Origin: Escherichia phage phiEC1
Sequence record: KY608965.1
Length of the DNA: 64,000 nt
Strand: one strand, 5' to 3'
Shown: one piece after another, positions 1 to 64,000 of the stretch
Position numbering within the stretch: position 1 is the first letter of the stretch
How the letters are laid out: the number at the start of each line of letters is the position of its first letter
Program-made: the position numbers and the translations under genes
The notes under the pieces: generated by a model
What the model was told of the DNA's origin: nothing
Databases searched by the model: none
The model's input: only the letters and a program-made list of their open reading frames with translations

Positions 1-1
1 A

Positions 2-454
2 AAAAAACCTTTAGACCCTAAAGAAGGCTATGCTGTTATATTTGACGAACGCGAGCAAGAATGGGTATATGTTGAAGACCATCGCGGAAAAACAGTATGG
101 ACATATGATAAGCAAAAAATTGTTATTGACACTCCAGGTGCTCTTCAAAATGTTACTACAGAAGAACCTGGTGAATTTGACATTTGGACAGATGACGGGT
201 GGAAGGAAGATGAAGCATATAAACGTGTAGTTCAACGTGATAAGAAAATTCATGAACTCTATAAATTATTCAGTGTTTTAAGTTCTCTTATTGACGCAGA
301 GGTTGCTAATAGAGAAGAAAAACGAAAATTTAAAGAGCTCAAAAAATTCTTTGCCCTTTTAGAAAAACATGAACATCTTGGCGGCGAATTCCCTAAATTC
401 CCTGACCTTGAAAACAAATCTATTATCAAAGCGATTATAAATATCTTTAAGTAA
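2..454 (+). CDS. 38: tail fibre assembly chaperone (Tfa-like, gp38), 5'-truncated at window edge
   Basis: Open frame from window start to TAA at 452-454; contains VEDHRGKTVW, matching the lambda Tfa/T4-type gp38 family; directly precedes holin t as in T-even genomes. Confidence 0.6.
   Translation, partial: KKPLDPKEGYAVIFDEREQEWVYVEDHRGKTVWTYDKQKIVIDTPGALQNVTTEEPGEFDIWTDDGWKEDEAYKRVVQRDKKIHELYKLFSVLSSLIDAEVANREEKRKFKELKKFFALLEKHEHLGGEFPKFPDLENKSIIKAIINIFK
436..443 (+). promoter_or_regulatory. late promoter box TATAAATA upstream of holin t
   Basis: Exact TATAAATA about 20 nt upstream of the t start, inside the 3' end of gene 38; T4 late promoters use this -10 element. Confidence 0.5.
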
Positions 455-463
455 GGAGGTATT

Positions 464-1123
464 ATGGCAACACCAAAAGTGTCATTTTCACCTAGTGATA
501 TTCTATTTGGGTTGCTAGATCGTATTTTCAAAGATAACGCTACTGGAAAGGTTTTAATGTCCCGAGTAGCGGTAATTATTCTTTTGTTCCTAATGGCACT
601 AATATGGTACAAAGGAAGTATTTTGCTGGATTATTATGTAAGATCTAAGTATGATACTTATACTGAAATAATCCAAAAAGAACGAGCTTTACGTTTTGAA
701 TCTGCGGCTCTAGAACAACTGCAAATAGTTCATATCTCATCTGGTGCAGATTTTAGTGCTGTGTATTCTTTCAGACCTAAAAACTTAAATTATTTTGTCG
801 ACCTTATAGCTTATGAAGGCAAACTACCTAGCACAATTTCTGAAAAGTCCCTTGGTGGATTCCCGGTGGATAAAACGGCCGATGAATATATAATTCATTT
901 AAGCGGCCGTCATTTCTCATCTAAATCAGAATTTGCATTTTTGCCTACAAAATCTAAGACTGCTGAACTTTCTTATATGTATAGTTGTCCATACTTTAAT
1001 TTGGATAACATCTATGCTGGAACTGTGACGATGTATTGGTATAAGGGGAGTAATATACTTGAGGAAGATCGCTTAGCAGCTATATGCAACCAAGCGGTCC
1101 GAATACTAGGAAGGGCTAAATAA
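464..1123 (+). CDS. t: holin T
   Basis: 219 aa; N-terminus MATPKVSFSPSDILFG and overall sequence closely match T4 holin as recalled; AAGGAGG Shine-Dalgarno 5-11 nt upstream. Confidence 0.9.
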   Translation: MATPKVSFSPSDILFGLLDRIFKDNATGKVLMSRVAVIILLFLMALIWYKGSILLDYYVRSKYDTYTEIIQKERALRFESAALEQLQIVHISSGADFSAVYSFRPKNLNYFVDLIAYEGKLPSTISEKSLGGFPVDKTADEYIIHLSGRHFSSKSEFAFLPTKSKTAELSYMYSCPYFNLDNIYAGTVTMYWYKGSNILEEDRLAAICNQAVRILGRAK

Positions 1124-1396
1124 TTAGTTGTTAGAATACATCGCTAAATGACGATAAATATTTTCAAAACCTTCATTGAATTCACTAATCAGTGTTTTCT
1201 TTTCTTCGGCAGTTAAATTTGTAATTAGTTTTCTGAACGAATTCTGATTTAGCTGCCGACCATCTTTTTTAATTCCAATCTCATTCAAGAATCCGATGAA
1301 ACTTGCTCGGTCTTCAACAATATCTTCCCTAGAGAATTTAATCAAAATAGAAGCAATAGTAATAATTTCGCGTACGATTTCAATGTCTTTATTCAT
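1124..1396 (-). CDS. asiA: anti-sigma70 factor AsiA
   Basis: 90 aa, MNKDIEIVREIITIASILIKFSREDIV... near-identical in pattern to T4 AsiA; ATG start; convergent with t. Confidence 0.9.
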   Translation of the reverse strand: MNKDIEIVREIITIASILIKFSREDIVEDRASFIGFLNEIGIKKDGRQLNQNSFRKLITNLTAEEKKTLISEFNEGFENIYRHLAMYSNN

Positions 1397-1430
1397 AACG
1401 TTTTATTCATTCCACTTAGTTGATATGGAT

Positions 1431-1460
1431 ATAGTACCATTATCAGTGTTGATTGTAAAC
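1431..1460 (-). promoter_or_regulatory. early-type promoter (GTTTAC N18 TACTAT) for asiA
   Basis: Minus-strand GTTTAC at 1460-1455 and TACTAT -10 about 18 nt downstream, inside the 3' end of the upstream ORF. Confidence 0.4.
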
Positions 1461-1604
1461 GGCTTTTTCTACGCTTTTAACGTAATCAATGTAGTCTTCC
1501 TGTTCATACGAGTGTAAGGCCAAGAATGGAACTAATAGTTCATTATAGACTAAAGCCTCACGCTCACGTTCGGCCTCTACTACGTTCTGAAGATTATGAC
1601 TCAT
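1443..1604 (-). CDS. hypothetical small protein (53 aa from internal ATG)
   Basis: Track ORF 1443-1658 overlaps the upstream gene; first ATG clear of most of that overlap is at 1604 (MSHNLQ...). Confidence 0.35.
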   Translation of the reverse strand: MSHNLQNVVEAEREREALVYNELLVPFLALHSYEQEDYIDYVKSVEKAVYNQH

Positions 1605-1893
1605 ATCGTTCCTTATAACTATCGATGTAATCCTGTATGTCAAAGAATGACATTTCATATTCTAGGACATTAAGAGCCCGTTCTTCAGTATAGTCAGAAC
1701 CAAAGACGATAGTAATTTCACCAGGCTTCATATGATTGAAATCGACACTAAAAGGAATACGAGAACATACTTCGTCTGCCATATCTACGATAACACTACG
1801 ACACACTTCTCGGTTAACCTGATAAAGCTCTGCAAGTTCTTCACATCGAATAACAAGTTCAGTGGCAGGATTTTCTTTGATTTTAGTAAGCAT
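1594..1893 (-). CDS. hypothetical acidic protein (99 aa)
   Basis: ATG start; lies in the arn/asiA-proximal region of the T4 map; no recognisable motif. Confidence 0.5.
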   Translation of the reverse strand: MLTKIKENPATELVIRCEELAELYQVNREVCRSVIVDMADEVCSRIPFSVDFNHMKPGEITIVFGSDYTEERALNVLEYEMSFFDIQDYIDSYKERYES

Positions 1894-1967
1894 AGTCTTT
1901 ACCCTTATGTTTTTGTTTGCGTTTAGATTGAAGTTCTGATTTCTTCTTGTCCTTATGGACAGAAGCC

Positions 1968-2195
1968 TTATTGAAATCGTGTTTTGCTACAAGATTGTTC
2001 ATAATGATTTATAACCTCATTTAAACATTTGTCTGTGAAAGAAAACTTTTTAGCCACAGAACATTCGATAATGTGCTCTTTCAAATCTTTAGAGTCAGTA
2101 TAACCCATCTCAGTAATAAAGTGGCGAATTAAAGCTTTATTCTTATCATTAACAGAATTAAAATAATCTGCTTTAGAATCAATTATTCTCATCAT
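1968..2195 (-). CDS. hypothetical protein (75 aa)
   Basis: ATG start overlapping the stop of the upstream ORF by about 17 nt. Confidence 0.45.
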   Translation of the reverse strand: MMRIIDSKADYFNSVNDKNKALIRHFITEMGYTDSKDLKEHIIECSVAKKFSFTDKCLNEVINHYEQSCSKTRFQ

Positions 2196-2460
2196 CTAAT
2201 TTCCTTAATTGATATTGCAACGAGCTAATAATTTCTTCGTTAATTTTAATATACATGTCACGCAAGAAAGGTTTTAACCCATCACGAATAATTGCTAACG
2301 TATCACCTTTACATAAATTAACCAAATAAGGATGATCTAAAGCATCCCAACCAGGCTGATTAGCATACATACCATAATTTTCTTCCATCATAGCATTCAG
2401 GCGTTTGATATGATTAATGTGGGCTTCAATAGCATCAATCTGGAGTTGTTTAAGATTCAT
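2179..2460 (-). CDS. hypothetical protein (93 aa)
   Basis: ATG start; ATGA overlap with upstream ORF. Confidence 0.5.
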   Translation of the reverse strand: MNLKQLQIDAIEAHINHIKRLNAMMEENYGMYANQPGWDALDHPYLVNLCKGDTLAIIRDGLKPFLRDMYIKINEEIISSLQYQLRKLDDENN

Positions 2461-2921
2461 TAGTAAAGGTCCTCAGAGTAAAGTTCTTTTTCATTACCAC
2501 CACGTTCAATACGTACTTGTCCAGCGTAAGTTGCAATAATCATTGCTTCTTCACGTGTCCAATAATTACTATATTGGTCAATAAACCCTTGGTCATCATC
2601 ACAAACTTGTTGAGTAACTAATTGAGGTTTAACTACATCTAAAACTTCTGCCATATCTTTAGAATAATGACGAGCACCTGGAATAATAAGAGTTCGTCCA
2701 TCTTTTAATTTAAAACGGTTGGCTGCGCAGACAATTCGTCGTTGATACTTTTGGTTTTCATCCCAATACAGAGTCTGCCAACAGATTTCAGGAACTTCGT
2801 CTAAAACATTTTGTTCTGTATATTCACCACCGTAAGAAGCTAATTTAGCAGCCAGACTTTCCGGAGTCTCACGCGACAAAGCTTTATCTAACAGAGCTAA
2901 ACGTTCTTTAAAAGTTTTCAT
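2460..2921 (-). CDS. hypothetical protein (153 aa)
   Basis: ATG start; ATGA coupling with the ORF at 2918-3247. Confidence 0.55.
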
Positions 2922-3247
2922 TTAAACCATCCTTTAATACGTTGCCAAATAGATTTTTGTGATTGTTTATTTACACCAATCGAACGAATAACCGGTTGTG
3001 ACTGCTGATATTCTTTATAATCTTCTTTATAGATTTCGTAAGCTGCATCAACAAATGAACTGATCGCTGCCATGTAGTTTTTACGAAGGCCAAATGGCGC
3101 GTCATTATTTTCACGAATAACCGTATATTGGCCTGCTTTAATCTTTACAATTGTCCCTAAATAAGCCCCGTGGTACCAAATATCCCATCCTTCCTGAGTA
3201 GGTTCTGCACATTTACGAAGTTCGTTAATAATATTCAGCTTATTCAT
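2918..3247 (-). CDS. hypothetical protein (109 aa)
   Basis: ATG start immediately downstream of motA. Confidence 0.55.
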
Positions 3248-3257
3248 TATGTATTCC

Positions 3258-3890
3258 TCACAGTACGTTAGTTACAAGGGTAATGATTTCTTTGGACACA
3301 TTAGGGAAGTCAATGTAAGTATATTTACCACCGATCTTAATCTTAACATCATTTTCAAGAGAAGTAAACAGCTTTGATTCAGTTTCTGACATGTTGTATG
3401 CAAAGATTCTAAGAGCGCCATCTCGTCGAATTTCGATCTGACGAATACCTAGAACTCGTTTAGCGAATCGAACTTCTAAGTTACTACGGTTTTCACCAAT
3501 TTCTTTAACTTCAACTTTATCTTTAATATTTTCAAAAACAAAGTTTGCTAATTCATGCATTTCAGGAGTAACTCCACGTGCTTTTCTGGTGTTACGTTTC
3601 TGAAGAAGTTCTGGAGCATTTTCTTGGGCAAAGAGGTCTGCAGCTTTTTGGATAATATCCATTGCTTCGCCTGTTGCTACAAGTCCATCACCGGATTTTT
3701 CGACTAAACCTTTCTTAATCAATACACCAATGTTAGAGTTAACAACTGATGCATTGTATTCTGCTTCCAGAGCTTCACGGACATTGGCAGCAGTGGTGAA
3801 GTTGTTCTTAATGATATAAACCATTATTGCAGCAGTTTTTTCATTCAGAGCGTTTTCAGAAGCTTTGATGATGTAAGTAACTTTAGACAT
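3258..3890 (-). CDS. motA: middle-transcription activator MotA
   Basis: 210 aa; N-terminus MSKVTYIIKAS... and central NSNIGVLIKKGLVEKSGDGL segment match T4 MotA as recalled; GGAG SD. Confidence 0.9.
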   Translation of the reverse strand: MSKVTYIIKASENALNEKTAAIMVYIIKNNFTTAANVREALEAEYNASVVNSNIGVLIKKGLVEKSGDGLVATGEAMDIIQKAADLFAQENAPELLQKRNTRKARGVTPEMHELANFVFENIKDKVEVKEIGENRSNLEVRFAKRVLGIRQIEIRRDGALRIFAYNMSETESKLFTSLENDVKIKIGGKYTYIDFPNVSKEIITLVTNVL

Positions 3891-3946
3891 TTTATTTCTC
3901 CAAATTAGTATTTGTTTTGATAGGTCTATAATATCATGTTTGAAGC
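3882..3946. repeat. 65-bp direct repeat, copy A (promoter + leader + start codon of motA)
   Basis: Identical to 4201-4265 on visual alignment. Confidence 0.8.
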
Positions 3947-3956
3947 AAAAGTAAAC
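3928..3956 (-). promoter_or_regulatory. early promoter (GTTTAC N17 TATTAT) for motA
   Basis: Minus-strand GTTTAC (3956-3951), 17-nt spacer, TATTAT; part of the dispersed taggtctataatatcat module. Confidence 0.6.
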
Positions 3957-3993
3957 TTTATTTTGGGCTCTTTTTCAAAAGCCCTGGTAAAAT

Positions 3994-4209
3994 TTACAAA
4001 CTCATTTCTTTAATAAGGCCAATAAGTTTTGCCTTTTTAGAACGAAGCTTTTCTAAATGATATCCGTTTGAACCGCGAACCACTAAAGAATTGATTTCAA
4101 CTTCTAAGAAATTTAATTCTTCAACAAGTGCTTTACGAGGAGCATTCATACCAGGTTTAACTTTACCGAAACGAGTAGTTGTGTTTTGGGTTAATTTCAT
4201 TTTAGACAT
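3994..4209 (-). CDS. hypothetical protein (71 aa; motA.1-position)
   Basis: Start set to ATG at 4209 (MSKMKL...), preceded by the same GGAG leader as motA; the longer track ORF to 4269 would read through the promoter. Confidence 0.55.
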   Translation of the reverse strand: MSKMKLTQNTTTRFGKVKPGMNAPRKALVEELNFLEVEINSLVVRGSNGYHLEKLRSKKAKLIGLIKEMSL

Positions 4210-4265
4210 TTTATTTCTCCAAATTAGTATTTGTTTTGATAGGTCTATAATATCATGTTTGAAGC
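4201..4265. repeat. 65-bp direct repeat, copy B
   Basis: Identical to 3882-3946. Confidence 0.8.
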
Positions 4266-4275
4266 GCATGTAAAC
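4247..4275 (-). promoter_or_regulatory. early promoter (GTTTAC N17 TATTAT) for the 3994-4209 gene
   Basis: Same module as at 3928-3956; -35 GTTTAC at 4275-4270. Confidence 0.6.
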
Positions 4276-4284
4276 TGTTTTGTG

Positions 4285-4318
4285 AGAAAAAAATGCACAA
4301 AAGGGAGCCGAAGCTCCC
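4285..4318 (-). terminator. intrinsic terminator downstream of gene 52
   Basis: GGGAGC-UUCG-GCUCCC hairpin (4303-4318) followed on the minus strand by UUUUGUGCAUUUUUUU. Confidence 0.6.
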
Positions 4319-4393
4319 TAATCATGTTTGTCCAACCAATACAGCCAAATCACTAGTGCAGTTATTGCACCGAGAAATCCTAAGGCTAGGCAC

Positions 4394-5719
4394 TCAAAGT
4401 GCCTCCAAGTCTTTAGTGTACTCTGTCACAACATCAGTAGACTTCCAATACTCATTTTCTTCTTTCTTAGCTTTAGCTTCTTCTGCTAGTTTACGTGCTT
4501 CATCGGAAGTGATATGGAAGATGTTAAGACCTACCAGTTTATCGACATGTTCTTTGTACATTTCGATTTGTGCTAGCTCTTCAGTCAAAGCTTTACGGGT
4601 CTTGCCTTGAATCACAATTTCGCCACTGATAACTTTTTTGATGAAGTGTGCCTTAGCAAAAGCAAGTTTAAATGCTTTTTCAGATTCAATGATTTTGTTG
4701 TCAATACGTTTCTGAACGTAAGTCTTACGGACTTCAACAAAATCTTTGATTAAGTCTACTACATTATCGTAGACCGCTAATTTACCCTTTTCATTAATCA
4801 CTGTGATGTTTTGTGAACGACGTTCGATGAGACTAAAATCTTTCATGATTTTTTCATGACGTAGCTCTTCGTCATCTGGAAGCGAGTACTCTTTACGGAA
4901 CTTCACCTTAAACCCAAAGCCGTGTTCACCACAATCATCTTCCCATGAGATTAGACCTTTGTCTTCCAACGGGTCAAGAACCTTACTCACATACGTTTCA
5001 CGGTCGAATTTATATGGGATTTCAGTTATCTGCATTTGAGTACGAGATGTGAACTTGTACGTTCCGTGAATCTCATAACGCCCATCAACTTCATGCACTT
5101 CACCACGGAATTCTGGAAATTCAACTTTTGGCTTAGTGACATTTTTACCTTGAAGAGCTTGTAATACGGCCTTTTTGACTGATTTAAAACTATGAGGCAG
5201 AATATTTGTTGCGTAACCGGTTGCAATACCAGAGACGCCATTCAAAAGAACGGTCGGAATAATAGGAAGATAGAATTTTGGTGGAACGTGTTCTTTATCT
5301 TCATGAGCTGGAGCATATTCAGTATCTTTATATACGTTATAGAAATTTTTACTTACACGAGCAAAAATATAACGAGATGCTGCAGCTTTTTGGACTGTTC
5401 TAGAACCAAAGTTGCCTTGGCCATCTAACAGTGGATAGTTGTTGTTCCATGTGTTAGCCATTAATGCACCTGCATCTTGTGCAGAAGATTCACCATGGTG
5501 ATAACCTAAATCTGCAACACCGCCTGCAATTGACGCAAGTTTATGAAATTTTTCTTTATTACCACGAGCCAAATCTAACGCACGATGGACCACAAAACGT
5601 TGAACCGGCTTAAATCCATCAATCATGTTTGGGATTGCACGGTTTTCAACGGTGTACATAGCATATGCTAAGGCTTCATTATCAATAATACTTTTTAGAT
5701 TACGAGAATTCAATTGCAT
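4394..5719 (-). CDS. 52: DNA topoisomerase II medium subunit (GyrA-like)
   Basis: 441 aa; MQLNSRNLKSIIDNEALAYAMYTVENRAIP... with catalytic-tyrosine context SRYIFAR; closely matches T4 gp52 as recalled. Confidence 0.95.
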   Translation of the reverse strand: MQLNSRNLKSIIDNEALAYAMYTVENRAIPNMIDGFKPVQRFVVHRALDLARGNKEKFHKLASIAGGVADLGYHHGESSAQDAGALMANTWNNNYPLLDGQGNFGSRTVQKAAASRYIFARVSKNFYNVYKDTEYAPAHEDKEHVPPKFYLPIIPTVLLNGVSGIATGYATNILPHSFKSVKKAVLQALQGKNVTKPKVEFPEFRGEVHEVDGRYEIHGTYKFTSRTQMQITEIPYKFDRETYVSKVLDPLEDKGLISWEDDCGEHGFGFKVKFRKEYSLPDDEELRHEKIMKDFSLIERRSQNITVINEKGKLAVYDNVVDLIKDFVEVRKTYVQKRIDNKIIESEKAFKLAFAKAHFIKKVISGEIVIQGKTRKALTEELAQIEMYKEHVDKLVGLNIFHITSDEARKLAEEAKAKKEENEYWKSTDVVTEYTKDLEAL

Positions 5720-5723
5720 ATTT

Positions 5724-5864
5724 TCACCATATTAATGAACGAATATCCATTATAACATCTGAAATGAAAAGCACTACTTGGATTAGTCCAAACATCACAC
5801 CGTAGTACAGAACAGTAAGCAACAACAAGAGCCCTAAGGCTCCTGCTAAGATTTTCTTAATCAT
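5724..5864 (-). CDS. small hydrophobic membrane peptide (46 aa)
   Basis: ATG start sharing TAATG with the upstream small ORF; occupies the ac/52.1 position of the T4 map; below the track's 60-aa cutoff. Confidence 0.4.
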   Translation of the reverse strand: MIKKILAGALGLLLLLTVLYYGVMFGLIQVVLFISDVIMDIRSLIW

Positions 5865-6010
5865 TACTCGCCTTTTAATACGTTAAGAAGAGCTAAGACC
5901 GCTAAGGTACCTTGTGATACGGCCTGTTGAAATACTGTTGTTTCGCCTGTAACTAAAGTGTTAACTAATAAAAACGACCAACACAGCAATGCAATAATCC
6001 ATGCTACCAT
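5864..6010 (-). CDS. small hydrophobic membrane peptide (48 aa)
   Basis: ATG start; single predicted transmembrane stretch; between ndd and gene 52. Confidence 0.4.
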   Translation of the reverse strand: MVAWIIALLCWSFLLVNTLVTGETTVFQQAVSQGTLAVLALLNVLKGE

Positions 6011-6062
6011 TTTAATTACCTCAAAAATAAATTAAAGGCCTAACTTAATAGGCCTGTATAAA

Positions 6063-6509
6063 TTAGTAACTCTGCAGAATAAATTTGAAATTATCGGCCA
6101 GAAGACGGTTCATTTCAGTGAGTGTTTGATATTCTGATGTATGGTTGCGAGTGAACGCTAGAGCCAATTGTCCTTTACCATAACCAGTAGTCAGGGGTTT
6201 CATGTTCTTGGCTGAAACAAAGATTACGTCATATTCAATATTATTAGTGCCCATGGTACGGGCGAGTTGCGAACGGCCTTGACGAATGTGAGAAAGAATT
6301 GCATCCAACCCTTGTTTAGAACGTTGACGTCCTACAAAGAACCGTGCTGCTACTTGTCGCCAATCAGATGAACCTTTAACAAAGAAGTAAAAACCTTCAC
6401 GAGAACGAAACTCTTTAGAAACTTCAGAACCGTATTCGCCATTACGAACTACTGCAACAACTTCACCGCCAACTGCCAGAAGGTCTTTACGAGTTAAATA
6501 TTTGGACAT
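6063..6509 (-). CDS. ndd: nucleoid disruption protein Ndd
   Basis: 148 aa; ...FYVGNQRSKQG...LSHIRQ.RSQLART...[37 protein letters not shown] pattern matches T4 Ndd as recalled. Confidence 0.85.
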
Positions 6510-6553
6510 GCTAATTTCCTCAATTGATTAATGTTTTTGTAATCCATGAGAGC

Positions 6554-6582
6554 ATTATACTCTGCTCTCAAGAGTTTGTACA
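6554..6582 (-). promoter_or_regulatory. early promoter (TGTACA N17 TATAAT) for ndd, with -10 inside a GAGAGC/GCTCTC hairpin
   Basis: Minus-strand TATAAT in the loop of the inverted repeat at 6548-6569; -35-like TGTACA. Confidence 0.5.
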
Positions 6583-6585
6583 ATT

Positions 6586-6786
6586 TTATTCGGCTATATC
6601 AGAACGTTCAAAAAGCTCTTCAACAGTTAAACATTCAGTGTCATCTTCAATAAAGAATCGAGTCCAACACGTTGGGGCGATGCAGTTATGAGTTTGTCCG
6701 GCTATAGAAGCTACACGAATAAGCTGCTGTCCGTTATTCAGAACAAATTTTTCACCAATTTCAACATCTTTAAAAAGCTTAGCCAT
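6586..6786 (-). CDS. hypothetical protein (66 aa)
   Basis: ATG start with GAGGA SD; ndd.x position. Confidence 0.5.
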   Translation of the reverse strand: MAKLFKDVEIGEKFVLNNGQQLIRVASIAGQTHNCIAPTCWTRFFIEDDTECLTVEELFERSDIAE

Positions 6787-6815
6787 TTTGTGTTCCTCAT
6801 GTTTCAGTAGGACTA

Positions 6816-6844
6816 CTATACCATAATCCTACTGTGTTGTAAAC
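6816..6844 (-). promoter_or_regulatory. early promoter (GTTTAC N18 TATAGT)
   Basis: GTTTAC at 6844-6839; -10 TATAGT inside the TAGGACT...ATCCTA inverted repeat. Confidence 0.45.
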
Positions 6845-7036
6845 AATTAAATTACATTAAAATATGTTAAAGCCAACCATGTTCCAGTGAACGAACATGC
6901 AATGTAAAAACCCGTATCACAAATTGTTCTTAGTACAATAAGAAGTGCATTTTTCATAAGTACCTCAACACAATTGAAAATATTATACAAATCATTGGGA
7001 TACTAAGCAACCATATTCCGATCCACATTTTAGAGC

Positions 7037-7300
7037 TCATATCTCAACTTCCGCGAGTTCCATATATCCTTTGTTGATAACCTCTTTAAGGTCTTTAGAA
7101 AGAATAACACCAAAATGGTCGTTCATATGTCCGTTAACTAAACGAGTTATTTCAGCTTCAGATGACATATAAGGCACGTCTGAGTCCCAATGAGATAGAC
7201 TTAAATGAGTATAAATCATCCCTTCGTCATCTGCGGTGTTGTACATTGAAACAAATTCGCCTGTTACTTTATGTTTTGCGTAGAAAAATTTAAATTTCAT
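7037..7300 (-). CDS. hypothetical protein (87 aa)
   Basis: ATG start, SD AGAGGA. Confidence 0.5.
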   Translation of the reverse strand: MKFKFFYAKHKVTGEFVSMYNTADDEGMIYTHLSLSHWDSDVPYMSSEAEITRLVNGHMNDHFGVILSKDLKEVINKGYMELAEVEI

Positions 7301-7326
7301 GATGTTATCCTCTTTTAGATAGGACT

Positions 7327-7356
7327 ACTATATCATAGTCCTACTTAGTTGTAAAC
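7327..7356 (-). promoter_or_regulatory. early promoter (GTTTAC N18 TATAGT) within AGGACTA/TAGTCCT hairpin
   Basis: GTTTAC at 7356-7351; inverted repeat 7321-7342 encloses the -10. Confidence 0.5.
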
Positions 7357-7368
7357 ACTTTTATGAAA

Positions 7369-7926
7369 TTAAAGATGAAGATACCAGCCGTTGTAGTTGC
7401 TCTTGCGGACGGTTTTCTTTAGGTCTTCATGGTCTCCCACGAACTTTATAGAATAAGAGAAGACGTCAGGTGAGGTTTCTTTGACATCTAATATAATAAT
7501 GCAATCTGCGACTCGATGGTTCAAGAAGGGCCCTATATTGATTCCATTACCACCCGGATAATCACCACTGTATCCTGTGGTAACCGAAATCCATTTCGAA
7601 TCCATCTGATGGGTCTTTACTTCTACGCGTAGACCACAGTACTTAGGATGAGCTAAAACGTCCCATGCATACGTGTACGGGTCTTCTACGTCTTCAATAC
7701 CTTTATTAACATATCCGTCTAGCCAATTTGCTACTACATACTCGGCAAAGACTGCAACCTTACAACGTCGAACTACGTCTTCTTTTATTTGACCTGGATC
7801 TTGTTTCAACGAGTACCGAGCGGTATCAGCGATCTTCACCTTCATTTCGCTAGTCAAAAACTCATTCGACAGGATAAATGTCGGAAGATTCTTCAGTCTC
7901 AACAGCCCCAAGTTCGTCTTTACCAT
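7369..7926 (-). CDS. denB: probable endonuclease IV (DenB)
   Basis: Start set to internal ATG at 7926 (AGAGGT SD), giving 185 aa, the size of T4 DenB at the same map position; the longer track ORF starts at 7989. Confidence 0.45.
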   Translation of the reverse strand: MVKTNLGLLRLKNLPTFILSNEFLTSEMKVKIADTARYSLKQDPGQIKEDVVRRCKVAVFAEYVVANWLDGYVNKGIEDVEDPYTYAWDVLAHPKYCGLRVEVKTHQMDSKWISVTTGYSGDYPGGNGINIGPFLNHRVADCIIILDVKETSPDVFSYSIKFVGDHEDLKKTVRKSNYNGWYLHL

Positions 7927-8149
7927 AGATACCTCTGATGTGTAGTTCGCCAAAATAAATGCGGTCTCCTTCTTCAAGATATTCTGCATCTACAGGCGGG
8001 ATTTCAATAACAACTTCGTCGCATTCTAACCAGCCGTAGTGTGCATCACCAGGATGTTTTACCAATTTAGCACAATAAACTGATTTACACTTATGATGAC
8101 CACGAAGATTAGCAATTTTGGATTCTGATACGTCAAATGGATGAATCAT
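7862..8149 (-). CDS. hypothetical Cys/His-rich protein (95 aa)
   Basis: Track ORF begins with TTG inside the rIIB terminator; first ATG with AGGGG SD is at 8149; contains HHKCKSVYCAKLVKH; overlaps denB start by 65 nt. Confidence 0.35.
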   Translation of the reverse strand: MIHPFDVSESKIANLRGHHKCKSVYCAKLVKHPGDAHYGWLECDEVVIEIPPVDAEYLEEGDRIYFGELHIRGIYGKDELGAVETEESSDIYPVE

Positions 8150-8161
8150 AATTACCCCTAA

Positions 8162-8186
8162 AGAAAAAAAGGGGACCGAAGTCCCC
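8162..8186 (-). terminator. intrinsic terminator downstream of rIIB
   Basis: GGGGAC-UUCG-GUCCCC hairpin followed by UUUUUUUCUU on the minus strand. Confidence 0.65.
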
Positions 8187-8191
8187 AATTA

Positions 8192-9127
8192 TTATTCTGC
8201 AAATAATTCAGTAACGTCTGAAATTACTTCATAACGACAAGTACGCATCTTAGCATCACCATAGTCAACCGGGATGGATACAACATCACGTGGATGAACT
8301 TTAACTTTCACAACTTTATCTGAGCTTGAACCAAAGTGGCGAATATAAGATTTAGCACAAACGTGGAGACCGCGAGAACAGGTTTGAGTATCATCGTCGT
8401 TAACTCGAGTACGAGGCATTGAAACAACTTTACCTGGGGAGTTATCAAATGTACCACTATAGCAGTCTAAATAGTCCTTACGAACTACTTTCCACGCATA
8501 GAAATACCCATCTTCAGTGATTTCAATATCGTTTGCAACCAAGAAGTCGAATAAACGTTGTACAGCTTTTTCGCTTGGGTTTTCTAACAGGTTTTCAAGG
8601 AATGGCAGATAGAATTTAAAGTCTTCACCTTTTTCCATGGAATCAATAATACGGTTAACCAGTCCTGAACGAATCTCTATACCTTGATAAAATAAACTAC
8701 CACCTTCAATAGTAACATTACCATCAACAAACTTAGTAATAGCTTTCTTGATGTTAATAAGTTCGACAGCTTTACTAAGGTTTCCTGCGACCAGATTAGC
8801 TTTAATTTCTTCAAAATTTGCATGACTTGATGGGGTCGCATTGTATGCTACGCGTCCTTCAATAATTGAAATAAATTTAGATGACGCGTTCCATACGATT
8901 TCAGGACGATGTCCGCCGATAATAGGTTCATTATTTTCTTGGACCTGTTCTTCGTCTTCAAATTCAGCTGCTTTCTCTTCAGCTTTAAAGTTCTTAACAA
9001 TCTTACGAAGAGTGTCAGTGGAAATATTGAAGTAATCAGCAATTTCCCGACGGGTCCATTGGCCTGATTTAACCAGACCGTAAGCTTCTAACTGTTCTTC
9101 TTGAGACAAGCATTTAATATTGTACAT
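8192..9127 (-). CDS. rIIB: rIIB protein
   Basis: 311 aa immediately downstream of rIIA in the conserved rIIA-rIIB arrangement; ATG start. Confidence 0.85.
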   Translation of the reverse strand: MYNIKCLSQEEQLEAYGLVKSGQWTRREIADYFNISTDTLRKIVKNFKAEEKAAEFEDEEQVQENNEPIIGGHRPEIVWNASSKFISIIEGRVAYNATPSSHANFEEIKANLVAGNLSKAVELINIKKAITKFVDGNVTIEGGSLFYQGIEIRSGLVNRIIDSMEKGEDFKFYLPFLENLLENPSEKAVQRLFDFLVANDIEITEDGYFYAWKVVRKDYLDCYSGTFDNSPGKVVSMPRTRVNDDDTQTCSRGLHVCAKSYIRHFGSSSDKVVKVKVHPRDVVSIPVDYGDAKMRTCRYEVISDVTELFAE

Positions 9128-9136
9128 AATGTTTCC

Positions 9137-11350
9137 TTATTTGGCTGCTTCCACAGCCTTCATGAATTTAACGATTTGAGCGACTTGTTCTTTAGAAAGA
9201 GTACCACGTCGTCCCATGTAGTCTGACACAATATGATAATTGGTTTCGAATTCAATAACCATTTTATCATCATTATCGTAAGCATTATCTTTAAGCTTAT
9301 CGAAAATTTTAGCACACAATTCTAACTTCTTATTCAGGTCTGTATTAGTAGCACCTGCGAATCGATTCCATCCCCAACGATTATTTACTGTTGAGAGTTT
9401 TGCAAAGTCTTTACTGATTTCTTTGTTTTTAGAGCTAAAATACTTACTAAGGAAGTTAAGCTCTTCATTACGAGTAATATGATTCAAATAAGGCTGTGCT
9501 CTACGACTTGGTGATACATACTCATCATAATCCACTTTATCGATTAGCGTAATATAGTCATTAATTGATTTTTCGAACAAGCATTCTACTTCACCAAGTT
9601 TACGAACTTTCTTAGCAATCTGTGGACGAACTACAGTGAACTCTTTAATACCTGACAAATCAGCAATACGGGTCAAGAAATTGGAGTCATAGTTCAACCA
9701 ACCTTTATCTGCGTCAAGACATTCAGCATTAGAACGATTACGAACTATAGCATAACCTTGGATTTCATCTGCTTCACTTGCCGGAATAAAGAGATCTTCT
9801 GATACCCAAACGTCGTTTTCATTCTTAAAGAATCGATGAGCACTTGGCGATTTAGGACGAGGCTCATTAGTCCGTTTCCTGACTTCAATCCATGGCTTAA
9901 CGATTTGTAAAAGCTCTGAAGTCTTGTACATGTTAATGTTGTCGCCATCAAAGATAACTTTAAGGCGTTCCAGAAGTTTCATTGCATCTTCGTCTGTAGG
10001 GTCAACGAATAGTACACTTTTACCAAAACCGCGTGGAACTTTACCAGTTAATTTAACCTCGTCTTTAGACATTTCAATTGAATTAAGAGCTCGCATTAAT
10101 GGAACGCGTCCCTTAACGTCGTCAATAACGATTTCAACATTTTTAATGTTAATGCCAATCAGGCTGTTAATTGAAATGGTCGATGATGAGCTACCACTTT
10201 CACGAATACGACGAAGACGAGGGGATTCAACGATATCATATACGACGCCAAGATTACACCACTCAGGCCCCATTTTAAAACGTTTGTACAACTCAGAATA
10301 AGTTAGTTGTTCTTTAGAGTATTTCAGTGATTCAATATTAGACCCAGCCTTTTCCATGTATTTACGAGCGGTATAACCAAGAGAATCAATTTCACGGAAC
10401 ACATGACGTGGGTATTTACAATCAATCCATTTCTTAGAATCTTCAGCGAACAATTTAGCATCAATTTCTGCAACGCGTTTATGGATATTTGCTACCGTAC
10501 GTTTATCAAATGACAATGCTTCACGAGACGGAGCTACATCTAGTTCACCCATAGGGAATTTAATATAAGCTGTAGTGCATCGTGTCATCATCCATGTTTG
10601 TTCTTTAATAACACTTCCGATTGGATATACAATACCACCGTAAACAGCCATGATATTACCGCGTTCACCCCATGGAGCTTCCTTGGCCAAATATACATCG
10701 TCAAATTCAGGGAAGTATTTGATATCTTTAACACCACGAACTTCTGCAATATCGCCGAGAGGACGCATAACATAAGCAATTTCGGATGCAAACTTTTCAA
10801 AATCTTCCGGGTTAACCGGTACGACTACTTCTACACCAGTACGGTCATCAGGACCCATCTTATCTACAAAGGTCGGCTTAATTTGTGGACCTGTGTCATC
10901 TTGGTAGATTACGTAACCACGAACTTCACCATTGTGATAAGATGTAAGGTTAAACGTATCGGTATATGCTAGTGGAGCTTTAGAGCCGAGTCCAAATCCA
11001 CCAATGAAATCGTTACTCGATGTTTTAGTTGAAGCAAAATATGAGTTATAGATTCCTGGCTCTTCGTCATTACCTCGAATGGTGAAATCGCTCATACCAG
11101 GACCAAAGTCTCGAACTACAAAACGTGGGTCTAAACGACCTGGAGCCTGAACAATAAACTTATCAGTGCAACCATTAAGAATTTGTCCATCAATACAGTT
11201 TGTGATTAATTCACGTACACAAGCCAATTCTTTGTTTGTATAAAGGTCATTAGACAAAATCTTATAAACTTTGCTATTGCCTTGAATAGTGAATGCTGTG
11301 CTCTTACCACCAGAACCAATAATCGTTTCTTTAGCCGTTTCAATAATCAT
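9137..11350 (-). CDS. rIIA: rIIA protein (GHKL ATPase-like N-terminal domain)
   Basis: 737 aa; size and position match T4 rIIA; N-terminal ELITNCIDG...DFGPGM resembles a GHKL ATPase fold. Confidence 0.9.
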   Translation of the reverse strand: MIIETAKETIIGSGGKSTAFTIQGNSKVYKILSNDLYTNKELACVRELITNCIDGQILNGCTDKFIVQAPGRLDPRFVVRDFGPGMSDFTIRGNDEEPGIYNSYFASTKTSSNDFIGGFGLGSKAPLAYTDTFNLTSYHNGEVRGYVIYQDDTGPQIKPTFVDKMGPDDRTGVEVVVPVNPEDFEKFASEIAYVMRPLGDIAEVRGVKDIKYFPEFDDVYLAKEAPWGERGNIMAVYGGIVYPIGSVIKEQTWMMTRCTTAYIKFPMGELDVAPSREALSFDKRTVANIHKRVAEIDAKLFAEDSKKWIDCKYPRHVFREIDSLGYTARKYMEKAGSNIESLKYSKEQLTYSELYKRFKMGPEWCNLGVVYDIVESPRLRRIRESGSSSSTISINSLIGINIKNVEIVIDDVKGRVPLMRALNSIEMSKDEVKLTGKVPRGFGKSVLFVDPTDEDAMKLLERLKVIFDGDNINMYKTSELLQIVKPWIEVRKRTNEPRPKSPSAHRFFKNENDVWVSEDLFIPASEADEIQGYAIVRNRSNAECLDADKGWLNYDSNFLTRIADLSGIKEFTVVRPQIAKKVRKLGEVECLFEKSINDYITLIDKVDYDEYVSPSRRAQPYLNHITRNEELNFLSKYFSSKNKEISKDFAKLSTVNNRWGWNRFAGATNTDLNKKLELCAKIFDKLKDNAYDNDDKMVIEFETNYHIVSDYMGRRGTLSKEQVAQIVKFMKAVEAAK

Positions 11351-11362
11351 ATTTTTCTCTCA

Positions 11363-11563
11363 TCACAAGTTACGTTTAAAAATTTCTGCTACTTCAAGAA
11401 GTTCTTCTTTAGTAGCTGTATCGGTTTGTATTTTATATCGAATTTCTTTAAAGCGTTCTTTAAAGGACTCTGCTGATTCGATATCAAAAAATCTTTGGAT
11501 AAGCCGGAATTCCCGGAGCACTGCTTTATCAAAAAGTTCCAAGTCCACGTTATATGTTCTCAT
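11363..11563 (-). CDS. hypothetical protein (66 aa; rIIA.1 position)
   Basis: ATG start; immediately upstream of rIIA. Confidence 0.5.
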   Translation of the reverse strand: MRTYNVDLELFDKAVLREFRLIQRFFDIESAESFKERFKEIRYKIQTDTATKEELLEVAEIFKRNL

Positions 11564-11586
11564 AATATTCTCTTCAGTAGATTCCT

Positions 11587-11641
11587 AGGGCACTATTACT
11601 AAAGACCATATAATCTATCATCTTATGTGTAATAGTGCCTC
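11587..11641. other. long inverted repeat (11-bp perfect arms GGCACTATTAC/GTAATAGTGCC, 29-nt loop)
   Basis: Arms at 11589-11599 and 11629-11639; loop carries a TATAAT-like hexamer; sits between the glycosyltransferase gene and the rIIA.1-like gene. Confidence 0.5.
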
Positions 11642-11655
11642 AGGCTATTCAGGAT

Positions 11656-12756
11656 TTACGCTGTGAAGATTTTATCCCACATCGCAACAACTGCATCTCG
11701 GTTATACTTCTTCCATACTGCTTCAGCACGTTTAACTCGAGCTTCGTATGTGTCAGTGAATTCTAATACAGCTTTTGTGTAAAGCGCAACTACTTCTTTC
11801 TTAGGAGTAGAGGAATCAATTTCTACACGCACAGTATCTGGGTCATATTCGAATGTCGCGTGCGGATAATCCTTAAAAACTAACTGAATCACAGGGACAC
11901 CTTTAGAGATGGCTTCAATAGAACTATTCTCTACCGTACCCGTGTCAGGACACGTATTGATAAGTGCTTTAGCTGTTTTAAGACGTTCCATGATTTCACT
12001 GTGTGGAGCATCAATAATAACAGGATATTTAGCTGGTGGTGCCCATTTACTAGGACAGTATCCTGCGCCATTTTCGCCTAGTGCTTTAATCGCTTCAAGA
12101 GCAACATCAGTACGACGCATTTTAGTGTCATAACGTTGTGCACTAATAATCAGATCAGTCGCCGGAAGAACTTCAGGTTTCTCATTCAAACAAATAACCG
12201 GATAATCTTCGGCTTCAAACAACGGATTTGCTCGCCAATAATCATAATCAATTTTGTCAGTCAGACCTGAAGTCATATAACAATATTTACGTTCAAATTC
12301 ACGGAAGGCTTTAGTAGGAGCATAGCTCTTACCACCATTCTTATGAATTTGAATAGTCTGGTCCCAAATTTGAACAATGCCACGAGATACCGGTTCAAAT
12401 GGTGTTGCCATAAAATTCTTATGAACTTTAGAGAGACCTGCGTCTTTAATTGCCTGAACGGTTAGTTTAGTCGGTTCCATAGTAACAACAAAATCGTATT
12501 CATGGATGCCGGCTAGTTCAACAATCTTACGAGCCATAGTATAACTCATACCTAGACTGAATTTAGTCAGATGACCAACAGGATGATGATTAACCTTCCA
12601 ATCACCAAATGTGTCATTATCAAAACCGATATAATCAATATCAGCACCGATGGACACAAGATATTTCAACACATTTAAATGTACTGCTTCAAGACCACCT
12701 TGTACACGTTCTGGGTTAAATGGGACCGCACGAGATGGGATAAACATAACTTTCAT
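11656..12756 (-). CDS. GT-B fold glycosyltransferase (GT4-like); candidate DNA hydroxymethylcytosine glycosyl(arabinosyl)transferase
   Basis: 366 aa; N-terminal MKVMFIPS...GGLEAVHLNVLKYL and C-terminal E.SSIEAISKGVPVIQ resemble the GT4 donor-binding region; located between rIIA and gene 39 where T4 has 60/mobA. Confidence 0.6.
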   Translation of the reverse strand: MKVMFIPSRAVPFNPERVQGGLEAVHLNVLKYLVSIGADIDYIGFDNDTFGDWKVNHHPVGHLTKFSLGMSYTMARKIVELAGIHEYDFVVTMEPTKLTVQAIKDAGLSKVHKNFMATPFEPVSRGIVQIWDQTIQIHKNGGKSYAPTKAFREFERKYCYMTSGLTDKIDYDYWRANPLFEAEDYPVICLNEKPEVLPATDLIISAQRYDTKMRRTDVALEAIKALGENGAGYCPSKWAPPAKYPVIIDAPHSEIMERLKTAKALINTCPDTGTVENSSIEAISKGVPVIQLVFKDYPHATFEYDPDTVRVEIDSSTPKKEVVALYTKAVLEFTDTYEARVKRAEAVWKKYNRDAVVAMWDKIFTA

Positions 12757-12761
12757 AATTA

Positions 12762-12800
12762 AGCCTTATTAAAATTAAAATGAAGCTCCTGAAGGAGCTT
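12762..12800 (-). terminator. intrinsic terminator downstream of gene 39
   Basis: AAGCUCCU-UC-AGGAGCUU hairpin (12783-12800) followed on the minus strand by CAUUUUAAUUUUAAU. Confidence 0.5.
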
Positions 12801-12814
12801 AGGACATCTATCAA

Positions 12815-14635
12815 TTAACCAAGCATCCAGTCTTTACGGAGTTCAGGGTCGTTACCCATGAGCATTTCAAATAGTTCTTTCCAATTTTCAGGAAGTTTAA
12901 CTACGTCGTACACAGGGTTTTGAATCATTTCTTTATATTCATCCCGCTGAAGTGAGCCCAATCCCTTGATGTATCGAATACTATGCTTAGGCAGCGTATC
13001 TTTAGCTTCTTCATACTCAGCTACAGTATAAAACCATTTTTGAGTTTTGCCAATTTGTGCAATAATTACAGGTGTTTTAACAAAGCGAATACGTCCTTGT
13101 TCAAACAATTCAGGCCAATTACTAAAGAAAGCAAGCAAAGCAGGATAAATACTTCCAAGGCCGTCATGATCGGCATCGGTCATAATTGCAATATTACGAT
13201 AGTTCGTATTCTCTGCCTTTTCACCAAGAATAAGACCTGTGATAGCACAGATATCAAAGAGCTCTTTGTTCTTCATCATATCAGCATATGACATACCCCA
13301 GCTATTCATCACCTTACCACGTAATGGGAATCCACCGTGTAGTTCACGGTCACGAACATCAATGAGATAACCAATTGCCGAATCACCTTCTGTTAAAAAC
13401 AATGTCGTATCTGCATCTTTACCACATTGGTTAGCTTTAATATGCTTATGAACCTTAGCTTTAGTTGCCTTTTTAGCTGCTTTAGTTTCTGCAGCCTTTT
13501 CTGCTGCCAATTTACGAGCTAATGCTGCTTCAACAATAGGCATAATCAAGGCTTCGTTTTTAAGAAGCGCCTGAGCAATTTTCTTAGCATCTAATTGGAT
13601 ATGATTACGAATATCACCATACGTTGACGTTAAACGTTCTTTAGTCTGAGAATCAAAACGCATGTTGCTCATGTCTCTAATAAACATCAACATTGTGAGA
13701 CATTCTTTAACACGAGCTTTAGTGACTTCAATACCCTTATATTTCTTTTTAATACCGGGCAAAAGATGTTCGCAGATATCATCCATTACACATTCAACAT
13801 GATGACCACCATTTTTAGTATGGATGTTATTCACATAAGTTAAATGACGGAAGCCATCTGGTGATGTTGTGAATGCTATAGAGACTTTATCATTTTCTTG
13901 AATGATGTTATCTTCGCCAAATTGTTTAGCAAATCGTTTAAAATTACCATCAACCTTTTTACCATTAAATGTGAACTTGATATCAGGATAAACGACTGCC
14001 AATGTTTGAAGCCGGTCTAAAGTAATATCTAAATAAATTTGAGATAAATTATGTTCTTCAAATGAAGAGAAATCAGGAGTGAAGATTACTTTAGTGCCTT
14101 TACCTTTAGATTTCTTAGAAGACCATGATTTGTTTTCCATTCCGTTTGAACAGTTAACAGTGATTTCATTTTCGCCATCTGACGTGATGCCTGTAAACAA
14201 CGTAGAGAAGATATTAGTTAAACTACTCCCGACGCCGTTCATACCACCAGTCTTGCGTTCAGAATCATCGCCAAAGTTACCACCAGCCTTTGGAATAGTC
14301 CAGGCTGCTACAGGCCCAGGAATTTGTTCACCTGTTTGGTCGGTAACTAAACCTTGAGGAATACCACGTCCGTTATCTTCCACCGAAACTTGATTATTTT
14401 TAATTTGCACATCAATTTTATTTGCAAACTTAAATGATGTACGAATAGCTTCATCAACCGAGTTGTCAATAATCTCATCGATTAATTTAACCAGACCAGG
14501 AACATATTCAACTTGTTGATATTTACCAAACAAAAAACGCTCATGTGCTTCTTTAGCCGAAGAACCAATATACATACCACTGCGTTTCTTAATATGTTCT
14601 ACATCTGACAATACCTTAATTTCATTTTTAATCAT
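12815..14635 (-). CDS. 39: DNA topoisomerase II large subunit (GyrB-like), fused gene 39 (no separate gene 60)
   Basis: 606 aa continuous ORF; MIKNEIKVLSDVEHIKKRSGMYIGSS... with GHKL ATPase and Toprim signatures; T4 splits this into 39 plus 60. Confidence 0.95.
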   Translation of the reverse strand: MIKNEIKVLSDVEHIKKRSGMYIGSSAKEAHERFLFGKYQQVEYVPGLVKLIDEIIDNSVDEAIRTSFKFANKIDVQIKNNQVSVEDNGRGIPQGLVTDQTGEQIPGPVAAWTIPKAGGNFGDDSERKTGGMNGVGSSLTNIFSTLFTGITSDGENEITVNCSNGMENKSWSSKKSKGKGTKVIFTPDFSSFEEHNLSQIYLDITLDRLQTLAVVYPDIKFTFNGKKVDGNFKRFAKQFGEDNIIQENDKVSIAFTTSPDGFRHLTYVNNIHTKNGGHHVECVMDDICEHLLPGIKKKYKGIEVTKARVKECLTMLMFIRDMSNMRFDSQTKERLTSTYGDIRNHIQLDAKKIAQALLKNEALIMPIVEAALARKLAAEKAAETKAAKKATKAKVHKHIKANQCGKDADTTLFLTEGDSAIGYLIDVRDRELHGGFPLRGKVMNSWGMSYADMMKNKELFDICAITGLILGEKAENTNYRNIAIMTDADHDGLGSIYPALLAFFSNWPELFEQGRIRFVKTPVIIAQIGKTQKWFYTVAEYEEAKDTLPKHSIRYIKGLGSLQRDEYKEMIQNPVYDVVKLPENWKELFEMLMGNDPELRKDWMLG

Positions 14636-14680
14636 GTTGTCTCCTCGTTATGAAGGTATTCTATCATCCGAAATCTAAAG

Positions 14681-14698
14681 CAAAAAGGGCCGAAGCCC
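14681..14698 (-). terminator. intrinsic terminator (GGGC-UUCG-GCCC) downstream of the 14699-15142 gene
   Basis: Short GC hairpin with UUCG loop directly after the stop codon, followed by a U-rich tract. Confidence 0.5.
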
Positions 14699-15142
14699 TT
14701 ATTTAAATTTAATTTTCTGAAGTGCATCAATTGCAGCTAAACGCCCTTGTTCACTTTTAACTGTAATGACCACATCGCCTGATACGATCACCGAACCATC
14801 AACAAATTCTATAGAGCCTTTTTTGAAATCAACAGCTGTATCTGGTTCCGGAACTTCTTCAAAGAATTTAAATTCTGCACCATAAATCAGAATATCACCT
14901 TGCATACTAATGATTGTACGTCCAGGTCCATCGGTTTCGGCGGCAATCATTGAAACACCGTAACCAATCATCTCTTCTACAATAAAATCTCTTGATAATA
15001 AAACTGTATGCAGAGTAGTGTTAAGACGTTTACCAGTTGTATTAAGAATTCTCAAGAAATTATCTTCCTGACCTTTGATAATACGGTATTTCTTACCAAC
15101 TTCAAAACCTTTAAAACCTTTAAAAGCCGTATTAAAAGCCAT
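14699..15142 (-). CDS. hypothetical protein (147 aa)
   Basis: ATG start; 39.1/39.2 position. Confidence 0.55.
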   Translation of the reverse strand: MAFNTAFKGFKGFEVGKKYRIIKGQEDNFLRILNTTGKRLNTTLHTVLLSRDFIVEEMIGYGVSMIAAETDGPGRTIISMQGDILIYGAEFKFFEEVPEPDTAVDFKKGSIEFVDGSVIVSGDVVITVKSEQGRLAAIDALQKIKFK

Positions 15143-15144
15143 AA

Positions 15145-15324
15145 TTAACCCTTCTTAAGTAAGTCGTAAAAACCACCATTCACATGTTTAGGAGCAGAAA
15201 CCCGACGAGTAGACAGACGATGACATTCAGGGCAAACATCGTTTTCTCGTTCAGAAATCCTTTTAATTTTTTCATATTCATGACCACAATCTTCAGATTG
15301 GCATTTATAGTCGTATAATGGCAT
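15145..15324 (-). CDS. zinc-ribbon protein (59 aa, two CxxC pairs)
   Basis: [15 protein letters not shown]...CPECHRL; ATG overlaps upstream stop as TAATG; below track cutoff. Confidence 0.5.
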   Translation of the reverse strand: MPLYDYKCQSEDCGHEYEKIKRISERENDVCPECHRLSTRRVSAPKHVNGGFYDLLKKG

Positions 15325-15737
15325 TATTGTTCCTTAAAGTGAGCTTTCAACATTTGATACAAAGACCATGCCTGGTCGTTATTTTTGATAGTAATCGTCA
15401 TCGCAGGAAATTCAGACAATTCGTCAAGTTCGCCAGAATCTTGCTCTTCAGACTCTTGATATGGATTTCCAACTTCGTCAAAGAACTCTGCTTCATTCGT
15501 GGAGAGCCAGATAAAGTTTTCATCAAGGATATCACCGCCTGTTGCGTATCCAACCATGCCAGTAGATGTCACAATTTTAGTAGGACGTCCAAGATGGTCA
15601 ACATCTAATACTTTAAATGGTTCCATGCCAAGACGTCGTGCATAAATCCCATTATCAGTGTGGTCTTTAATAAACTCTTCTTGGGCACGTTTATCTTTAA
15701 ATTGGTACCATGAGTTAACGCGGAATTTATTAGCCAT
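15324..15737 (-). CDS. hypothetical protein (137 aa)
   Basis: Track start is TTG; first ATG (MANKFRV...) at 15737 has AAGGAA SD and TAATG coupling. Confidence 0.55.
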
Positions 15738-15964
15738 TAGTAAGTTTCCTTCCAATAAGTTGTACCATTTTCAGTGATTTCACGGAAGATACCATAGATA
15801 GGCATTTCATCACCGAGTTTTTCGTAAACGTAAACCACTTCGGTGTAGCATAAAAATTCGGTCCAGCTTTTCTGTACAACAACTAAATCAGGATTAAACA
15901 GAACATCTTCAAACTCATCGATGTTTGAATCAGTAGTTACGTTTTTAATGATTTGACGTTTCAT
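15737..15964 (-). CDS. hypothetical protein (75 aa)
   Basis: Start set to ATG at 15964 (MKRQII...) with AGAGGAG SD; the longer track ORF would run through the promoter hairpin. Confidence 0.5.
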
Positions 15965-15992
15965 AATATTCTCCTCTTGTTTTGATAGGTCT

Positions 15993-16022
15993 ATAGTATC
16001 ATAGACCATAGTTGTTGTACAT
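15993..16022 (-). promoter_or_regulatory. early-type promoter (-10 TACTAT in loop of GGTCTAT/ATAGACC hairpin)
   Basis: Inverted repeat 15988-16007; -35-like ATGTAC. Confidence 0.4.
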
Positions 16023-16546
16023 CATTTTAGCAAAATAAAATCAACTTGTTCTGCCAATGAACGTCTAAACATTAATTGACAACTTCCGAGGATGAAATCA
16101 GGTGCTTCATAGACCGCGATGTAGTATCCTTTAGCTTTCAAGAGTTCAACATCCACCTGGTCATCAAACCATGCATAAACCGCGTCAACGCTTTCAAATC
16201 CAAAATAGAACCCTTGAGCCCAATCTTTGTTCAATTCAAATGTGTGCTCAATTCTATGGTATCTTAAGATATTTTGTTCAAGGAGTTTGTCTTCATTTAC
16301 TGTAGGACGATTAGGGACATTATAGTTGTCGCCGTGATGGTAGAAGTTACCTGAGATTATTCCATGTTTATCAAGGAACTCCCATGTTTCTTCAGAGTTG
16401 TCAGTGCCAGACCAACCGTAAGGTGAGCGAGGTTCTTTATTCCAAGAGGTTTCCCAAATTCTGACGGCTTTACCGTCTTCGATAACAATTCCTGGTAATG
16501 ATTCACGTTGAGTACAAAAACTACGTTCTACGCGATAAACTAACAT
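16022..16546 (-). CDS. hypothetical protein (174 aa)
   Basis: ATG start with AGAGGAG SD. Confidence 0.55.
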   Translation of the reverse strand: MLVYRVERSFCTQRESLPGIVIEDGKAVRIWETSWNKEPRSPYGWSGTDNSEETWEFLDKHGIISGNFYHHGDNYNVPNRPTVNEDKLLEQNILRYHRIEHTFELNKDWAQGFYFGFESVDAVYAWFDDQVDVELLKAKGYYIAVYEAPDFILGSCQLMFRRSLAEQVDFILLK

Positions 16547-16572
16547 ATTATTCTCCTCTGGTTGATATGGTT

Positions 16573-16601
16573 ATAATATCAAAACCAGAGGAGAAGTAAA
16601 C
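16573..16601 (-). promoter_or_regulatory. early promoter (GTTTAC N17 TATTAT) with -10 in loop of SD-sequestering inverted repeat
   Basis: Arms CTCCTCTGGTT/AACCAGAGGAG (16556-16592); the 3' arm contains the GAGGAG SD of the 16022-16546 gene. Confidence 0.55.
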
Positions 16602-16605
16602 AACT

Positions 16606-17025
16606 TTATGCGAAAGCAGCTGGGCTATATTTTTTAATTTGGAATTCAGGAACTACCATGAACTGCCCGGCAAAAACAATGTTATAAAGCTTGACACCAT
16701 CTTCTACCCAACGGTCGCTAATAAATCCAGCGATTTGCTTAGTTTTCCATGGCGTTCCATCAGTTGCCGCAGCAATAGTGAATTCATGGTCTTTTTCAAC
16801 AGAAACTGATCTGCATAGTCCCCATTTGAACGCTTTTTCTTCTGGCTCAATGAACTGGCTTTTAACGTAACCAATGTTGCCATCAGCATCACGAACTTTA
16901 ACTTCATTACGACCAAAAACCGGATCACTCACAGAAAGAACTTCAACCAACTTCCCGGCAACTTTAGAGCGAGAAGCAACAGATACATATACGTAATCAC
17001 CTGTAGAGAGATTTACAATATTCAT
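16606..17025 (-). CDS. hypothetical protein, member 1 of a tandem paralogue triplet (139 aa)
   Basis: Shares N-terminal ASRSK.AG.LVEV and C-terminal GFISD.WVEDG.KLYNIVF.G.F.VV motifs with 17035-17490. Confidence 0.55.
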   Translation of the reverse strand: MNIVNLSTGDYVYVSVASRSKVAGKLVEVLSVSDPVFGRNEVKVRDADGNIGYVKSQFIEPEEKAFKWGLCRSVSVEKDHEFTIAAATDGTPWKTKQIAGFISDRWVEDGVKLYNIVFAGQFMVVPEFQIKKYSPAAFA

Positions 17026-17034
17026 AATAATTCC

Positions 17035-17490
17035 TTAAGCTTTACGAGGAGACACATAGCGAGTGATTTCAGATTCTTTAACAACTCGGAAGTCACCTAA
17101 GAATACGATATTGTATAACTTTTCACCATCTTCAACCCATTGGTCACTGATGAAGCCGCACATAATATCAGTTTTGTTTGGATAACCATATTCGTCGATG
17201 AAATCAAATTCTTTATCAGTCCGGAATTCAACGCCTTTGCAAAGGGCCCATTTGAACTGTACATTAGGTTCAGTAGAAGCAAAATGAGCGCTCACATGAG
17301 TTTCCAAGAATTTAGGACTTACGTAAGCGTACTGAGTTTCAGTTTTTCCAGAACTAGGAATGATTCGAACTTTAACTTCTTTAACACGTCCGGTACCATT
17401 AGTACGAAGTCCTACCACTTCAACTAGACGACCTGCAGCTTTAGAACGAGATGCAGACGATACACGCTTAATTTCACCAATAGTAATCAT
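17035..17490 (-). CDS. hypothetical protein, member 2 of the paralogue triplet (151 aa)
   Basis: Conserved C-terminal GFISDQWVEDGEKLYNIVFLGDF motif; ATG start. Confidence 0.55.
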   Translation of the reverse strand: MITIGEIKRVSSASRSKAAGRLVEVVGLRTNGTGRVKEVKVRIIPSSGKTETQYAYVSPKFLETHVSAHFASTEPNVQFKWALCKGVEFRTDKEFDFIDEYGYPNKTDIMCGFISDQWVEDGEKLYNIVFLGDFRVVKESEITRYVSPRKA

Positions 17491-17522
17491 AATTTCTCTC
17501 TCTCTTTGTTTAAATTGAATTC

Positions 17523-17551
17523 ATTATACTCCATCCATCCTTGGATGTACA
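17523..17551 (-). promoter_or_regulatory. early promoter (TGTACA N17 TATAAT), repeat family 2
   Basis: Within the ttatactccatccatccttggatgtaca module. Confidence 0.5.
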
Positions 17552-17554
17552 ACA

Positions 17555-18049
17555 TTAATTAAGGATATTAACCACAGCACTACGTGGAACCACACTAAAA
17601 TCACCGGCATGAACAACGTTCAGAAGTTCAACACCGTCTTCAATCCACTGATCAGTTACCCATCCATTTACTGGACCTGCGAACGGACGTCGAATTGAAA
17701 CATATTTACACAACAAATCAGTAGGCTCAATAGGCTTAATCAGAGTACCGTACATACAAGCGATATCCATATCAATACAGATATCTTTAACGGGTTCTAC
17801 TTCTTCAATCAACAGTTCAAAGTCGGTGCTTGGAAGGGCGGTAGTAGAAATTGTACCATATGAATTTTTAATTTCTAAGAATAACCAAGGGCCTTCAACT
17901 TGTTTGATGAAGTTAACAATAGTGAAACTATTACCTTGAGTGGCACCTAAAATTTCACAAAACTTTTCATAAGCTCGCACTGAAGCACCATACCAGTTGA
18001 TTTGGTTTTCATCTTTCAGGATGTAAGTAGCCGTAGTATTGATATTCAT
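17555..18049 (-). CDS. hypothetical protein, member 3 of the paralogue triplet (164 aa; MotB-position)
   Basis: Track start is TTG; ATG at 18049 (MNINTT...) with AGGAAA SD; C-terminal GWVTDQWIEDGVELLNVVHAGDFSVVP motif; sits where T4 has motB. Confidence 0.5.
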   Translation of the reverse strand: MNINTTATYILKDENQINWYGASVRAYEKFCEILGATQGNSFTIVNFIKQVEGPWLFLEIKNSYGTISTTALPSTDFELLIEEVEPVKDICIDMDIACMYGTLIKPIEPTDLLCKYVSIRRPFAGPVNGWVTDQWIEDGVELLNVVHAGDFSVVPRSAVVNILN

Positions 18050-18079
18050 AATGTTTTCCTGTTTGGTTAAGATAGAAAG

Positions 18080-18109
18080 ATTATACTCCAACCATCCTTG
18101 GTTGTAAAC
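18080..18109 (-). promoter_or_regulatory. early promoter (GTTTAC N18 TATAAT), repeat family 2
   Basis: Module gttaagatag...ttatactccaaccatccttggttgtaaac at 18066-18109. Confidence 0.5.
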
Positions 18110-18113
18110 TGGT

Positions 18114-18791
18114 TTATCGCTGTTTTACACTTAACGGGTCAGGATTCTCAGGGACATCTTCAAGGCCAAGCGCATAACGCTGAGCATATTTTAACATCAA
18201 AATATCTTTAGCACAATCATGAATACTATCATGGGCAACGAATCCTTTTAGCGTACCCATCGGTAATGGACACATACTTAATCCTCGTGTCAACGAGTAA
18301 GCTTCGATTGCCGTACGAATATCACGTTGAGCCCAGAATTTAACCGGTTCTAATTTATCAGTATCAATATCTGGTTCAAGAACACCTTCATCACGATAGA
18401 GGTCACGAATCAAATCGACCAATATCGGGAAGTCAAAGCTCATACCACGGCACCACATCTGTGATTTCCATTGGTCAACTTTATTAGCTCGACAATAATC
18501 TAAAAAGATTTTAATGCCTTCAAGCGTAGTGACATCGTCTTCAGACGGGGCCAAGTTTTTACGTGCTTCAGCCGATTGTTCTTTCCACCATTTCATAGTG
18601 GATTTAGCGAAAACTCGCTTCCCTTTCTGAGAAGCTAAATTAAATTTAATTCGCTTACCTCGTTGAACAAGTTCTTCAAATGATTCAACAACTTCAGGGT
18701 CGGAATTATATGCAATAACCGCAAGGTCAATAACAGCCGCTTTTGATGTATTGCCGAATGTTTCAAAATCTATAATAACATCAGTGCTCAT
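18114..18791 (-). CDS. dexA: exonuclease A (DnaQ-like 3'-5' exonuclease)
   Basis: 225 aa; IIDFETFG...AVIDLAVIA and C-terminal HDSIHDCAKDILM motifs match T4 DexA as recalled. Confidence 0.9.
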   Translation of the reverse strand: MSTDVIIDFETFGNTSKAAVIDLAVIAYNSDPEVVESFEELVQRGKRIKFNLASQKGKRVFAKSTMKWWKEQSAEARKNLAPSEDDVTTLEGIKIFLDYCRANKVDQWKSQMWCRGMSFDFPILVDLIRDLYRDEGVLEPDIDTDKLEPVKFWAQRDIRTAIEAYSLTRGLSMCPLPMGTLKGFVAHDSIHDCAKDILMLKYAQRYALGLEDVPENPDPLSVKQR

Positions 18792-18800
18792 AATTTTCTC

Positions 18801-20114
18801 TCAAATAAAATGGACGTCAAAACGACCACGAGTTGTGCCGACATATAATAACTGTTTAGCTAATTCTGAATCGGCATAATGGATACACGGTGTATAAACA
18901 AAGGCCGTGTCAACAGACATACCCTGGGCCTTATGGAAGGTTGATACTGGTAGTGCCTTCACCTTAGTGAACATACGTTTAGCATCCCAGAATTCGCTCC
19001 ATGGAGCTTTACCACCTTTATTCCAAAATTTGTATGTTTCTGCGGTCTTAGCCAAAAACAAATTGAATTTATAAAGCTCTTCTTCGGAAGAAATAACCTT
19101 TATATCTTCGCGGATGTATTCTTCATCATCCCCATATGTTTCTACTGTAAGATTCCAGTATCGTATCATATATTCGCCTGAAACACCGCGTGCTTTAACG
19201 AATGTAGACGTTTCTACAGCGTCTCGAATACGAACGAATTGCCCGTTATTGAAAAGCATTTCGGTCATATTTTTGCCATCTAGCTTATATGTCTTAGTAA
19301 GTGGCTCTTGTAGAACAATGACTTCGTCTTTAATAAATGGCTTTTCTGTTTCAAGAAGTTTTCGGCGAATAATTGAATTCAACTTATCTACTGACTTATT
19401 TGTGAATGCCATCATTCGATTTTCGAAAAGGTCTTCAGGAGTTTTAACGACATTAAAATAGTTCATCATATACGATTTAAGGTCTGTATATCCATGAACA
19501 CCATGCCCATCAACTACTTTATCATAAATCCATTTGCCATTACGAATATCAGTCGCAACATCAATAATTGGTGCATTGCTACGTTTAACTTCTGTAAGGT
19601 TGCATTGCACGAAGTCTTTGTGAGTGAAGAAAGGACTTAGATACGCAGTTGATTCGCCTGGGTCTACCGGTCGAATCTGACATCGGTCACCAATTCCAAT
19701 TACTGTGCACCATTTAGGGATACTAGCTAACATTATTTTAAACAGAGAACGGTCGCACATTGACGCTTCATCAAATAACAGTACACGGCACAAGGCTAAG
19801 TCGGGAACCTTTTTCTGTTCAAATAATACGTTTTCTTCGTATGTAGTTGGGTTGATTTTAAGAATGCTATGAATAGTCGATGCTTCTTGACCTGCAAGTT
19901 TGCTTAGAACCTTTTTAGCAGCATGTGTAGGGGCTGCTAAAATAATACCTGATTCTCCAGAAGAAATAAGGGCTTCAACGATGAATCTAGTAAGGGTTGT
20001 TTTACCTGTACCAGCAGGCCCGTTAATAGTTACGTGATGTTTCTTTTCTTTAATAGCTTTCATAACAACGTTGAAGGCGTTTTTCTGGCCTTCGGTCAAA
20101 TCATCAAATGTCAT
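18801..20114 (-). CDS. dda: Dda DNA helicase (SF1)
   Basis: 437 aa; MTFDDLTEGQKNAFNVVMKAIKEKKHHVTINGPAGTGKTT Walker A; closely matches T4 Dda as recalled. Confidence 0.95.
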   Translation of the reverse strand: MTFDDLTEGQKNAFNVVMKAIKEKKHHVTINGPAGTGKTTLTRFIVEALISSGESGIILAAPTHAAKKVLSKLAGQEASTIHSILKINPTTYEENVLFEQKKVPDLALCRVLLFDEASMCDRSLFKIMLASIPKWCTVIGIGDRCQIRPVDPGESTAYLSPFFTHKDFVQCNLTEVKRSNAPIIDVATDIRNGKWIYDKVVDGHGVHGYTDLKSYMMNYFNVVKTPEDLFENRMMAFTNKSVDKLNSIIRRKLLETEKPFIKDEVIVLQEPLTKTYKLDGKNMTEMLFNNGQFVRIRDAVETSTFVKARGVSGEYMIRYWNLTVETYGDDEEYIREDIKVISSEEELYKFNLFLAKTAETYKFWNKGGKAPWSEFWDAKRMFTKVKALPVSTFHKAQGMSVDTAFVYTPCIHYADSELAKQLLYVGTTRGRFDVHFI

Positions 20115-20422
20115 CGTAAAGTCCCTGCAATTGGAATACTAACAATACGGCCAGTATCTAGAATTCGTTGATACAATCTTTGCGTCTCTGCATCCAGTTT
20201 AACGTGTTTCATTTCAAGCTTATTAAACCAGAACTTACGCGGAGTTTCGACCATTCTTAGAACTCCCATTTTTAAATCTGTTTTATACTGTGTTTTCAAA
20301 GTATCGAAAACTTTATCTGCAATATCCTTTCTAAAAAATACTGCAGGACGATGCTCATCAAGTGGAACCGGGACAGTAAATCCTTCCATATCTCGATAAA
20401 CTATTGCATATACATAAACCAT
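20111..20422 (-). CDS. hypothetical protein (103 aa; dda.1 position)
   Basis: ATG start; ATGA coupling to dda. Confidence 0.55.
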   Translation of the reverse strand: MVYVYAIVYRDMEGFTVPVPLDEHRPAVFFRKDIADKVFDTLKTQYKTDLKMGVLRMVETPRKFWFNKLEMKHVKLDAETQRLYQRILDTGRIVSIPIAGTLR

Positions 20423-20424
20423 AA

Positions 20425-21171
20425 TTAACCTTTAATAAGTTGGAATAATGATGCGCTAAGTGGTAAGCCACGTTTCAATTTTAATTTACCAATGAAACCA
20501 ATCTTTTCAAAACGTCGCAGACCTTGGATAACTTTATCATATGTATCGAAAAGCGATTCAGCATCAGTTAATTTAGTTTTAGTTTTCCAGTCAGAGCCTT
20601 TAAGAAGAACGTTGAGTTTAGTAAGTTCATGGCCTTCTGCTTGATGTGAGCCATTAATGCGTGCTTTCAAAGCAACAATTCTAAGTTTAGATTCGTTAGA
20701 TAAAGGTTGATTTTTCATCATGTTCGCCATATGCTTAACACGATTTTCACGTTTTGCTCGGATTTTTAAAATAGTACCATAAACCTTTTTAATTTGGGCC
20801 CATTTCTTCTCGTCGAGATTAAGTTTCTCTACTTTACGGACAGAAGGATTAGCGATACGTCTTGCAATGGCATCGCGTTTCCCAATAAGTTCTTCTAATG
20901 TTAAATCAGAACGAGCAGTGTTATATTTTTTCTTAACCGGGATAACATTACCTTTAATGTAGCCTATATCATTATTAAAACGTTCTAAGGATAATTTCTC
21001 ACCTTCAACAGAGTTATTGAAAGATTCACCTGAGTAAGCGCAGACCTTTTGATCAAGAATGTTTTTAAGGTAATTAAAGTCTAAGTTAAAATCCTTAGAG
21101 CGTCTCTTCGCAGAAGCTCTGGTGTGGTCAAGACGACGATTGATTTTGTTAATTTTATTATTTGATAACAT
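20425..21171 (-). CDS. srd: basic protein, probable Srd homologue
   Basis: 248 aa, highly basic; between dda.1 and modA as T4 srd is; assignment by position and size only. Confidence 0.45.
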   Translation of the reverse strand: MLSNNKINKINRRLDHTRASAKRRSKDFNLDFNYLKNILDQKVCAYSGESFNNSVEGEKLSLERFNNDIGYIKGNVIPVKKKYNTARSDLTLEELIGKRDAIARRIANPSVRKVEKLNLDEKKWAQIKKVYGTILKIRAKRENRVKHMANMMKNQPLSNESKLRIVALKARINGSHQAEGHELTKLNVLLKGSDWKTKTKLTDAESLFDTYDKVIQGLRRFEKIGFIGKLKLKRGLPLSASLFQLIKG

Positions 21172-21221
21172 AATATTTTCCTCTGTCTTACGGACGTTAA
21201 GGTCATTTAGCTGATAGGTCT

Positions 21222-21250
21222 ATAATATCATGCCCTCAGGTAGTGTACAC
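21222..21250 (-). promoter_or_regulatory. early promoter (GTGTAC N17 TATTAT) for srd
   Basis: taggtctataatatcat module copy. Confidence 0.5.
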
Positions 21251-21324
21251 TCTTTTTTCATAAAATGCTTTAATTTTTTATGTGTTATAATGGTTCTGAG
21301 TTCCATCCGGTTATTCCAATTCAG

Positions 21325-21933
21325 TCAGTAACTGACAATAGACAGATTCCAGATTGTATAACGTCCATCTTGAATAATAGAATCTACACGTAGTGTAGTC
21401 CCTATAGGGAGCATAAATTCGCATTCGTCAGATATAAGTCTAGCATTAGACCGTCTTGTCGCTTCAGGGAAAGCTCCATTGAACTCACAAGATGGCGCAG
21501 CCAGAATCATGTTAAGCATATGTTCACGGAAGTTGAAAGCAAATGGTGCATCTTTGATGCAGAACATATTAAATGTTCCGTAAAAATTATACGAAGCAAA
21601 GTTACGTGCTACACCGAACACTGGACTAAAGCTCATTACTCTGTCAAATTTAATAATACTACCAATGCTTTTATCATCGAGTGTGGCCATAGTTTTCTTA
21701 GAGATTCCACGATACATTGTCTCAGGAACTGAAGACGTCCAATTTCTACGAACGATTGAACTTAACTCCTGTTGAATACAGTCTGGCTTGTTTTCCATAC
21801 ACTGCCAAAGGATGCTTTGTTCATTATCGTTGAATTGACTATCAATTTCGTACTGCAATTCATCTTGATATTCGGGGCATTGAGCACGGCGAACCATTTC
21901 CTCAATTTCACATTCATTATACGGCATAAACAT
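21325..21933 (-). CDS. modA: ADP-ribosyltransferase ModA-like
   Basis: 202 aa with Arg (MYRGIS), Ser-x-Ser (MSFSP) and Glu-x-Glu (DECEFM) ADP-ribosyltransferase motifs; map position of modA. Confidence 0.6.
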   Translation of the reverse strand: MFMPYNECEIEEMVRRAQCPEYQDELQYEIDSQFNDNEQSILWQCMENKPDCIQQELSSIVRRNWTSSVPETMYRGISKKTMATLDDKSIGSIIKFDRVMSFSPVFGVARNFASYNFYGTFNMFCIKDAPFAFNFREHMLNMILAAPSCEFNGAFPEATRRSNARLISDECEFMLPIGTTLRVDSIIQDGRYTIWNLSIVSY

Positions 21934-21990
21934 TTAGGTTTCTCCTGTGGTTGATAAAGGTATAGTATCATCGTCGGTAGAGTTTGTACA

Positions 21991-22572
21991 CTAAAAATTC
22001 AACATTTTTAAATGAATGATTTTGTATAGTCGAGATAAAGGGTCATATTCTAAGTCTTCAATTTCCACAATCTCAAATCTAGAGATACCTGAGACCATGT
22101 ACTCTTGTTCAGATTCAATCATATCTAGGACATCAACACGCGTTTCTTCCATAACATGCTTAGGATTCTTTCCGGCAAGTACAATGTTAACCATGTTTTG
22201 GTAGTAATCAAAAATGAATGGAGCATTCCTGAGACTAAGAATAGTGTACGTCTGATATTCCCATCTCCCAGAGAATTGACGAGCTGTACCGAAATCAGTT
22301 GTGAACGATGTTACTCGTCCGGGAGACCAATGACATCCAACAGAAAGAAGGGAAAGACGTTCTACTTCTTCTGGAGTTACACCACGGTAGAGTTCTACTG
22401 GTACTGTAGAAGTCATATGCTTACGAACAAGACGGTCTAATTCATAGTGGAAATCCGGGTCTTCCTTAGAATCGGTGCAAGCCCAGAGAATGTTTTGTTC
22501 TTGGCGGGTGAATTTGCTATCAATAAGATTTGTTAGGTATTCGCGTTCTTGAAGTTCAGATTGACATGTCAT
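21991..22572 (-). CDS. modB: ADP-ribosyltransferase ModB-like
   Basis: 193 aa with YRGV, TSFTT and EQEYMV motifs; paralogue of the preceding gene. Confidence 0.6.
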   Translation of the reverse strand: MTCQSELQEREYLTNLIDSKFTRQEQNILWACTDSKEDPDFHYELDRLVRKHMTSTVPVELYRGVTPEEVERLSLLSVGCHWSPGRVTSFTTDFGTARQFSGRWEYQTYTILSLRNAPFIFDYYQNMVNIVLAGKNPKHVMEETRVDVLDMIESEQEYMVSGISRFEIVEIEDLEYDPLSRLYKIIHLKMLNF

Positions 22573-22599
22573 GATAGACCTCCATTTAAAGATAAGCCT

Positions 22600-22628
22600 A
22601 TCATAACACGAGAGGAGGGAATGTAAAC
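22600..22628 (-). promoter_or_regulatory. early promoter (GTTTAC N17 TATGAT) for modB
   Basis: Spacer carries CCCTCCTC, complementary to the downstream GGAGG SD. Confidence 0.5.
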
Positions 22629-22780
22629 TACTTTTTAAGCTTTCCTACTAAAGGACCATCTGGGCCAGGTTGTTCTAACATGAATAAGGACGCTTTAAAA
22701 AGCAATGTCAACCCTTTCACCATTCGATACCATGTCTCAAAGTCTTTTTCCTTGATTTCTAGTAAGAATTTCTCTTTCAT
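22628..22780 (-). CDS. hypothetical small protein (50 aa)
   Basis: ATG overlapping upstream stop (ATGA); below track cutoff. Confidence 0.3.
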   Translation of the reverse strand: MKEKFLLEIKEKDFETWYRMVKGLTLLFKASLFMLEQPGPDGPLVGKLKK

Positions 22781-22956
22781 TTCCAAGGACTCCATGGTGG
22801 AGGGTCGTCATAATAAGAGGCAAGGTCTTTCAGGGCTTCGACAGGTAAACTAAAGCCGTGTCGTTGTATAATACTATCTAGTTCATCAACAAGTTCACTA
22901 CGATGCACTTTAGGAGCCTCAACTTCAGGCTCGTCAAACATACTCATAAGGTCCAT
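22777..22956 (-). CDS. hypothetical acidic protein (59 aa)
   Basis: Track start is GTG; first ATG (MDLMSMF...) has AGGTGA SD. Confidence 0.4.
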   Translation of the reverse strand: MDLMSMFDEPEVEAPKVHRSELVDELDSIIQRHGFSLPVEALKDLASYYDDPPPWSPWK

Positions 22957-22957
22957 A

Positions 22958-23422
22958 TTATTCACCTAAATAAAAACTAGGCTGCTCGGAGAATGTTTCT
23001 AGCGCTACACCTTTTGTCTTAAAAAATTTCCAAATAGCTCGTTGCAAATGGACTAAATCTGCTAATGATGTAATAAAGTATTTTTTGGCAAAATACTTAT
23101 GGTCCCGCTTTTCAAACAGGTCTAAACGCTTTTCAGGATTCACATAAACAGCATTTTCTGTAGATTCGTACCCTAAATCCTTTATGCCTTCTTCAAGACT
23201 AAACGGAGAATTTTTAGAACGAGTAATAGCTCCAACTCGCTCTACACGAATTTTGTAACCTTTAGGAATCTGCAATTTGCAGAATTCTTCTACGATATAT
23301 TGCGGATTATTTAGACTTTTGTTAATGAGAATAGCTATTTCTAGTGGAGTCTTATCTTCTACTGGTATATGTTTAAACGACTTGGCTTCAAGCAAATACA
23401 TTTTAAATAACATAGCATCCAT
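22958..23422 (-). CDS. hypothetical protein (154 aa)
   Basis: ATG start. Confidence 0.5.
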   Translation of the reverse strand: MDAMLFKMYLLEAKSFKHIPVEDKTPLEIAILINKSLNNPQYIVEEFCKLQIPKGYKIRVERVGAITRSKNSPFSLEEGIKDLGYESTENAVYVNPEKRLDLFEKRDHKYFAKKYFITSLADLVHLQRAIWKFFKTKGVALETFSEQPSFYLGE

Positions 23423-23601
23423 TATAATTTCCTCGATGGTTCACCCATATAAAGTTTTACAATACGTTCGCCTTCATCTTCGACGAGCTTTTCTTCATGT
23501 TTCTGGAATTCTTTAGCCATATTCTCTTCAAGAACATCCAGCCAATCTTCTGGACCGACACCATCGTCCCAGCTTTTAAACCATTTAACTATCTTGTTCA
23601 T
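23422..23601 (-). CDS. hypothetical protein (59 aa)
   Basis: Track start is TTG; ATG at 23601 with AGGGAG SD; ATGA coupling. Confidence 0.4.
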   Translation of the reverse strand: MNKIVKWFKSWDDGVGPEDWLDVLEENMAKEFQKHEEKLVEDEGERIVKLYMGEPSRKL

Positions 23602-23801
23602 TCGCAGCTCCCTGAGCTTGAACCACAATCAGAATAACTTGACCCAGAATCACCTGACCCAGAATCACCAGGCCAAGACGATACGTATGAATGATTATAA
23701 CTTGAAGAGTTTGAAGCAGACTTAGGACGAATAACTTCTTCCATCATGCCGTCGCCAATGTATTCCCAACTTTTTTCGTGTGTATCAGGAATAGGCATCA
23801 T
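23598..23801 (-). CDS. hypothetical protein with Ser/Gly-rich C-terminus (67 aa)
   Basis: Start set to the tandem ATG at 23801 after the upstream stop; C-terminus DSGSGDSGSSYSDCGSSSGSCE. Confidence 0.35.
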   Translation of the reverse strand: MMPIPDTHEKSWEYIGDGMMEEVIRPKSASNSSSYNHSYVSSWPGDSGSGDSGSSYSDCGSSSGSCE

Positions 23802-23814
23802 ACCTTCGCCTGGT

Positions 23815-24042
23815 TTAACAGCAAATAACTTCTTCAGTATCGTAAGCATTAATTGTTCCTCGAACAAAACGAACACCACCATCATCCCAACGGATTTCGG
23901 CATTAAATTTGACGTCTTCACCATCCATCATGAATGAGTGTACGACTACATCATCGTAATATCCAAGACCGTATTTCAACGAAACTTCTTGAGCAATCAA
24001 AGCACCTAATGTGTTATTAGGTTTAATCCAACGATTTAACAT
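23815..24042 (-). CDS. hypothetical protein (75 aa)
   Basis: ATG with AGAGGAG SD. Confidence 0.5.
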   Translation of the reverse strand: MLNRWIKPNNTLGALIAQEVSLKYGLGYYDDVVVHSFMMDGEDVKFNAEIRWDDGGVRFVRGTINAYDTEEVICC

Positions 24043-24070
24043 ATTGTTCTCCTCTTGAGTAAGTAAGAAT

Positions 24071-24100
24071 ATCTTAACACAGTTTTTAGTGGATGTAAAC
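24071..24100 (-). promoter_or_regulatory. promoter-like module (GTTTAC N18 TAAGAT)
   Basis: Shares atcttaacaca...ggatgtaaac with the module at 53458-53487. Confidence 0.35.
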
Positions 24101-24104
24101 TCTA

Positions 24105-24136
24105 GAAACGAAAAAAGGAATCCCGAAGGATTCCTT
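24105..24136 (-). terminator. intrinsic terminator downstream of soc
   Basis: AAGGAAUCC-UUCG-GGAUUCCUU hairpin followed by UUUUUUCGUUU on the minus strand. Confidence 0.65.
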
Positions 24137-24143
24137 AAATTAT

Positions 24144-24380
24144 TTAACCACTTACTGGTGTAGGGGTAAACATTGCAGCGTTCTTAGTTTTCCAAGTTGC
24201 TGCATCAGAAACGACATCAGAATAAGCTGCCTTTTCTGATGGAAAGATTTGGTAATGAGAATCTGCAATCCGATGTTCGTTTGAATAAATCTCAAACGGA
24301 ACAGAAACTTCCATACCTTTAACTTCTTTGCCTTCACCAGCAGGATGCGTAAAGGTTTTGATGTTTACATAACCACCCAT
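24144..24380 (-). CDS. soc: small outer capsid protein Soc
   Basis: 78 aa; GYVNIKTF...HYQIFPSEKAAYS matches T4 Soc as recalled; AAGGAG SD. Confidence 0.75.
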   Translation of the reverse strand: MGGYVNIKTFTHPAGEGKEVKGMEVSVPFEIYSNEHRIADSHYQIFPSEKAAYSDVVSDAATWKTKNAAMFTPTPVSG

Positions 24381-24382
24381 AA

Positions 24383-24604
24383 TTAACTCCTTTGTTGTTT
24401 AATTACAGGTTTATTTATAATGAATTCCTGTGGAACAGTAAAATATCCGAATTTAGCTAATACAACAACATCATTAATGATTACTGGAGAATAATCATCT
24501 GAGTTATTAAATTTCCAATGAAGCCTGTCATCATATCCATCAGAACCAAATGCTCGAGTAGCCGGTCTCCCGGCTTTTTGCCATGCGTAGAAATCAAATT
24601 TCAC
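24383..24604 (-). CDS. questionable ORF (73 aa, GTG start only)
   Basis: No ATG in frame and no clear SD; contains the soc late promoter. Confidence 0.25.
   Translation of the reverse strand: MKFDFYAWQKAGRPATRAFGSDGYDDRLHWKFNNSDDYSPVIINDVVVLAKFGYFTVPQEFIINKPVIKQQRS
24412..24419 (-). promoter_or_regulatory. late promoter box TATAAATA for soc
   Basis: Plus-strand tatttata gives minus-strand TATAAATA about 30 nt upstream of the soc ATG. Confidence 0.55.
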
Positions 24605-24626
24605 TTTGAATGCTCTATAATTAATT

Positions 24627-24794
24627 TTAAAGCTTCTTCACTGACAAAATTTCGTCAGGACCTTCTATAACTTCAACCATACGAAGTTGATTAGTTAAGA
24701 GCTCACACACGAGCTCTTTGTTATAATCTTTAAATAGCTGGTCAATACGTTTCTTATGGGCTTTCTTGAGCTGGCGTTTATTTAAACGAGCCAT
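24627..24794 (-). CDS. hypothetical basic protein (55 aa)
   Basis: ATG overlapping the gene 56 stop as TAATG; below track cutoff. Confidence 0.35.
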   Translation of the reverse strand: MARLNKRQLKKAHKKRIDQLFKDYNKELVCELLTNQLRMVEVIEGPDEILSVKKL

Positions 24795-25315
24795 TAATAA
24801 CCTCGGTCTTGACGTGCGAAATTTTCAGCATTTTTCAAGTAGTAAAGTTTAAAGATTTCTTCTGCTGTAAGACCAAGACCTTGGAACATGTTCAGAACGA
24901 AATGGAGAATATCAATCATCTCAAATTTAATTTCAAGCTGGTCTTCAGGAGACAGTTCATCGATACGACGATTTCGATATTCAACATGTTGTGCTTTCCA
25001 TGGCTTCCATACAGAGCTAGCGGCTTTTTCACCATTGCTCATACCACCAAGTGAAGTCAGCAGTTCACGGAATTCATCATCAATATAATCTTTCTGATTA
25101 CGCAGCCAATCAACAACATCACCAGCAGTAGCCAATTCATCAGGATGTTTGTTATGTTCAGGCTTGTCATTTGCCAGACGAACCTGTAAAGATTTCTGCA
25201 TATCAAGCATTACCTGCAGTGGGTCTTTATCTTCGTGAATCAGAGCATTAAAATAAGCTTCTTCTGCTTTATCAACACCAGAAATAAGTTGTGAACATTC
25301 GTTAAAGTGTGCCAT
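24794..25315 (-). CDS. 56: dCTP pyrophosphatase (dCTPase/dUTPase)
   Basis: Track start is TTG; ATG at 25315 gives MAHFNECSQLISGVDKA..., matching the T4 gp56 N-terminus as recalled; AAGGAAA SD. Confidence 0.9.
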   Translation of the reverse strand: MAHFNECSQLISGVDKAEEAYFNALIHEDKDPLQVMLDMQKSLQVRLANDKPEHNKHPDELATAGDVVDWLRNQKDYIDDEFRELLTSLGGMSNGEKAASSVWKPWKAQHVEYRNRRIDELSPEDQLEIKFEMIDILHFVLNMFQGLGLTAEEIFKLYYLKNAENFARQDRGY

Positions 25316-25403
25316 TATTTTTCCTTTCAATTCAGTATAAGAAAGTTAATTCTACCATTAATTTTATAAAGCGTAATAAATAATAGGTAACTAAGGAGAT
25401 ATT

Positions 25404-25601
25404 ATGTTTAAACTTCCATCGTTAATCAACGCTATTAAAGGCAATAAAAAGAAAACTGCTATCGCTGCAATAGTTGTAGGTGGCATTATTTCATGGAACT
25501 TCGGGATTGCACCATTGTTAGTTGCCCATGGTGTTATGGTTCCTTCTGTTCCATTGGATACTGTAGTTGATTTGGCCTTTGCTATTATAGGGCTTGTTTA
25601 A
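25404..25601 (+). CDS. small membrane protein (65 aa), opposite strand to neighbours
   Basis: ATG preceded by TAAGGAG SD; two hydrophobic segments; fills the 56-61 intergenic gap where T4 encodes dam. Confidence 0.5.
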   Translation: MFKLPSLINAIKGNKKKTAIAAIVVGGIISWNFGIAPLLVAHGVMVPSVPLDTVVDLAFAIIGLV

Positions 25602-26620
25602 ATCTTCGAATAACGAGATAATCTCATTTTAGCATGCAACCCACTTGAAATATTCTGTTTCATATATTCTAAAATTTCTTGTGGTGTTGCATTTTCTTTC
25701 ATTACAATATCATTCACATCCTTTGATCTCCATGGAGCTCGGTCCCAGAACATGACACGTTCGCCTGCATCAACTAATCGCTTCATGCGAGCTATAGTAT
25801 CCGGATGCCTAGGTTCATTATCCATTACCCATACCCGACGTTCTTTAAATGGTACCACATCTAAATCTATCGAGCCGCCTGTAATAGCGATTGCATTGGG
25901 TATGAATAAACTATCAATAGGGCCTTCCATTACCCAGACGTCTCCTTCCTTAACACGTTCAACACCATAAATTTTTGTTGCAGACTCAAACGCTTTAATA
26001 GTGATATATTTCTGAGGAGCATCTTTACGAAGTGCACGTCCTTGGAATGACTCGGCCTTCCCATCTTTATTAAAAATAGGAATCACTAAACGCGGTTCAG
26101 GAATCTCTTTCTTATACGTACCAGGTTGAATCTTGTTGACCAATTTGGGCCATTCTAATGTGAACCATAATCTGTTCCACGATTCTTTAGGAATACACCG
26201 AGACTTAACATATTTCACAATAGGATGCTCTTCAGGCAGCTTGTCCAGACGAGAACAAGACGGCAAAGAATTTATAGTCTTTTTCTCCGGTTCTGGTTTA
26301 TGTTCAGGAACCTTTTCAATCTTTGGTTCCATTCTAGCTTTTTCTTTACGAACTTCCATTAGATATTCACGGTAAAGCTCTTCGTCATACTCTTTTAAGT
26401 ATCCAGAAATTGTATTATGATATTGACAGTTATAGCAATGCACATTACCTGGAGTACCGCCATAATACCATCCGCGAGCTTTCATTGCATCCGTCTGAGA
26501 GTCGCCACAAACTGGGCATCGAAATGTTAATTTAAATGTGCTTGAATTATTGATTTGTCTAAAACGAGGTAGGTGAGAAAACGCACGATAAGCAAATTCA
26601 TTATCTATCCATTCAGCCAT
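25598..26620 (-). CDS. 61: DNA primase
   Basis: 340 aa; N-terminal zinc ribbon CPVCGDS...CYNC and Toprim region match T4 gp61 as recalled. Confidence 0.95.
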   Translation of the reverse strand: MAEWIDNEFAYRAFSHLPRFRQINNSSTFKLTFRCPVCGDSQTDAMKARGWYYGGTPGNVHCYNCQYHNTISGYLKEYDEELYREYLMEVRKEKARMEPKIEKVPEHKPEPEKKTINSLPSCSRLDKLPEEHPIVKYVKSRCIPKESWNRLWFTLEWPKLVNKIQPGTYKKEIPEPRLVIPIFNKDGKAESFQGRALRKDAPQKYITIKAFESATKIYGVERVKEGDVWVMEGPIDSLFIPNAIAITGGSIDLDVVPFKERRVWVMDNEPRHPDTIARMKRLVDAGERVMFWDRAPWRSKDVNDIVMKENATPQEILEYMKQNISSGLHAKMRLSRYSKI

Positions 26621-26659
26621 AGTATTCTCCAGAGGCCTTAAATTAATAAGGCCATCATA

Positions 26660-27127
26660 TCACAACTTATTAATATTTACTTTAATTCGCTTTCTTTTCT
26701 TGGAAGGAATTTGTTCTGGACCTTTATTTACGACTGCACCTGTAGTTGTTCCTGATGCAATAGCTTGAGGGCTGCCACCTGAATCACCAGCAACCATATC
26801 CTCAAATAAAGGGAGTTCTTTAAATATTTCTTTCTGTTGTTCTTCAGTAATGTTATAGCGTGAAGCTACAGCACTCCAAGCAGACATCATTGAGGCCATT
26901 CCATTAAGACCCGGAACAGTGCTCATCATTCGCTTCATTGAACGAACTGAAGCATGAAAAGGTGTATAAGCCGCTTTCTCTTCGGGAGTAGAAGGACGTT
27001 TAAGAACACTTCCACGTTCGTCGATGATTTTGGCTTCGTATGCTTTCCATTCTGTAAAAGGTTTTTGCATTAGTCGAATAAACTTATATGCATAAACTGA
27101 ATCTATTGCAGTGTTAATAATACCCAT
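26660..27127 (-). CDS. hypothetical protein (155 aa; 61.1 position)
   Basis: Track start is TTG; ATG at 27127 with AGGAGG SD. Confidence 0.5.
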   Translation of the reverse strand: MGIINTAIDSVYAYKFIRLMQKPFTEWKAYEAKIIDERGSVLKRPSTPEEKAAYTPFHASVRSMKRMMSTVPGLNGMASMMSAWSAVASRYNITEEQQKEIFKELPLFEDMVAGDSGGSPQAIASGTTTGAVVNKGPEQIPSKKRKRIKVNINKL

Positions 27128-27146
27128 AGGTACCTCCTGAGTATAT

Positions 27147-27344
27147 TTAATCAATCACAAAGATCGCTTTATCACCGTTCGCATCTGTGACTTCATATGT
27201 AGTGTCTTCATAGTGTGGAATATTCCAAATTACGCCATCATTAGCTTTTACGCTAATATGGCATTGGTGTTTTGAAACAACTTCATAATCTTCAAAACTT
27301 GTAAAAACACTAATTTTAGAACCAGTGCAAATTGCAGTAGTCAT
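27147..27344 (-). CDS. hypothetical protein (65 aa)
   Basis: ATG start. Confidence 0.45.
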   Translation of the reverse strand: MTTAICTGSKISVFTSFEDYEVVSKHQCHISVKANDGVIWNIPHYEDTTYEVTDANGDKAIFVID

Positions 27345-27345
27345 T

Positions 27346-27996
27346 TTAACCTCGATTCATAAATGCATTAAATATTTGGTCATCAACAGAAATTTCTAAT
27401 TCGACTTCAATTGCTTCAACCTTTTCTTCAGGTGGTAATTCGTATCCACACACTACAATTTTTTCATCGATATCAAAATATACAGAAGCAATACGATTAA
27501 TGTTACTTTCAGTTAAGTCTAAATCAACATCAACATCTTTTTGACCTACACTTAAAGGATAACTAATACGGGTTATTTTATTATCTTTAACAAAGAGTCC
27601 ACCAACATACTCTGTACTACGTTTAAAGTTTACACGTTTCCGAATTGAAAGATATGATACATCTTTACCGTGAGCTCGGCTCATAGGACATAATGAATAG
27701 CTAGAATAAGAGATGTCAAATCCTACACCTTCAATATGAGCCAGAGTATCATGAGTAAACCAATTATAGTCGTATGCCAAATCCATTAAATTATAATATG
27801 TGAACGGAACAGGATTAACATCATATGTTGTACCTTTAAAATCTGCCCAGGCAACGATTTCGTTATCTTTAACAATTACAAAAATTACACCAATATGGTA
27901 TCCGTTATTATTTTCATTCGGCGTTATATTATAACATTGTGCATTAGGAAATTTACCATATTTAAATGGCGCGTTTTTGTGCATATAATAAATCAT
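27346..27996 (-). CDS. hypothetical protein (216 aa)
   Basis: Track start is GTG; ATG at 27996 with AGGTGA SD. Confidence 0.5.
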   Translation of the reverse strand: MIYYMHKNAPFKYGKFPNAQCYNITPNENNNGYHIGVIFVIVKDNEIVAWADFKGTTYDVNPVPFTYYNLMDLAYDYNWFTHDTLAHIEGVGFDISYSSYSLCPMSRAHGKDVSYLSIRKRVNFKRSTEYVGGLFVKDNKITRISYPLSVGQKDVDVDLDLTESNINRIASVYFDIDEKIVVCGYELPPEEKVEAIEVELEISVDDQIFNAFMNRG

Positions 27997-27997
27997 A

Positions 27998-28291
27998 TTA
28001 TTCACCTGTGATTTCGGTTACGATATCTTTGTTATCGAAATTAGGGTCACAATACAAAACATAGTTGTACTGCATGATACCACCAGACTTAAGTTGTTCA
28101 ACAACTTTATTAACCATATTAGGACGGTCTCGTTTAGTAATGTTCATGATATCAGCGAAGATTTGATGTTCAACATCTTCTTGATTTGCAGTCATTGACC
28201 ACTCACAGAGGTCTTTATCATAACCTGCCGTAACTGGAGCCGGTGCACATGATACTGCAAGTAAGATTGCTGCCAATGATAACTTTTTCAT
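27998..28291 (-). CDS. sp: periplasmic protein Spackle-like (superinfection exclusion / lysozyme inhibitor)
   Basis: 97 aa with signal peptide MKKLSLAAILLAVSCAP and ...GYDKDLCEWSM...SGGIMQYNYVLYCD resembling T4 Sp as recalled; 61.3 position. Confidence 0.6.
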   Translation of the reverse strand: MKKLSLAAILLAVSCAPAPVTAGYDKDLCEWSMTANQEDVEHQIFADIMNITKRDRPNMVNKVVEQLKSGGIMQYNYVLYCDPNFDNKDIVTEITGE

Positions 28292-28320
28292 TTTAACTCC
28301 TTAGTTGATTTGATAGGACT

Positions 28321-28350
28321 ACTATACTATAGTCCATCTATAATGTAAAC
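28321..28350 (-). promoter_or_regulatory. early promoter (GTTTAC N18 TATAGT) for sp within AGGACTA/TAGTCC hairpin
   Basis: Same aggactactata module type as at 7321 and 6809. Confidence 0.5.
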
Positions 28351-28354
28351 AAGT

Positions 28355-28603
28355 TTATTCTTTTTCGCGAATAATAATTACTTGTTGAGGCTGCTGAGCA
28401 GATTTCTTTTCGGCAACGATAGACCAAATTAAAGTTCCAATCCAACCAACCATCGTCCAGTTAAAGAGTAAAGATACAAAGAAGATTGCTGTTGGGCTTT
28501 TTGTGCCACGAATAAGTGCGATTACCCAAGGCAACATGTAAATGATGATTGAACCAATACCTGCGATTAAAACTGCTACCGAACTAGCTACGAATAATTC
28601 CAT
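28355..28603 (-). CDS. small membrane protein (82 aa)
   Basis: Two predicted transmembrane segments; ATG start. Confidence 0.5.
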   Translation of the reverse strand: MELFVASSVAVLIAGIGSIIIYMLPWVIALIRGTKSPTAIFFVSLLFNWTMVGWIGTLIWSIVAEKKSAQQPQQVIIIREKE

Positions 28604-28664
28604 GTTAATTTCCTCTTGATTTGTTATGTTTATAGTATCTTGTTTTAACTTTGACGTAAACCAA

Positions 28665-29033
28665 TTAATTAAATTTGTTTAAACGTTCAACACACTGGAC
28701 GTAGTTATTCGCGATTTGTTTCTGGGTAGGCTCTTTACCAGTTGTTTCAACATAGCGAATGAATGCGATTTCAGTAGCCTGTAAGCAATGTTCTTTAACG
28801 CGTTGTTCTTTTGACAATGCTACAGTATCAGAGTCACGATAACGTTGAGCATGGGCATCAGCTTGAATCATTCGATTACCTACAGTAACCGGGTCTTCTA
28901 CTTCAACTTTAGGTTGTTCATATTGTTTAACATTAGGATTGTAAATCAATTGGCCGACATTATTAGGGATAAAGCCGTGAGCACCACATCCGGTTAATCC
29001 AAATACCATTGCTAAAGCGATTAATTTTTTCAT
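28665..29033 (-). CDS. putative lipoprotein (122 aa)
   Basis: Signal peptide with lipobox LTGC (MKKLIALAMVFGLTGCG). Confidence 0.55.
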   Translation of the reverse strand: MKKLIALAMVFGLTGCGAHGFIPNNVGQLIYNPNVKQYEQPKVEVEDPVTVGNRMIQADAHAQRYRDSDTVALSKEQRVKEHCLQATEIAFIRYVETTGKEPTQKQIANNYVQCVERLNKFN

Positions 29034-29104
29034 TTCAATTTCCTCTGTAGTTGATAGAAAGATAGTAACACAGTATGTGGTGCTTGTAAACAGTTATTTT
29101 AAAA

Positions 29105-29293
29105 TTATCGAAAATCAGCTTCAAAAACTTTCTCGTCATTAATAAATGCTTTAACTAATGCATTGTTCACTTCAGCAAGTTGTACTGCAACCCACTCGAT
29201 TTCTTCACGATCACCTGATAACATGATATCTTTAGTGAACATCTCACCGCTTTTAAACCAGCCAATAAAAGTAACTTTAGTTAATTTGCTCAT
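29105..29293 (-). CDS. dmd: possible Dmd-like antitoxin (62 aa from second ATG)
   Basis: Position just upstream of the helicase-proximal genes as for T4 dmd (61.5) and similar size; ATGA-coupled ATG with GAGGAAA SD; sequence similarity is a weak recollection. Confidence 0.35.
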   Translation of the reverse strand: MSKLTKVTFIGWFKSGEMFTKDIMLSGDREEIEWVAVQLAEVNNALVKAFINDEKVFEADFR

Positions 29294-29607
29294 ATTTCCT
29301 CGCAAAATGCCCATTCAGCGTGATAAACTGTAGCACCTTTAGTATCATTCATTTGAACTACGTCTACCGGAGAAATTACTCGATAGAGACGTGGTTCACC
29401 TCCATAAGAGCGTGCTGCTCGTCCTGCATAAATCTTTGCTAAACCGATATCTTCAGTAAAGAATACACGATTCAAGTTTTTCTTACGTCCAGTTTCAGAC
29501 AGAACTCCTGTTTCCTCAGGAGGACAAAGCATGTTTTCGATGTTAGCTGAACTACTTGAACCGTGATAAAAAATCTTAAATTCTTCTTTACAATCGATGG
29601 TTTTCAT
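29290..29607 (-). CDS. hypothetical protein (105 aa)
   Basis: ATG start with GGAGAA SD. Confidence 0.5.
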   Translation of the reverse strand: MKTIDCKEEFKIFYHGSSSSANIENMLCPPEETGVLSETGRKKNLNRVFFTEDIGLAKIYAGRAARSYGGEPRLYRVISPVDVVQMNDTKGATVYHAEWAFCEEI

Positions 29608-29633
29608 TTTGTTCTCCAGTAGTTGATAGGTCT

Positions 29634-29662
29634 ATAATAACACAACTACTGGAGAAGTAAAC
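29634..29662 (-). promoter_or_regulatory. early promoter (GTTTAC N17 TATTAT) with -10 in loop of 10-bp SD-sequestering inverted repeat
   Basis: Arms CCAGTAGTTG/CAACTACTGG (29617-29652); the 3' arm overlaps the SD of the 29290-29607 gene. Confidence 0.55.
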
Positions 29663-30037
29663 TTAAAAACGTAATTTAGATATATCTGCGTTGATTTCGT
29701 TTTGGTTTGCGTCGTATGCAATTAAACGAACCGCTTTAGATGGGTCATTCAATGCATAGAAATGATGGAACATTGCTCGAACGATATCGCCATTTACGAG
29801 TTCTACCTGGATAGGAGAACCTTTTTCGAGTTGGAAATGTTCATAAGCTTTGATGGTTCGCAGATAATCAAGTTTTTGATTTCCGGCTCCAACGATTTGT
29901 ACGATACGTTTGCCCATGTTTTCCATACGAGATACAATAGATTTAGGAGCAAGAATAACGTAGGTTGCCAGCGGAGAAACTACTTCAACAGTTGTGTTTT
30001 CGGTGATTGCAGTAAAAATTGCTTGAGACATATTCAT
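29663..30037 (-). CDS. hypothetical protein (124 aa)
   Basis: ATG with AGAGGAAAA SD. Confidence 0.5.
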   Translation of the reverse strand: MNMSQAIFTAITENTTVEVVSPLATYVILAPKSIVSRMENMGKRIVQIVGAGNQKLDYLRTIKAYEHFQLEKGSPIQVELVNGDIVRAMFHHFYALNDPSKAVRLIAYDANQNEINADISKLRF

Positions 30038-30103
30038 AATGTTTTCCTCTTGGTTGGTGTAAGTACATCATATCATGCCTAGAGGAAGATGTAAACCCCG
30101 AAA

Positions 30104-30127
30104 GGAGACCGAAGTCTCCTTTTTATT
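30104..30127. terminator. terminator-like hairpin GGAGAC-CGAA-GUCUCC directly after gene 41
   Basis: Perfect 6-bp stem; the U-run (TTTTTATT) is on the plus side, only UUUCGGGG on the minus side, so direction is ambiguous. Confidence 0.45.
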
Positions 30128-31568
30128 AAAATTTTAACTCATTGGCTAAGCTATCTAGGTCAGCACGTGTTGCTTTGGCTTTACCTACGCGTTCCGTACG
30201 ATTCACCTCTGCCTGACGCATCTGAGCACCTGCGTTTTCATTTACCGTGTTAGGTGTGTTCATGCCTTCTTGCTCAATCTCAACCCATTTCTGATTGCCT
30301 TTACGTACACCCATCAAGAACTTGTTCCACTTATTCTTATCGCCATATCGTGATTTGATTTGTTTGATAAGTTGTTGTTCAGCTTGTGCAAGTTCTTCGG
30401 TTTCAATTACAGCCAACATGAAATCTGCCGTTGCTGGTAAACCTGCTGATTCTGCAATATCGCTCATGTTCATGTCTGAAGCATCCCATGCTGCACGTCC
30501 TACTTGAGCTGCAGTCCATAGAACTGTTTCAGATTCTACTGCTAATGCACGAAGTTCTTCTGCGATAGCTTTAACTAATGTGTAACTATTTTCAGTGTAA
30601 ACTCTGATACGACAAGACCCACAAATACCTAAGTAATCGACTATAATTACAGACGGCACAAAGTTCTTCTTGAGTTTCAATTCATTAAGCAATGCACGGA
30701 ATGTATTAGCATTAGCTCCGCCAGTAGGATACTGTTTGACTACTAAACGTCCTAATGTGGATTTTGAACGCCATTTTTCCATCTTGGCTTTATATTCAGC
30801 ATAAGATACGTTACCATCATCGATATCATCAAGTGATACGTCAAGCATGTTTGCATCTATACGCTTAGCACAAACTTCTTCAGCCATTTCCATGGAAATA
30901 TAAAGAACATTATGTCCTGTTTGAAGATAATCTGCAGCAAGTGAACAAAGGCCTAAAGATTTACCAACGTTAACACCGGCCATTAAAACATTCAGTGTAC
31001 CGGTTTCAGCACCACCTTTAGTGATTTTATTCAGAATGTTTAATTTGAACGGGACCTTACGTGCTTTATTTAGATAAGAAAGCCAGCGTGCTTCATAGTC
31101 TTCCATCCAGTCATGACCAACATAACTATCAAACGAAATTGAAAGTGCTTGACGCATAATATCAGGAATAGCTCCTACGTCAGGCATTTTCTTGTTACGT
31201 TGTTCTGGAGGTAGTTCAGCATTAGACTGAATCTCAATGATTTTGGATGTAGCATTATACATCGCTTTTTGCTGGACATATTTCTCAGTTTCTTTAACCA
31301 ACCATTCATGGTCTTCAGGAGTATCAGCCAATTTTTCAATTAGGTCTGAAGTTCCTTTATATTCGGCTTCAGTTAAAGAACTGTTATCTAAAGCCACCTT
31401 TAATGCATTAATGGATGGCATTGCGTTATATTCGTTAACGTGGTTCTTTATAATTTTAAAGACATTTTTTGCCGGTCCACGCTCAAAGTAATCAGAATCC
31501 ATATAAGGCCAGACCTTAGAAAAATAAGCCTGGTCATATACGAGATGAGACAAAATAATTTCTACCAC
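30126..31568 (-). CDS. 41: replicative DNA helicase (DnaB-like)
   Basis: 480 aa; MVEIILSHLVYDQAYFSKVWPYMDS... matches T4 gp41 as recalled; the start codon reads GTG, preceded by AAGGAG. Confidence 0.95.
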   Translation of the reverse strand: MVEIILSHLVYDQAYFSKVWPYMDSDYFERGPAKNVFKIIKNHVNEYNAMPSINALKVALDNSSLTEAEYKGTSDLIEKLADTPEDHEWLVKETEKYVQQKAMYNATSKIIEIQSNAELPPEQRNKKMPDVGAIPDIMRQALSISFDSYVGHDWMEDYEARWLSYLNKARKVPFKLNILNKITKGGAETGTLNVLMAGVNVGKSLGLCSLAADYLQTGHNVLYISMEMAEEVCAKRIDANMLDVSLDDIDDGNVSYAEYKAKMEKWRSKSTLGRLVVKQYPTGGANANTFRALLNELKLKKNFVPSVIIVDYLGICGSCRIRVYTENSYTLVKAIAEELRALAVESETVLWTAAQVGRAAWDASDMNMSDIAESAGLPATADFMLAVIETEELAQAEQQLIKQIKSRYGDKNKWNKFLMGVRKGNQKWVEIEQEGMNTPNTVNENAGAQMRQAEVNRTERVGKAKATRADLDSLANELKF

Positions 31569-31577
31569 GATAACTCC

Positions 31578-31919
31578 TTAAAAGAATTTAAATTTTTTCT
31601 TGGTTCGTTCATTAAAAGCTTGTTGTACCTGCATTGTAACACATTTTTCAACATGTGGTGCAAGTTCTGCTTTTCTGTCCTGGTCAAGAACTGCAAAGTC
31701 CATTACGATTTTACCATCAACCCAGTCTAGTTTTGTAATATAGACTATATGATGAGAACCATCTTCAAGTGTAATCAGAATCTCTTGAATGACATTTTCC
31801 ATTGCTGAACGGATAATTTTAAGAGATTCATTAAACACTCGTTCTTTGCGAATGTCTTCCCCTTCCGAAGAAGGGGATTCATCAACGATTTCTAGATTTA
31901 AATCATCGAGATTATTCAT
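31578..31919 (-). CDS. 40: gp40-like protein (113 aa; head vertex assembly chaperone position)
   Basis: Start set to ATG at 31919, overlapping the uvsX stop; the longer track ORF would overlap uvsX by about 150 nt. Confidence 0.5.
   Translation of the reverse strand: MNNLDDLNLEIVDESPSSEGEDIRKERVFNESLKIIRSAMENVIQEILITLEDGSHHIVYITKLDWVDGKIVMDFAVLDQDRKAELAPHVEKCVTMQVQQAFNERTKKKFKFF
31859..31876 (-). other. stable hairpin CCCCUUC-UUCG-GAAGGGG inside the 5' end of gene 40
   Basis: Perfect 7-bp GC-rich stem with UUCG tetraloop about 40 nt downstream of the gene 40 start; no U-run follows. Confidence 0.5.
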
Positions 31920-33084
31920 CGAAATCTTCCATTTCGTCAAGGTCGTTTTCAATATCTGCTGCAGACGGAGCATCAGAAGCTTTAACCGGAACTTTAGTTG
32001 TTGCTTTGCAATTAATAAGGTCGTTAACAGCGTCATCAACTTCTTTAATAGAAGAGATAGCACCTAGTTTATATTTAGTTTCAATTGCATCTCGGAAAGG
32101 TTTGTGTTTAAACAAAGGTCCCCAGAATTCTACGCAATCAGTAGCTTTAGCACGCCATGATTTCTCTTCACGAATCATTTCGCCTGTTTCTTCGTCAAGG
32201 AATTCGCGAGCATACCACCCGGCTTTAGGCTTAACTACAAAACCAATTTCAGTTGCCATTTCTAGCAAGCCACTGAATGGGTCGATACCGCCATCAAAAT
32301 TAACTGTGATCGGGAAAGTAGATTTCTCTTTAACTGTACGAGATTTTTCTGCTTTCAACGTGAAGTCATAACCGGTCAATTCTGTACCTTCTTTAACCTG
32401 ACGTTTAGAGATAAAGAATACAGTGTTAGCAGAGTAAAGAATACCTGTACCACCGCCCATAATCTCTTTAGGATATAGTCCGCCGATTTCCATTGCTGTA
32501 TGGTTGATTGCAACACATGGAATATCTTTAATAGTCAGATACGGGGTTACAATACGGAAAAGAGATTTAAGTGCCTTAGCACGAGACATATCACCTACGA
32601 CTTTCTCGTTCAATGCATCTTCGGTTTCTTTCTTAGATGCAGTATTACCGATTGAATCGATAAAGATAATAACTTTATCACCGCGTTCAATTGCATCAAG
32701 CTGATTAGTCATATCAACTTTAAGTTGTTCGACGGACTGAATTGGTGTATGAACTACACGGTCTAAATCAACACCCATTGAACGGAAGTAAGATTCTGAA
32801 GCACCGAATTCTGAGTCATAGAACAAACAGATTGCATCTTTATATTTCTTCATATACGCTGCAACCATAGTTAGTCCAAACAATGTTTTAAAATGTTTAG
32901 AAGGTGCAGCAAAAATAGTCAAGCCTGATTGCAATCCTGCATTCAGAGCACCACCTAGTGCAATATTCAACATCGGAATACGAGTAGGGACTTCATCACG
33001 ATTATTAAACAGCTTAGACTTAGTCAAGTCTGCAGTCATTTTAGAAGTAGAAGCTTTAATCAGACGAGATTTTAAATCAGACAT
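31912..33084 (-). CDS. uvsX: recombinase UvsX (RecA-like)
   Basis: 390 aa; MSDLKSRLIKASTSK... and Walker motifs match T4 UvsX as recalled. Confidence 0.95.
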   Translation of the reverse strand: MSDLKSRLIKASTSKMTADLTKSKLFNNRDEVPTRIPMLNIALGGALNAGLQSGLTIFAAPSKHFKTLFGLTMVAAYMKKYKDAICLFYDSEFGASESYFRSMGVDLDRVVHTPIQSVEQLKVDMTNQLDAIERGDKVIIFIDSIGNTASKKETEDALNEKVVGDMSRAKALKSLFRIVTPYLTIKDIPCVAINHTAMEIGGLYPKEIMGGGTGILYSANTVFFISKRQVKEGTELTGYDFTLKAEKSRTVKEKSTFPITVNFDGGIDPFSGLLEMATEIGFVVKPKAGWYAREFLDEETGEMIREEKSWRAKATDCVEFWGPLFKHKPFRDAIETKYKLGAISSIKEVDDAVNDLINCKATTKVPVKASDAPSAADIENDLDEMEDFDE

Positions 33085-33183
33085 TGTATTTTTCCATAGG
33101 CATCATTATATTTTACTCATGTTTAAAAGATAAGATGATTATATACTAAGAGTTATACAGCATTTAAAACTTTAAACAGGCTC

Positions 33184-33732
33184 TTAACGAGCCCATTTGA
33201 TAATTTCTGTAATCAAATTATTACGTTCGCTTGCATTAAATCCTATAACTTTGTTAGCACCATCATGATTAAGTAATTGATACGTTTGGATTTTGTTATG
33301 AATTGCAAACTCTTCAAAATGTGAAATGACTGTATTAAAACCGAATGAAGACAAAGTAATAAGGTCGTCTTCAAAACTTTCAGTCATTTCATTACGTGTT
33401 AAAATAATTGTGAACACATCATGGTTTTGGCAAAGACGAACATAATCCTGTTCATAAACATCAAGAACCGAGTCCGCATCTTGTCGAATACGTCCATAAA
33501 CCCAGTTACTAATATATCCACGGTCTAACAGATAAATCTTAGTAGGGTCTAAATAATTCAACATCGTTTCGAAACAGCCAACTTCATTTCGAGACTTAAC
33601 ATCGAAACGTCCATCAACTGTTCGTTTAGGGAAATCAATCTTTACATATCTTTCACTAATTTCCATTATGTCATTAATGAAAGTTGTTTTACCGGCATTA
33701 TCCGGGCCGTCTACTAAAATAATTTTAGCCAT
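33184..33732 (-). CDS. P-loop kinase (thymidylate kinase-like fold)
   Basis: 182 aa; Walker A VDGPDNAGKTT and LLDRGYIS (DRY-like) motif; occupies the beta-gt interval of the T4 map. Confidence 0.5.
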   Translation of the reverse strand: MAKIILVDGPDNAGKTTFINDIMEISERYVKIDFPKRTVDGRFDVKSRNEVGCFETMLNYLDPTKIYLLDRGYISNWVYGRIRQDADSVLDVYEQDYVRLCQNHDVFTIILTRNEMTESFEDDLITLSSFGFNTVISHFEEFAIHNKIQTYQLLNHDGANKVIGFNASERNNLITEIIKWAR

Positions 33733-33733
33733 T

Positions 33734-34633
33734 TTATTCCTCGATTACGACATCTTCGTATTTAGGTATATTATACGGCGAAGAAATTAAAGCATTAAAG
33801 TAGATGAACTCACCAAGACCTGGATGGAATACTTCTTCAGGATTTTCGAAATATTGAATCTTCGGACGTCCTTTAAGAATTTGATAGTACTCAGTTTTAG
33901 TTGGATTAAAAATTCGAATCAGCGCTTCTTCAGGATACTTATTTCTGTCGAAGCTATTATTTGGATCGGTTATATAAAGCGGTTGACCTAATTGAATTGC
34001 GCATTCAACCACTTGTTCAAAACGATAACACGGGTCACTAATTCGAAATGGATGAAAAATACCATCTAGATGAATAGGAGCCAAATCACCTACAAGACGC
34101 TGCATGACGGAAGGACGTATAACTTTCTGCGTTACGATAATCTTATTACCATCGGCACCTGCGTTAACCAGCACTTCCTTTTGACGTTCATTCAACACAG
34201 TAGTTTGAAGTGAACGATTAACAGACAACATGTCGGTTTTTAAGAATTCATCAATATAAAAACGTGGTTTATTAGGGTCTGCAGTGATATTGAAATTGAA
34301 TTCTACGTCAAAAGCGCCATCATATCCAGTGATATCTGTGATTAGAAAATCACAATCATAATAAGCAATTAATGAATCAACCACAAATTCATTTTCAGAC
34401 CAAAAATATTTACGAGTGTTATATGCGTTATCTTTATACCATAATGGAACAAACTTAAATTCCGGGAAAAGACGTTCACATTCTTTAATATCAGATGCAT
34501 TACGTGGATATGTAATCACATCACCTGGATTAGCACGGTGCAAATGAAGTTGGAAGTTGCCATCCTTAAGGATAGCATACTGTCCAGTTTCATAAGACCG
34601 CATACTCAAGATAGGTACGCGGAAAATAGCCAT
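33734..34633 (-). CDS. hypothetical protein (299 aa) in the beta-gt interval
   Basis: ATG start; TAATG coupling to the gene 42-like ORF; no similarity to T4 beta-glucosyltransferase recognised. Confidence 0.5.
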   Translation of the reverse strand: MAIFRVPILSMRSYETGQYAILKDGNFQLHLHRANPGDVITYPRNASDIKECERLFPEFKFVPLWYKDNAYNTRKYFWSENEFVVDSLIAYYDCDFLITDITGYDGAFDVEFNFNITADPNKPRFYIDEFLKTDMLSVNRSLQTTVLNERQKEVLVNAGADGNKIIVTQKVIRPSVMQRLVGDLAPIHLDGIFHPFRISDPCYRFEQVVECAIQLGQPLYITDPNNSFDRNKYPEEALIRIFNPTKTEYYQILKGRPKIQYFENPEEVFHPGLGEFIYFNALISSPYNIPKYEDVVIEE

Positions 34634-35349
34634 TAGTCAAGGAATCCTTTAACATAATCAAAATCACGTTCAAACACATGGGCACTTACCATGGTATGAG
34701 TATAATCACCAACTTCTACACCGCATTCGTTAGCGATATAATGAAGTAATTTTCCTTGGAGATAAAAATCCAACTGCATAACAACAGCACAGTTCTGAGA
34801 ACGCATATGGCAGTGGGTATAAAGCTTACCATCACGAATATAATAAGTCACTGAGTCAGTACATGGATATTCAAGTGTTTCGTCCGAATCAAGCAAAGCC
34901 TGATCAGAACTTTCTAGAATTTGGAACACAACTCTTCGAGAGTTAGGTTTCTCTTTAAGTTCTTTTAGAAGAGCTGGTAATTGGGCCACAATGCGAGGAC
35001 CATAGAAAGTGTTGAAGTTCGCAGGCAAAGCATCTGATTTTGGTTTAGAAATGAATTTAGCGACATTAGGATATGCCTTAAACGCTTCTTCTGCATCAGT
35101 ACCACCAGAAATCATAAACTTCCAGAAGTCTTCGGCATATTCATAAGAGATGCGGTTAATACGTGGGTCGGTCATTTTGAACGATGATGGATTGTCAACA
35201 ACTACTGTCATGGACCCGATTTCATTACAACGTCCAATACGAGAATCAGTTACGAATTCCGGGTTTTCTAAAATTTCACGATTGACTGCTTTAAATGCGG
35301 TTTGAAAATCTGCGGCTTTGATATATTTCATTGTGTTATGTTTTCCCAT
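34633..35349 (-). CDS. 42: thymidylate synthase-family pyrimidine C5-modifying enzyme, probable dCMP hydroxymethylase
   Basis: 238 aa; NSRR, YPCT (Pro-Cys nucleophile), HMRSQ and IANECGVEVGDYTHT motifs of the ThyA/dCMP hydroxymethylase fold; Asp (not Asn) in the MQLDFY region suggests cytosine specificity. Confidence 0.55.
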   Translation of the reverse strand: MGKHNTMKYIKAADFQTAFKAVNREILENPEFVTDSRIGRCNEIGSMTVVVDNPSSFKMTDPRINRISYEYAEDFWKFMISGGTDAEEAFKAYPNVAKFISKPKSDALPANFNTFYGPRIVAQLPALLKELKEKPNSRRVVFQILESSDQALLDSDETLEYPCTDSVTYYIRDGKLYTHCHMRSQNCAVVMQLDFYLQGKLLHYIANECGVEVGDYTHTMVSAHVFERDFDYVKGFLD

Positions 35350-35391
35350 GTTTACCTCAATACAATTTATTATATACTCAATTCATAAAGC

Positions 35392-35631
35392 TTATTTGAA
35401 TTTCTTGGCAATGTTGATATAACGTAAAGCTTCAGAATCTATACTTCCAAGAACACTATGAAGAAATGCATCAGCGTAGTATTCCAATTGAACAGGTTCT
35501 TTAATCACTTTAGCCGCTTTGGTTTCAAACAGGCCCATCAGGGCCTTTTTAAGAATTTGTTCATTAGTGTTCAGTTTTATAGTCAAAATCTCTTCATTAA
35601 GTTGGTGGTTAAAAGTTTTTCTAGAAATCAT
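35392..35631 (-). CDS. hypothetical protein (79 aa)
   Basis: ATG start; ATGA coupling to the upstream ORF. Confidence 0.45.
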   Translation of the reverse strand: MISRKTFNHQLNEEILTIKLNTNEQILKKALMGLFETKAAKVIKEPVQLEYYADAFLHSVLGSIDSEALRYINIAKKFK

Positions 35632-36797
35632 TCCGGGTACCTCAAAGCGTCATCAGAGTTAGTTATATCAATAATAGATATAGAGTTTTCTGATAACCCA
35701 TTTTTAGATAACTGACGTTTATAATATCTTTCACAATATGTACACGTCGTCCCGCAGATTTCATTAGCACAATCGAAATCTGGATGTCTGAACCACCTTT
35801 TTTCTAAAAAGCCATCTAACAAAGAGGTTTCAATATTTACTGTATGTGAAAACTCAGTTTCGTTTTCAAGAGTGAAAATAGTCTCTAAAGGCTTCCACAG
35901 TTCTAACAAATTACCTTCAAACTTTTCAGAAGCGTATGCTTCAAGAACTTTCAAAATGTAGTCTGTGCTACCTGTACGTCCTGAAACTTTGAATTGAGTG
36001 ATACCAATATCATTATAAAGTTTCAAATCTTGAGGACGAACAAAACGAGTTCTCAACCAGTTAAATGGGTCTGTATCACGAGCTTTAATACAGTGCTGCA
36101 TAGGATATCCGTTTAAGGATTTAGCATCATCAGCTGTAACATCAGTACTATGGAAAATATAGCAAGAGTCACGATAGCTACAATGTGTTGTATACCCTTT
36201 ACCAGCATTAGAACAGAACTCATTTACAAGAACTTCAAATATTATATTGTTCTTATTGCAAAACTCTGCTGCACGCTTCAGGAAAGAAACTGAACGGTTC
36301 TTATGAATTCCGCAACAGACTTTTTTGATGTTATATTGGTCGTGCAAGTATTTGATTTGAGTTACGGCATCAACATGTAGAATTGTTGAAACTTCAATCT
36401 CAATATCTTTATTGACTTCACGAACAATTTCCATAACAACAGGGTTAGCGATAGTAATACGCCATACGCCTATTGACCAAAGATACTGAACATAATCCTG
36501 AATAGCTTTCTTCTTCCACTCAACTAGTTCTCTTTTTGAACCAGGATTTATCGTGTTGAGTGTATAGTTAAAGCAAATACCTAATTCGTTACAACGTTTA
36601 ACGTAGTCTTCTAACATCTTTTTGTCAACGTCAGGAAGCCTAAAATCAGGTCTGGCTGCTACAAAAGCCATTTCTCTTGTAGAGCCATATACTTCGTTTA
36701 TCAAGCTATTAGGATAGGTTTTATTGAGCTCTACGATTTTATCAAGAAGAGCTAAATCAAAATTCGTTCCGATTTTAAAAGTATTCATTTTTTGCAT
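35628..36797 (-). CDS. Cys-rich enzyme of unknown family (389 aa; possible TIM-barrel sugar isomerase/epimerase-like or U32-like Fe-S protein)
   Basis: N-terminal FKIGTNFD...; C-terminal cluster DFDCANEICGTTCTYCERYY; family assignment is tentative. Confidence 0.35.
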   Translation of the reverse strand: MQKMNTFKIGTNFDLALLDKIVELNKTYPNSLINEVYGSTREMAFVAARPDFRLPDVDKKMLEDYVKRCNELGICFNYTLNTINPGSKRELVEWKKKAIQDYVQYLWSIGVWRITIANPVVMEIVREVNKDIEIEVSTILHVDAVTQIKYLHDQYNIKKVCCGIHKNRSVSFLKRAAEFCNKNNIIFEVLVNEFCSNAGKGYTTHCSYRDSCYIFHSTDVTADDAKSLNGYPMQHCIKARDTDPFNWLRTRFVRPQDLKLYNDIGITQFKVSGRTGSTDYILKVLEAYASEKFEGNLLELWKPLETIFTLENETEFSHTVNIETSLLDGFLEKRWFRHPDFDCANEICGTTCTYCERYYKRQLSKNGLSENSISIIDITNSDDALRYPE

Positions 36798-36844
36798 CTC
36801 GCGTTAATTGATGCGATGGTTTTTTGCAGGTCTTACTTAAATTA

Positions 36845-37231
36845 TTATAGATTCGGTTTATATGATTTAAATGTTTCGAATTCGCCTTTATTCATAAGAG
36901 CTTTGAATTCGTCAGGACGCATAGCTTTGTCGTCGATAATCCAATCATATACTGGTTTATGTGTTAGCAAATTATGATACTTCAAACCAATGTTTTCCAA
37001 GTTCTGAATCAGACTTGGGAGAATGTCAATTGCTATACGTCCAGGACCTACTGACTTCATACCGCGTGCAGTATAAAGCGTTATAGTATGCCCTGCATCA
37101 TACAGGGCATTAATGGCGGTCACCATTTCGACGTCTGGTTTGAAGTTCACATAATCACGATTGTTATTCCACTCTGTTATACAATCATCGACATCAAAAC
37201 AAAGATTAAGCATGTTTTCTACACGGTGCAT
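36845..37231 (-). CDS. HAD-superfamily phosphatase
   Basis: Start set to ATG at 37231 (TAATG coupling); HAD motif I FDVDDCI near the N-terminus and a C-terminal DD pair. Confidence 0.55.
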   Translation of the reverse strand: MHRVENMLNLCFDVDDCITEWNNNRDYVNFKPDVEMVTAINALYDAGHTITLYTARGMKSVGPGRIAIDILPSLIQNLENIGLKYHNLLTHKPVYDWIIDDKAMRPDEFKALMNKGEFETFKSYKPNL

Positions 37232-38916
37232 TAGATTCGTTCCCATTGATGAGTGATATCGCCACCGATTGGACGATAGGAAACACCAGTTTCTTTATCA
37301 GTTAGTACCCATTTACCAGGATTTTTTGTAATCAGAGTAGCCGTTACAGGTTCTGCTACGTCATAACTAATAGAGCCGTCTTGAAGTACACGGCCCATGT
37401 TACGTAATTGCTTAGTCAGAAGTTCCATACCTTTATAATATGCGGCAACCGCTTTAAGTGGATTATTCTTGAAATAACCACCTAATGCAATCCAAATAAT
37501 TGCTACAGCCAAATGATGATACTCGTTAAACGAACTCATCTTTCCATATTTGTAAACTAATGGATTGATGTTAATAGTCACATTACAAGTTGTTTCATCA
37601 ATAGTAAACTGTCCCCAGGTCGGATTAGCATTGAATTCATCATAACCTGAAACAGCATAAAGCACTTTAGCTTCATCATACAATTTTGGCCCGTAAATCT
37701 TGGTTTCACCAAAATATCCACGAGGGTCGATAAACTTGACTTCGCCGTTATCAGTAATCATAGTATTACTGAAGTTTGGGTCACCGTGAATAACAGAGTA
37801 CTGTCCCTGAGAACGGTTATGATAACGAATAAGATGTTCTAAAGCTTGTTTCAACATTGGCTTCAGACGTCCAATCTTAGTGTAGTTCACGTGTGTGATT
37901 TTACCAAATGAATCAATCAATGGCTGAATGCTTTCACAACGATCAATAACTTTCGTATAGAACTCTTTAGTGAAATCACGGCGAACAGTTTCAGGACTTA
38001 CAAAATAAGTGTCTGTGCTGAATTTCAGTGCATCTAAAATTGCATCAACAATTTGTGGACGAGCAAGACTTGATTTGGATTTAATATATTCAAATGCCGG
38101 CTTACCTTTAATACGTTCCATTTCAAAATTATTTTCATTTACCGAAACTAACTGAGGAACTGAATCTGATTTCACTTTCAAATACCATGAAATCTCATCT
38201 TTTTGAAGAGCTCGACCTTGTTCGGTTAACGCGAATTTAGTTACAGTTTCTTCGCCAATTTCAACTGCATTAAAACTACGATTAAGTTCACGAACTTCAT
38301 GAGCTTTTTCAAGTTTAGGCATATCACCTAAATCAATTAGATTCATAAGCTCTGATTTATTGAATGCACTGCCGTAAAGGAATTCTACGAAATCACGTCC
38401 TTTGCAGTATTCGTGAATTTCCTCGTCAGTAGAACCCATGTAGAATTCCCAGTCTTTGAACTGATAAATTCCTACAACATTACCGCCTGTTGAACCTACG
38501 TTAGTGATATTTTCACCATCGAAATTATATCGACATTCATCACCCTTAACATAGATTGCGTTAACATTCCAAGACCATGAACCAAAATCAGGAATAATAT
38601 CACACCAGTTAACAATTACATTATGGCCATCTAAATCTTTGTATAATTTAGCAAGAGCATAAGCAGAACCATACGCTTCATCAACTGTACGAATAGTCAC
38701 ATTGAACCCTTCTTGCTCACAATAAGCTCGAACAGTTTCAGCAAATTTTGAATGAACTACTACAATAATTTCATCTGCGCCAAGGTCAGAATAAATTGTA
38801 TACAAATTGCTCAGAATAGTGTCTTGCTTATAGTTCACAAGAACTTTTGGAATATGGTGAGTAATTGGATATAAACGAGTTGCCAATCCAGCACCAAGAA
38901 TAACAGCTTTTTTCAT
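37231..38916 (-). CDS. bifunctional sugar-1-phosphate nucleotidyltransferase (RmlA/MurU-like, N-terminal) / anomeric sugar kinase (APH/AmgK-like, C-terminal)
   Basis: 561 aa; N-terminal KAVILGAGLATRLYPIT (G-x-G-T-R-x-x-P-x-T nucleotidyltransferase signature); C-terminal HGDPNFSN and FIDPRG kinase catalytic-loop motifs. Confidence 0.65.
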   Translation of the reverse strand: MKKAVILGAGLATRLYPITHHIPKVLVNYKQDTILSNLYTIYSDLGADEIIVVVHSKFAETVRAYCEQEGFNVTIRTVDEAYGSAYALAKLYKDLDGHNVIVNWCDIIPDFGSWSWNVNAIYVKGDECRYNFDGENITNVGSTGGNVVGIYQFKDWEFYMGSTDEEIHEYCKGRDFVEFLYGSAFNKSELMNLIDLGDMPKLEKAHEVRELNRSFNAVEIGEETVTKFALTEQGRALQKDEISWYLKVKSDSVPQLVSVNENNFEMERIKGKPAFEYIKSKSSLARPQIVDAILDALKFSTDTYFVSPETVRRDFTKEFYTKVIDRCESIQPLIDSFGKITHVNYTKIGRLKPMLKQALEHLIRYHNRSQGQYSVIHGDPNFSNTMITDNGEVKFIDPRGYFGETKIYGPKLYDEAKVLYAVSGYDEFNANPTWGQFTIDETTCNVTININPLVYKYGKMSSFNEYHHLAVAIIWIALGGYFKNNPLKAVAAYYKGMELLTKQLRNMGRVLQDGSISYDVAEPVTATLITKNPGKWVLTDKETGVSYRPIGGDITHQWERI

Positions 38917-38957
38917 GTTGAAGTCCTCATTGGTAAGTAGGTGTATTGTACACTATT

Positions 38958-39101
38958 CTAGTTAAAGCATTCATACTTTGCTTGTAGTCCAATCATAATC
39001 CATCCAATTACAAGTGTTGGAATCATTACTGGAGCCGTTAAGCTCCAGTAGATAGTCATGACAAGCATCAATAGTAAAAGTCCTATTGTTATTGCTTTCA
39101 T
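38958..39101 (-). CDS. small membrane peptide (47 aa)
   Basis: ATGA-coupled to the SIS gene stop; single hydrophobic helix; below track cutoff. Confidence 0.35.
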   Translation of the reverse strand: MKAITIGLLLLMLVMTIYWSLTAPVMIPTLVIGWIMIGLQAKYECFN

Positions 39102-39733
39102 TGTTCGCCTCGTAACATGGCACCTAGTGCACCGCCTGGATGGAACTTAAGGAAGTCATTAGAGGTAAATCCACGTTCAGACGAAAGGTTGATAGCAAAC
39201 GTATCGATAAGCGCTAACAACAATGTAGTGGACATGGTCGGAGCCAGAGAATTCTCGTCAACCTCTACCGCGATACCGGTACAGAACGTATAATCAAAAA
39301 GAGCTTCGTATTCTTGCGGAATGTCAGGGTTACAATGTAACAGAATCTGTTTAACCTGAGGACGAATCATACGAAGATGTTTAGCAACACCTATCATTTC
39401 TTCAGTCTTACCAGAACGACTGATGTGAACTAATACATCATTGGGTGCAATAAATCCTGCATCCCCATGAGAATAATGCCCAGTGTTCAAGTACATACTC
39501 GGGATACCGAGTGAAGCAAAAGTCTCTGAAGCTTTAGTTGCGATATTAGCGTTCTTACCAACACCTGTAATAATTACACGACTTTCATAATTACTCAGTC
39601 CAGGGCGACGAAGAGTTTCAAGAATAACATTATATCGGGCAGAGTTTTGACTAATTACTTTAGCCATAGTGGCAAGAGATGAAGCTTGTTTTACGATTGC
39701 GTCAATAGCGATAGTGATTGGTGTAGTTTTCAT
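39098..39733 (-). CDS. SIS-domain sugar-phosphate isomerase (arabinose-5-phosphate isomerase KdsD/GutQ-like catalytic domain, no CBS domains)
   Basis: 211 aa; ITGVGKNANIA, HGDAGFIAP, ISRSGKTEE, LAPTMSTT and HPGGALG motifs characteristic of KdsD-type SIS domains. Confidence 0.7.
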   Translation of the reverse strand: MKTTPITIAIDAIVKQASSLATMAKVISQNSARYNVILETLRRPGLSNYESRVIITGVGKNANIATKASETFASLGIPSMYLNTGHYSHGDAGFIAPNDVLVHISRSGKTEEMIGVAKHLRMIRPQVKQILLHCNPDIPQEYEALFDYTFCTGIAVEVDENSLAPTMSTTLLLALIDTFAINLSSERGFTSNDFLKFHPGGALGAMLRGEQ

Positions 39734-39773
39734 ATTTCTCTCATTTAATTAGTTGGCCGTCCTTGGCATTATA

Positions 39774-42485
39774 TCAAAAATCGAACATATCGAACAGAGA
39801 TGCTTTCTTCTCGTAATCGAGTTTCGCTGCTGATGTGAATCCTTCAAGTGGTTTAATAAATGTCTTCTCAAGGAGAACAGTGTAGTCCATCCAATGAAGT
39901 ACGTCGTCTTTAATTAAATCTGTGATTTCAGTACCAGAAGGCCATGCGATACATTTATCACCGAACGGGTTTCCATCACGTAAAGGCAGAACGTATACCT
40001 TTTCGCCTTCTACAACTTGTGGAGCATCAATATTACCTTTGATAGCCCGGTTATATGTCAGAATTCCACGAATATGGAACGGACATTTAGGACCAGGGAA
40101 TCCACCAACGTCATATTTAGCAATGTTATTCGCAGAAGATACCGACGCGATGCTAATATAATTCAATTGACGGAATTCTTTTTCAAACTCTTTAAAATAT
40201 TCTTGTAATGATTCTTCACCTTCTTGAAGCATACGACGAATACATTCTTTAAGAGCTTTCTGTACTGCTTTAGGGGTCGAAGATTTCTGAGTCTCTAGAC
40301 CCATGATTTTGAGTTTAGGCTCAGCGTAACGAGTACCTTCCATATCCCACACGTTTAATGCGTAACGTTTCTTACCAGTCCAGAATCCACCAATACCTTT
40401 AGAACCGAGCGGAGGACCAGCGATAGCTTCTCGGTCCATGAACATTAAGTGTTGTTTATTGTTCATGTATTCACACATTTCACGGAAACCTCTATCAATA
40501 GCTGGTTCCATACGTTCACGTGCAAACTTATCTAAGAAGTCTACCCAATGGTTGGTATCACGGAATTTAGATTCACCAACCTTATCAATAATTTTATCTG
40601 CAGATACATAAATGGAGTCTGTATCACCATATAGAACGAAAGCTTCACCTTCTGTACCACAAACTTCATTCAGATATTCATTAACTTTACGTTCAATCCA
40701 CTGTAAAGCCATTTGTCCAAATGTTGTGATTGCAGTAGCATTACGCAAATCATAATAACGGAACCAAACGTTGCCAAGTGCACCATAAAGTGAGTTGATA
40801 AGCAATTTACGGTTAATTTGTGCAGTCATACCTGCAACTTCAGTACGTTGAGCTCTAAACAACATTTCATTAAGAGATTTAGCAGACAACTTTTTAATCT
40901 TTTCTTTAATCTCGTCAGTGAAGTCGAAACGATAATCAACATCTAATGGTTCGTCAACAGAAAGATTAGGATTATGCAATGCCTCTTTAATTATTTCACC
41001 ATTACGTTGAGCCGCAAGCATGTAACCTTTATGTTCTTTACGTTGATTAAAGACCTTAGTGATTTCAGTTGGAACTACACCGTCACGGTCTTTATAATAC
41101 ATCATGCCGTTAGGAGAGCAACTGTACACATCTGAAGGACGTTCAGCGATTGCGTTAATATAATCATGCAGTGGAGCTACTTTAAACGTTCCTGCTATTG
41201 TTTCTGGGCTAATATTCACTTGGCGAATAATACTTGGATACAGAGATGTAAGGTCGAAACTCATTACATATTTGTATCGATTTGGAATAGGTTCCTTAAC
41301 AAAAGCGCCAGGATAAGGTTGAACCGGGTGAGAACGACCTTGTGGAATCACCTTGTTTTGTTCTTTAAGGCTATTAAAAATAATAGCATCCCATGTTTTA
41401 ATTGGGCTAAACACAGATTGAATCTGTATCTTAGCATAATAACCCATGTCCAAACTCAAGTTGATGAACTGACGCTTAGCATCAATTTGCAATACACGAT
41501 ACACGTCGATAATGTTATAAGAAATATATCGTTGGTGATTGCTTTCACGAAGCTTAGAAATAGGACCGTCATATTTCAGTTTACCGACATTCAATTCAAA
41601 TTCTGAAATGTAATCCAGAGAATACGACGGTTGATTGGTAAAAGAGAATTTTTTGTAAAGGTCAATGTAATCAAGAACAGAGATACCGAACAATGTAATG
41701 ATTTCACGAGAACCATACATGTTTTCGATAACTTTAACACGAGTTTTACGATGTGGTGATAAACGTTTCGCAGTAGATTCGCCAAAAATATTCTTGATTC
41801 GGTTATACACATATGGAATATCAAATGACTCAACGTTCCATCCAGTCAAAATGACAGGAGTTTTCTGTTGCCAGAAGTTGAGATATTCCATCAACAATTC
41901 TTTTTCGTTATCGAACGGCATATAAATGATTTTATCAATAATTTCGGATGGAACTTCATCACCACCTTGTTCTTGAAGCTTAGCTGCAATTTCGATAGAC
42001 CATTCTTCTACATTACCATATGGAGAATTCAATAGATCAAATACGTAGAACCTGTCGTCAATTGAGTCATAATGGGTGATAGCATCAATCGGATGTTTTG
42101 CTTGTGACGGCTCAGGAAACCCATCCGGAGATGTTACTTCGATGTCGAAGTTAGCCACACGAATTTTTGTATGGTCGTATTTGATTTCATAGTTATAAGT
42201 GTCAGACAAATACGCTAATTTGAAATCGTCCATGCCAAGTGCTTCAAGACCGATATCTTCCATGCGTTTAATCCATTGAGACGCATCACGCATATTAGCG
42301 AACAACTTACGAGTACACGGCTTACCGTAGATATCGAAATATTTCGTAGCTTGACTTTCCGGACAATGAGCAAACAGTGATGGTTTATATTCTACTTCAC
42401 GAGTACGTTCACGGCCATTAGAATCGATGTAACGTTCAAAAATTGAATCACCAATCTGTTCAACCGTTAAGTAAAATTCTTTCAT
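39774..42485 (-). CDS. 43: DNA polymerase (family B) with 3'-5' exonuclease
   Basis: 903 aa; MKEFYLTVEQIGDSIFERYIDSNGRERTREVEYKPSLFAH..., exo motifs FDIE and YNIIDV, polymerase motifs SLYPSII and YGDTDS; N-terminus is the RB69-type sequence as recalled. Confidence 0.97.
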   Translation of the reverse strand: MKEFYLTVEQIGDSIFERYIDSNGRERTREVEYKPSLFAHCPESQATKYFDIYGKPCTRKLFANMRDASQWIKRMEDIGLEALGMDDFKLAYLSDTYNYEIKYDHTKIRVANFDIEVTSPDGFPEPSQAKHPIDAITHYDSIDDRFYVFDLLNSPYGNVEEWSIEIAAKLQEQGGDEVPSEIIDKIIYMPFDNEKELLMEYLNFWQQKTPVILTGWNVESFDIPYVYNRIKNIFGESTAKRLSPHRKTRVKVIENMYGSREIITLFGISVLDYIDLYKKFSFTNQPSYSLDYISEFELNVGKLKYDGPISKLRESNHQRYISYNIIDVYRVLQIDAKRQFINLSLDMGYYAKIQIQSVFSPIKTWDAIIFNSLKEQNKVIPQGRSHPVQPYPGAFVKEPIPNRYKYVMSFDLTSLYPSIIRQVNISPETIAGTFKVAPLHDYINAIAERPSDVYSCSPNGMMYYKDRDGVVPTEITKVFNQRKEHKGYMLAAQRNGEIIKEALHNPNLSVDEPLDVDYRFDFTDEIKEKIKKLSAKSLNEMLFRAQRTEVAGMTAQINRKLLINSLYGALGNVWFRYYDLRNATAITTFGQMALQWIERKVNEYLNEVCGTEGEAFVLYGDTDSIYVSADKIIDKVGESKFRDTNHWVDFLDKFARERMEPAIDRGFREMCEYMNNKQHLMFMDREAIAGPPLGSKGIGGFWTGKKRYALNVWDMEGTRYAEPKLKIMGLETQKSSTPKAVQKALKECIRRMLQEGEESLQEYFKEFEKEFRQLNYISIASVSSANNIAKYDVGGFPGPKCPFHIRGILTYNRAIKGNIDAPQVVEGEKVYVLPLRDGNPFGDKCIAWPSGTEITDLIKDDVLHWMDYTVLLEKTFIKPLEGFTSAAKLDYEKKASLFDMFDF

Positions 42486-42545
42486 TTAATTTCCTTTAGA
42501 CGAGTTATTGTCTTTTGTTTGTTGATGAACTTATTATACTCCAAA

Positions 42546-42561
42546 TGGGACCGAAGTCCCA
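42546..42561 (-). terminator. terminator-like hairpin (UGGGAC-UUCG-GUCCCA) downstream of regA
   Basis: Perfect stem with UUCG loop; only a short U-run follows. Confidence 0.35.
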
Positions 42562-42566
42562 TTGCT

Positions 42567-42935
42567 TTAATTACCAATTGTATATTTTGCTTTCAAAGTC
42601 CAGTCATCTTTCTGTTTAAAAGAGATAACACGGAAGTTATTAGTCAGGCTAAATAGATCTTCACGAGCAGAGTCTTCAATAACAATCAATCCCCAGTCTT
42701 CAAGCAACTGAGCAATCGAATCACGTCGCTGATAGTCTTCACCATCGATATCAACTTGACGTCCGTCCATACGCAGCATTTCTTTAAAGTGGACGATGTA
42801 GTATTTACCTTGCTTTTGGAGGATATGACAGGACTGATAAAGGATTTTATCCTTGTTATTAGCGATGCCCATACGGGTCAAAGTCTCTTTGACTTTCAGA
42901 AAATCTTCAGGGTTCTTCAATTTAATTTCAATCAT
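42567..42935 (-). CDS. regA: translational repressor RegA
   Basis: Start set to ATG at 42935 (MIEIKLKNPEDFLKVKETLTRMGIANNKDK...), giving 122 aa as in T4 RegA. Confidence 0.9.
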   Translation of the reverse strand: MIEIKLKNPEDFLKVKETLTRMGIANNKDKILYQSCHILQKQGKYYIVHFKEMLRMDGRQVDIDGEDYQRRDSIAQLLEDWGLIVIEDSAREDLFSLTNNFRVISFKQKDDWTLKAKYTIGN

Positions 42936-42937
42936 TT

Positions 42938-43501
42938 TTACCATTCCAATGCTAATTTTTTAAATTGTTTTTGTTCTTTTACGTTTTTAGTAACTTCTTT
43001 GAGAAATTCATCAGTGACCATGGCCTTCAGTTCTTTAAGGACTATTGGCAGCTTGTTATTTTTTTCAAGGAGCCGCTTATACTCGGTAGCATCATTCATG
43101 TTGATTGTGTAATGTTTCATCAACAGTTTGATAACTAGTAACTCTGAAGTGTCTTCGACTAGTTTAGCCCATTTAGAGAATCGACGACCACGCGGAATTG
43201 CCGCCATCATATAGTTGAAGTGTGCTTCATCGCTTAATTCAGAACCGACTAAGTTCATCATGTAAACGGCTGGCATACATTCTGGAAACTGGGATAATGA
43301 GTTCTCAACCATAAATTTTGAGTAGTCGACCTGAGCAATTGACATAGATTTCTTTTCATTAATAGCATTAATGATTTTAAAGAATTCATTCTCAGGTTTT
43401 TCTTTAAACATATCAGCACATTTTTGAATCGCATCAGCGTCATTAGACTTCCATGCAATTTGGTGCTCGTTAAGCTGGACGTCATCATCGAATAAGTTCA
43501 T
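42938..43501 (-). CDS. 62: clamp-loader subunit
   Basis: 187 aa, same size and position as T4 gp62. Confidence 0.9.
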
Positions 43502-43502
43502 A

Positions 43503-44465
43503 TTATTTCCAAGTCAGTTCACAGGTCAGTTGAAGAAGCATATACATAACATGTAATTCAATATTACTTGCTAATCCGTGAAACTTATTATTTTCGCCTG
43601 CAATTTCATAAAGCGAAATAATACTTTTACCAGGTGCAACTTGGTCATAACATTCTGAAACTAATTTATCGATGAACCATGAATAATCTGCGGCATATTT
43701 TGGAGCTAATGCACGAAGCTGTTTTATATCTTTGTTCTTCATTGCTTCGATAACGTCAGAGACTGTGCCACGGTCATTAGTTACGATAGACAAAATACCA
43801 GCATCAAGAACACCTTTAGACGAGTACTGGTCTAATTGACCAATTGTACGACGAAAGTCCGGGAAGTTCTTTTTAACCAGAGCTGCAACAACTTTCATAT
43901 CAGCGATTTCGATATTTTCGTTCTTACAGATTTCAACCATACGATGAATCATTTTCTTCATCATCGAGATTTTATCTTCTTCGGTTGGACGTCCGAATTC
44001 GATAACTCGACAACGACTACGTAATGGTTCAATAATTCCATCGATGTTGTTAGCAGTAATAACAATAGAGCAGTTACTAGAGAATTCTTCCATAAACGTA
44101 CGAAGGTGACGTTGTGATTCGGCGAGGCCACTACGGTCAAATTCATCAATAACAATAACTTTCGGCTTGCCTTCCATTGAGACTGAACGAGCGAATGCAG
44201 TTAACGGACCACGCACAAAATCAATCTTACAATCAGAACCATTGACAAACATCATTTCGGCATTGATATCATTACATAATGCTTTTGCTACGGTTGTTTT
44301 ACCTGTACCAGGAGAAGGAGAGTGCAAAATAATATGAGGAAGTTTTCCTTTAGATACTAAAGACTTGAATGTTTCATGGTCATACGCAGGCAGAATACAT
44401 TCGTCAATGGAAGAAGGACGATATTTCTGTTCTAGAATGTGTTCTTTGGAATTGATAGTAATCAT
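43503..44465 (-). CDS. 44: clamp-loader ATPase subunit (AAA+)
   Basis: 320 aa; Walker [11 protein letters not shown], Walker [12 protein letters not shown] motif. Confidence 0.95.
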
Positions 44466-44540
44466 GTAATTTTCCTCATTATCATTAAACTGGAGGATTT
44501 CTCCTCCATAATCGTACTACATTAAACGTAAAGCTTTGAC

Positions 44541-45227
44541 TTAGAAGTCGTGAGTAGAATCGGCTTCCATTGCAATAACATAACTTACTTGAGAGCTTTC
44601 AAACTTGGCTGCAACTTTATCACCAGCTCCCCACAACATTACTTTATAGTTACCTGGCTGGATTTTCATATTAGCCATATTGATTACAAAGTTAAAGTTA
44701 TTAGAACCATCATAATCGGTAAGAGTCAAAGAATACTTAGGACGAGTTAGTCCAGAATCTTCAACTTTATTATAACCATTGATAACAATTTTACCATCTT
44801 TATTTGTAATAGCAATTGTATCAATCTGGAGACCACGTGAAACTCGAAGCAATTGTTGAAGGTCTTCAGCTTTAATTTCAGTAATCACAGAAGCCACTGG
44901 GAATTGAATTGGCTTATTAGGAAAAACAATGGTGCTCTTGTCGGCAGCAGGCCAATAAACTGTGGAACGTGTATCTGCAATTTTAATATTGCCATCAGTG
45001 TGCATTGAAATTTCAGCATCATCAGACACTAGACTCAAAATGCTTAAGAAGCTATTCAAATCATAAAGTGCTACGTCAAAATCAATTTCATCAGAGATAT
45101 TTGCTTCCGCATAAGTGGTGCCATTAACTGCACGGGTCATAATAAATTTACCTTGACTCAGCAGAATACCGGAGTTAATAGAGGCAAAGTTTTTCAGAAT
45201 AGCGATAGTATCTTTAGACAGTTTCAT
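44541..45227 (-). CDS. 45: sliding clamp
   Basis: Start set to ATG at 45227 (MKLSKDTIAILKNFASINSG...), 228 aa as in T4 gp45; AAGGAAA SD. Confidence 0.9.
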   Translation of the reverse strand: MKLSKDTIAILKNFASINSGILLSQGKFIMTRAVNGTTYAEANISDEIDFDVALYDLNSFLSILSLVSDDAEISMHTDGNIKIADTRSTVYWPAADKSTIVFPNKPIQFPVASVITEIKAEDLQQLLRVSRGLQIDTIAITNKDGKIVINGYNKVEDSGLTRPKYSLTLTDYDGSNNFNFVINMANMKIQPGNYKVMLWGAGDKVAAKFESSQVSYVIAMEADSTHDF

Positions 45228-45267
45228 TTTATTTCCTTTCAAGACAATTCAAAGTTTAACAAATTTA

Positions 45268-45684
45268 TTATGCAGCAACCATCTGCTTTTTAATAGCTTC
45301 AGGCAGTGATTCAATATATTCTGGAATTTTAGAAGCAACAATTTCGCCAGCTGCAATTAATTGTTCGTCGGCATCAACACAGTAGAAATCTTCCAGACGC
45401 TCAGAACCATCTTTATCAAGAACGATTTTTCCACCAGCTTCAATAGAATCTTTATAGTGCTTACGCATCAGATGAATCCACATATCAGATACATCATTAT
45501 CAATAAAACCATAAATCATAAAACGAGTTTCTTGTGGCAAAGATTGAAGCTTTTTAGCACTTGCGTCATCACAATGCAGGACCCATGCTTTACGAACACG
45601 ATTATGGTTATGTGGGTTAGCGTCAGTACGGATAGAAGTAACTTTCAGATCAGCAGCAGTGAAACCTTTAGCAGTAGTAAACAT
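45268..45684 (-). CDS. rpbA: RNA polymerase-binding protein RpbA-like
   Basis: 138 aa between 45 and 46 as in T4; assignment by position. Confidence 0.5.
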   Translation of the reverse strand: MFTTAKGFTAADLKVTSIRTDANPHNHNRVRKAWVLHCDDASAKKLQSLPQETRFMIYGFIDNDVSDMWIHLMRKHYKDSIEAGGKIVLDKDGSERLEDFYCVDADEQLIAAGEIVASKIPEYIESLPEAIKKQMVAA

Positions 45685-45696
45685 ATTATTTCTCTC

Positions 45697-45885
45697 TTAT
45701 TCGTAGAAGTCAGTAACTGTCCATGCGGAATTGCGATTAGACATTATTTTATTATACTCATCTTTAAAAGCAGATTTGAGCATTTGTTCAGTAACAATAT
45801 GTTCTTCACCTGAAAACGTATTGGTCAAAACATATTTTTTAATTTCAGGGACAACAAGAAGATGTTGTCCGGTTGAATACTCCAT
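45697..45885 (-). CDS. hypothetical protein (62 aa; 45.2 position)
   Basis: Start set to ATG with GGAGAA SD. Confidence 0.45.
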   Translation of the reverse strand: MEYSTGQHLLVVPEIKKYVLTNTFSGEEHIVTEQMLKSAFKDEYNKIMSNRNSAWTVTDFYE

Positions 45886-45939
45886 GTTGTTCTCCATTTA
45901 ATTTGATGTGGTCATTATAACCACATCGTGTTAAAGCGT

Positions 45940-47628
45940 TTATGAAACAGTCATCACAGTAAATCGTCCAACTTTGCTCATTTGAAGATGTTGTCCATAA
46001 GCTTGTGGGTCATGGTCTCTGTGACTAATTATAAACACGTTTGCATCGGTTAGAGAGTTAAGAATTGTTGAAATAGCTTTAATACCTTCAGAATCAGTCG
46101 CGGAATCCATGACTTCGTCCATAATTAATGTATTGATTCTAACACCAGAGATCTTTTCAGCAATATCTCGCCATGTAAACAACAATGCGATATCGATACG
46201 TGCCTTTTCACCTTGACTAAATGAAGCATAACTAAAATCTTCACGACCACGTGATTTTATAGATTCATTGAATTCTTCGTCAATAGAAAACACATAATCA
46301 GCTTCCATGATTTTAAGGTAATGGTTAATCTGCTTGTTGAACAGAGGCACATATTTTTTAATGATAGCACCTTTAATACCAGAATCTTTTAACATATCTG
46401 TTATAATACCACGATGGTATTTTTCAAGAACGATATCTGATTTTGTTTTAATGATTTTATCAAGTTCTTTTTGAAGCAAAGCTATCTCATCGGCATGGTC
46501 GATAAATTCCGCCGAGGCTTGTTCTATTGCAGCTTTAACTTTCTTAGCTTTATCAATAGTGGCAATCATTGCTTGTTTCTTAGTACGAATATCAGATGCA
46601 AGGTCCTGCTTAGTCTTAACATTAGCTCTATATTCGTCCACTAGGACACTCAGATTATCTCTGTGGCAGGTAAGTTGCTCGAATGAGTGATTACATTCAT
46701 GAAGCTTATCGGTAATCTTAGAGACAATAGGATCACCCTGGTGCAACTGTGATGCACAAGTAGGACATGTACCGCCATCATGATACATCTTAATAACTTT
46801 GTTATATGAGTCAATTTTAGATTTAATCAAGAATGCTTCTTGTCCTATCTTGTTGAATGCCTCAGTAGGGTCTTCGTCAAGAACGATATTAAGTAGACGC
46901 TCGTTAGCTTCTTCGATTTCTGCTTTTAATGAACGAGCTTCTTTAGCCAGGTCGTCATACATATTCTGTAGACGCGCTACATTATCACCAGATAATTTCT
47001 TTTGACGTTCGATATTCTCGTTATAAATCTTAATTTGTTGGATAATACCATCTTTCTTGGCATCGAGAACTTGCCCCTGGGAATTAAGTTCTCGAACTTG
47101 AGACTTATTGATTTTATCCATTTCAGCGAGTGTGCCAACTTCTAAAAGGTCTTCGACAAGTTTTCTACGAGCAGGGGTGCTAAGAGCCATGAAAGGGGTA
47201 TACCCTGCCGTCCCAAGCACAACGATTTGTTTAAAAGACGCGTATGACATTCCGATGCTACGTTCAAATTCTTCTTGGAAGTCACGACTGCTGGCAGATT
47301 CATCAAGACGAACACCGTCAACGGAGATTTCGAAAATATTGGGCTTTTGGCCACGTTTAATGAAGTATTTTTTACCATCGAATTCCATCCAAAGCTCAAC
47401 TAAGAGCTCTTTCTTGTTCGTGCTATTAATGATTTGTCCTTTCTTAACATCACGAAATGGTTTACCGAAAAGTCCGAAAGTAATGGCTTCTAACATCGTA
47501 GATTTACCACCGCCATTTTTACCTGTGATTAAGGTCTTTTGGACTTTATCTAATTGGATATCGATAAAATTTTGCCCAACAGACATTATATTTTTATAAC
47601 GAACACGATTTAATTTAAATGTTTTCAC
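45940..47628 (-). CDS. 46: recombination endonuclease subunit (SbcC/Rad50-like)
   Basis: 562 aa; Walker A GKNGGGKST, coiled-coil middle, CPTC zinc hook, signature/D-loop LIMDEV; start codon reads GTG preceded by GAGGAAAA. Confidence 0.9.
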   Translation of the reverse strand: MKTFKLNRVRYKNIMSVGQNFIDIQLDKVQKTLITGKNGGGKSTMLEAITFGLFGKPFRDVKKGQIINSTNKKELLVELWMEFDGKKYFIKRGQKPNIFEISVDGVRLDESASSRDFQEEFERSIGMSYASFKQIVVLGTAGYTPFMALSTPARRKLVEDLLEVGTLAEMDKINKSQVRELNSQGQVLDAKKDGIIQQIKIYNENIERQKKLSGDNVARLQNMYDDLAKEARSLKAEIEEANERLLNIVLDEDPTEAFNKIGQEAFLIKSKIDSYNKVIKMYHDGGTCPTCASQLHQGDPIVSKITDKLHECNHSFEQLTCHRDNLSVLVDEYRANVKTKQDLASDIRTKKQAMIATIDKAKKVKAAIEQASAEFIDHADEIALLQKELDKIIKTKSDIVLEKYHRGIITDMLKDSGIKGAIIKKYVPLFNKQINHYLKIMEADYVFSIDEEFNESIKSRGREDFSYASFSQGEKARIDIALLFTWRDIAEKISGVRINTLIMDEVMDSATDSEGIKAISTILNSLTDANVFIISHRDHDPQAYGQHLQMSKVGRFTVMTVS

Positions 47629-48475
47629 TTAAATTTTTCCTCATGAATTCAGAAACTAAAGCCTGTAAAGAACTTTGTATAGGATATCCTAAATTGACTA
47701 AATTTTTAGAAAAAGTCACATATTTAGGTTTGTTCATTTTAACCCATTCAACGTAAAGCATATCAAAATTTTCCCAATGATATCCTTTTCTTCTAGATTT
47801 CAAATGAGTGTCTCTAACTTTAGGATTTTTCCAACTGCGTGAAACTCCAGCCGATAATGATTCTCTATATTCGGCTGTTTTAGATATTTTACGACAAGCA
47901 TCCAAATGTTTTTGTTTATTAATAGGGTCACTAAACCACTTTTGGGTCATAATAGAGACGGTTTCTTTAAATTCCTTTGAACTTGTCATAATTCTGTGTT
48001 TCTTTAAATTTTCCGGATTTTTAAACCATGCTTTTAAAGCTTGACTAATCTTAATTCTATTATCCTGATTGGAATAGTATAATGTCATTTTTATAGAATT
48101 AACTTTACAAACATTTTCGAATTCTAAAGAATACGCCTCGGCTATATTATTTAGTTCATGCGTTGTACAATTTAAATTAAATCGCCCGGTATACATTCTT
48201 TGAAGCGCGTTAATCATCTTGTGGTTGCCAGTTTTTGCCAAAATGCTATGTGCAATAAAATGGTTATAATGACTTAAATGACACAAGTTCCATTTACATG
48301 TTTTAAAATCTGGAAAAATAGATTTTGGTAGTATATGGTGAACCTGAGTCAGTCCTTTTACTTTATTAGTGGAATTAGTTTTTATAAAGTTTAAATACTC
48401 ATCAAGTCCTTCCCACGAAGGGAAGGAGGTTTTAAGAATTTTATAAATTTGAGTTTCATAATCAGTCTTCGTCAT
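47615..48475 (-). CDS. free-standing HNH homing endonuclease with C-terminal repeated DNA-binding motifs (mobile element)
   Basis: Track start is TTG; ATG at 48475; HNH core VHHILPKSIFPDF...NLCHLSHYNHFIAH; three S...W.NP....KH repeats; overlaps gene 46 start and the upstream ORF by 14 nt each. Confidence 0.6.
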   Translation of the reverse strand: MTKTDYETQIYKILKTSFPSWEGLDEYLNFIKTNSTNKVKGLTQVHHILPKSIFPDFKTCKWNLCHLSHYNHFIAHSILAKTGNHKMINALQRMYTGRFNLNCTTHELNNIAEAYSLEFENVCKVNSIKMTLYYSNQDNRIKISQALKAWFKNPENLKKHRIMTSSKEFKETVSIMTQKWFSDPINKQKHLDACRKISKTAEYRESLSAGVSRSWKNPKVRDTHLKSRRKGYHWENFDMLYVEWVKMNKPKYVTFSKNLVNLGYPIQSSLQALVSEFMRKNLSENI

Positions 48476-48719
48476 TATACGCGTCCTCAATACATGCTTC
48501 AGCCATTTTAAGAATAGAACCAGGAGTATCGTTGTCCATTATATTAAAGCTAAATTCAATAGCCCAGTCTGTGCAGACATGAACTGCTTTAACTTCATTG
48601 CCTTCAACGCGTAATGGCTCGATCCAATACTTGATAGTGTTCTCGAATCCATCATCATCTTTAACGTCCATTTCGACTTCAAGCCTGAGTCCAGCATTGT
48701 TAAATTCATCTAAAGTCAT
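48462..48719 (-). CDS. hypothetical acidic protein (85 aa; 46.1 position)
   Basis: ATG start; ATGA coupling to gene 47. Confidence 0.5.
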   Translation of the reverse strand: MTLDEFNNAGLRLEVEMDVKDDDGFENTIKYWIEPLRVEGNEVKAVHVCTDWAIEFSFNIMDNDTPGSILKMAEACIEDAYNDED

Positions 48720-49735
48720 TGTGTTGCCTCAATATAAAGTTCGTTGGAATATTTGACCAGCGCTTCTCTGTCTTCATCTGAGATATCTGGAATCGCGTCA
48801 ATATATTCTTTAATGATATCTTGAAGTGATTTAATCTCGATTTCCTGGTCGTCATCAGATTCAACACTGTTATCAACTTTAGAAACCATACGAAGAGAGT
48901 GAACTACTTTTTCAAGTTCAGATTCAAACTTAGTCAACTCTGAATCAATTTCTGATACTATAACACGTAAGGCTAGATTAGTATAATCAGAATAATTGAT
49001 TTTGCCTTTAAACGGATAAGTGATTCGTCGATGCCATGTTGTTTCATTAGGAATAAATTCCATACGTTCAACATCAGTGTCAAATACCCAGAATCCGCGC
49101 GGGTCGTTCTCATCACCTGCAGTAAGTGTCCATGGTGTCCCAATATATTTGACGTTAGCAGCTTCAGAGATTGTGTGGAAGTGGCCGGACCAGACTTGTT
49201 TATAGGTCTTTAAGAAATCAGGTTCAAGCCCATGAGACTTCATTCCTTTATAGAAATAAAAGCCATTCAGTTCCCAGTGCCCAACACAATACGCGGCAGA
49301 AGAAGTCTTGATGTGCTCTAAGATTTCACCTGTATTTTCTTCACACATCCATGGAACGATATCAATTAGACATCCGTCAAAATCTACAGTAGTTGGATGT
49401 TCGTAAATAGTAAAGTTTTCAAATTGAGTTAACAATTCAGAAACAGTGTTAGGTGTTATTGTATTCTTAAACGCCATGTCATGGTTTCCTATCGTGACAT
49501 GAACGTGAATGCCTGCTTTAGAAATCATATCAACTATTTCACGATTGAATTCCATTGTACGATGTGTAATTGCTTTACGGACGTCGAACCAATCACCGTA
49601 CTGAATCCAAGTTTTAATCCCGTGTTTCTTAGAGTATTCAATTGCTTGACGAATACCATCACGTTGAATATCTTGAACCCATGGGTCATCTTGTTTGACT
49701 CCGATATGGAAGTCGCCTAAGTGCAAAATTTTCAT
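48716..49735 (-). CDS. 47: recombination nuclease subunit (SbcD/Mre11-like)
   Basis: 339 aa; phosphoesterase motifs LHLGDFH, GDWFD, GNHD, GHFH. Confidence 0.9.
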   Translation of the reverse strand: MKILHLGDFHIGVKQDDPWVQDIQRDGIRQAIEYSKKHGIKTWIQYGDWFDVRKAITHRTMEFNREIVDMISKAGIHVHVTIGNHDMAFKNTITPNTVSELLTQFENFTIYEHPTTVDFDGCLIDIVPWMCEENTGEILEHIKTSSAAYCVGHWELNGFYFYKGMKSHGLEPDFLKTYKQVWSGHFHTISEAANVKYIGTPWTLTAGDENDPRGFWVFDTDVERMEFIPNETTWHRRITYPFKGKINYSDYTNLALRVIVSEIDSELTKFESELEKVVHSLRMVSKVDNSVESDDDQEIEIKSLQDIIKEYIDAIPDISDEDREALVKYSNELYIEATQ

Positions 49736-49780
49736 ATTATTTCCTCATTAGTTAATTCATTCTATCATCCGTTTATAAAG

Positions 49781-49807
49781 CAAAAAAAGGAACTCCGAAG
49801 AGTTCCT
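49781..49807 (-). terminator. intrinsic terminator upstream of gene 47
   Basis: AGGAACU-CUUCGG-AGUUCCU hairpin followed by UUUUUUUG on the minus strand. Confidence 0.6.
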
Positions 49808-49979
49808 ATCCACATAGTACACCGTACAGAGGCTCATTTGAACTTTTAAATCGAATGGGCTTGTATGTAATAGTTCCTTCGGCTTTAGCTTTATCATAAG
49901 ACTCTTTAAAACGTCTCATTCTTTCTGCTTTGCCTTTACGGATTTTATCGAAATTTTCAGAAGTCGGGATGTTCGTCAT
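49806..49979 (-). CDS. hypothetical basic protein (57 aa)
   Basis: ATG start; below track cutoff; stop overlaps the terminator stem. Confidence 0.35.
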   Translation of the reverse strand: MTNIPTSENFDKIRKGKAERMRRFKESYDKAKAEGTITYKPIRFKSSNEPLYGVLCG

Positions 49980-50018
49980 GCATAAGCACCTCTCAGAAAA
50001 TGCCTAAATCAATTTCTC

Positions 50019-50225
50019 TCATCGTTTCCACCATTTCTTAACTTGAAATGAATCGACCCACACGAGTTGTTTTGGGTCTGCCTTTACAATAGGCGGACAA
50101 ATTTCTGTAATAGAACCGTCGTGATATTCCTTTTCGGAAATTTTAACACAAAGAGGACCACCCAATTTAATGGTGAACCCTGCGTTCAGCTTCAGACGTT
50201 TAAACTTTGTTTGAACTAGCGCCAT
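50019..50225 (-). CDS. hypothetical protein (68 aa)
   Basis: Track start is TTG; ATG at 50225 with GAGGA SD. Confidence 0.4.
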   Translation of the reverse strand: MALVQTKFKRLKLNAGFTIKLGGPLCVKISEKEYHDGSITEICPPIVKADPKQLVWVDSFQVKKWWKR

Positions 50226-50523
50226 TAATGATGTCCTCAATAGCCTGACGAGTAGTAACCCACTGGATTTTAATTAACTTGTCATTATATGGTTGTCGTA
50301 GAATATCCCGAGATTTCTTAATAGCATATTCGTAAGCTTCGAAGTTGTTTTGAATTGCTGCTTCTTGAGCGTGAGCATAAAGACGGTTTAGTTCAAAACG
50401 ATTCTTTTTAAGAATCTTTTCGGATTTTTTACGTGCTTCAGCTTCATTTTTCTTTTGGATTTCTTGTAGCATTTTAGCTACTGCATCTTCTGCTTCTTTA
50501 TTTTCAATAATCTCGGTAGTCAT
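50200..50523 (-). CDS. hypothetical charged/coiled-coil protein (107 aa)
   Basis: ATG start. Confidence 0.5.
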   Translation of the reverse strand: MTTEIIENKEAEDAVAKMLQEIQKKNEAEARKKSEKILKKNRFELNRLYAHAQEAAIQNNFEAYEYAIKKSRDILRQPYNDKLIKIQWVTTRQAIEDIINGASSNKV

Positions 50524-50524
50524 A

Positions 50525-50740
50525 TTATCTCATTAAATTAAAATAAAAACGTCCATCCTCTTCAATACAGAACTCATACTCAACCGGAGTCCCATTTATC
50601 GAAAATGACACGTCATGTGGGTTCAAAGGGTCGATGTCAAAATTAATTTTAAATTCACGACCCAACAGTTTTACCAAATAAGGGATTGCTTCGTCAAAAG
50701 GTTCTTCTAAGTAGTTAGAGATGTCAATTGTCATCCTCAT
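50525..50740 (-). CDS. hypothetical protein (about 71 aa)
   Basis: Start uncertain; the track ORF begins inside gene 55; ATGs at 50740/50734 follow the gene 55 stop. Confidence 0.3.
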
Positions 50741-51281
50741 ATAAAAAATCCAAACTAGGCGAATCGCTAACAACTTCCTTCTTTTCAGCCCCAGGAGCTT
50801 TATAAGCGGATTCTTCATAATGCGTCATTTTATCGTAGATGTCTTGAATAAACGTTTCATCTACCAACGCTACCATATCATCGTCATGACTGTCGTAGAC
50901 GTTATGAACGAAGTAACTATATTTCTTTGCAACTTCCTTACGTTCTTTTTTGATACGTTGGACAAAAGCATTAAAACAAGCTCGAGTTATGTATGCATGT
51001 GGGTTATTGTACTTAGTTTCGTCGAAATTATGAAGTCCCTTAATAGAAGCTTCAATCCCGTCTGCAATCATCTCCTGCTTCCAAGACTGGGTATATCCTG
51101 AAAAGTTGAAACGTTTGGACAGGCCTTCGGCGATAAGCATAATTGCTAAACCGATGGTATCATTCTGACGAATAATTTTGTTTGGGTCTTTATTATTTAA
51201 GAGCTCCTTTTTCCACTCGATTATAGCGGCGAGAAGCTCTTTATTATTCACATAGTTATTTTTAGGTTTTTGTTCAGTCAT
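50724..51281 (-). CDS. 55: late-transcription sigma factor gp55
   Basis: Start set to ATG at 51281 ([25 protein letters not shown]...), matching the T4 gp55 N-terminus as recalled; AAGAGGT SD. Confidence 0.9.
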
Positions 51282-51318
51282 AAGTACCTCTTGGCTCAAT
51301 TCATAGGTCTATTATATC

Positions 51319-51347
51319 ATAATATTTAGAGACCTATCTTAAAGCAC
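51319..51347 (-). promoter_or_regulatory. possible MotA-dependent middle promoter (TGCTTTA box, N17, TATTAT) upstream of gene 55
   Basis: MotA-box-like TGCTTTA on the minus strand with TATTAT 17 nt downstream, flanked by the ATAGGTCT/AGACCTAT inverted repeat. Confidence 0.35.
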
Positions 51348-51436
51348 GAGATACTATCAAAGATACATAACTTTCATAAAGTTGTCGACGTAAAATTCGC
51401 CCAGCTTTTCTTCAGTTATAGCGATTCGAGATAGTT

Positions 51437-51664
51437 TCATTCTAGTTCCTTTGCTGCTTCAAGAGCAGCATCCAGCGAATCAAATTGGTCAACGAAATCA
51501 ATATTCAACGCATCGTCAACCGTAGCATATAACCACCATTGTTTGAATTCATATTCCAAAATAAATCCAGGACCTTCAATCTGAGGAAGACCTAAACTAT
51601 TTGTACCAACTTCGTAACCAGCTAGACGCAGGTCATTAATCAAAGTTTCTGTTAATACGCTCAT
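51437..51664 (-). CDS. hypothetical acidic protein (75 aa)
   Basis: ATG start; ATGA coupling. Confidence 0.5.
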   Translation of the reverse strand: MSVLTETLINDLRLAGYEVGTNSLGLPQIEGPGFILEYEFKQWWLYATVDDALNIDFVDQFDSLDAALEAAKELE

Positions 51665-51993
51665 TTTACCGCCTTAACAATTTTCAAGTCAGCGAATTTT
51701 TTCTTACGTTGATTTTTCATACGACGGATAGTTTTTTCAGAGATTTCATGTTTCTGATAAGCTTTAGATTCAACACCAAATGCAGCAACGTCAAATTCAG
51801 AAAGAATATATTGTACTAGAATTTCACGAATAGAATTACGTCCAATTTTCTGGTCGTGTTTTTGCATGATTTCATAAAGACGGAATTCCCAGGCGTCAAG
51901 AACTTGAGGAGTAACAATATTGCCAGATTCCAGAAGAGCAACAACTTTATCGAAAGCGAAAGAATTAACTACGTTTTTGATTTTAGTAGACAT
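51661..51993 (-). CDS. hypothetical basic protein (110 aa)
   Basis: Start set to ATG at 51993 with GAGGAAAA SD. Confidence 0.5.
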   Translation of the reverse strand: MSTKIKNVVNSFAFDKVVALLESGNIVTPQVLDAWEFRLYEIMQKHDQKIGRNSIREILVQYILSEFDVAAFGVESKAYQKHEISEKTIRRMKNQRKKKFADLKIVKAVK

Positions 51994-52030
51994 ATTATTT
52001 TCCTCGGTTATTTTATTATCCAACGAGAGA

Positions 52031-52060
52031 ATTATACTCATCTCTCAAGAGTTTGTATAC
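52031..52060 (-). promoter_or_regulatory. early promoter (GTATAC N18 TATAAT) with -10 in loop of GAGAGA/TCTCTC hairpin
   Basis: Same architecture and shared aagagtttgta(t)ac segment as the ndd promoter. Confidence 0.5.
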
Positions 52061-52299
52061 TATTTTTTAAGCATGAAAAGTAAGTAATTTGTATCACGCG
52101 GAGTAATATCAACACCCATATCAAAGATGCCTTTATAGATTGGGTATTTGTTTTCGGTTGTATCGAAGCTGAAACTATTTCCATCACAACTAACAGTAAT
52201 AGCATCTGTTAAAATGTCATACTCAATCCTAACGGTTGAATCGCCAATTTTAACGTCGAGGTGTTTTTTGAATTTGATAAAATCTAATTCTTGGGCCAC
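52060..52299 (-). CDS. hypothetical protein (79 aa)
   Basis: Only a GTG start is available, preceded by GAGGAAAA. Confidence 0.4.
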   Translation of the reverse strand: MAQELDFIKFKKHLDVKIGDSTVRIEYDILTDAITVSCDGNSFSFDTTENKYPIYKGIFDMGVDITPRDTNYLLFMLKK

Positions 52300-52362
52300 G
52301 ATATTTTCCTCATTTTAAGACGATAGGAAGACATGTTATTATCTTCCTACCATTGTAAACTA

Positions 52363-52563
52363 TTAACCGAACTTTTTAGCGCCTTTCCAGCCTTCGTACA
52401 TAGCTGCACAAGTCAATAGCACAGCATGTTGACATTCTTTGTATTTGTAAATCCAGAACCAGCGTAAAAAGTCTTCATCCTCAACACCGTTGAGTTTCAT
52501 ATTGGCAAAGAATTCGGCACGTTCTTCACGAAGTTGCCATGACACAATATTTTCAGGATTCAT
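52363..52563 (-). CDS. hypothetical protein (66 aa)
   Basis: Start set to ATGA-coupled ATG at 52563. Confidence 0.45.
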   Translation of the reverse strand: MNPENIVSWQLREERAEFFANMKLNGVEDEDFLRWFWIYKYKECQHAVLLTCAAMYEGWKGAKKFG

Positions 52564-52694
52564 TTTGTGTTCCACGCCCCATTTTCATCGATGAACTTAA
52601 TCCAGTCATTTACAGACCATTTAGTTGTATCACCCTTTGGATTAACATTTAAAGTATATAATCCCTGCTTAAAAAGCATTCGTTTGATATTCAT
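52560..52694 (-). CDS. hypothetical small protein (44 aa from SD-preceded ATG)
   Basis: Track ORF extends to 52787 but overlaps the upstream gene; ATG at 52694 has GAGGAAA SD. Confidence 0.3.
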   Translation of the reverse strand: MNIKRMLFKQGLYTLNVNPKGDTTKWSVNDWIKFIDENGAWNTK

Positions 52695-52701
52695 AATTTC
52701 C

Positions 52702-52995
52702 TCAACTGTAACGATAACATTCGTTAGCTTTACGTTTGGCTTCAGTATGAGAAGTATTATAATCATACTCTTCTTTACTGTAAACATCTTTTTTCAACTT
52801 ACGAACTTCTTTGCGGAGTTGTCGATTCATTTCGTTCTTGACTTCAGAATCAACACCTTTCATACGTTTCCATTTATCTGAGCGGAAGATGTTTTCAACC
52901 ATGTCTTTGTGGCTAACACCATCAGGAGCTTTACGCTTACCAAAATAGTCGTAATCGCGAACTTTCAAATCTTTACGACGATATGTTTTACCCAT
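52702..52995 (-). CDS. hypothetical basic protein (97 aa)
   Basis: Track start is GTG; ATG at 52995 with GAGGT SD. Confidence 0.45.
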   Translation of the reverse strand: MGKTYRRKDLKVRDYDYFGKRKAPDGVSHKDMVENIFRSDKWKRMKGVDSEVKNEMNRQLRKEVRKLKKDVYSKEEYDYNTSHTEAKRKANECYRYS

Positions 52996-53002
52996 AAGTA
53001 CC

Positions 53003-53251
53003 TCAGAGGTTGATTGATACGACACGTTTGATAAAATTCACTTCACTTACTGAAAGGTCTTTAAGACCGATTGATTCTAAACGCTGAGTAAGCGTCAACA
53101 TCGGGATATAATCCCATTGTGTTTTAGTCGTTTGATAAGTACGGACGCCATTAGCAATTTCAACATGTAAATCGGAAATGGTAATGAATACCAGTCGCTC
53201 GTCATTAACTTTAAGGGTTAGAACAACTTTCTTTGAGTCTAAACTAATCAT
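53003..53251 (-). CDS. hypothetical protein (82 aa)
   Basis: ATG start; ATGA coupling. Confidence 0.5.
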   Translation of the reverse strand: MISLDSKKVVLTLKVNDERLVFITISDLHVEIANGVRTYQTTKTQWDYIPMLTLTQRLESIGLKDLSVSEVNFIKRVVSINL

Positions 53252-53430
53252 GGCTTAATTTCCTTCGCAATTGAACAGAAGATACCACGGTCACAAAGCA
53301 TTTCACCAATTTCTGGATATTTGATTGAACGGTACCAAACATCCAGGCTTGAAACTCTGGTTATCTGTACTGCATTACCGTTGACAGAATAGTACTGGTC
53401 GACCTTAATTTCTTTATCTTCAATTGTCAT
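53248..53430 (-). CDS. hypothetical protein (60 aa)
   Basis: Start set to ATG at 53430 with AGAGGAAAA SD; SD lies in the 3' arm of the CCTCTATAG/CTATTGAGG inverted repeat. Confidence 0.4.
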   Translation of the reverse strand: MTIEDKEIKVDQYYSVNGNAVQITRVSSLDVWYRSIKYPEIGEMLCDRGIFCSIAKEIKP

Positions 53431-53595
53431 TTTATTTTCCTCTATAGTAGATGGTTTAATCTTAACACATCTATTGAGGATGTAAACTGTTTTATGAAAA
53501 TATTTTTGATTTGAGAGGGGCACAAGGAGATAGTGAAGTGAGGGTTCCAATAGATTATATTAGAAATGGGATAAAGAAGACCAGGCGGCACCTGG

Positions 53596-53919
53596 TCAAT
53601 CTTCTATGATATCAGAGTCGTATCCTAATGAAATCAAGGACTTTTTAAACTCTGCAATATTCTTTTGTTTCTTACCATTTAAAAATATGACAGGATAACG
53701 AATATTAAGTGAAGTGAATCCTGCACGTTTAGCAAGAGATACGATTAAAGGACGGTCATATTCAATCTTACCATTATTAGTGAGGACTTTATAAAATGTA
53801 TAAGGAGCATTGAGCTCCTTTAAAAGTTTTGTAACAGTATAACATCCTGGACAACGTCCAACTTCTTCAGGGATGCCATAGATTTCAATCTTGTTCTTTA
53901 AGTTCGAGTTTTGTTCCAC
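53596..53919 (-). CDS. nrdH: glutaredoxin-like protein NrdH
   Basis: CPGC redox motif 12 residues after KIEIYG; start uncertain (GTG at 53919 chosen); the track ORF is extended by non-ATG starts. Confidence 0.55.
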   Translation of the reverse strand: MEQNSNLKNKIEIYGIPEEVGRCPGCYTVTKLLKELNAPYTFYKVLTNNGKIEYDRPLIVSLAKRAGFTSLNIRYPVIFLNGKKQKNIAEFKKSLISLGYDSDIIED

Positions 53920-54202
53920 GAGAAATAATTCCTTGATAAGCCCAATAAGGAGGATTAACAGAATCCTCACCAGAGTTTTCTTCAGGAAAATAAACCTGGA
54001 TAACAAATCCAGATGCATCAAAGGTAAAATAAACCATAGGCAGTTCACCTAACAATTCGGCACGAGCATTAATTACTTCGAGATCTCGTTCACGTCCAGC
54101 CCAAAAACTAGGATTTAGACTACATTCGTAAAAATAATAGTCATTACCGAACATATCAAACCCCTTCCAACTCTCTACCACATACCGCTCAAAACTAATC
54201 AT
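53885..54202 (-). CDS. hypothetical protein (105 aa)
   Basis: ATG start. Confidence 0.5.
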   Translation of the reverse strand: MISFERYVVESWKGFDMFGNDYYFYECSLNPSFWAGRERDLEVINARAELLGELPMVYFTFDASGFVIQVYFPEENSGEDSVNPPYWAYQGIISRGTKLELKEQD

Positions 54203-54204
54203 AA

Positions 54205-54420
54205 TTAAGCCTTTTTATCAAGAACAGAATTCAGTTTATTAGTAATTTTGTCCAAACGTTCATTGAATTCGCTGGAGGATAAACCCTTTTCCGGAGAAAT
54301 TAAACTAATCAAGAAAAATACAACAGTAAAAGGAATAAGAAAAATAGCTCCAACTGCCATAAACAAAAAGAACGTTACAGTTGTAAGAAAATCAGCTAAA
54401 CCTTTACGAAATTTATACAT
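54205..54420 (-). CDS. small membrane protein (71 aa)
   Basis: Track start is TTG; ATG at 54420 with AAGGGT SD; hydrophobic core. Confidence 0.45.
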   Translation of the reverse strand: MYKFRKGLADFLTTVTFFLFMAVGAIFLIPFTVVFFLISLISPEKGLSSSEFNERLDKITNKLNSVLDKKA

Positions 54421-54534
54421 ATTTACCCTTAATTGGTTAACCAAGCATTGATAAGCACTAAACTACACTGTGAATAAAATTCTGGACCAAAATGAAAAAT
54501 CATATCATTTATAGTATCCATAATATAATTCAAT

Positions 54535-55005
54535 TTAATCATGTTTCCACACCCCGTTGGTATTTGACCAAAGTCGCTGATTATCTGATCCTCGCCACAA
54601 CTTTTTGGTCGGAAGATTTTTCTCATACTTACCATCAATAATAACATCAACATATTTAAGCATTTCTAGTTGTTTAATATCTTCAAACTTATATCCTGTC
54701 CACAACCAAATGCTTTTATTGGGATAAAGATTTTTAATAGTTTGTACCACAGAGTGAATCACGTCTCTGTTATCAGGATAAAGAGGGTCACCTCCAGTTA
54801 TAGTTAATCCTTCTATATAATCATTATTCAAACATTCAATTAATTGTTCTAGTGTTTCACCAGTGAATTGAATACCATTTCTAGCATTCCATGTTGATTT
54901 ATTATAACACCCTTCGCATTTATGCAAACAACCTGTAACGAAAAGAACGACCCTGCAACCAGGGCCATTCACAAAATCGCAAGGATAAAATCTATCATAA
55001 TTCAT
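54535..55005 (-). CDS. nrdG: anaerobic ribonucleotide reductase activating protein (radical SAM)
   Basis: 156 aa; CxxxCxxC cluster CLHKCEGCYN; matches T4 NrdG size and sequence pattern. Confidence 0.9.
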   Translation of the reverse strand: MNYDRFYPCDFVNGPGCRVVLFVTGCLHKCEGCYNKSTWNARNGIQFTGETLEQLIECLNNDYIEGLTITGGDPLYPDNRDVIHSVVQTIKNLYPNKSIWLWTGYKFEDIKQLEMLKYVDVIIDGKYEKNLPTKKLWRGSDNQRLWSNTNGVWKHD

Positions 55006-56819
55006 TGGTGTTTAACCCTATGCATTATTTCTTTATTTTTACCGAGATTAAATCCGCGTTCGTTCGGATTTCCCAGGTAGCCGCATGTTCTTCTTATTGT
55101 GTTCATCTTTTTAGGATCAGTTTCTCCACAAACTGAACAAACAAATCCGTTTTCAGTCGGAGTCATTTCATGGGTACTTCCACATGTAAAACATTTATCT
55201 ACTGGCATATTAACACCAAAATAATCTAAATGTTGTGCAGCATAATCCCATACAGCCTCAAGACCTTTTAGGTTATTTTTCATATCAGGAAGTTCAACAT
55301 AAGAAATGTGACCACCTGTCGCAATGAAATGATACGGCGCTTCACGAGAAATCTTTTCAAACGGAGTAATATTTTCTTCTACTGAAACATGGAAACTATT
55401 AGTGTACCAGCCTTTATCGGTAACATCTTTTACGCTTCCATATTTTTCAGTATCAAGTTTACAGAAGCGATAACAAAGGTTTTCAGCAGGAGTAGAATAT
55501 AAACTAAAAGCAAATCCAGTTCTTTCGGTCCACTGTTTAAGATGAGCATTCATTTTAGTTAAAATTTCTTGTCCAATATCACGACCAACAAGAATATTCA
55601 ATTCATGAATACCAATGTATCCTAAAGACACTGAACTTCTACCGTTTTTAAATAACTCAATTATATCGTCGTCAGGTTTAAGACGAACCCCGAATGCACC
55701 TTCTTGGTAAAGAATAGGAGCTACAGTTGCTTTAACACCCTTTAAAGAACTAATTCTACACATCAAGGCTTCAAAACACAGATCCATTCGTTCATTAAAT
55801 AGCTCAACAAATTTCTGTTCATTGAACTGTGTTCCAATATAAGAATCTAATGCAATGCGAGGAAGATTCAATGTTACAACACCGAGATTATTACGTCCAT
55901 CAAGAATTTCATTACCAGTCGAATCTTTCCATACGCTCAAGAAACTACGGCAACCCATTGGAGAAACTGGAACTGAAGAACCGGTAATAGCTTTATTATT
56001 CTTAACAGAAATAATGTCAGGATACATTCTTTTGCTTGCACACTCTAGAGCGAGTTGCTTAATATCATAGTTCGGATCGTCTTTATAAAGATTAACACCC
56101 TCTTCAACAAACATAACAAGTTTAGGAAAAATAGGAGTTATTCCATCACGACCAAGTCCTTTAATGCGGTTTTTAAGAATTGCCTTCTGAATCATTCGTT
56201 CGGTCCAATCGGTTCCTGTTCCAAATGTTATAGTAACAAAAGGAGTTTGACCGTTTGAACTAAAAAGAGTATTTACTTCATATTCATAAGCTTGGAATGC
56301 ATCGTATACGTCTTTTTCTGTTTTAGATTGAGCATAATTCAACGCATCAGCGATTTGCCATTTTTCTGCATCCTCAATATGTTTTGCATAGGTGCGTTTA
56401 ACATAAGGAGAAAGAACTTTATCGACATTAGCAAATGTAGTTCCGCCGTATTGATGGGAAGCAACTTGTGCAGTAATTTGTGCCATAATTGCAGTAGCAA
56501 CACCAATCGATTTAGGCGTTTCGATTTGAGCATTGCCTAATTTAAAACCATTCTCAAGCATCCCCTTTAAATCGACTAAACAGCAATTAGTAAATGGAAG
56601 AGCAGGAGAATAATCAATATCATGCATGTGAATGATTCCACTTTCATGCGCATTCATAATAAAAGACGGGACCATATTTTTGGCAATGTGCTTAGACACA
56701 ATACCAGCCATAAGGTCCCGTTGAGTTGGAAAAACACGAGAATCTTTATTAGCATTCTCGTTCAAAAGATCTTTATTAGTTTTATAAATTAATCCTTCAA
56801 TTTCTTTTTCAATTTTCAT
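55002..56819 (-). CDS. nrdD: anaerobic ribonucleoside-triphosphate reductase (glycyl radical enzyme), uninterrupted
   Basis: 605 aa continuous ORF with C-terminal zinc ribbon and glycyl-radical region (RRTCGYLG); no intron. Confidence 0.95.
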   Translation of the reverse strand: MKIEKEIEGLIYKTNKDLLNENANKDSRVFPTQRDLMAGIVSKHIAKNMVPSFIMNAHESGIIHMHDIDYSPALPFTNCCLVDLKGMLENGFKLGNAQIETPKSIGVATAIMAQITAQVASHQYGGTTFANVDKVLSPYVKRTYAKHIEDAEKWQIADALNYAQSKTEKDVYDAFQAYEYEVNTLFSSNGQTPFVTITFGTGTDWTERMIQKAILKNRIKGLGRDGITPIFPKLVMFVEEGVNLYKDDPNYDIKQLALECASKRMYPDIISVKNNKAITGSSVPVSPMGCRSFLSVWKDSTGNEILDGRNNLGVVTLNLPRIALDSYIGTQFNEQKFVELFNERMDLCFEALMCRISSLKGVKATVAPILYQEGAFGVRLKPDDDIIELFKNGRSSVSLGYIGIHELNILVGRDIGQEILTKMNAHLKQWTERTGFAFSLYSTPAENLCYRFCKLDTEKYGSVKDVTDKGWYTNSFHVSVEENITPFEKISREAPYHFIATGGHISYVELPDMKNNLKGLEAVWDYAAQHLDYFGVNMPVDKCFTCGSTHEMTPTENGFVCSVCGETDPKKMNTIRRTCGYLGNPNERGFNLGKNKEIMHRVKHQ

Positions 56820-57289
56820 TTTAAACTCTTTCTAAGCTGCTTTTTGAATGAAGCTATTAATTGTGTTTTAGTATCAGATTCATTATATTCAAATCCTCTT
56901 TGAAGCATCTCGGTCATCATTTCCTCTTTACCTAGTCTTGAGAACTCTTTAGTTTTGTCTGGAACAAAATTAGGATGGATATTATTATCAGAATAATCTT
57001 GTTTCAAATAAGCAAGAAGAGCTTCAAGCCATTCGAGGTAATCAACGTTTTGACCTTTAAGACCAGAACGGTTGAACTTATGCTTCATTTGACCTTCTGC
57101 TGCATTGCACAGGTTACATAGTAAACCACGAACCTTACCAGCTTTTGGCCCGTTTAATTCGTGGTCGTGGTCAAGATGGTTACCTTGAACATCAGGGTCT
57201 AATTCACGGTGGCAAATAGGACACTTACCATTCTGTGCGTCATAAAATTTTTGTTTTTCTTCTTTGTATTTTGCGCCTGATAATAACAT
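56816..57289 (-). CDS. 49: endonuclease VII (Holliday junction resolvase)
   Basis: 157 aa; MLLSGAKYKEEKQKFYDAQNGKCPIC...HLDHDHELNGPKAGKVRGLLCNLCN matches T4 gp49 as recalled. Confidence 0.9.
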   Translation of the reverse strand: MLLSGAKYKEEKQKFYDAQNGKCPICHRELDPDVQGNHLDHDHELNGPKAGKVRGLLCNLCNAAEGQMKHKFNRSGLKGQNVDYLEWLEALLAYLKQDYSDNNIHPNFVPDKTKEFSRLGKEEMMTEMLQRGFEYNESDTKTQLIASFKKQLRKSLK

Positions 57290-57293
57290 GATA

Positions 57294-57317
57294 TACCCTT
57301 ACCTTAAATAGATAAGG
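57294..57317 (-). promoter_or_regulatory. SD-sequestering hairpin upstream of gene 49
   Basis: ACCCTTA/TAAGGGT inverted repeat; the 3' arm contains the AAGGG SD of gene 49. Confidence 0.35.
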
Positions 57318-57324
57318 GTATTTA

Positions 57325-57738
57325 TTAACTTAAACGTCTTTCTAAATATTCAATGTATTCTGCGGCTGCTTGCATCAGATTACCTTCATAGCCGTCGTTA
57401 TTTTCTTGTCCGGCTAATTTAGCTAATGCATAAGAAATTCGTTCACCTTCGAATTCGCCAAGTCCACCATCACAAACTACTTGGTCAATTTCTTCGAGTT
57501 CATCTATTGAATGGGATTCCCAGAAGCACCAAAGACAAGTATCACGGTCATAGATGCAAAGTTTCTCACCTGTGTTCAACATCACTTCGATAATGCCATG
57601 GTCGCCATAACCATCTTCGGTAGTAGTACCAATTACCTTGATGATTGTTCCTTTCTTTAATTCAGGAAACTTGTCTTGTAGTTCTTCGTCTTCTTTAACA
57701 ATCTTGAACCATTTACCGCGAGTTTCAGAAATATTCAT
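57325..57738 (-). CDS. hypothetical acidic protein (137 aa from internal ATG)
   Basis: Track ORF extends to 57876 but overlaps the upstream small gene; ATG at 57738 follows its stop. Confidence 0.4.
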   Translation of the reverse strand: MNISETRGKWFKIVKEDEELQDKFPELKKGTIIKVIGTTTEDGYGDHGIIEVMLNTGEKLCIYDRDTCLWCFWESHSIDELEEIDQVVCDGGLGEFEGERISYALAKLAGQENNDGYEGNLMQAAAEYIEYLERRLS

Positions 57739-57739
57739 A

Positions 57740-57910
57740 TCAATATTCTCTATAAAAGTTACGATGAGAACGTTTAGCTTTGCGAAGCTGACGTTTAGTA
57801 GGACGAACTGTAAATGGTTGTCCAGAGAAAAAATTCGGATCGGTTTTAATAAGCAAATACCAATCATGCTTGCCATTTTTTAATAAACGGTACAATAATT
57901 TAACTTGCAT
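57740..57910 (-). CDS. hypothetical basic protein (56 aa)
   Basis: Track start is TTG; ATG at 57910 with GGAAGAGA SD. Confidence 0.35.
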   Translation of the reverse strand: MQVKLLYRLLKNGKHDWYLLIKTDPNFFSGQPFTVRPTKRQLRKAKRSHRNFYREY

Positions 57911-58038
57911 AATAATCTCTTCCCATTTCCATATCAATTAATTCATTTATTGAAGGTTCATCATAACATGGTTCTTCGTCGTTGTAAACAGTTTCGACGT
58001 CTGGCTCGACAGTCTCCCATCGAGCAGAATACCACGGT

Positions 58039-58395
58039 TTAACCCCGGAGTTTATTGAGCTCTTCATAATCAATCCAGGATTCTAGTCCGGATGGCAGGT
58101 CACATTCAATGTTCCACAGAAGCTCTTCAATGGCTTGCAGGCGATTATATTCTTCAACGGTAATGGTAACCATTGGTGCAACCGGTTCTGCCTTTTTAAC
58201 CATTATATCGTTCATCAGGACGTAAAGGTCATCACGAACGACGGTGTCGTTCCAACCCCATGATTTGGCTTCGTAAGCTAATGATGAAGGGAGCACATTT
58301 AAAACTTCAATAATAGTTGGAGCATCAGGACCAAGTTCATTGGCACAAACTTCGTATACATCTTGGAAATCTTTAAGATTTAATGAATATGTCAT
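58039..58395 (-). CDS. hypothetical acidic protein (118 aa)
   Basis: ATG start; ATGA coupling to nrdC. Confidence 0.5.
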   Translation of the reverse strand: MTYSLNLKDFQDVYEVCANELGPDAPTIIEVLNVLPSSLAYEAKSWGWNDTVVRDDLYVLMNDIMVKKAEPVAPMVTITVEEYNRLQAIEELLWNIECDLPSGLESWIDYEELNKLRG

Positions 58396-58655
58396 TTAAA
58401 ATATTCTCGTAGTTGGTCAAAGCCACCAATCGAAGTTCCATCAGGAGCAAACACTTGGGGCATAGTCAATCCGACTTGTGATTCACGTCCAAGCTTAACC
58501 AGAAGCTCAGCAATTTTCTCATCATCAAAAACACCTTTTTCTGGCATAACATTAATGAATTCAAATGGCTGTTTCTTAACAGTCAGCAATCGTTTCGCAT
58601 TATCACAATAAATGCATTTATGAATAGTAGAGTCGTACCCGTACACTTTAAACAT
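58392..58655 (-). CDS. nrdC: thioredoxin/glutaredoxin NrdC
   Basis: Start set to ATG at 58655 (MFKVYGYDSTIHKCIYCDNAKRLL...), 87 aa as in T4 NrdC; CIYC active site. Confidence 0.85.
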   Translation of the reverse strand: MFKVYGYDSTIHKCIYCDNAKRLLTVKKQPFEFINVMPEKGVFDDEKIAELLVKLGRESQVGLTMPQVFAPDGTSIGGFDQLREYFK

Positions 58656-59061
58656 TATTTTTCCTTTCATCGATTAAATATGCAATGCCAAATACAATAC
58701 ATGTAATAAAACCTGTGATACAGATAGAAACCAACAACACTGTACCAAAGAACCAAATCAAGTTATCTTTAGTAGTTTGTTTGATATCCATCTCACGAAT
58801 TTCTATAGCTATCGTATCACCTTTATTCAGAAGCGTATAAAACGATGGTGATACATGCCTGTCAAAAACTCGTCCTTGCTCATCTTTATAGACTGCAATA
58901 AATTCTAATTTAGAATATTTTCCTGTAGATTGACCTGAAATTAATTCCACTACCTCCACAGGAATTACTTTAGTTTCCATGTAAGTATTCTGGCTGTTCC
59001 AAATGAATGGAATAATAGCAAAAACTAAAGCTGCGATAAAACAACGAAGGCTATATCTCAT
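58648..59061 (-). CDS. membrane protein (137 aa, N- and C-terminal transmembrane helices)
   Basis: ATG start; TAATG coupling. Confidence 0.5.
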   Translation of the reverse strand: MRYSLRCFIAALVFAIIPFIWNSQNTYMETKVIPVEVVELISGQSTGKYSKLEFIAVYKDEQGRVFDRHVSPSFYTLLNKGDTIAIEIREMDIKQTTKDNLIWFFGTVLLVSICITGFITCIVFGIAYLIDERKNNV

Positions 59062-59366
59062 TATAATGTTCTCTCAAATTTGTGGAAGCATTTACGGCAT
59101 TTCAATTTCAAGTTATCAGTGGTCCAGTTAACCAGTTGGACTTGGATAGTTCCACATTCCGGGCATGGATGTTTTGCTGCCGATTTGGCAGCATTTTCAC
59201 GTCGTTCAACCATTTTCATTATTTCGTTCCATGCCGGAGGAACGAACTCTTCTTCACCATGAATTTTATCTCGCTGAACAAATTCAATCTTTGAACTATC
59301 ATCAATAAACTTAACTAAGCCATGATTAGTGCTCATATCAATATCCTCTAGAAGACGTAGGTTCAT
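59061..59366 (-). CDS. zinc-ribbon protein (101 aa)
   Basis: CPECG...CRKC motif; ATG start. Confidence 0.5.
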   Translation of the reverse strand: MNLRLLEDIDMSTNHGLVKFIDDSSKIEFVQRDKIHGEEEFVPPAWNEIMKMVERRENAAKSAAKHPCPECGTIQVQLVNWTTDNLKLKCRKCFHKFERTL

Positions 59367-60316
59367 TATAACACCTCAATGGCATTTCGTAAACCGTCCG
59401 CTTTCGCATTCAGAGCTTTTAACGATTTAGTTTGTTCTGCAATCTGGGCTTCGACTTCTTTCAGACGAGATTTGAGGTACTCACGTTCTTCGCTCAAGTT
59501 GTCAACTTTTTCTACTTTAGGTTCTTTAATAGTCTTAAGTTTATACTCGTTAGGGTTCTTCAACTTAATTCGGGTACGAGAACTATATAACATTGATCCG
59601 TTATCTTCGGATTCGTCGAACGTTTCAACAACATCCATAGTCTCTAACAATGTAATAAGTTTATAAGACAACGAACGAATAGTTTTGTTGTGCTTATTAA
59701 TTTCTTCGGCTTTCATGGTACCGAGATTACGTGAGTAGTAATAAGGAACCTGGATATCAATTGATAATGATGCGTTACCATTACCAGTTGGTTTGAATAC
59801 TGCAGTAACCCAATCTTTAACATGAACTTTATTTGTACGGCCATCACCGCCAGTGAATAATTTACGAGAATGTTTAAAAAGCATATTCACTTGTTTATTG
59901 AATTCACAAGCAAATTTATCAGCAAATTTAGTTTCAGGAATGGTAGATAACCAATCAGCCAAATGAGTCTTTTTAACATCATTAACAATAGTGAATTCAA
60001 CCAAATCGGTTTTAGATGTCACAGATTTAATAAAGCTCGGCTTCATAAAGTTTTTGATGTTATCACGAGCTACAGTAGAAGATAATAAACGAGAACGTTT
60101 GAACCATTGAAGCAGGGTCCCTAATGAATGAGAATACGCATTCTGAGTATCTTTACAGATATGATTTTCTTGGCCTGTGTATGTACCAAAATCGCGAAGA
60201 ATACCACTTACTACATCTCGGTGTGGAACATCAAATCCTAGTGCACCAACAGCGCGCTGGGCATGAACGTTAGCGATAAGACCGGCAAAGTATTCAATGT
60301 AATGTGAACGTGTCAT
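59366..60316 (-). CDS. hypothetical protein with C-terminal coiled coil (316 aa)
   Basis: ATG start; C-terminal heptad-rich segment; family-2 promoter module upstream. Confidence 0.5.
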   Translation of the reverse strand: MTRSHYIEYFAGLIANVHAQRAVGALGFDVPHRDVVSGILRDFGTYTGQENHICKDTQNAYSHSLGTLLQWFKRSRLLSSTVARDNIKNFMKPSFIKSVTSKTDLVEFTIVNDVKKTHLADWLSTIPETKFADKFACEFNKQVNMLFKHSRKLFTGGDGRTNKVHVKDWVTAVFKPTGNGNASLSIDIQVPYYYSRNLGTMKAEEINKHNKTIRSLSYKLITLLETMDVVETFDESEDNGSMLYSSRTRIKLKNPNEYKLKTIKEPKVEKVDNLSEEREYLKSRLKEVEAQIAEQTKSLKALNAKADGLRNAIEVL

Positions 60317-60344
60317 AATATTTTCCTCTCGTTAAGATAGATTC

Positions 60345-60374
60345 ATTATACTCAAACCATCCTTGGTTGTAAAC
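60345..60374 (-). promoter_or_regulatory. early promoter (GTTTAC N18 TATAAT), repeat family 2
   Basis: Module gttaagatag...ttatactcaaaccatccttggttgtaaac at 60331-60374. Confidence 0.5.
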
Positions 60375-60378
60375 TGAT

Positions 60379-61335
60379 TTATGATTTTAATGCATTCATT
60401 GCGTTAAAAAGTTTAGAGTACTGCAACTGGAGATTGGTCACCACCTGTTGAGCATCACGAAGCTTAGCTTGTGCCTTATCAAGTTCAGCAGACAGTTGGT
60501 CTACAGTAGCCTTGATTTGATTGTAATGATAATCTTCAGCCGGAAGAAGGTCATTAGAAACATTTAGTTTTACTGCCGACAGTTTGCACACATTTGGCGA
60601 ACCTTTAAACATACCAGATTGTGCTGGAGAATATGCGCCTAGAACCTCTGCATTACCGACTGGTGTTGCTGTAATATTGCCTTCAAACAATGCATTTTCC
60701 TTTTTAAGATTTTGATAGTATTCAGAGTCTTTGTGCCACCATGGTGCAGGAACCTTTTTACCAATAGATACACGAGCCTGGATAGCGATATGGCCCTTAT
60801 TCTTGATAACGTCGATAATATTAAGCTCACGAGAATAAATTGCTTTAATCTCGTGGATATTATCACCTAAAACTTCCAACGCTTGATGGAATACACGAGC
60901 AACGTTATCATTCTTAGGTTTATACGTAAGAGTAAACTCATTCTCACTGATAACCATGATTTCTAACTTATCGTAAGTATATTTCAAATGTTTCATGTTA
61001 ATTGCTTGAGGACGAATACGAGAAGCAATGGCCATCAAATTGTTAAGGTTATTTCTGAACTGTTTAGCAAAATATTGTCCATAACCGCCAATACAAAAAT
61101 TACGAAGTTTCTGTTTGGCCAGTAAACGGCTGAACTCACCATTTTTAATGAACTCTTTAACGGGTGTGTTAGTAACACATTCAAATTGAGTAAACTTACG
61201 AGAATTAATCCCATAATACGAACAGATTTCCTCAATCTCTTCAGGAGTCTTTACAGGCATACGGATAGGATTAGGTCCTGGAGTATATGCGTTCGAGGTA
61301 AATTCTTTGATAAGTTCTCTACGTGTAATAGCCAT
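60379..61335 (-). CDS. hypothetical protein with C-terminal coiled coil (318 aa)
   Basis: ATG start; C-terminal coiled coil. Confidence 0.5.
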   Translation of the reverse strand: MAITRRELIKEFTSNAYTPGPNPIRMPVKTPEEIEEICSYYGINSRKFTQFECVTNTPVKEFIKNGEFSRLLAKQKLRNFCIGGYGQYFAKQFRNNLNNLMAIASRIRPQAINMKHLKYTYDKLEIMVISENEFTLTYKPKNDNVARVFHQALEVLGDNIHEIKAIYSRELNIIDVIKNKGHIAIQARVSIGKKVPAPWWHKDSEYYQNLKKENALFEGNITATPVGNAEVLGAYSPAQSGMFKGSPNVCKLSAVKLNVSNDLLPAEDYHYNQIKATVDQLSAELDKAQAKLRDAQQVVTNLQLQYSKLFNAMNALKS

Positions 61336-61362
61336 TTTATATTCCTCATGTTGAAAAATTTA

Positions 61363-61391
61363 TTATACTCCAACCATCCTTGGTTGTACAT
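61363..61391 (-). promoter_or_regulatory. early promoter (-10 TATAAT), repeat family 2
   Basis: Module ttatactccaaccatccttggttgtaca. Confidence 0.45.
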
Positions 61392-62386
61392 CATTCCTTA
61401 AGAAGTTTTACTACTTGAATAAGATTAGCTCGTTCTGTTTTATTTTTACCGTTTAAGCCTGCTAATCGTGAGATTTCATCGTCAGTCTGTTGAATAGTTA
61501 CATTAAGTTCGTTAATCAAAGCTTCAAAGTATTTGATTTGCTCAGCATGTTTTGATTCAAATTTCTGAACCGGAATAACGTCTTGGTTTAGTTCGTCAAT
61601 AAGGTCTTTAAGAGCATCTTCTTGGTTGATATCGTATTCAACTTCTTTTATTTCTTCAACGAGCTCGTCTTTATATCTAACGTCTTTTAGTCCTGGAGCT
61701 GGTCCTGAAATCTCTTCTTTAAGAGTACAAACATACCCAATACGGTATCCAATGCCGTCTCGCTTGATATCAACTTCGTCGATAAATCCACAATGTTTAA
61801 GACCAGAGCCGATTATGTCAAAATATCCTTGACGTCGTCCTTCAAACGTTACACGAACTACTAAGACAGTTTTGCCACCGACCTTTTGAAGCTCACATTT
61901 ATAAAAGTTTGTTGAACCTGAATAACGTGGATGAGTTTTAAAGTTCATCTGACGATCTAAGCCCATTTGTAAACGTGCTGTTACAGCCATAAAACGTGTT
62001 TGGTTCTCGTTAAGATGAGCAACGATCCATTTCAAAGGCATTTTACACTGTTCACGTCCGAACAAATCAGTACGTCCTAGATTACGCAGGATGTTGTTAG
62101 AGTTAATCATCGACAGAACGTTAAGTTTATTCAGCGCGCTGAAGATTCCATCAGCCATTGATTTTCCATAACCTTTACACGCTTTAATAAGCGCTCGCGG
62201 CAGATTAGTATAGATTTCAGACGGCATATGAAAATCAAATTTACTAGTCAGTAATTGATGAACTTGGATAGCAATTTGCTCATAATTAAGTGCTCTGCGA
62301 TCGTTATGGTCTTTAAACCACACTTTAATCTGTGAAGCACATAAACCGTTAATTTCATGTTTTACCGCATCAGATGTAATGCTCAT
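61391..62386 (-). CDS. hypothetical protein with C-terminal coiled coil (331 aa)
   Basis: ATG start; C-terminal coiled coil. Confidence 0.5.
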   Translation of the reverse strand: MSITSDAVKHEINGLCASQIKVWFKDHNDRRALNYEQIAIQVHQLLTSKFDFHMPSEIYTNLPRALIKACKGYGKSMADGIFSALNKLNVLSMINSNNILRNLGRTDLFGREQCKMPLKWIVAHLNENQTRFMAVTARLQMGLDRQMNFKTHPRYSGSTNFYKCELQKVGGKTVLVVRVTFEGRRQGYFDIIGSGLKHCGFIDEVDIKRDGIGYRIGYVCTLKEEISGPAPGLKDVRYKDELVEEIKEVEYDINQEDALKDLIDELNQDVIPVQKFESKHAEQIKYFEALINELNVTIQQTDDEISRLAGLNGKNKTERANLIQVVKLLKE

Positions 62387-62448
62387 AACTATTTCCTCAG
62401 ATTGAATTGGAACTCAAAACCATTATAACCCGTCCTTGGGTAAAGCGT

Positions 62449-62976
62449 TTATGCGTGAACCGTCTTTAAACGTTCTTCAAATTTCCTAAGAGTACTAATA
62501 CGTTCTGCTTTCTGTTTTGTGTAGTTTGCAATACGTTCTGAAGTGAGAGCGTATCGTTCGTTTACTGTTTCTTTCATGAAGTCAGGGATTTCACGAGAAG
62601 CTTTAATTTCATCAAACTTATCAAGTACTGCCTGATCTTCAGCGATTAAATTTTCGTACATCTCGATATCTTTCTTGATGAAGTCGATATCTTCCTGGGT
62701 TACTTTGGATAAACGAGATGCTTTATCCTTTTTGTACTGCTCGTTAGTTTCACGAGACCAGAATAATGTACGTTTTTTGTTAGTGTTTTTGTAGACTTCC
62801 ACAATTCCAACTGAATCGATGATAACAATCCAATTCCAGCGAGATTTGAAAATCTGACCTCCATCCACGGTAATCTCGTTACCATAAGCAACATCGTTAA
62901 AGAACTTGCTTTGTGCTTCAGATTTAAATTTACCGTCGTTATAATTTACCAGGTTGAAAATATCTTTAGCGTTCAT
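62449..62976 (-). CDS. hypothetical protein (175 aa)
   Basis: ATG start with GGAGG SD. Confidence 0.5.
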   Translation of the reverse strand: MNAKDIFNLVNYNDGKFKSEAQSKFFNDVAYGNEITVDGGQIFKSRWNWIVIIDSVGIVEVYKNTNKKRTLFWSRETNEQYKKDKASRLSKVTQEDIDFIKKDIEMYENLIAEDQAVLDKFDEIKASREIPDFMKETVNERYALTSERIANYTKQKAERISTLRKFEERLKTVHA

Positions 62977-63003
62977 GTTTTACCTCCAGTAGTTGATAGG
63001 TCT

Positions 63004-63032
63004 ATAATAACATAACCATAGACCTTGTAAAC
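63004..63032 (-). promoter_or_regulatory. early promoter (GTTTAC N17 TATTAT)
   Basis: Shares the 27-mer ccagtagttgataggtctataataaca with the promoter at 29617-29643. Confidence 0.55.
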
Positions 63033-63034
63033 AA

Positions 63035-63322
63035 CTAAAAGAAACTTTTTTCGGTATTTTTTCCACTGAACCAAACAGACTTCGGGATTTTTTGTAATTT
63101 TTCAGATTTAAGTTTCTCTTCCTGTTCTTTCTTATATACACTCTTGTCGTACTGGAGCATCTCTATGGCATTCTTTTGCAAACGATCTAAGGTAATTAAG
63201 GCTTTAGTTTTTCCTTTCAAGGAAGAGTCCTGGCGAACCTCCTCGCTATATTGCATTGTAGAACTAACCATACGATGAGCATAGAGTTCGACTGCAGCTT
63301 TAATTTTTTGCATAAAATCCAT
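63035..63322 (-). CDS. hypothetical protein (95 aa)
   Basis: ATG with AAGAGGA SD. Confidence 0.45.
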   Translation of the reverse strand: MDFMQKIKAAVELYAHRMVSSTMQYSEEVRQDSSLKGKTKALITLDRLQKNAIEMLQYDKSVYKKEQEEKLKSEKLQKIPKSVWFSGKNTEKSFF

Positions 63323-63460
63323 AACATATCCTCTTTGATTTGTACATCATTATTTTTAAATATTTCTATGCCCTCAGTAGGTTCCTGGTGTCCTTCTTTG
63401 AGGTAAGCCATATGATTATTCATCTTTATGGCTTTTGTTACCTCAGAACTTCCTATAAGC

Positions 63461-63928
63461 TTATTTCAGTAAAGTTACTTCGGAGATTTCCTCCCAACCA
63501 TCTTTATCAGTTGAAATAAAATCTGCTACATAAAGAGCCGTACGTAATGATACATTGCGAAGACGAGATACGTTAGCCTTCATCCAGGACAATGCTTTGT
63601 ACGTTTCAGCATCAGTCAGACCACGTTTCTGCATCATGTCAGTAGATAATATTACGTCTTCAACTCGAACCATAATCTCTTCATTAGAGTGTACTCCAAG
63701 GTCGAGATACACTGAACGAGATACTAAAGCTTGAAGGTGTGGGGCAAGTTTCGAACCACGTTCTAACTCTTTATCGATATCAACGTTTGTAATGAAAACG
63801 ATAGTACCTTCAAACTCAAATTCTTTATCGATACCCTTATCATCAAGATAAGATGATGCAGTGCTCCAGCAAACTTTGCGTTTATCACCGGTATCTAATG
63901 CTGCTTTAAGAAGGTTCAAGATGTCCAT
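63461..63928 (-). CDS. hypothetical protein (155 aa)
   Basis: ATG start with an in-frame stop upstream at 63953-63955, so the gene is complete; the 3' end of a further upstream gene probably occupies 63956-64000. Confidence 0.5.
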   Translation of the reverse strand: MDILNLLKAALDTGDKRKVCWSTASSYLDDKGIDKEFEFEGTIVFITNVDIDKELERGSKLAPHLQALVSRSVYLDLGVHSNEEIMVRVEDVILSTDMMQKRGLTDAETYKALSWMKANVSRLRNVSLRTALYVADFISTDKDGWEEISEVTLLK

Positions 63929-64000
63929 ATCCGAGAATACGTCAACGTCGTCGATTAAGAGAACGCTGTCTGCATCACGGTTGAGCCAAAGTTGTTCGTA

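Follow-up and report, generated by a model that had tools for sequence, protein, structure and literature searches.

The motB locus of an RB69-like T-even phage: motB.1, motB and a second motB-type gene that share a C-terminal domain

Results

Organization of the locus

We analysed a stretch of 64,000 nucleotides from Escherichia phage phiEC1 (KY608965.1), referred to below as the window. Around the trio described below it is 96–98% identical to RB69 and to about 150 other Mosigvirus genomes, and the window is that of an RB69-like (Mosigvirus) T-even phage. An earlier note on this DNA had described three consecutive genes for proteins of 139, 151 and 164 aa. These are minus-strand ORFs at 16606-17025, 17035-17490 and 17555-18049, and the coordinates were exact. 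The minus strand is the coding strand for every gene of the trio region. The position 'upstream of dexA' given to the trio holds in plus-strand coordinates only; transcriptionally the three genes lie downstream of dexA, which occupies 18114-18791 on the minus strand. The genes and features, from high to low coordinates, are as follows.

18801-20114, minus strand: dda
18114-18791, minus strand: dexA
18080-18108, minus strand: promoter-like site before motB.1, TTTACA-17-TATAAT, 11 of 12 consensus matches only
17555-18049, minus strand: motB.1, 164 aa, pI 4.4, intact
17795-18049, minus strand: motB.1 N-terminal domain, residues 1-85; strands and one helix in the AF2 model, pLDDT 82-89
17729-17794, minus strand: motB.1 linker, residues 86-107, with the motif ICIDMDIACMYGTLIKPIEP; disordered in the model, pLDDT <50
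17558-17728, minus strand: motB.1 C-terminal domain, residues 108-164, common module DPTDLLC..GWVTDQWIEDGVELLNVVHAG.FSVVPRS
17523-17551, minus strand: promoter-like site before motB, TGTACA-17-TATAAT, 10 of 12 consensus matches only
17035-17490, minus strand: motB, 151 aa, pI 8.8
17305-17490, minus strand: motB basic KOW-like N-terminal domain, residues 1-62
motB linker, residues 63-78, minus strand
17038-17256, minus strand: motB C-terminal domain, residues 79-151
16606-17025, minus strand: second motB-type gene (RB69ORF010c, 'similar to motB'), 139 aa, pI 6.6
16846-17025, minus strand: second copy N-terminal domain, residues 1-60, followed by a short linker
16609-16830, minus strand: second copy C-terminal domain, residues 66-139
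16022-16546, minus strand: motB.2
15737-16009, minus strand: cef
15324-15755, minus strand: goF
15145-15324, minus strand: 39.2
14699-15142, minus strand: GoF-family gene
12815-14635, minus strand: fused topoisomerase gene 60+39

The 164 residues of MotB.1 are counted from an ATG; a TTG 14 codons further upstream falls within the promoter-like site. Both promoter-like sites are strong and of the sigma-70 type by consensus match only. They are enclosed by a 48-nt direct repeat of 77% identity (17502-17549 and 18059-18106; ..CAAGGATGG.TGGAGTATAAT..), a finding that fits, at the sequence level, an early-promoter architecture common to T-even phages. No promoter-like site of its own precedes the second motB copy. 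It starts 9 nt after the motB stop codon, and the two genes appear from their arrangement to be co-transcribed. A terminator scan returned sites no more frequently than in shuffled sequences. Plus-strand ORFs in the interval 14600-19000 are short and overlap conserved minus-strand genes; the same interval contains no tRNA gene, and Rfam gave only sub-threshold chance matches.

The window and RB69 have motB.2 next to cef, on the side of the second motB copy, whereas in T4, RB3 and GiZh it is found between dexA and motB.1. This difference in position indicates a local rearrangement of gene order. MotB.2 (PHROG 1106) has no Pfam match and has no domain in common with the MotB family. The same early region holds a second pair of paralogues, the RB69ORF005c-type gene (147 aa, 14699-15142, minus strand) and goF (143 aa, 15324-15755, minus strand). 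Both products match PHROG 622 (E 2e-19 and 2e-38, respectively); their direct comparison by BLASTP was not significant (E 0.09).

Family membership of the three proteins

The trio consists of motB.1, motB and a second motB-type paralogue, and all three proteins are members of the MotB family PF17613. This Pfam family (motB, modifier of transcription) has a curated gathering cut-off of 25 bits, applied to the whole-protein score. The 139-, 151- and 164-aa proteins score 77.2, 131.1 and 35.1 bits, the last by its C-terminal domain only, and all are above the cut-off. Every homologue that was found carries a precomputed PF17613 match. In the GenBank annotation of RB69 (2003), the orthologues of the trio are named motB.1, motB and 'similar to motB'. 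The earlier assignment of the trio to the T4 motB locus, as paralogues of MotB, is thereby borne out by both the Pfam scores and the RB69 annotation.

MotB proper is characterized by a KOW-like N-terminal domain, SRSK..AG and a MotB-type C-terminal domain, and both the 151- and the 139-aa protein have this structure. PHROG 1671 (MotB) aligns with residues 1-151 of the former (to 2-166 of 166, E 6e-64) and with residues 5-139 of the latter (to 2-166 of 166, E 1e-51). In the 164-aa protein it matches only the C-terminal 38 residues, short of a full-length two-domain MotB. This protein aligns over its whole length with PHROG 2333 (MotB.1; residues 1-164 to 42-210 of 210, E 3e-82) and is 97% identical to a 164-aa cluster of 181 members.

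Pairwise alignment, which had been proposed as a check, gave a divided result. The 139- and 151-aa proteins align from end to end with 43% identity (BLASTP E 3e-31), while the 164-aa protein shares with them only a C-terminal segment of about 55 residues (36-79 residues in the BLASTP alignments, E 1e-10 and 3e-10). Its N-terminus showed no similarity to the other two proteins by BLASTP or MAFFT. Accordingly, the N-terminal motif ASRSK.AG.LVEV, which the earlier note had ascribed to all three proteins, is present in the 139- and 151-aa proteins and absent from the 164-aa protein. The C-terminal motif is indeed common to the trio. A profile of the C-terminal domain, run against all six-frame ORFs of the 64-kb window, found exactly these three proteins (E 2e-35, 4e-31 and 2e-26) and no fourth match at E<=10.

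Against 1.84 billion representatives, the profile of the C-terminal domain alone gave 36 matches. Among these, every significant match is to a small protein of phage type, either with a KOW-like domain joined to the C-terminal domain or of the MotB.1 kind. A few long repetitive proteins (E 1e-5 to 1e-3) align in several short stretches each and seem to have been matched by chance, through repeats of the GY.TEQWV type. The MotB family is narrow.

The trio and its paralogy are real and represent an ordinary arrangement that had already been described, so that the earlier observation is a correct re-discovery. That the MotB family includes paralogues with a C-terminal domain in common, and that RB69 has motB in two copies, has been published (Patterson-West et al., 2021, PMC7827196). 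These authors list two motB copies, one motB.1 and one 29-aa peptide for RB69, and consider that duplication of one gene may have given rise to the other (PMC7827196). With the GenBank annotation of 2003 and this description at hand, the finding of the trio is in itself of little significance.

Domain architecture, predicted folds and charge

AF2 models built from alignments of 38-40 sequences reached a mean pLDDT of 83.6 for MotB and 79.6 for MotB.1, each with two beta-rich domains and a disordered linker between them. The C-terminal domain, some 55-75 residues long, is present in all three proteins, and its core D-x-W-x-E-x-G-x-x-L-x-N-x-V is invariant. Across the MotB and MotB.1 types, nine positions do not vary (D, W, E, G, L, N, V, G, V); MotB-type domains contain an additional insertion of 17-25 residues. 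The third protein is not a diverged full-length duplicate of the others; MotB.1 has a different N-terminal domain on the common C-terminal domain.

The N-terminal domain of MotB.1 has been grouped with GoF and Frd.2 in a family with an 'LSm-like fold', an SH3-like barrel (Kim et al., 2025, PMC12152347). By BLASTP, MotB.1 was not significantly similar to the GoF-family proteins of the window (E 3.2 for ORF005c); the only link is a weak profile match of ORF005c to the N-terminal part of PHROG 2333 (E 0.006). The KOW profile Pfam PF00467 gave no sequence match. No relatives of MotB or MotB.1 were found by sequence in the PDB (best E 0.5-0.6), and a Foldseek search of predicted structures of viral proteins gave no matches outside this family and other proteins of T4-like phages.

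The three proteins differ strongly in net charge. MotB (pI 8.8) carries +7 on its N-terminal domain and -3 on its C-terminal domain, the second copy (pI 6.6) 0 and +1, and MotB.1 (pI 4.4) -5 and -3. Mean net charges in the MotB family are +5.1 for the N-terminal domain, -4.6 for the linker and -1.2 for the C-terminal domain, and T4 MotB has a pI of 9.2. This charge distribution is new here, as is the SH3/Tudor-like model of the C-terminal domain described below.

The C-terminal domain has previously been read as an OB fold from HHpred, and either domain of MotB was considered a possible DNA binder (PMC7827196). According to that reading, the common domain would be a nucleic-acid-binding element and the trio a set of three DNA or RNA binders whose N-terminal domains give partner specificity. 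Our models make the common domain an SH3/Tudor-like barrel and not an OB fold: structure comparison did not recover the five-stranded topology of OB folds and cold-shock domains. Charge also argues against nucleic acid binding by this domain. Its net charge is -3 in the MotB.1 type and about -1 in the MotB type, the conserved core is acidic (DQWxEDG), and MotB.1 as a whole has the pI of 4.4 given above. We therefore consider a nucleic-acid-binding C-terminal domain unlikely, though it is the best surviving of the alternatives.

Two further features of the proteins were noted. The motif [ILV]xDxD[ILVM][AV][CS]xY...KP[LI], searched as the regular expression D.D[ILVM][ATVLS][CSH].Y, occurs in 91 of 225 family cluster representatives at varying positions: it can open the protein, separate tandem N-terminal domains or immediately precede the C-terminal domain. 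Neither canonical MotB nor T4-type MotB.1 contains it. In the window it is the linker motif of MotB.1 and may be a docking motif. The last residue is Ala in more than 90% of KOW-type MotB representatives (...RKA, ...AFA, ...LYA, ...HFA; codons 17038-17040 and 16609-16611 in the window), and proteins of the MotB.1 type end differently. This conserved residue might be part of a degron or have a structural role.

Age, selection and distribution of the genes

Between motB and the second copy, dS is approximately 2.2 and thus saturated, and amino-acid identity is 43-49%. Compared with orthologues, dN/dS is 0.17-0.34 for motB, 0.06-0.16 for the second copy (RB69, RB3, GiZh) and 0.21-0.27 for motB.1. 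These values, 0.06-0.34 overall, indicate purifying selection on all three genes.

Some properties of the 139-aa protein would fit a duplicate of motB that is decaying and has no function. The IIPxxGKxE hairpin and most of the linker are missing from this shorter protein, its N-terminal domain carries no net charge (+7 in MotB), its gene has no promoter of its own, and T4 does without the gene. On the other hand, its frame is intact in the window, RB69, RB3 and GiZh, its dN/dS is 0.06-0.16, and it has retained the SRSK..AG motif together with all invariant residues of the C-terminal domain. Moreover, C-terminal domains of the second-copy type have also been recombined onto other N-terminal domains, namely in P0155 and P0224. 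Decay of this gene is therefore very improbable.

The earlier note had suggested local gene amplification. A recent amplification with rapid divergence, giving a young, lineage-specific array, would agree with the adjacency of the genes, with the 9-nt distance and apparent co-transcription of motB and its copy, and with short stretches of residual DNA similarity that are in register between these two. It does not agree with saturated synonymous sites and 43-49% identity, nor with the distribution of the second copy. At an identity of at least 80%, the second-copy type is present in 207 of 761 MotB-carrying phage records from two genera, with no record in the 60-80% band. The second copy has orthologues of its own in RB69, RB3 and GiZh that are 87-97% identical and evolve under the constraint given above, and MotB.1 is unlike the other two proteins in its whole N-terminal half. 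As a recent event, amplification at this locus is thus very improbable. That the similarity within the trio arose by chance or from the composition of an AT-rich phage genome has nothing in its favour except the shortness of the motif common with the third protein, and is refuted by the BLASTP E values of 3e-31, 1e-10 and 3e-10, the Pfam scores above the cut-off and a domain profile that matches just the trio in 64 kb.

The occurrence of the pair in a second genus likewise contradicts a recent amplification. The Tequatrovirus phages RB3 and GiZh also contain motB and the second copy, likewise 9 nt apart and 86-90% identical in protein sequence to the pair of the window (window 16606-17490; RB3 2018-2920 and GiZh 2249-3151 of the compared stretches). 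In both phages motB.1 belongs to the T4 type (81% identical to T4) and is only 48-55% identical to motB.1 of the window. Since the pair is 86-90% identical across genera while the adjacent motB.1 reaches 48-55% and T4 MotB 48%, a two-gene cassette seems to have been exchanged between genera, in a mosaic fashion. The sequences thus point to motB and the second copy as a cassette swapped between genera, with T4 carrying a single-gene allele. Recombinants with swapped N- and C-terminal domains exist as well (P0155, P0224).

Record-specific frameshifts in motB.1

In the T4 reference record (AF158101.6 = NC_000866.4), motB.1 contains one extra G near record position 7300 (ATTGGAAGA vs ATTGAAGA). 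The annotated product therefore has 119 aa and ends in GWVTDQWIGRWR* (ORF 3292-3651 of the compared stretch); this record-specific 1-nt insertion deprives it of most of the C-terminal domain. Thirteen other T4-type genomes (T4T, KJ477684-6, MT984581, OL964735/45, OZ-series, RB55, RB59 and others) are without the extra G. Their MotB.1 has 143 aa, and its MotB-type C-terminal domain is complete (895-1326 in two of the compared stretches). Judged from these genomes, natural T4 MotB.1 very probably has 143 aa and a complete C-terminal domain. A comparison of the 3' end of T4 motB.1 with the plasmid collection gave no match.

The motB.1 gene that Kim et al. (2025, PMC12152347) had synthesised was based on NC_000866.4, and they reported a protein of 13.8 kDa. 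The computed masses are 13,804 Da for the 119-aa form and 16,180 Da for the 143-aa form. As the reported mass equals that of the 119-aa form, the heterologous MotB.1 of that study was probably truncated.

A similar case is found in the RB69 record AY303349 (4350-4846 of the compared stretch), where two 1-nt insertions, unique among Mosigvirus records (186 vs 184 nt), split motB.1 into a 132-aa ORF and the 29-aa 'RB69ORF012c'. The gene of the window (17555-18049) is intact. The 29-aa peptide that Patterson-West et al. (2021) list as 'Category 3' therefore represents no separate gene but the C-terminal end of motB.1, cut off in this one record. These record-specific frameshifts are of modest practical value for work on T4 early genes.

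Discussion

We explain the locus by an old duplication that gave rise to motB and its second copy, and by domain shuffling that produced motB.1. The latter is a domain-shuffled relative in which an unrelated acidic N-terminal barrel precedes the common C-terminal domain. All three genes are kept under selection, and their products would combine differing N-terminal activities with one module. We put the probability of this explanation as a whole, including the identity of the three genes, at roughly 85%.

That MotB is a DNA-binding protein, one of the two roles which the earlier note had proposed for the trio, was shown experimentally for the early protein MotB of T4 (PMC7827196). T4 MotB is abundant and binds DNA tightly and non-specifically (PMC7827196, PMC6070864). 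It co-purifies with H-NS and StpA only when DNA is present and alters the footprint of H-NS (PMC7827196, PMC6070864); attempts to show that MotB contacts H-NS directly when DNA is absent did not succeed (PMC7827196). It de-represses about 75 host genes, one third of which belong to the H-NS regulon, is toxic when over-expressed and confers a two-fold benefit in burst size (PMC7827196, PMC6070864).

The basic MotB of the window (pI 8.8) probably acts like its T4 counterpart, with DNA binding that, going by net charge only, would reside mainly in the KOW-like N-terminal domain. The highly conserved and near-neutral to acidic C-terminal domain would then serve as an SH3/Tudor-like interaction module of all three proteins. 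In the second copy, which is neutral, and in MotB.1, which is acidic, the same module would be joined to other N-terminal activities, so that these two would not be redundant DNA binders. The predicted fold and the charge distribution thus offer a testable division of labour between the two domains of MotB.

A more far-reaching possibility, about which we are doubtful, is that the C-terminal domain is a phage-specific SH3/Tudor-like docking module for three different N-terminal activities: the basic KOW-like domain that binds DNA, its neutral variant and the LSm-like domain, which is acidic. The module would direct them to a common target, for example H-NS/StpA-DNA filaments, or bring them together with one another. 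In that case the trio would form a combinatorial kit for taking over the nucleoid or RNA and not a set of redundant DNA-binding proteins. If this were true, the result reported for T4 MotB.1, i.e. no phenotype, would refer to a synthetic 119-aa form without the module, unlike the natural protein of 143 aa.

Comparison with known systems

Among the closest known systems for the predicted folds are the SH3-like barrels of KOW, Tudor, PWWP and BAH domains, such as the tandem Tudor of 53BP1 and the KOW domains of Spt5 and NusG. The proteins of RB69 are close relatives, with 95% identity between the 151-aa protein and RB69 MotB and 97% between the 139-aa protein and RB69ORF010c. MotB of T4 and RB69 is encoded at the same locus, between dexA and cef, and has the same succession of a KOW-like N-terminal domain with SRSKAAG and a C-terminal domain with DQWVEDGxKLYN.VF. 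Identity to T4 MotB is only 48% for the 151-aa and 39% for the 139-aa protein. The linker is shorter in the window, the N-terminal domain of the second copy is neutral where that of T4 MotB is basic, and T4 has one motB compared with two in the window phage.

MotB.1 of the window is 46% identical over 162 residues to the 143-aa form of T4 MotB.1 (E 9e-47). The N-terminal domains align, the C-terminal domain is the same, and in both phages the gene adjoins motB in the early region. T4 MotB.1 belongs to PHROG 2333, to 'Category 2' of Patterson-West et al. (2021) and to the LSm-like-fold family of Kim et al. (2025). The protein of the window differs from it in its length of 164 aa and in a disordered linker of 22 residues with the DMDIACMYGTLIKP motif, which is missing from T4-type MotB.1. 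Gene order differs as well: it is dexA, motB.1, motB, second motB copy, motB.2 in the window and dexA, motB.2, motB.1, motB in T4.

Follow-up and report, generated by a model that had tools for sequence, protein, structure and literature searches.

Promoter-early stem-loop (PeSL) cassettes have been described in the T4-type phages RB49/phi1 (Arbiol et al. 2010, PMC2839356) and in PST/T4 and nt-1/KVP40 (Comeau et al. 2014, PMC4122927), where they mediate the insertion, deletion and replacement of ORFs in hyperplastic regions. A stem-loop located between the -35 and -10 elements was one of the commonest arrangements in the original PeSL definition. Termination or attenuation by the stem-loop and the formation of excised mini-circles also belong to the PeSL description. 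T4 early promoters, which the unmodified host RNA polymerase transcribes immediately after infection, follow GTTTAC ... TATAAT; their UP region is rich in A, and a GT-rich stretch precedes the -10 element. For RB69, 58 early promoters were predicted (Nolan et al. 2006, PMC1524935), and this set includes Pe:8387, Pe:8947, Pe:51019 and Pe:52042. In the literature searched, no paper was found that treated PeSLs together with RB69.

The window, as the whole stretch of 64,000 nucleotides analysed here is called, belongs to an RB69-like T4-type phage of the genus Mosigvirus, and the two regions compared were 97–99% identical to EP02SG, JQD51 and RB69. Gene names are the curated names of RB69. The window contains four copies of a promoter module that resembles the PeSL cassettes in several respects. 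The module is a repeated intergenic motif that reaches from the stop codon of one gene to the start codon of the following gene, is predicted to be a sigma-70-type promoter of the -35/N17/-10 form, and has a possible stem-loop between the -35 and -10 elements. Its copies are located in variable regions beside small accessory genes, where the motB and nrdC.x loci differ from those of T4 in order and content. As with the PeSLs, single-ORF indels are bounded by two copies and leave a chimeric copy behind; for the module, these were deletions only.

The module differs from the PeSLs of RB49/phi1, PST/T4 and nt-1/KVP40 in the genus of its phage, and its family is smaller and tighter, with four copies and identity of up to 48 exact bases. 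Whereas the PeSL stems are built of G-tracts and C-tracts, the stem of the module is a short CA-rich/GT-rich helix of 5–6 bp with an AGGA loop and lacks the strength expected of a terminator. Coding sequence appears to take up most of the place of the AT-rich upstream element. The hexamers and their spacing are the same as those of the T4 early promoters.

Shuffling by promoter cassettes has already been described in other T4-type phages, and the four sites are known as predicted promoters. The best explanation for the whole, with a probability of about 0.8, is that the four copies form a promoter-cassette subfamily and act as crossover points for recombination. In the PeSL picture, T4-type phages acquire, lose and rearrange accessory early genes when repeated promoter cassettes recombine. 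The module would bring the RB69 group, which is much used among phage therapy isolates and in structural biology, into that picture.

Sequence and position of the four copies

The module was located on the minus strand, which is also the orientation of all genes around its copies. The core of 29 bp was composed of T(T/G)TACA, a 17-bp spacer of the form (A/T)CCAAGGATGG(T/A)T(G/T)GAG, and TATAAT. Copy 1 (17523..17551, minus strand) carries TGTACA, and copy 2 (18080..18108, minus strand) carries TTTACA at 18108-18103, with TATAAT at 18085-18080. These are the predicted early promoters of motB and motB.1 and correspond to Pe:8387 and Pe:8947 of RB69, respectively. Copy 3 (60345..60373, minus strand; TTTACA) is the predicted early promoter of nrdC.3 and corresponds to Pe:51019, and copy 4 (61362..61390, minus strand; TGTACA) is that of nrdC.5 and corresponds to Pe:52042. 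In all four, the two hexamers were separated by 17 bp and the -10 element was TATAAT. In the RB69 orthologue of copy 1, the -10 element has decayed to TATAAA.

When the window was searched with a 28-bp consensus at up to 3 mismatches, exactly four matches were obtained (17524-17551, 18081-18108, 60346-60373 and 61363-61390), with a chance expectation of 0.00 from 100 shuffles. A looser IUPAC pattern returned the identical four sites, with 0.01 expected. The positions given for the module in an earlier note, made from the letters alone, were right to within 1–2 bases. The similarity of the copies was borne out by alignment, the pairwise identity among the four being 25–28 of 29 positions over the core. 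Copies 2 and 3 were alike in their flanks as well, with 48 of 57 positions identical, including the string 'gttaagatag' (18066-18075 and 60332-60341). Their likeness spans about 18066-18111 and about 60332-60376. Copy 1 has the T/A variant of the spacer, CATCCA..TGGATG.

The motif could in principle have been ubiquitous upstream of early genes. This was ruled out by the count in the stitched RB69 genome (167,560 bp), where a search tolerating 7 mismatches in 29 still found four copies and no more, all at the loci known from the window. The module therefore accounts for 4 of the 58 predicted early promoters.

Promoter elements and cassette layout

The four modules were the top-scoring sigma-70-like sites of both regions and matched 10–11 of 12 consensus positions. 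The -10 TATAAT and the -35 element proposed earlier were thus recovered, the latter as TTTACA or TGTACA, and together they have the form of a sigma-70-type T4 early promoter with an exact spacing of 17 bp. The HMM-based list of early promoters contains all four RB69 orthologues (scores 6.2, 27.2, 27.8 and 18.2), and the neighbouring genes are orthologous to T4 early-region genes. These observations support the assignment of the module as a sigma-70-type (T4 early) promoter located 26–32 nt 5' of the start codons. As promoters, the four RB69 sites have been known since the 2006 prediction. Nolan et al. 2006 (PMC1524935) treated the promoters as matches to a consensus, each independent of the others; the identical spacer and flanks of the four sites and their bracketing of deletable genes were not reported there.

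Each module occupied the whole intergenic gap. The distance from the upstream stop codon to the -35 element was 0–5 nt, and the distance from the -10 element to the ATG was 26–32 nt, with a Shine-Dalgarno sequence between. Copy 2 begins 5 nt past the stop codon of dexA (18116-18114), copy 1 begins 3 nt past the stop codon of motB.1, and the TGA stop codon of nrdC.6 directly adjoins the -35 element of copy 4. For copies 2 and 3, the sequences GATAAACCAG and ATCATAAATCAG were found, and in all four copies the upstream DNA was the end of a coding sequence.

Each cassette accordingly reads, in order, the stop codon that ends the preceding early gene, the -35 element, a predicted small stem-loop in the 17-bp spacer, the -10 element, a leader of 26–32 nt that carries a Shine-Dalgarno sequence, and finally the start codon. 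The four promoters, as one subfamily of the T4-type early promoters, would be read by the host sigma-70 RNA polymerase. Judged from the sequence, each copy would drive early transcription of its own cargo, namely motB.1 from copy 2, motB and ORF010c from copy 1, nrdC.5 from copy 4, and nrdC.3 with the following genes from copy 3.

Cargo genes and their neighbours

At the first locus, copy 2 lies between dexA (18114..18791, minus strand) upstream and motB.1 (17555..18049, minus strand; 164 aa) downstream, and transcripts of dexA would read through it. Copy 1 lies between motB.1 upstream and its cargo motB (17035..17490, minus strand; 151 aa) downstream. A third gene, ORF010c (16606-17025), follows 9 bp after motB without a module of its own. 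All three proteins matched the Pfam family PF17613, the MotB family match of motB.1 being in its C-terminal half, and motB and ORF010c were 43% identical. The paralogue triplet of the earlier note is therefore made up of motB.1, motB and ORF010c, with the module before two of the three.

The second gene cluster reported with it, 43 kb away, was also found, the module being located before two of the three adjacent genes nrdC.3, nrdC.5 and nrdC.6. Copy 4 is flanked upstream by nrdC.6 (61391..62386, minus strand; 331 aa), transcripts of which would read through the copy, and downstream by nrdC.5 (60379..61335, minus strand; 318 aa, DUF7235). Copy 3 has nrdC.5 upstream and its cargo nrdC.3 (59366..60316, minus strand; 316 aa) downstream. 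Paralogy of nrdC.3, nrdC.5 and nrdC.6 was rejected, as BLAST detected no similarity among the three proteins; weak similarity was seen only between nrdC.3 and nrdC.4, which are weak paralogues (E-values of 6e-5 to 2e-6). As a result of this arrangement, direct repeats of the module bracket one gene at each locus, motB.1 between copies 2 and 1 and nrdC.5 between copies 4 and 3.

Loss of the gene between neighbouring copies

The bracketed genes were found to be precisely missing from other phages. One metagenome contig (L027) contained the dexA flank and the -35 element and spacer of copy 2, followed by the leader of copy 1 and motB, so that motB.1 was missing. Another (L031) contained the nrdC.6 flank and the -35 element of copy 4, followed by the leader of copy 3 and nrdC.3, with nrdC.5 missing. 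A single chimeric module was present at the junction of each deletion. Assembly artefacts were rejected as the source of the deletions, since the same junctions occurred in complete genomes of cultured isolates.

The motB.1 gene was absent from at least 8 isolates (PTK, vB_VIPECOMC06, ST2, S143_2, AV114, AV115, AV118 and PNJ-9), a lower bound because BLAST, with a query as short as 80 bp, still joined the two pieces in genomes of the normal type. Of 153 records, 21 had no nrdC.5, among them p000v, G2469, F2 and AV115. In AV115, the annotated loci confirmed the gene content at both sites, and the junction sequences placed the crossovers inside the module. The nrdC junctions were of two types, with 'gaat' or 'cttt' after the -10 element. 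These counts are of records, and isolates with deletions may share ancestry. At the population level the evidence is clean, in that the same two module-bounded single-gene deletions recur in sequenced isolates, and natural isolates can do without motB.1 and without nrdC.5.

Since homologues of motB.1 and nrdC.5 are present in T4, their absence is most simply explained by deletion. The comparative data show that the near-identical direct repeats serve the phage's own homologous recombination as crossover points; recombination between neighbouring copies deletes the gene between them and leaves one chimeric module. The exact runs shared by copies 1 and 2 are just 10–11 bp, so the motB.1 deletions made use of either microhomology or a previously converted copy. 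The modular shuffling that had been suggested for these cassettes was thus supported in the form of losses only, each precisely removing the gene between neighbouring copies and leaving one chimeric module. We infer that cargo could also be gained or transposed via the module; deletions alone were directly documented.

Other promoter subfamilies in the window show similar behaviour. In one of these, a promoter repeat of 62 bp lies on either side of a small ORF located between genes 52 and motA. This ORF was found in about 76 records and is precisely missing from RB69 and many others.

Possible exchange of sequence among distant copies

In RB69, copies 2 and 3 shared an exact run of 48 bp, although they are 42 kb apart and unrelated genes lie behind them. 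This was the longest common run among all 58 RB69 early promoters. All four loci, and Dhakavirus as well, showed a central T/C polymorphism (GGATGG or GGACGG). Immediately after its -10 element, copy 3 had the four bases 'cttt' in RB69, as in copy 2, and 'gaat' in the window, as in copy 1. These shared polymorphisms suggest that distant copies may also exchange sequence by ectopic conversion, which would keep the copies alike despite their unrelated cargo genes.

Distribution of the module among phages

A BLAST search with a 53-bp copy returned 209 phage records, in which the matches fell in 2–4 places each in Mosigvirus and in a single place in Dhakavirus-type phages. With this query, no match at E <= 0.01 was found in Tequatrovirus, and T4 was absent. 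Pattern scans of the whole collections gave 10 loci in IMG/VR and 12 loci in metagenomes. Complete Mosigvirus contigs contained 4 copies and Dhakavirus-like contigs contained 1, the lone Dhakavirus copy being located 5' of the T4 nrdC.4 orthologue. The contexts seen in the scans were the four known ones, the Dhakavirus nrdC.4 position and the two deletion chimeras. New cargo behind the module was not found in IMG/VR, the metagenomes or the sampled genomes.

The orthologous intergenic regions of T4 were inspected, and diverged versions of the module were found before nrdC.4 (GTTTACTTTGCCACAAGGATGTGGTATAAT) and before nrdC.3 (TTTAAAGCCAAGGATGGCTCGGAGTATAAAT). They share the position in the nrdC array and an AGGA-loop hairpin with the module. 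However, they have the stems CCACA/TGTGG and AGCCA/TGGCT, the element lies at a different distance from the -10 box, and the hexamers of the nrdC.3 version are degenerate. There was no copy of the module at the T4 motB locus. The presence of diverged versions in the T4 nrdC array and their absence at T4 motB indicate a long-standing presence of the element in the nrdC array. Copies 1 and 2, at the motB locus, are specific to Mosigvirus. On the sequences compared, the exact module is confined to Mosigvirus, with 4 copies, and Dhakavirus, with 1 copy, T4 having diverged relatives only.

Gene order at the two loci also varied. The motB locus was ordered dexA-motB.2-motB.1-motB in T4 versus dexA-motB.1-motB-ORF010c-motB.2 in the window. 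Mosigvirus is without nrdC.4 exactly at the position of copy 3. The nrdC.5 protein of the window was 26% identical to nrdC.5 of T4, at which level the orthology is uncertain.

Palindrome in the promoter spacer

The spacer of copy 2 contains the palindrome CAACCA-AGGA-TGGTTG (18089..18104, minus strand), and corresponding palindromes were located at 17532-17547 (CATCCA..TGGATG), 60355-60368 (5 bp) and 61371-61386. The resulting stem of 5–6 bp with an AGGA loop lies within the promoter spacer, and its 3' arm falls on the same positions as the GT-rich stretch that precedes the -10 element in T4 early promoters. The CATCCA..TGGATG arms were found in copy 1 and in the Dhakavirus copy, and AGCCA..TGGCT in the T4 nrdC.3 version.

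Among 11 distinct sequences, one pair of the stem covaried (AU in 4, UA in 4, GC in 2 and GU in 1), and the other pairs were invariant or occasionally broken. The covariation score was above all but 1 of 500 shuffles and is that of a single base pair. The search for related loci with nrdC.3 gave 4 loci only, and the covariation sample is correspondingly narrow. RNA folding gave weak energies of -6 to -9.4 kcal/mol, with non-significant z-scores of +0.08 to -1.4 against shuffles. An intrinsic terminator was not supported by these values; the hairpin was not flagged by the consensus terminator scan, and no U-tract was present. The hairpin is treated here as real, and there are weak indications that it forms in read-through RNA or in single-stranded DNA and may act as an attenuator, a 3'-end element or a processing element.

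Alternative explanations for the conserved module

The shared 17-bp spacer might instead be an operator, in which a dimeric phage or host protein, for example a self-regulating protein of the MotB family, binds CAACCA-N4-TGGTTG and co-regulates the four promoters, the identity of the copies being due to selection for binding. The palindrome is perfect over 16 bp and occupies a position at which a bound repressor would obstruct RNA polymerase. Conservation across Mosigvirus and Dhakavirus is higher in the spacer than in the flanks, and genes of the MotB family lie behind two of the four promoters. The mechanism of T4 early-promoter shut-off is also described in the literature as incompletely understood. 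However, the A/T and T/A variants of the arms occur in one genome and change together, so that pairing is preserved and not a fixed half-site. Related promoters keep the AGGA loop on stems of clearly different sequence, and the position of the element relative to the -10 box varies by 1–4 bp. The identical flanks of copies 2 and 3 and the chimeric deletion junctions would be left unexplained by an operator, which is considered improbable. Little weight is likewise given to the conserved part being an RNA processing signal, a role compatible with that of a promoter. The hairpin would be followed by a GGAG cut by RegB together with ribosomal protein S1, so that the upstream message, ending in a protective 3' hairpin, would be separated from the downstream one. 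RegB, which is encoded by RB69, is known from the literature to cut intergenic GGAG of early mRNAs with the consensus GGAGRAYARAA. In most copies, as well as in the T4 nrdC.3 version, the 3' arm is immediately followed by GGAG, and GGAGUAUAAU(G/A/C) fits 4–5 of 7 positions past GGAG. A variant (L020) changes an A-U pair to G-U, which is a pair in the sense RNA only. Nevertheless, copy 3 of the window has TGAG, the T4 nrdC.4 version is without GGAG, the extended RegB consensus is matched only in part, and shuffled sequences fold as stably as the RNA hairpin. The GGAG could simply belong to the GT-rich element 5' of the T4 early -10 boxes.

Common descent without any role in recombination was also considered, the copies being remnants of tandem duplications of promoter plus gene that gave rise to the MotB paralogues and to the nrdC.3/4/5 paralogues. 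Such duplication fits the paralogy of motB.1, motB and ORF010c, the weak paralogy of nrdC.3 and nrdC.4, and the diverged T4 modules before both of the latter genes. However, the paralogous proteins are at most 43% identical or undetectable by BLAST, whereas the promoters are 86–100% identical, and up to 48 exact bases are common to loci 43 kb apart, before unrelated genes. The T4 nrdC.3 and nrdC.4 versions are strongly different, in contrast to the homogenised Mosigvirus copies. Polymorphisms common to several copies and deletion junctions inside the module also argue against common descent alone, which is judged very improbable. The four sites could act as natural landing pads for engineering.

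AGGA-loop hairpins at other early promoters

The AGGA-loop hairpin in the promoter spacer is a small question of interest beyond the four copies. Three more RB69 early promoters had an AGGA-loop hairpin right after the -35 element, with the stems TACCACA/TGTGGTA, AACACC/GGTGTT and CACCA/TGGTG. Such hairpins were therefore present after the -35 element in 7 of the 58 RB69 early promoters, with five different stems, compared with about 0.06 expected in 58 spacers as estimated from 21 genome-wide matches. It is conceivable, though the odds are clearly against it, that the hairpin is a dedicated cis-element across T-even genera, of which the four-copy family would be the latest amplification. It could then be a factor-binding or processing site for early-promoter shut-off or for the fate of read-through mRNA, or a preferred site of recombination. 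In the T4 rnlA promoter, the CCACA..TGTGG stem was kept with a TGGAG loop, and the -35 element was replaced by a MotA box.

Variation in the motB promoter and organization of the motB locus

The four near-identical early-promoter modules of the window precede motB, motB.1, nrdC.3, and nrdC.5 (copies 1–4, respectively). The −10 box of copy 1 (17523–17528, minus strand) was found as TATAAT, TATAAA, TATAGT, or TATAGC when the window, RB69 (8344–8349), and four further related loci (L014, L024, L029, and L030) were compared, whereas the other three copies kept TATAAT. This variation suggests that constraint is relaxed when transcription can come from a copy lying further upstream.

The gene order of the window (16022–18791) was compared with that of T4 (6653–8908). 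T4 has the order dexA-motB.2-motB.1-motB-cef, whereas the window and RB69 share dexA-motB.1-motB-ORF010c-motB.2-cef and lack dexA.1 and dexA.2. The motB.2 gene seems to have been relocated along with its own promoter. The window (17555–18049) and most relatives encode a single motB.1 of 164 residues, while at the same place in RB69 (8376–8872) a 133-residue motB.1 and a 30-residue ORF012c are annotated, probably because RB69 differs by a frameshift or in its sequencing.

Other early-promoter subfamilies

A second promoter subfamily was located at 6554–6582 and 52031–52059 on the minus strand. A complementary arm, gctctc or tctctc, follows its sequence, (T/G)(G/A)TACAAACTCTTGAGAG..GAGTATAAT, and the resulting inverted repeat brackets the −10 box. 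RB69 contains four copies, two of which have a 33-bp exact run in common, and the T4 motB promoter is of the same type (GGGACC..GGTCCC).

Larger subfamilies were represented on the minus strand at 6815–6843, 7327–7355, and 28321–28349, and also at 3928–3955, 4247–4274, 21222–21249, 29634–29661, and 63004–63031. Their members have the −10 box and the initial transcribed region in common, and an inverted repeat (TAGGACTA..TAGTCCTA) has its 5′ arm in the spacer. One such sequence, TATAGTAGTCCTATC, occurs in about 10 copies in RB69, and a further one is TATTATAGACCTATCA.

The spacers of the early promoters at 16573–16600 (the motB.2 promoter), 29634–29661, and 63004–63031, all on the minus strand, were complementary to the downstream Shine-Dalgarno (SD) region, as in ctcctctggtt ... 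aaccagaggag. Such pairing would sequester the ribosome-binding site in read-through transcripts and leave it free in those started at the local promoter.

The motA promoter repeat

At 3881–4274 on the minus strand, a direct repeat of ~62 bp (GTTTAC..GCTTCAAACATGATATTATAGACCTATCAAAACAAATACTAATTTGGAGAAATAAAATGTCTAAA) covers the motA promoter cassette and includes a MotA-box-like TGCTTCA, an SD, the ATG, and the first three codons. Between gene 52 and motA, the two repeat copies bracket a small minus-strand ORF of ~71 residues that runs from an ATG at 4207 to a stop at 3994 and was found in ~76 phage records. RB69 and many other Mosigviruses are without this ORF, and they are shorter by 319 bp, the exact spacing of the repeat.

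Annotations in the nrdC array of relatives

Inside the nrdC.6 orthologue of phage ATK47 (3432–3442 of its locus, L004), the depositors labelled a 'direct repeat sequence1 posible binding site of StbAB'. In several records, every gene of the nrdC.x array is named 'thioredoxin', apparently a name carried over from nrdC during annotation.

Follow-up and report, generated by a model that had tools for sequence, protein, structure and literature searches.

The window analysed here is a 64,000-nucleotide stretch of Escherichia phage phiEC1 (KY608965.1), and it represents a segment of a Mosigvirus (RB69-like) genome with 98% DNA identity to ATK47. On its minus strand, an ATG-started frame fills exactly positions 34633–35349 and encodes the protein considered in this study, hereafter the hydroxylase. 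The Pfam model PF00303 (Thymidylat_synt) matches this frame with an E-value of 1.2e-15 and 57.8 bits (cut-off 24.3), the match covering only residues 120–235 of the 238-aa protein, and the frame is confirmed as a real gene and a member of the thymidylate synthase (TS) superfamily. A GAGG Shine-Dalgarno sequence is located at 35355–35358, a −10 TATAAT at 35369–35374, and a MotA-box-like AAGCTTTA (GCTTTA at 35386–35391) 11 nt upstream of the −10 element. From consensus alone this may be a T4-type middle promoter, while a generic sigma-70 promoter and terminator scan gave a signal no better than chance. The stop codon of the hydroxylase gene overlaps the start codon of arabinosyltransferase 1 by 1 nt (TAATG), and the latter is predicted to be translationally coupled to the former. 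All genes of the RB69 5-arabinosyl-hydroxycytosine pathway are present in the window with 94–100% identity, and the features are as follows.

11656–12756, minus strand: DNA arabinosyltransferase 2, 99% identical to RB69p003
24794–25315, minus strand: gp56 dCTPase (99% identity to RB69p028), which clears dCTP and provides dCMP
33184–33732, minus strand: thymidylate-kinase-like nucleotide kinase (RB69 gp45)
33734–34633, minus strand: DNA arabinosyltransferase 1 (RB69 gp46:47), an intact single 299-aa ORF (PMC13326640, Table 1)
34633–35349, minus strand: almost certainly a dCMP 5-hydroxylase (5hodCMP synthase) with TS fold, 238 aa, ATG start; ortholog of RB69 gp48 and HY126 AfhB
35355–35391, minus strand: upstream signals of the hydroxylase gene, as given above
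35392–35631, minus strand: gp49, 79 aa, phrog_8601; its start overlaps the stop of the U32 gene by 4 nt (ATGA)
35628–36797, minus strand: gp50, U32-family Fe-S protein, hypothetically an O2-independent hydroxylase
36845–37246, minus strand: HAD-type sugar phosphatase (RB69 gp51, HY126 AfhF analogue); in the RB69 annotation this gene has its start at 37231
37231–38916, minus strand: bifunctional arabinose-phosphate kinase / UDP-arabinose pyrophosphorylase (RB69 gp52:53, HY126 AfhE analogue), an intact 561-aa ORF
39098–39733, minus strand: arabinose-5-phosphate isomerase (RB69 gp55), KpsF/GutQ family, E=8.5e-32

The hydroxylase is identical to RB69 gp48 at 236 of 238 residues (99%), the differences being N53 (T in RB69) and V121 (A in RB69), and it differs from HY126 AfhB by five substitutions; none of these changes affects a position of the active-site signature described below. 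Sequence comparison with the PDB entries 9iqc, 9ir2 and 9iqu gave an E-value of 8.8e-161 and approximately 98% identity. An AF2 model based on a 61-sequence alignment (pLDDT 87.3; a single-sequence version with pLDDT 33 was discarded) superposes on 9iqc (TM-score 0.94), entitled “Monooxygenase dependent on riboflavin with dCMP and FAD,” and also on 9iqu, “phage HY126 dCMP hydroxylase-AfhB with substrate dCMP.” 9IQC and 9IQU were both released on 2025-07-16, and dCMP is bound in the solved ortholog structures. In the case of RB69 gp48, 5hodC (243 Da) was found in E. coli DNA, its oxygen is derived from O2 as judged by 18O2 incorporation, and FMN co-purifies with the enzyme preparation (PMC13326640). 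The flavin is thus named differently by source: the RB69 preparation contains FMN, and the PDB title mentions “riboflavin” and FAD. RB69 gp48 and AfhB also share with the hydroxylase the E143/C146/N169/V173/D177 signature (ThyA numbering), the gene neighbourhood and the phage genus. We are highly confident that the product of the gene is a flavin-dependent dCMP C5-monooxygenase with a TS fold, orthologous to these two enzymes; the phiEC1 allele itself would be expected, from its 98–99% identity to the orthologs, to bind a flavin and to form 5hodCMP with the use of O2, and we see nothing in the sequence that would be contrary to this assignment. The function of the enzyme is already known, since it was characterised and crystallised in 2025–2026, and phiEC1 adds one near-identical allele.

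The active site agrees with this reading. A Pro-Cys pair occupies residues 162–163, and C163, which aligns with C146 of ThyA and C148 of T4 gp42, is invariant across three alignments. D194 aligns with N177 of ThyA and D179 of gp42, and together with the Pfam match and C163 it bears out the initial annotation, which had described a TS-family fold with a cytosine-type Asp. The same annotation had likened the C-terminal segment to bacterial ThyA, and indeed IANECGVEVGDYTHT of the hydroxylase aligns with MAQQCDLEVGDFVWT of E. coli ThyA and with IAKECGLEVGEFVHT of S. aureus ThyA. Of the two catalytic motifs it listed, Pro-Cys and RS..D, only the former stands; a literal RS..D motif is absent from the hydroxylase, which reads R183-S184-Q185-N186-C187, so that the Asp of the ThyA/gp42 “RSxD” motif is replaced by Asn (N186, equal to D169N in ThyA numbering). 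This replacement was overlooked because an intact motif was assumed, and the flavin/O2 hydroxylation chemistry was likewise not identified there. The complete signature consists of E160 (L143E), C163, N186 (D169N), V190 (G173V) and D194 (N177D), while the nucleotide-binding residues R138, R139, R183, S184 and H224 are kept. D169N is the published diagnostic residue separating hydroxylases from hydroxymethylases (PMC13326640). Because 50 IMG/VR loci were retrieved by the pattern [HF]MRSQN[CM], N169 conservation among them is circular, and it was therefore re-tested by word-indexed and full-library HMMER searches. In the unbiased all-library HMMER survey, homologs of the D177 type carry mainly either E-N-[VTIL]-D, as does the hydroxylase, or D-D-G-D of the gp42/MilA type, and minority forms of the signature also occur. 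D and G at ThyA positions 169 and 173 are kept by gp42 and 39 other D-D-G-D representatives, a class presumed to be the MilA enzyme type as well, MilA's own sequence lying outside the alignment. Within the hydroxylase clade, S, C, H and D occur as variants at position 169, in homologs that have V, T or I at position 173. A clade-specific change from E58 to F was suggested by one alignment and dropped when a second alignment put E there; positions in the N-terminal half are alignment-unstable, and we therefore make no residue claims for that region.

How far the hydroxylase has departed from its folate-dependent relatives can be seen by comparison with T4 gp42, MilA and E. coli ThyA. Identity to gp42 amounts to 25% (54/218, E=7e-13), whereas UvsX next door shows 68% identity to its T4 counterpart, and the low similarity remarked upon in the initial annotation is thus real; the high identity to gp42 that it had named as counter-evidence was not found in this alignment. 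No gp42 structure was found among the top 60 sequence matches or the top 50 fold matches. The two enzymes share the TS fold, the catalytic Cys, the cytosine-specifying Asp, an acidic residue at ThyA position 143, a short C-terminus and the same genomic slot, as well as the same logic, in which dCMP is modified before replication and sugar is added afterwards. However, gp42 has D169 and G173 (RSND...G) and uses CH2-THF and water to add CH2OH, whereas the hydroxylase has N169 and V173 and is predicted to use flavin and O2 to add OH. Among solved structures from beyond the hydroxylase clade, the nearest is that of the CMP hydroxymethylase MilA (PDB 5JNH and 5B6D), an enzyme that Foldseek aligns over the full length with an E-value of 1.3e-18, a TM-score of 0.83 and 24% identity; it is equally cytosine-specific but folate-dependent, and it acts on a ribonucleotide. 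E. coli ThyA (approximately 21% identity) shares the fold, C146, R126/R127, R166/S167, H207, Y94 and the EVGD[FY] segment, but the hydroxylase carries the changes N177D, L143E, D169N and G173V, and the C-terminal tail that closes over the folate is missing.

Three other readings compete with that of a hydroxylase. In a classical folate-dependent dCMP hydroxymethylase of the T4 gp42 type, 5hmdCMP would be made and then arabinosylated, which was reportedly the 2018 model for RB69. C146, N177D and the acidic residue at 143 are common to both enzymes, the gene lies between uvsX and gene 43, a syntenic position that in T4 is held by gp42, the usual GenBank label is “deoxycytidylate 5-hydroxymethyltransferase,” and PHROG 160 groups the hydroxylase together with gp42. 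The identity to gp42 is low, however, and the folate-contacting Asp169 and Gly173, kept in gp42, MilA and ThyA, have become N and V. Moreover, the 99%-identical RB69 gp48 makes 5hodC with an oxygen from O2 and not 5hmdC, the product that the same assay gave for T4 gp42 (PMC13326640), and later papers call the assignment of ara-hmC to RB69 erroneous (PMC13390438). For the orthologs the hydroxymethylase reading is already refuted, and for phiEC1 we regard it as very improbable; the enzyme is predicted to place a hydroxyl and not a hydroxymethyl group on dCMP. The initial annotation was therefore right to warn that a hydroxymethyl product should not be assumed, and the ordinary dCMP hydroxymethylase activity that it had cited as potential counter-evidence is not what the RB69 ortholog displays. 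In addition, neither a second gp42-like gene nor a homologue of the T4 beta-glucosyltransferase (beta-gt) was found within the 64-kb window, where the neighbour is an arabinosyltransferase of the RB69 type.

An ordinary thymidylate synthase converting dUMP to dTMP is suggested by the PF00303 match and by the label used in many database records, but the Asn177 that specifies dUMP is replaced by Asp (D194), the protein has no counterpart to the last ~50 residues of ThyA, and the solved ortholog structures bind dCMP. All NCBIfam ThyA equivalog models score far below threshold: the archaeal TIGR03283 gives the highest value, 72.2 bits where 174.55 are required, and the others reach at most 50.8 bits with cut-offs of 108–427; we consider this activity extremely improbable. 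Formation of some other C5 derivative of dCMP (e.g., methyl), or use of a different nucleotide substrate in phiEC1, might be imagined from the chemical versatility of TS-superfamily enzymes and from the position-169 variants within the same clade. Such an outcome is nevertheless highly unlikely, given that the hydroxylase carries the canonical E-N-V-D signature and that only the non-signature residues 53 and 121 differ from the assayed RB69 enzyme.

For a flavin-dependent dCMP hydroxylase, near-identity to the orthologs and the chemistry of the family suggest the following scenario. Cys163 would add to C6 of dCMP, a step common to every TS-family enzyme, with Asp194 selecting cytosine; the activated C5 would then attack a flavin hydroperoxide, which takes the place of the methylene of CH2-THF, and elimination of the Cys would release 5hodCMP. 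The dCMP would be supplied by the gp56 dCTPase, and 5hodCMP would be converted by kinases to 5hodCTP and incorporated by the phage polymerase. The two arabinosyltransferases would finally add arabinofuranose to the DNA from UDP-Ara, whose synthesis is probably encoded close by in the genes for the isomerase, the kinase/pyrophosphorylase and the phosphatase, and the end product would be 5-arabinosyl-hydroxycytosine DNA resistant to restriction enzymes. The enzyme class is remarkable in that folate has been exchanged for flavin on a TS fold that performs an oxygenation, and it underlies a widespread anti-restriction hypermodification of DNA. In public databases, hydroxylase homologs are still annotated as thymidylate synthase or as dCMP hydroxymethylase, and the hydroxylase and gp42 activities share PHROG 160; the E143/N169/non-Gly173/D177 signature cleanly separates these two activities and is of practical value for annotation.

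The part of the locus that could yield new biology is its unexplained U32 neighbour (in other phages accompanied by a chorismate mutase). The gp50 gene, approximately 280 nt upstream of the hydroxylase gene, encodes a Peptidase_U32 domain (PF01136, E=7.4e-11), and a PDB sequence search with gp50 gave no match. Profile comparison by hhalign identified RlhA as its closest E. coli paralog (E=2e-5 over 203 columns), followed by TrhP (2.5e-3) and UbiU (7.8e-3). RlhA is a prephenate-dependent rRNA cytidine-5 hydroxylase. Invariant cysteines of gp50 are C161, C195, C206, C212 and C236 together with the C-terminal C343-x4-C348-x3-C352-x2-C355, and all of 121 homologs keep C161, C236 and the C-terminal Cx4Cx3Cx2C. 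Two of the four canonical U32 4Fe-4S cysteines align in gp50 (C206 or C195, plus C212), and the other two do not. A precedent for two routes to the same pyrimidine C5 is known from tRNA ho5U, which is made by the O2-dependent TrhO and by the prephenate-dependent U32 protein TrhP (PMC6599085; PMC5727448). phiEC1 resembles the TrhO/TrhP and RlhA systems in having a flavin/O2 hydroxylase gene near a U32 gene, but the candidate gp50 differs in that two of the four canonical Cys positions align and in having an extra C-terminal Cys cluster.

We tentatively propose, as a possibility that is still rather doubtful, that gp50 may hydroxylate cytosine at C5, in dCMP or in DNA, by a route that needs prephenate but no O2, with the TS-fold hydroxylase possibly covering just the aerobic side of a dual system. 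As far as the surveyed literature goes this lead is new. If true, phages of facultative anaerobes would have a source of 5-hydroxycytosine in the anoxic gut, an environment that deprives gp48 of the O2 it requires, and it would explain how an O2-dependent DNA modification pathway operates in anaerobic hosts. Support for the dual system comes from the resemblance of gp50 to RlhA and from gene distribution. Sister phage genera have a gene for chorismate mutase, with a PF01817 score that passes the gathering cut-off, next to the U32 gene and between it and the hydroxylase gene; this holds for 14 of 18 U32-positive loci and for none of the U32-negative loci examined. U32 is missing from the Acinetobacter, Pseudomonas and Rhizobium phages of the survey, of which DLP3 (Acinetobacter) and RL38J1 (Rhizobium) have been shown to make glycosylated 5hoC (PMC13326640). 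On large metagenomic contigs of 52–466 kb, which look phage-like and carry no TS-like gene nearby, U32 genes 50–58% identical to gp50 adjoin genes for dCMP deaminase and DNA polymerase. Against the dual system speak the published annotation of the U32 protein as “sugar or heterocycle reductase,” the absence of a chorismate mutase from the 64-kb window of phiEC1, itself a Mosigvirus, and the JS98-like coliphages: these have no U32 gene, so that the presence of U32 does not strictly follow whether the host is an aerobe or an anaerobe. The small gp49 was considered as a diverged chorismate mutase and rejected, with no Pfam or NCBIfam match, a negative BLAST search and an hhalign probability of 0.9%. 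A gp49-like N-terminus is apparent on the chorismate mutase of LC53, the resemblance comprising 8 residues only.

The ORF at 34633-35349 (-) starts with ATG, encodes 238 amino acids and has exact boundaries in the ORF listing of the window. The ATG is preceded, 5 nt upstream, by a GAGG ribosome-binding site, and the stop codon shares one base with the start of the next gene (TAATG). Directly upstream, at 35355-35391 (-), the MotA-box-like sequence AAGCTTTA is followed after 11 nt by TATAAT, a plausible T4-type middle promoter as judged solely by the consensus. Pfam model PF00303 (Thymidylat_synt) matches the protein with E=1.2e-15 at residues 120-235 only, and among the curated NCBIfam ThyA models the top score is 72 bits against a cut-off of 174.6, the rest reaching at most 50.8 against cut-offs of 108-427. 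The partial Pfam match and ThyA scores far below every cut-off thus indicate a divergent member of the thymidylate synthase (TS) superfamily, and identity as ThyA is ruled out.

The protein was aligned with E. coli ThyA, the T4 dCMP hydroxymethylase gp42 and homologs from Acinetobacter phage AbTZA1, Rhizobium phage RL38J1 and Xanthomonas phage Xp15. In this alignment C163 corresponds to ThyA C146, R138 and R139 to R126 and R127, R183 and S184 to R166 and S167, and H224 to H207, while E160 stands at ThyA L143, N186 at D169 and D194 at N177. The Pro-Cys motif, the Asp in place of Asn and the ThyA-like IANECGVEVGDYTHT segment described in the initial annotation are therefore all present; its “RS..D” motif was mis-stated, as no such motif occurs in the protein and the sequence reads RSQNC. 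The same annotation had judged the protein far more divergent from its T4 counterpart than its neighbours are, and this is borne out by 25% identity to T4 gp42 (E=7e-13) versus 68% between the adjacent UvsX and T4 UvsX. Its observation is confirmed and its interpretation supported.

A sequence search of the PDB returned 9iqc, 9ir2 and 9iqu (234-238 residues) at approximately 98% identity, with E-values of 8.8e-161 (9iqc and 9ir2) and 1.9e-157 (9iqu). The next matches were ordinary ThyA and MilA at about 1e-11 to 1e-12, and T4 gp42 was absent among the best 60. An AlphaFold model built from 61 homologs (pLDDT 87.3) matched 9iqc with a TM score of 0.94, and also 9iqu; MilA followed with TM 0.83 and 24% identity. 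Both 9iqc, “Monooxygenase dependent on riboflavin with dCMP and FAD”, and 9iqu, “phage HY126 dCMP hydroxylase-AfhB with substrate dCMP”, were released on 2025-07-16. RB69 gp48 and gp80 of Acinetobacter phage DLP3 each yield 5-hydroxy-dC (243 Da) in E. coli DNA, RB69 gp48 incorporates 18O from 18O2, the enzyme preparations are yellow, and FMN is released from that of RB69 gp48 (Lee et al., NAR 2026; bioRxiv June 2025; PMC13326640). That study gives D169N as the diagnostic signature, validated with nine further homologs, and cites a HY126 crystal structure with flavin and an in-vitro reconstitution (He et al., Nat Chem Biol 2026, as cited in PMC13326640). Our protein is identical to RB69 gp48 at 236 of 238 residues and differs from HY126 AfhB at five, all differences falling at non-signature positions, so that function is established for proteins only two or five such positions away. 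Judged from this sequence relationship, the gene almost certainly encodes the known flavin-dependent dCMP 5-hydroxylase, as an ortholog of RB69 gp48 and HY126 AfhB. The function of this gene class is already known and is not new. In public records the orthologs are labeled as thymidylate synthase, as dCMP hydroxymethylase or deoxycytidylate 5-hydroxymethyltransferase, or as hypothetical, and PHROG 160 holds both T4 gp42 and the hydroxylase; automated annotation thus misassigns the modification type of these phages. The value of the finding lies chiefly in correcting this annotation, together with a lead from neighboring U32 and chorismate mutase genes.

The orthologs bind dCMP and flavin and make 5hodCMP with an oxygen atom derived from O2 (PMC13326640; PDB titles). 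Cys163 would add to C6, as throughout the TS-family enzymes, the nucleophilic C5 would attack a flavin hydroperoxide instead of the CH2-THF iminium, and elimination would then regenerate the pyrimidine. In folate-dependent TS the pterin forms hydrogen bonds to D169 through its N3-H and 2-NH2 groups. An Asn carboxamide at 169 could plausibly partner the N3-H / C=O edge of the isoalloxazine.

N169 occurred in 50 of 50 IMG/VR loci, but the retrieval pattern itself contained N169. Among the best 120 clusters from a search of 5.8 billion proteins (53-98% identity), all 120 carried E143-C146-N169-V173-D177 (ThyA numbering). HMMER against the full library of 1.84 billion representatives gave 2816 matches at E<=1e-3; from the best 150 (P0241-P0390), 134 of at least 180 aa were aligned and, one being unaligned at the signature positions, 133 were classed.

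Classes of TS homologs by residues at 143, 169, 173 and 177
D-D-G-D, gp42/MilA/Xp15 type: 39 representatives
E-N-[V/T/I/L/M]-D, type of the protein at 34633-35349: 69 representatives
S169, non-Gly173, D177, minority form: 15 representatives (12 E143, 3 D143)
C169, E143, non-Gly173, minority form: 5 representatives
H169, E143, non-Gly173, minority form: 2 representatives
D169, E143, V173, minority form: 5 representatives
Others: two N169 with altered 143 or 177, one G-D-G-D, one misaligned or truncated

Among cytosine-type TS homologs, Gly173 is thus lost (to V/T/I/L) and Glu143 gained in step with the disappearance of Asp169. Used by itself, D169N may be too narrow a marker and under-call the hydroxylase clade; alternatively, the S169, C169, H169 and D169+V173 forms may make another product. 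Some hydroxylase-type TS domains carry a C-terminal histidine-phosphatase domain (His_Phos_1; P0244, P0246, P0247 and P0251, 427-463 aa) and one a C-terminal MazG pyrophosphohydrolase (P0282, 341 aa), the latter fitting dCTP hydrolysis coupled to dCMP hydroxylation. The D-D-G-D homolog of Xanthomonas phage Xp15 (2935-3756, L006) adjoins dCMP deaminase and Nol-like carbamoyltransferase genes, possibly a different pyrimidine hypermodification cluster.

The region 33000-39000 is 98% identical to genomes of Mosigvirus, the genus of RB69 (e.g., ATK47, O157 typing phages 3 and 6, p000v and phiC120), and the window contains all genes of the RB69 cytosine-arabinosylation pathway, with protein identities of 94-100%.

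Arabinosylation genes and hydroxylase neighbors, named after RB69 counterparts
11656-12756, arabinosyltransferase 2 (RB69p003)
24794-25315, gp56 dCTPase
33184-33732, gp45 kinase-like
33734-34633 (-), arabinosyltransferase 1 (gp46:47), one intact ORF, 299 aa
35392-35631 (-), gp49
35628-36797 (-), gp50, Peptidase_U32 protein (Pfam)
36845-37246, gp51 HAD phosphatase
37231-38916 (-), gp52:53 kinase / nucleotidyltransferase, one intact ORF, 561 aa
38958-39068, gp54
39098-39733, gp55 arabinose-5-P isomerase

RB69 DNA contains mono- and di-arabinosyl-5-hydroxycytosine with an ether linkage at C5 (PMC13326640), and the arabinosyl-hydroxymethylcytosine proposed in 2018 is not correct (PMC13326640, PMC13390438). 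Two genes are split in the RB69 reference (ORF046/047 and ORF052/053) and undivided here, which supports the published statement that the splits are sequencing errors (PMC13326640).

The U32 protein gp50 is listed as “sugar or heterocycle reductase” (PMC13326640) and, in a BASEL record, as “putative enzyme involved in UDP-arabinose biosynthesis”. Known U32 proteins include RlhA, the 23S rRNA 5-hydroxycytidine synthase that requires Fe-S clusters and prephenate (PMC5727448), TrhP, a prephenate-dependent tRNA ho5U hydroxylase paired with the O2-dependent TrhO (PMC6599085), and UbiU and UbiV, which under anoxia draw their oxygen from prephenate (PMC10990095). Profile comparison of 41 phage-type U32 proteins with the E. 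coli paralogs placed RlhA closest (E=2e-5, 203 columns), ahead of TrhP (2.5e-3) and UbiU (7.8e-3). In gp50, C161, C195, C206, C212 and C236 are invariant in 121 homologs, as is the C-terminal C343-x4-C348-x3-C352-x2-C355 (DCANEICGTTCTYC), a motif absent from E. coli RlhA, TrhP, UbiU and UbiV. In spacing, its last three Cys agree with the CxxxCx(aromatic)C arrangement of radical-SAM clusters; the motif is probably a second Fe-S site, and by residue count the Cys would suffice for two clusters. A chorismate mutase ORF lies between the U32 and hydroxylase genes in Serratia phage LC53 and 13 other loci (PF01817, 36-50 bits versus a cut-off of 27 in 8/8 intervening ORFs tested), and the gene occurs in 14/18 U32-positive and 0 U32-negative loci (loci listed for this observation: L008, L010-L017, L023, L024, L026, L027, L033 and L051). 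In the literature searched, no paper connected the U32 hydroxylases with the phage U32 gene, the NAR discussion naming the RNA pathways only as using no homologs of the TS-like enzyme (PMC13326640); the association of U32 and chorismate mutase with the hydroxylase gene is unmentioned in the literature found and, to that extent, new.

A tentative and rather unlikely reading, suggested by the closeness to RlhA and by the chorismate mutase association, is that gp50 is an anaerobic second hydroxylase, giving an O2-independent route to 5-hydroxycytosine. Among the loci surveyed, U32 is missing from hydroxylase-carrying Acinetobacter, Pseudomonas and Rhizobium phages; glycosylated 5hoC was shown for DLP3 (Acinetobacter) and RL38J1 (Rhizobium) (PMC13326640), so U32 is dispensable for that pathway in air. 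The JS98-like coliphages, which are without U32, run counter to an anaerobic hydroxylase. The small gp49 (79 aa, phrog_8601) contains no Cys, and its gene shares an ATGA overlap with that of the U32 protein, by which the two are translationally coupled. It is found in 7/18 U32-positive loci and confined to them, preceding chorismate mutase in some genera. In this Mosigvirus it fills the slot in place of a chorismate mutase, to which it has no homology, and this is counter-evidence. One large metagenomic contig bears a DAHP/KDO8P-synthase-family gene and an epimerase beside U32, and these neighbors could point to sugar chemistry instead of anaerobic hydroxylation.

Metagenomes commonly contain U32 proteins with 50-58% identity to gp50. 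In phage-like contigs of 52-466 kb (L059, a 466-kb JGI contig, L060, L061 and L066-L068) genes for a TS-like protein, chorismate mutase and gp49 are all absent within 6-8 kb of U32. It lies there in replication and nucleotide-metabolism modules, adjoining dCMP deaminase, thymidylate-kinase-like, UDG and PolIII-alpha genes, with a radical SAM gene also a neighbor, and these large elements may carry a novel pyrimidine modification.
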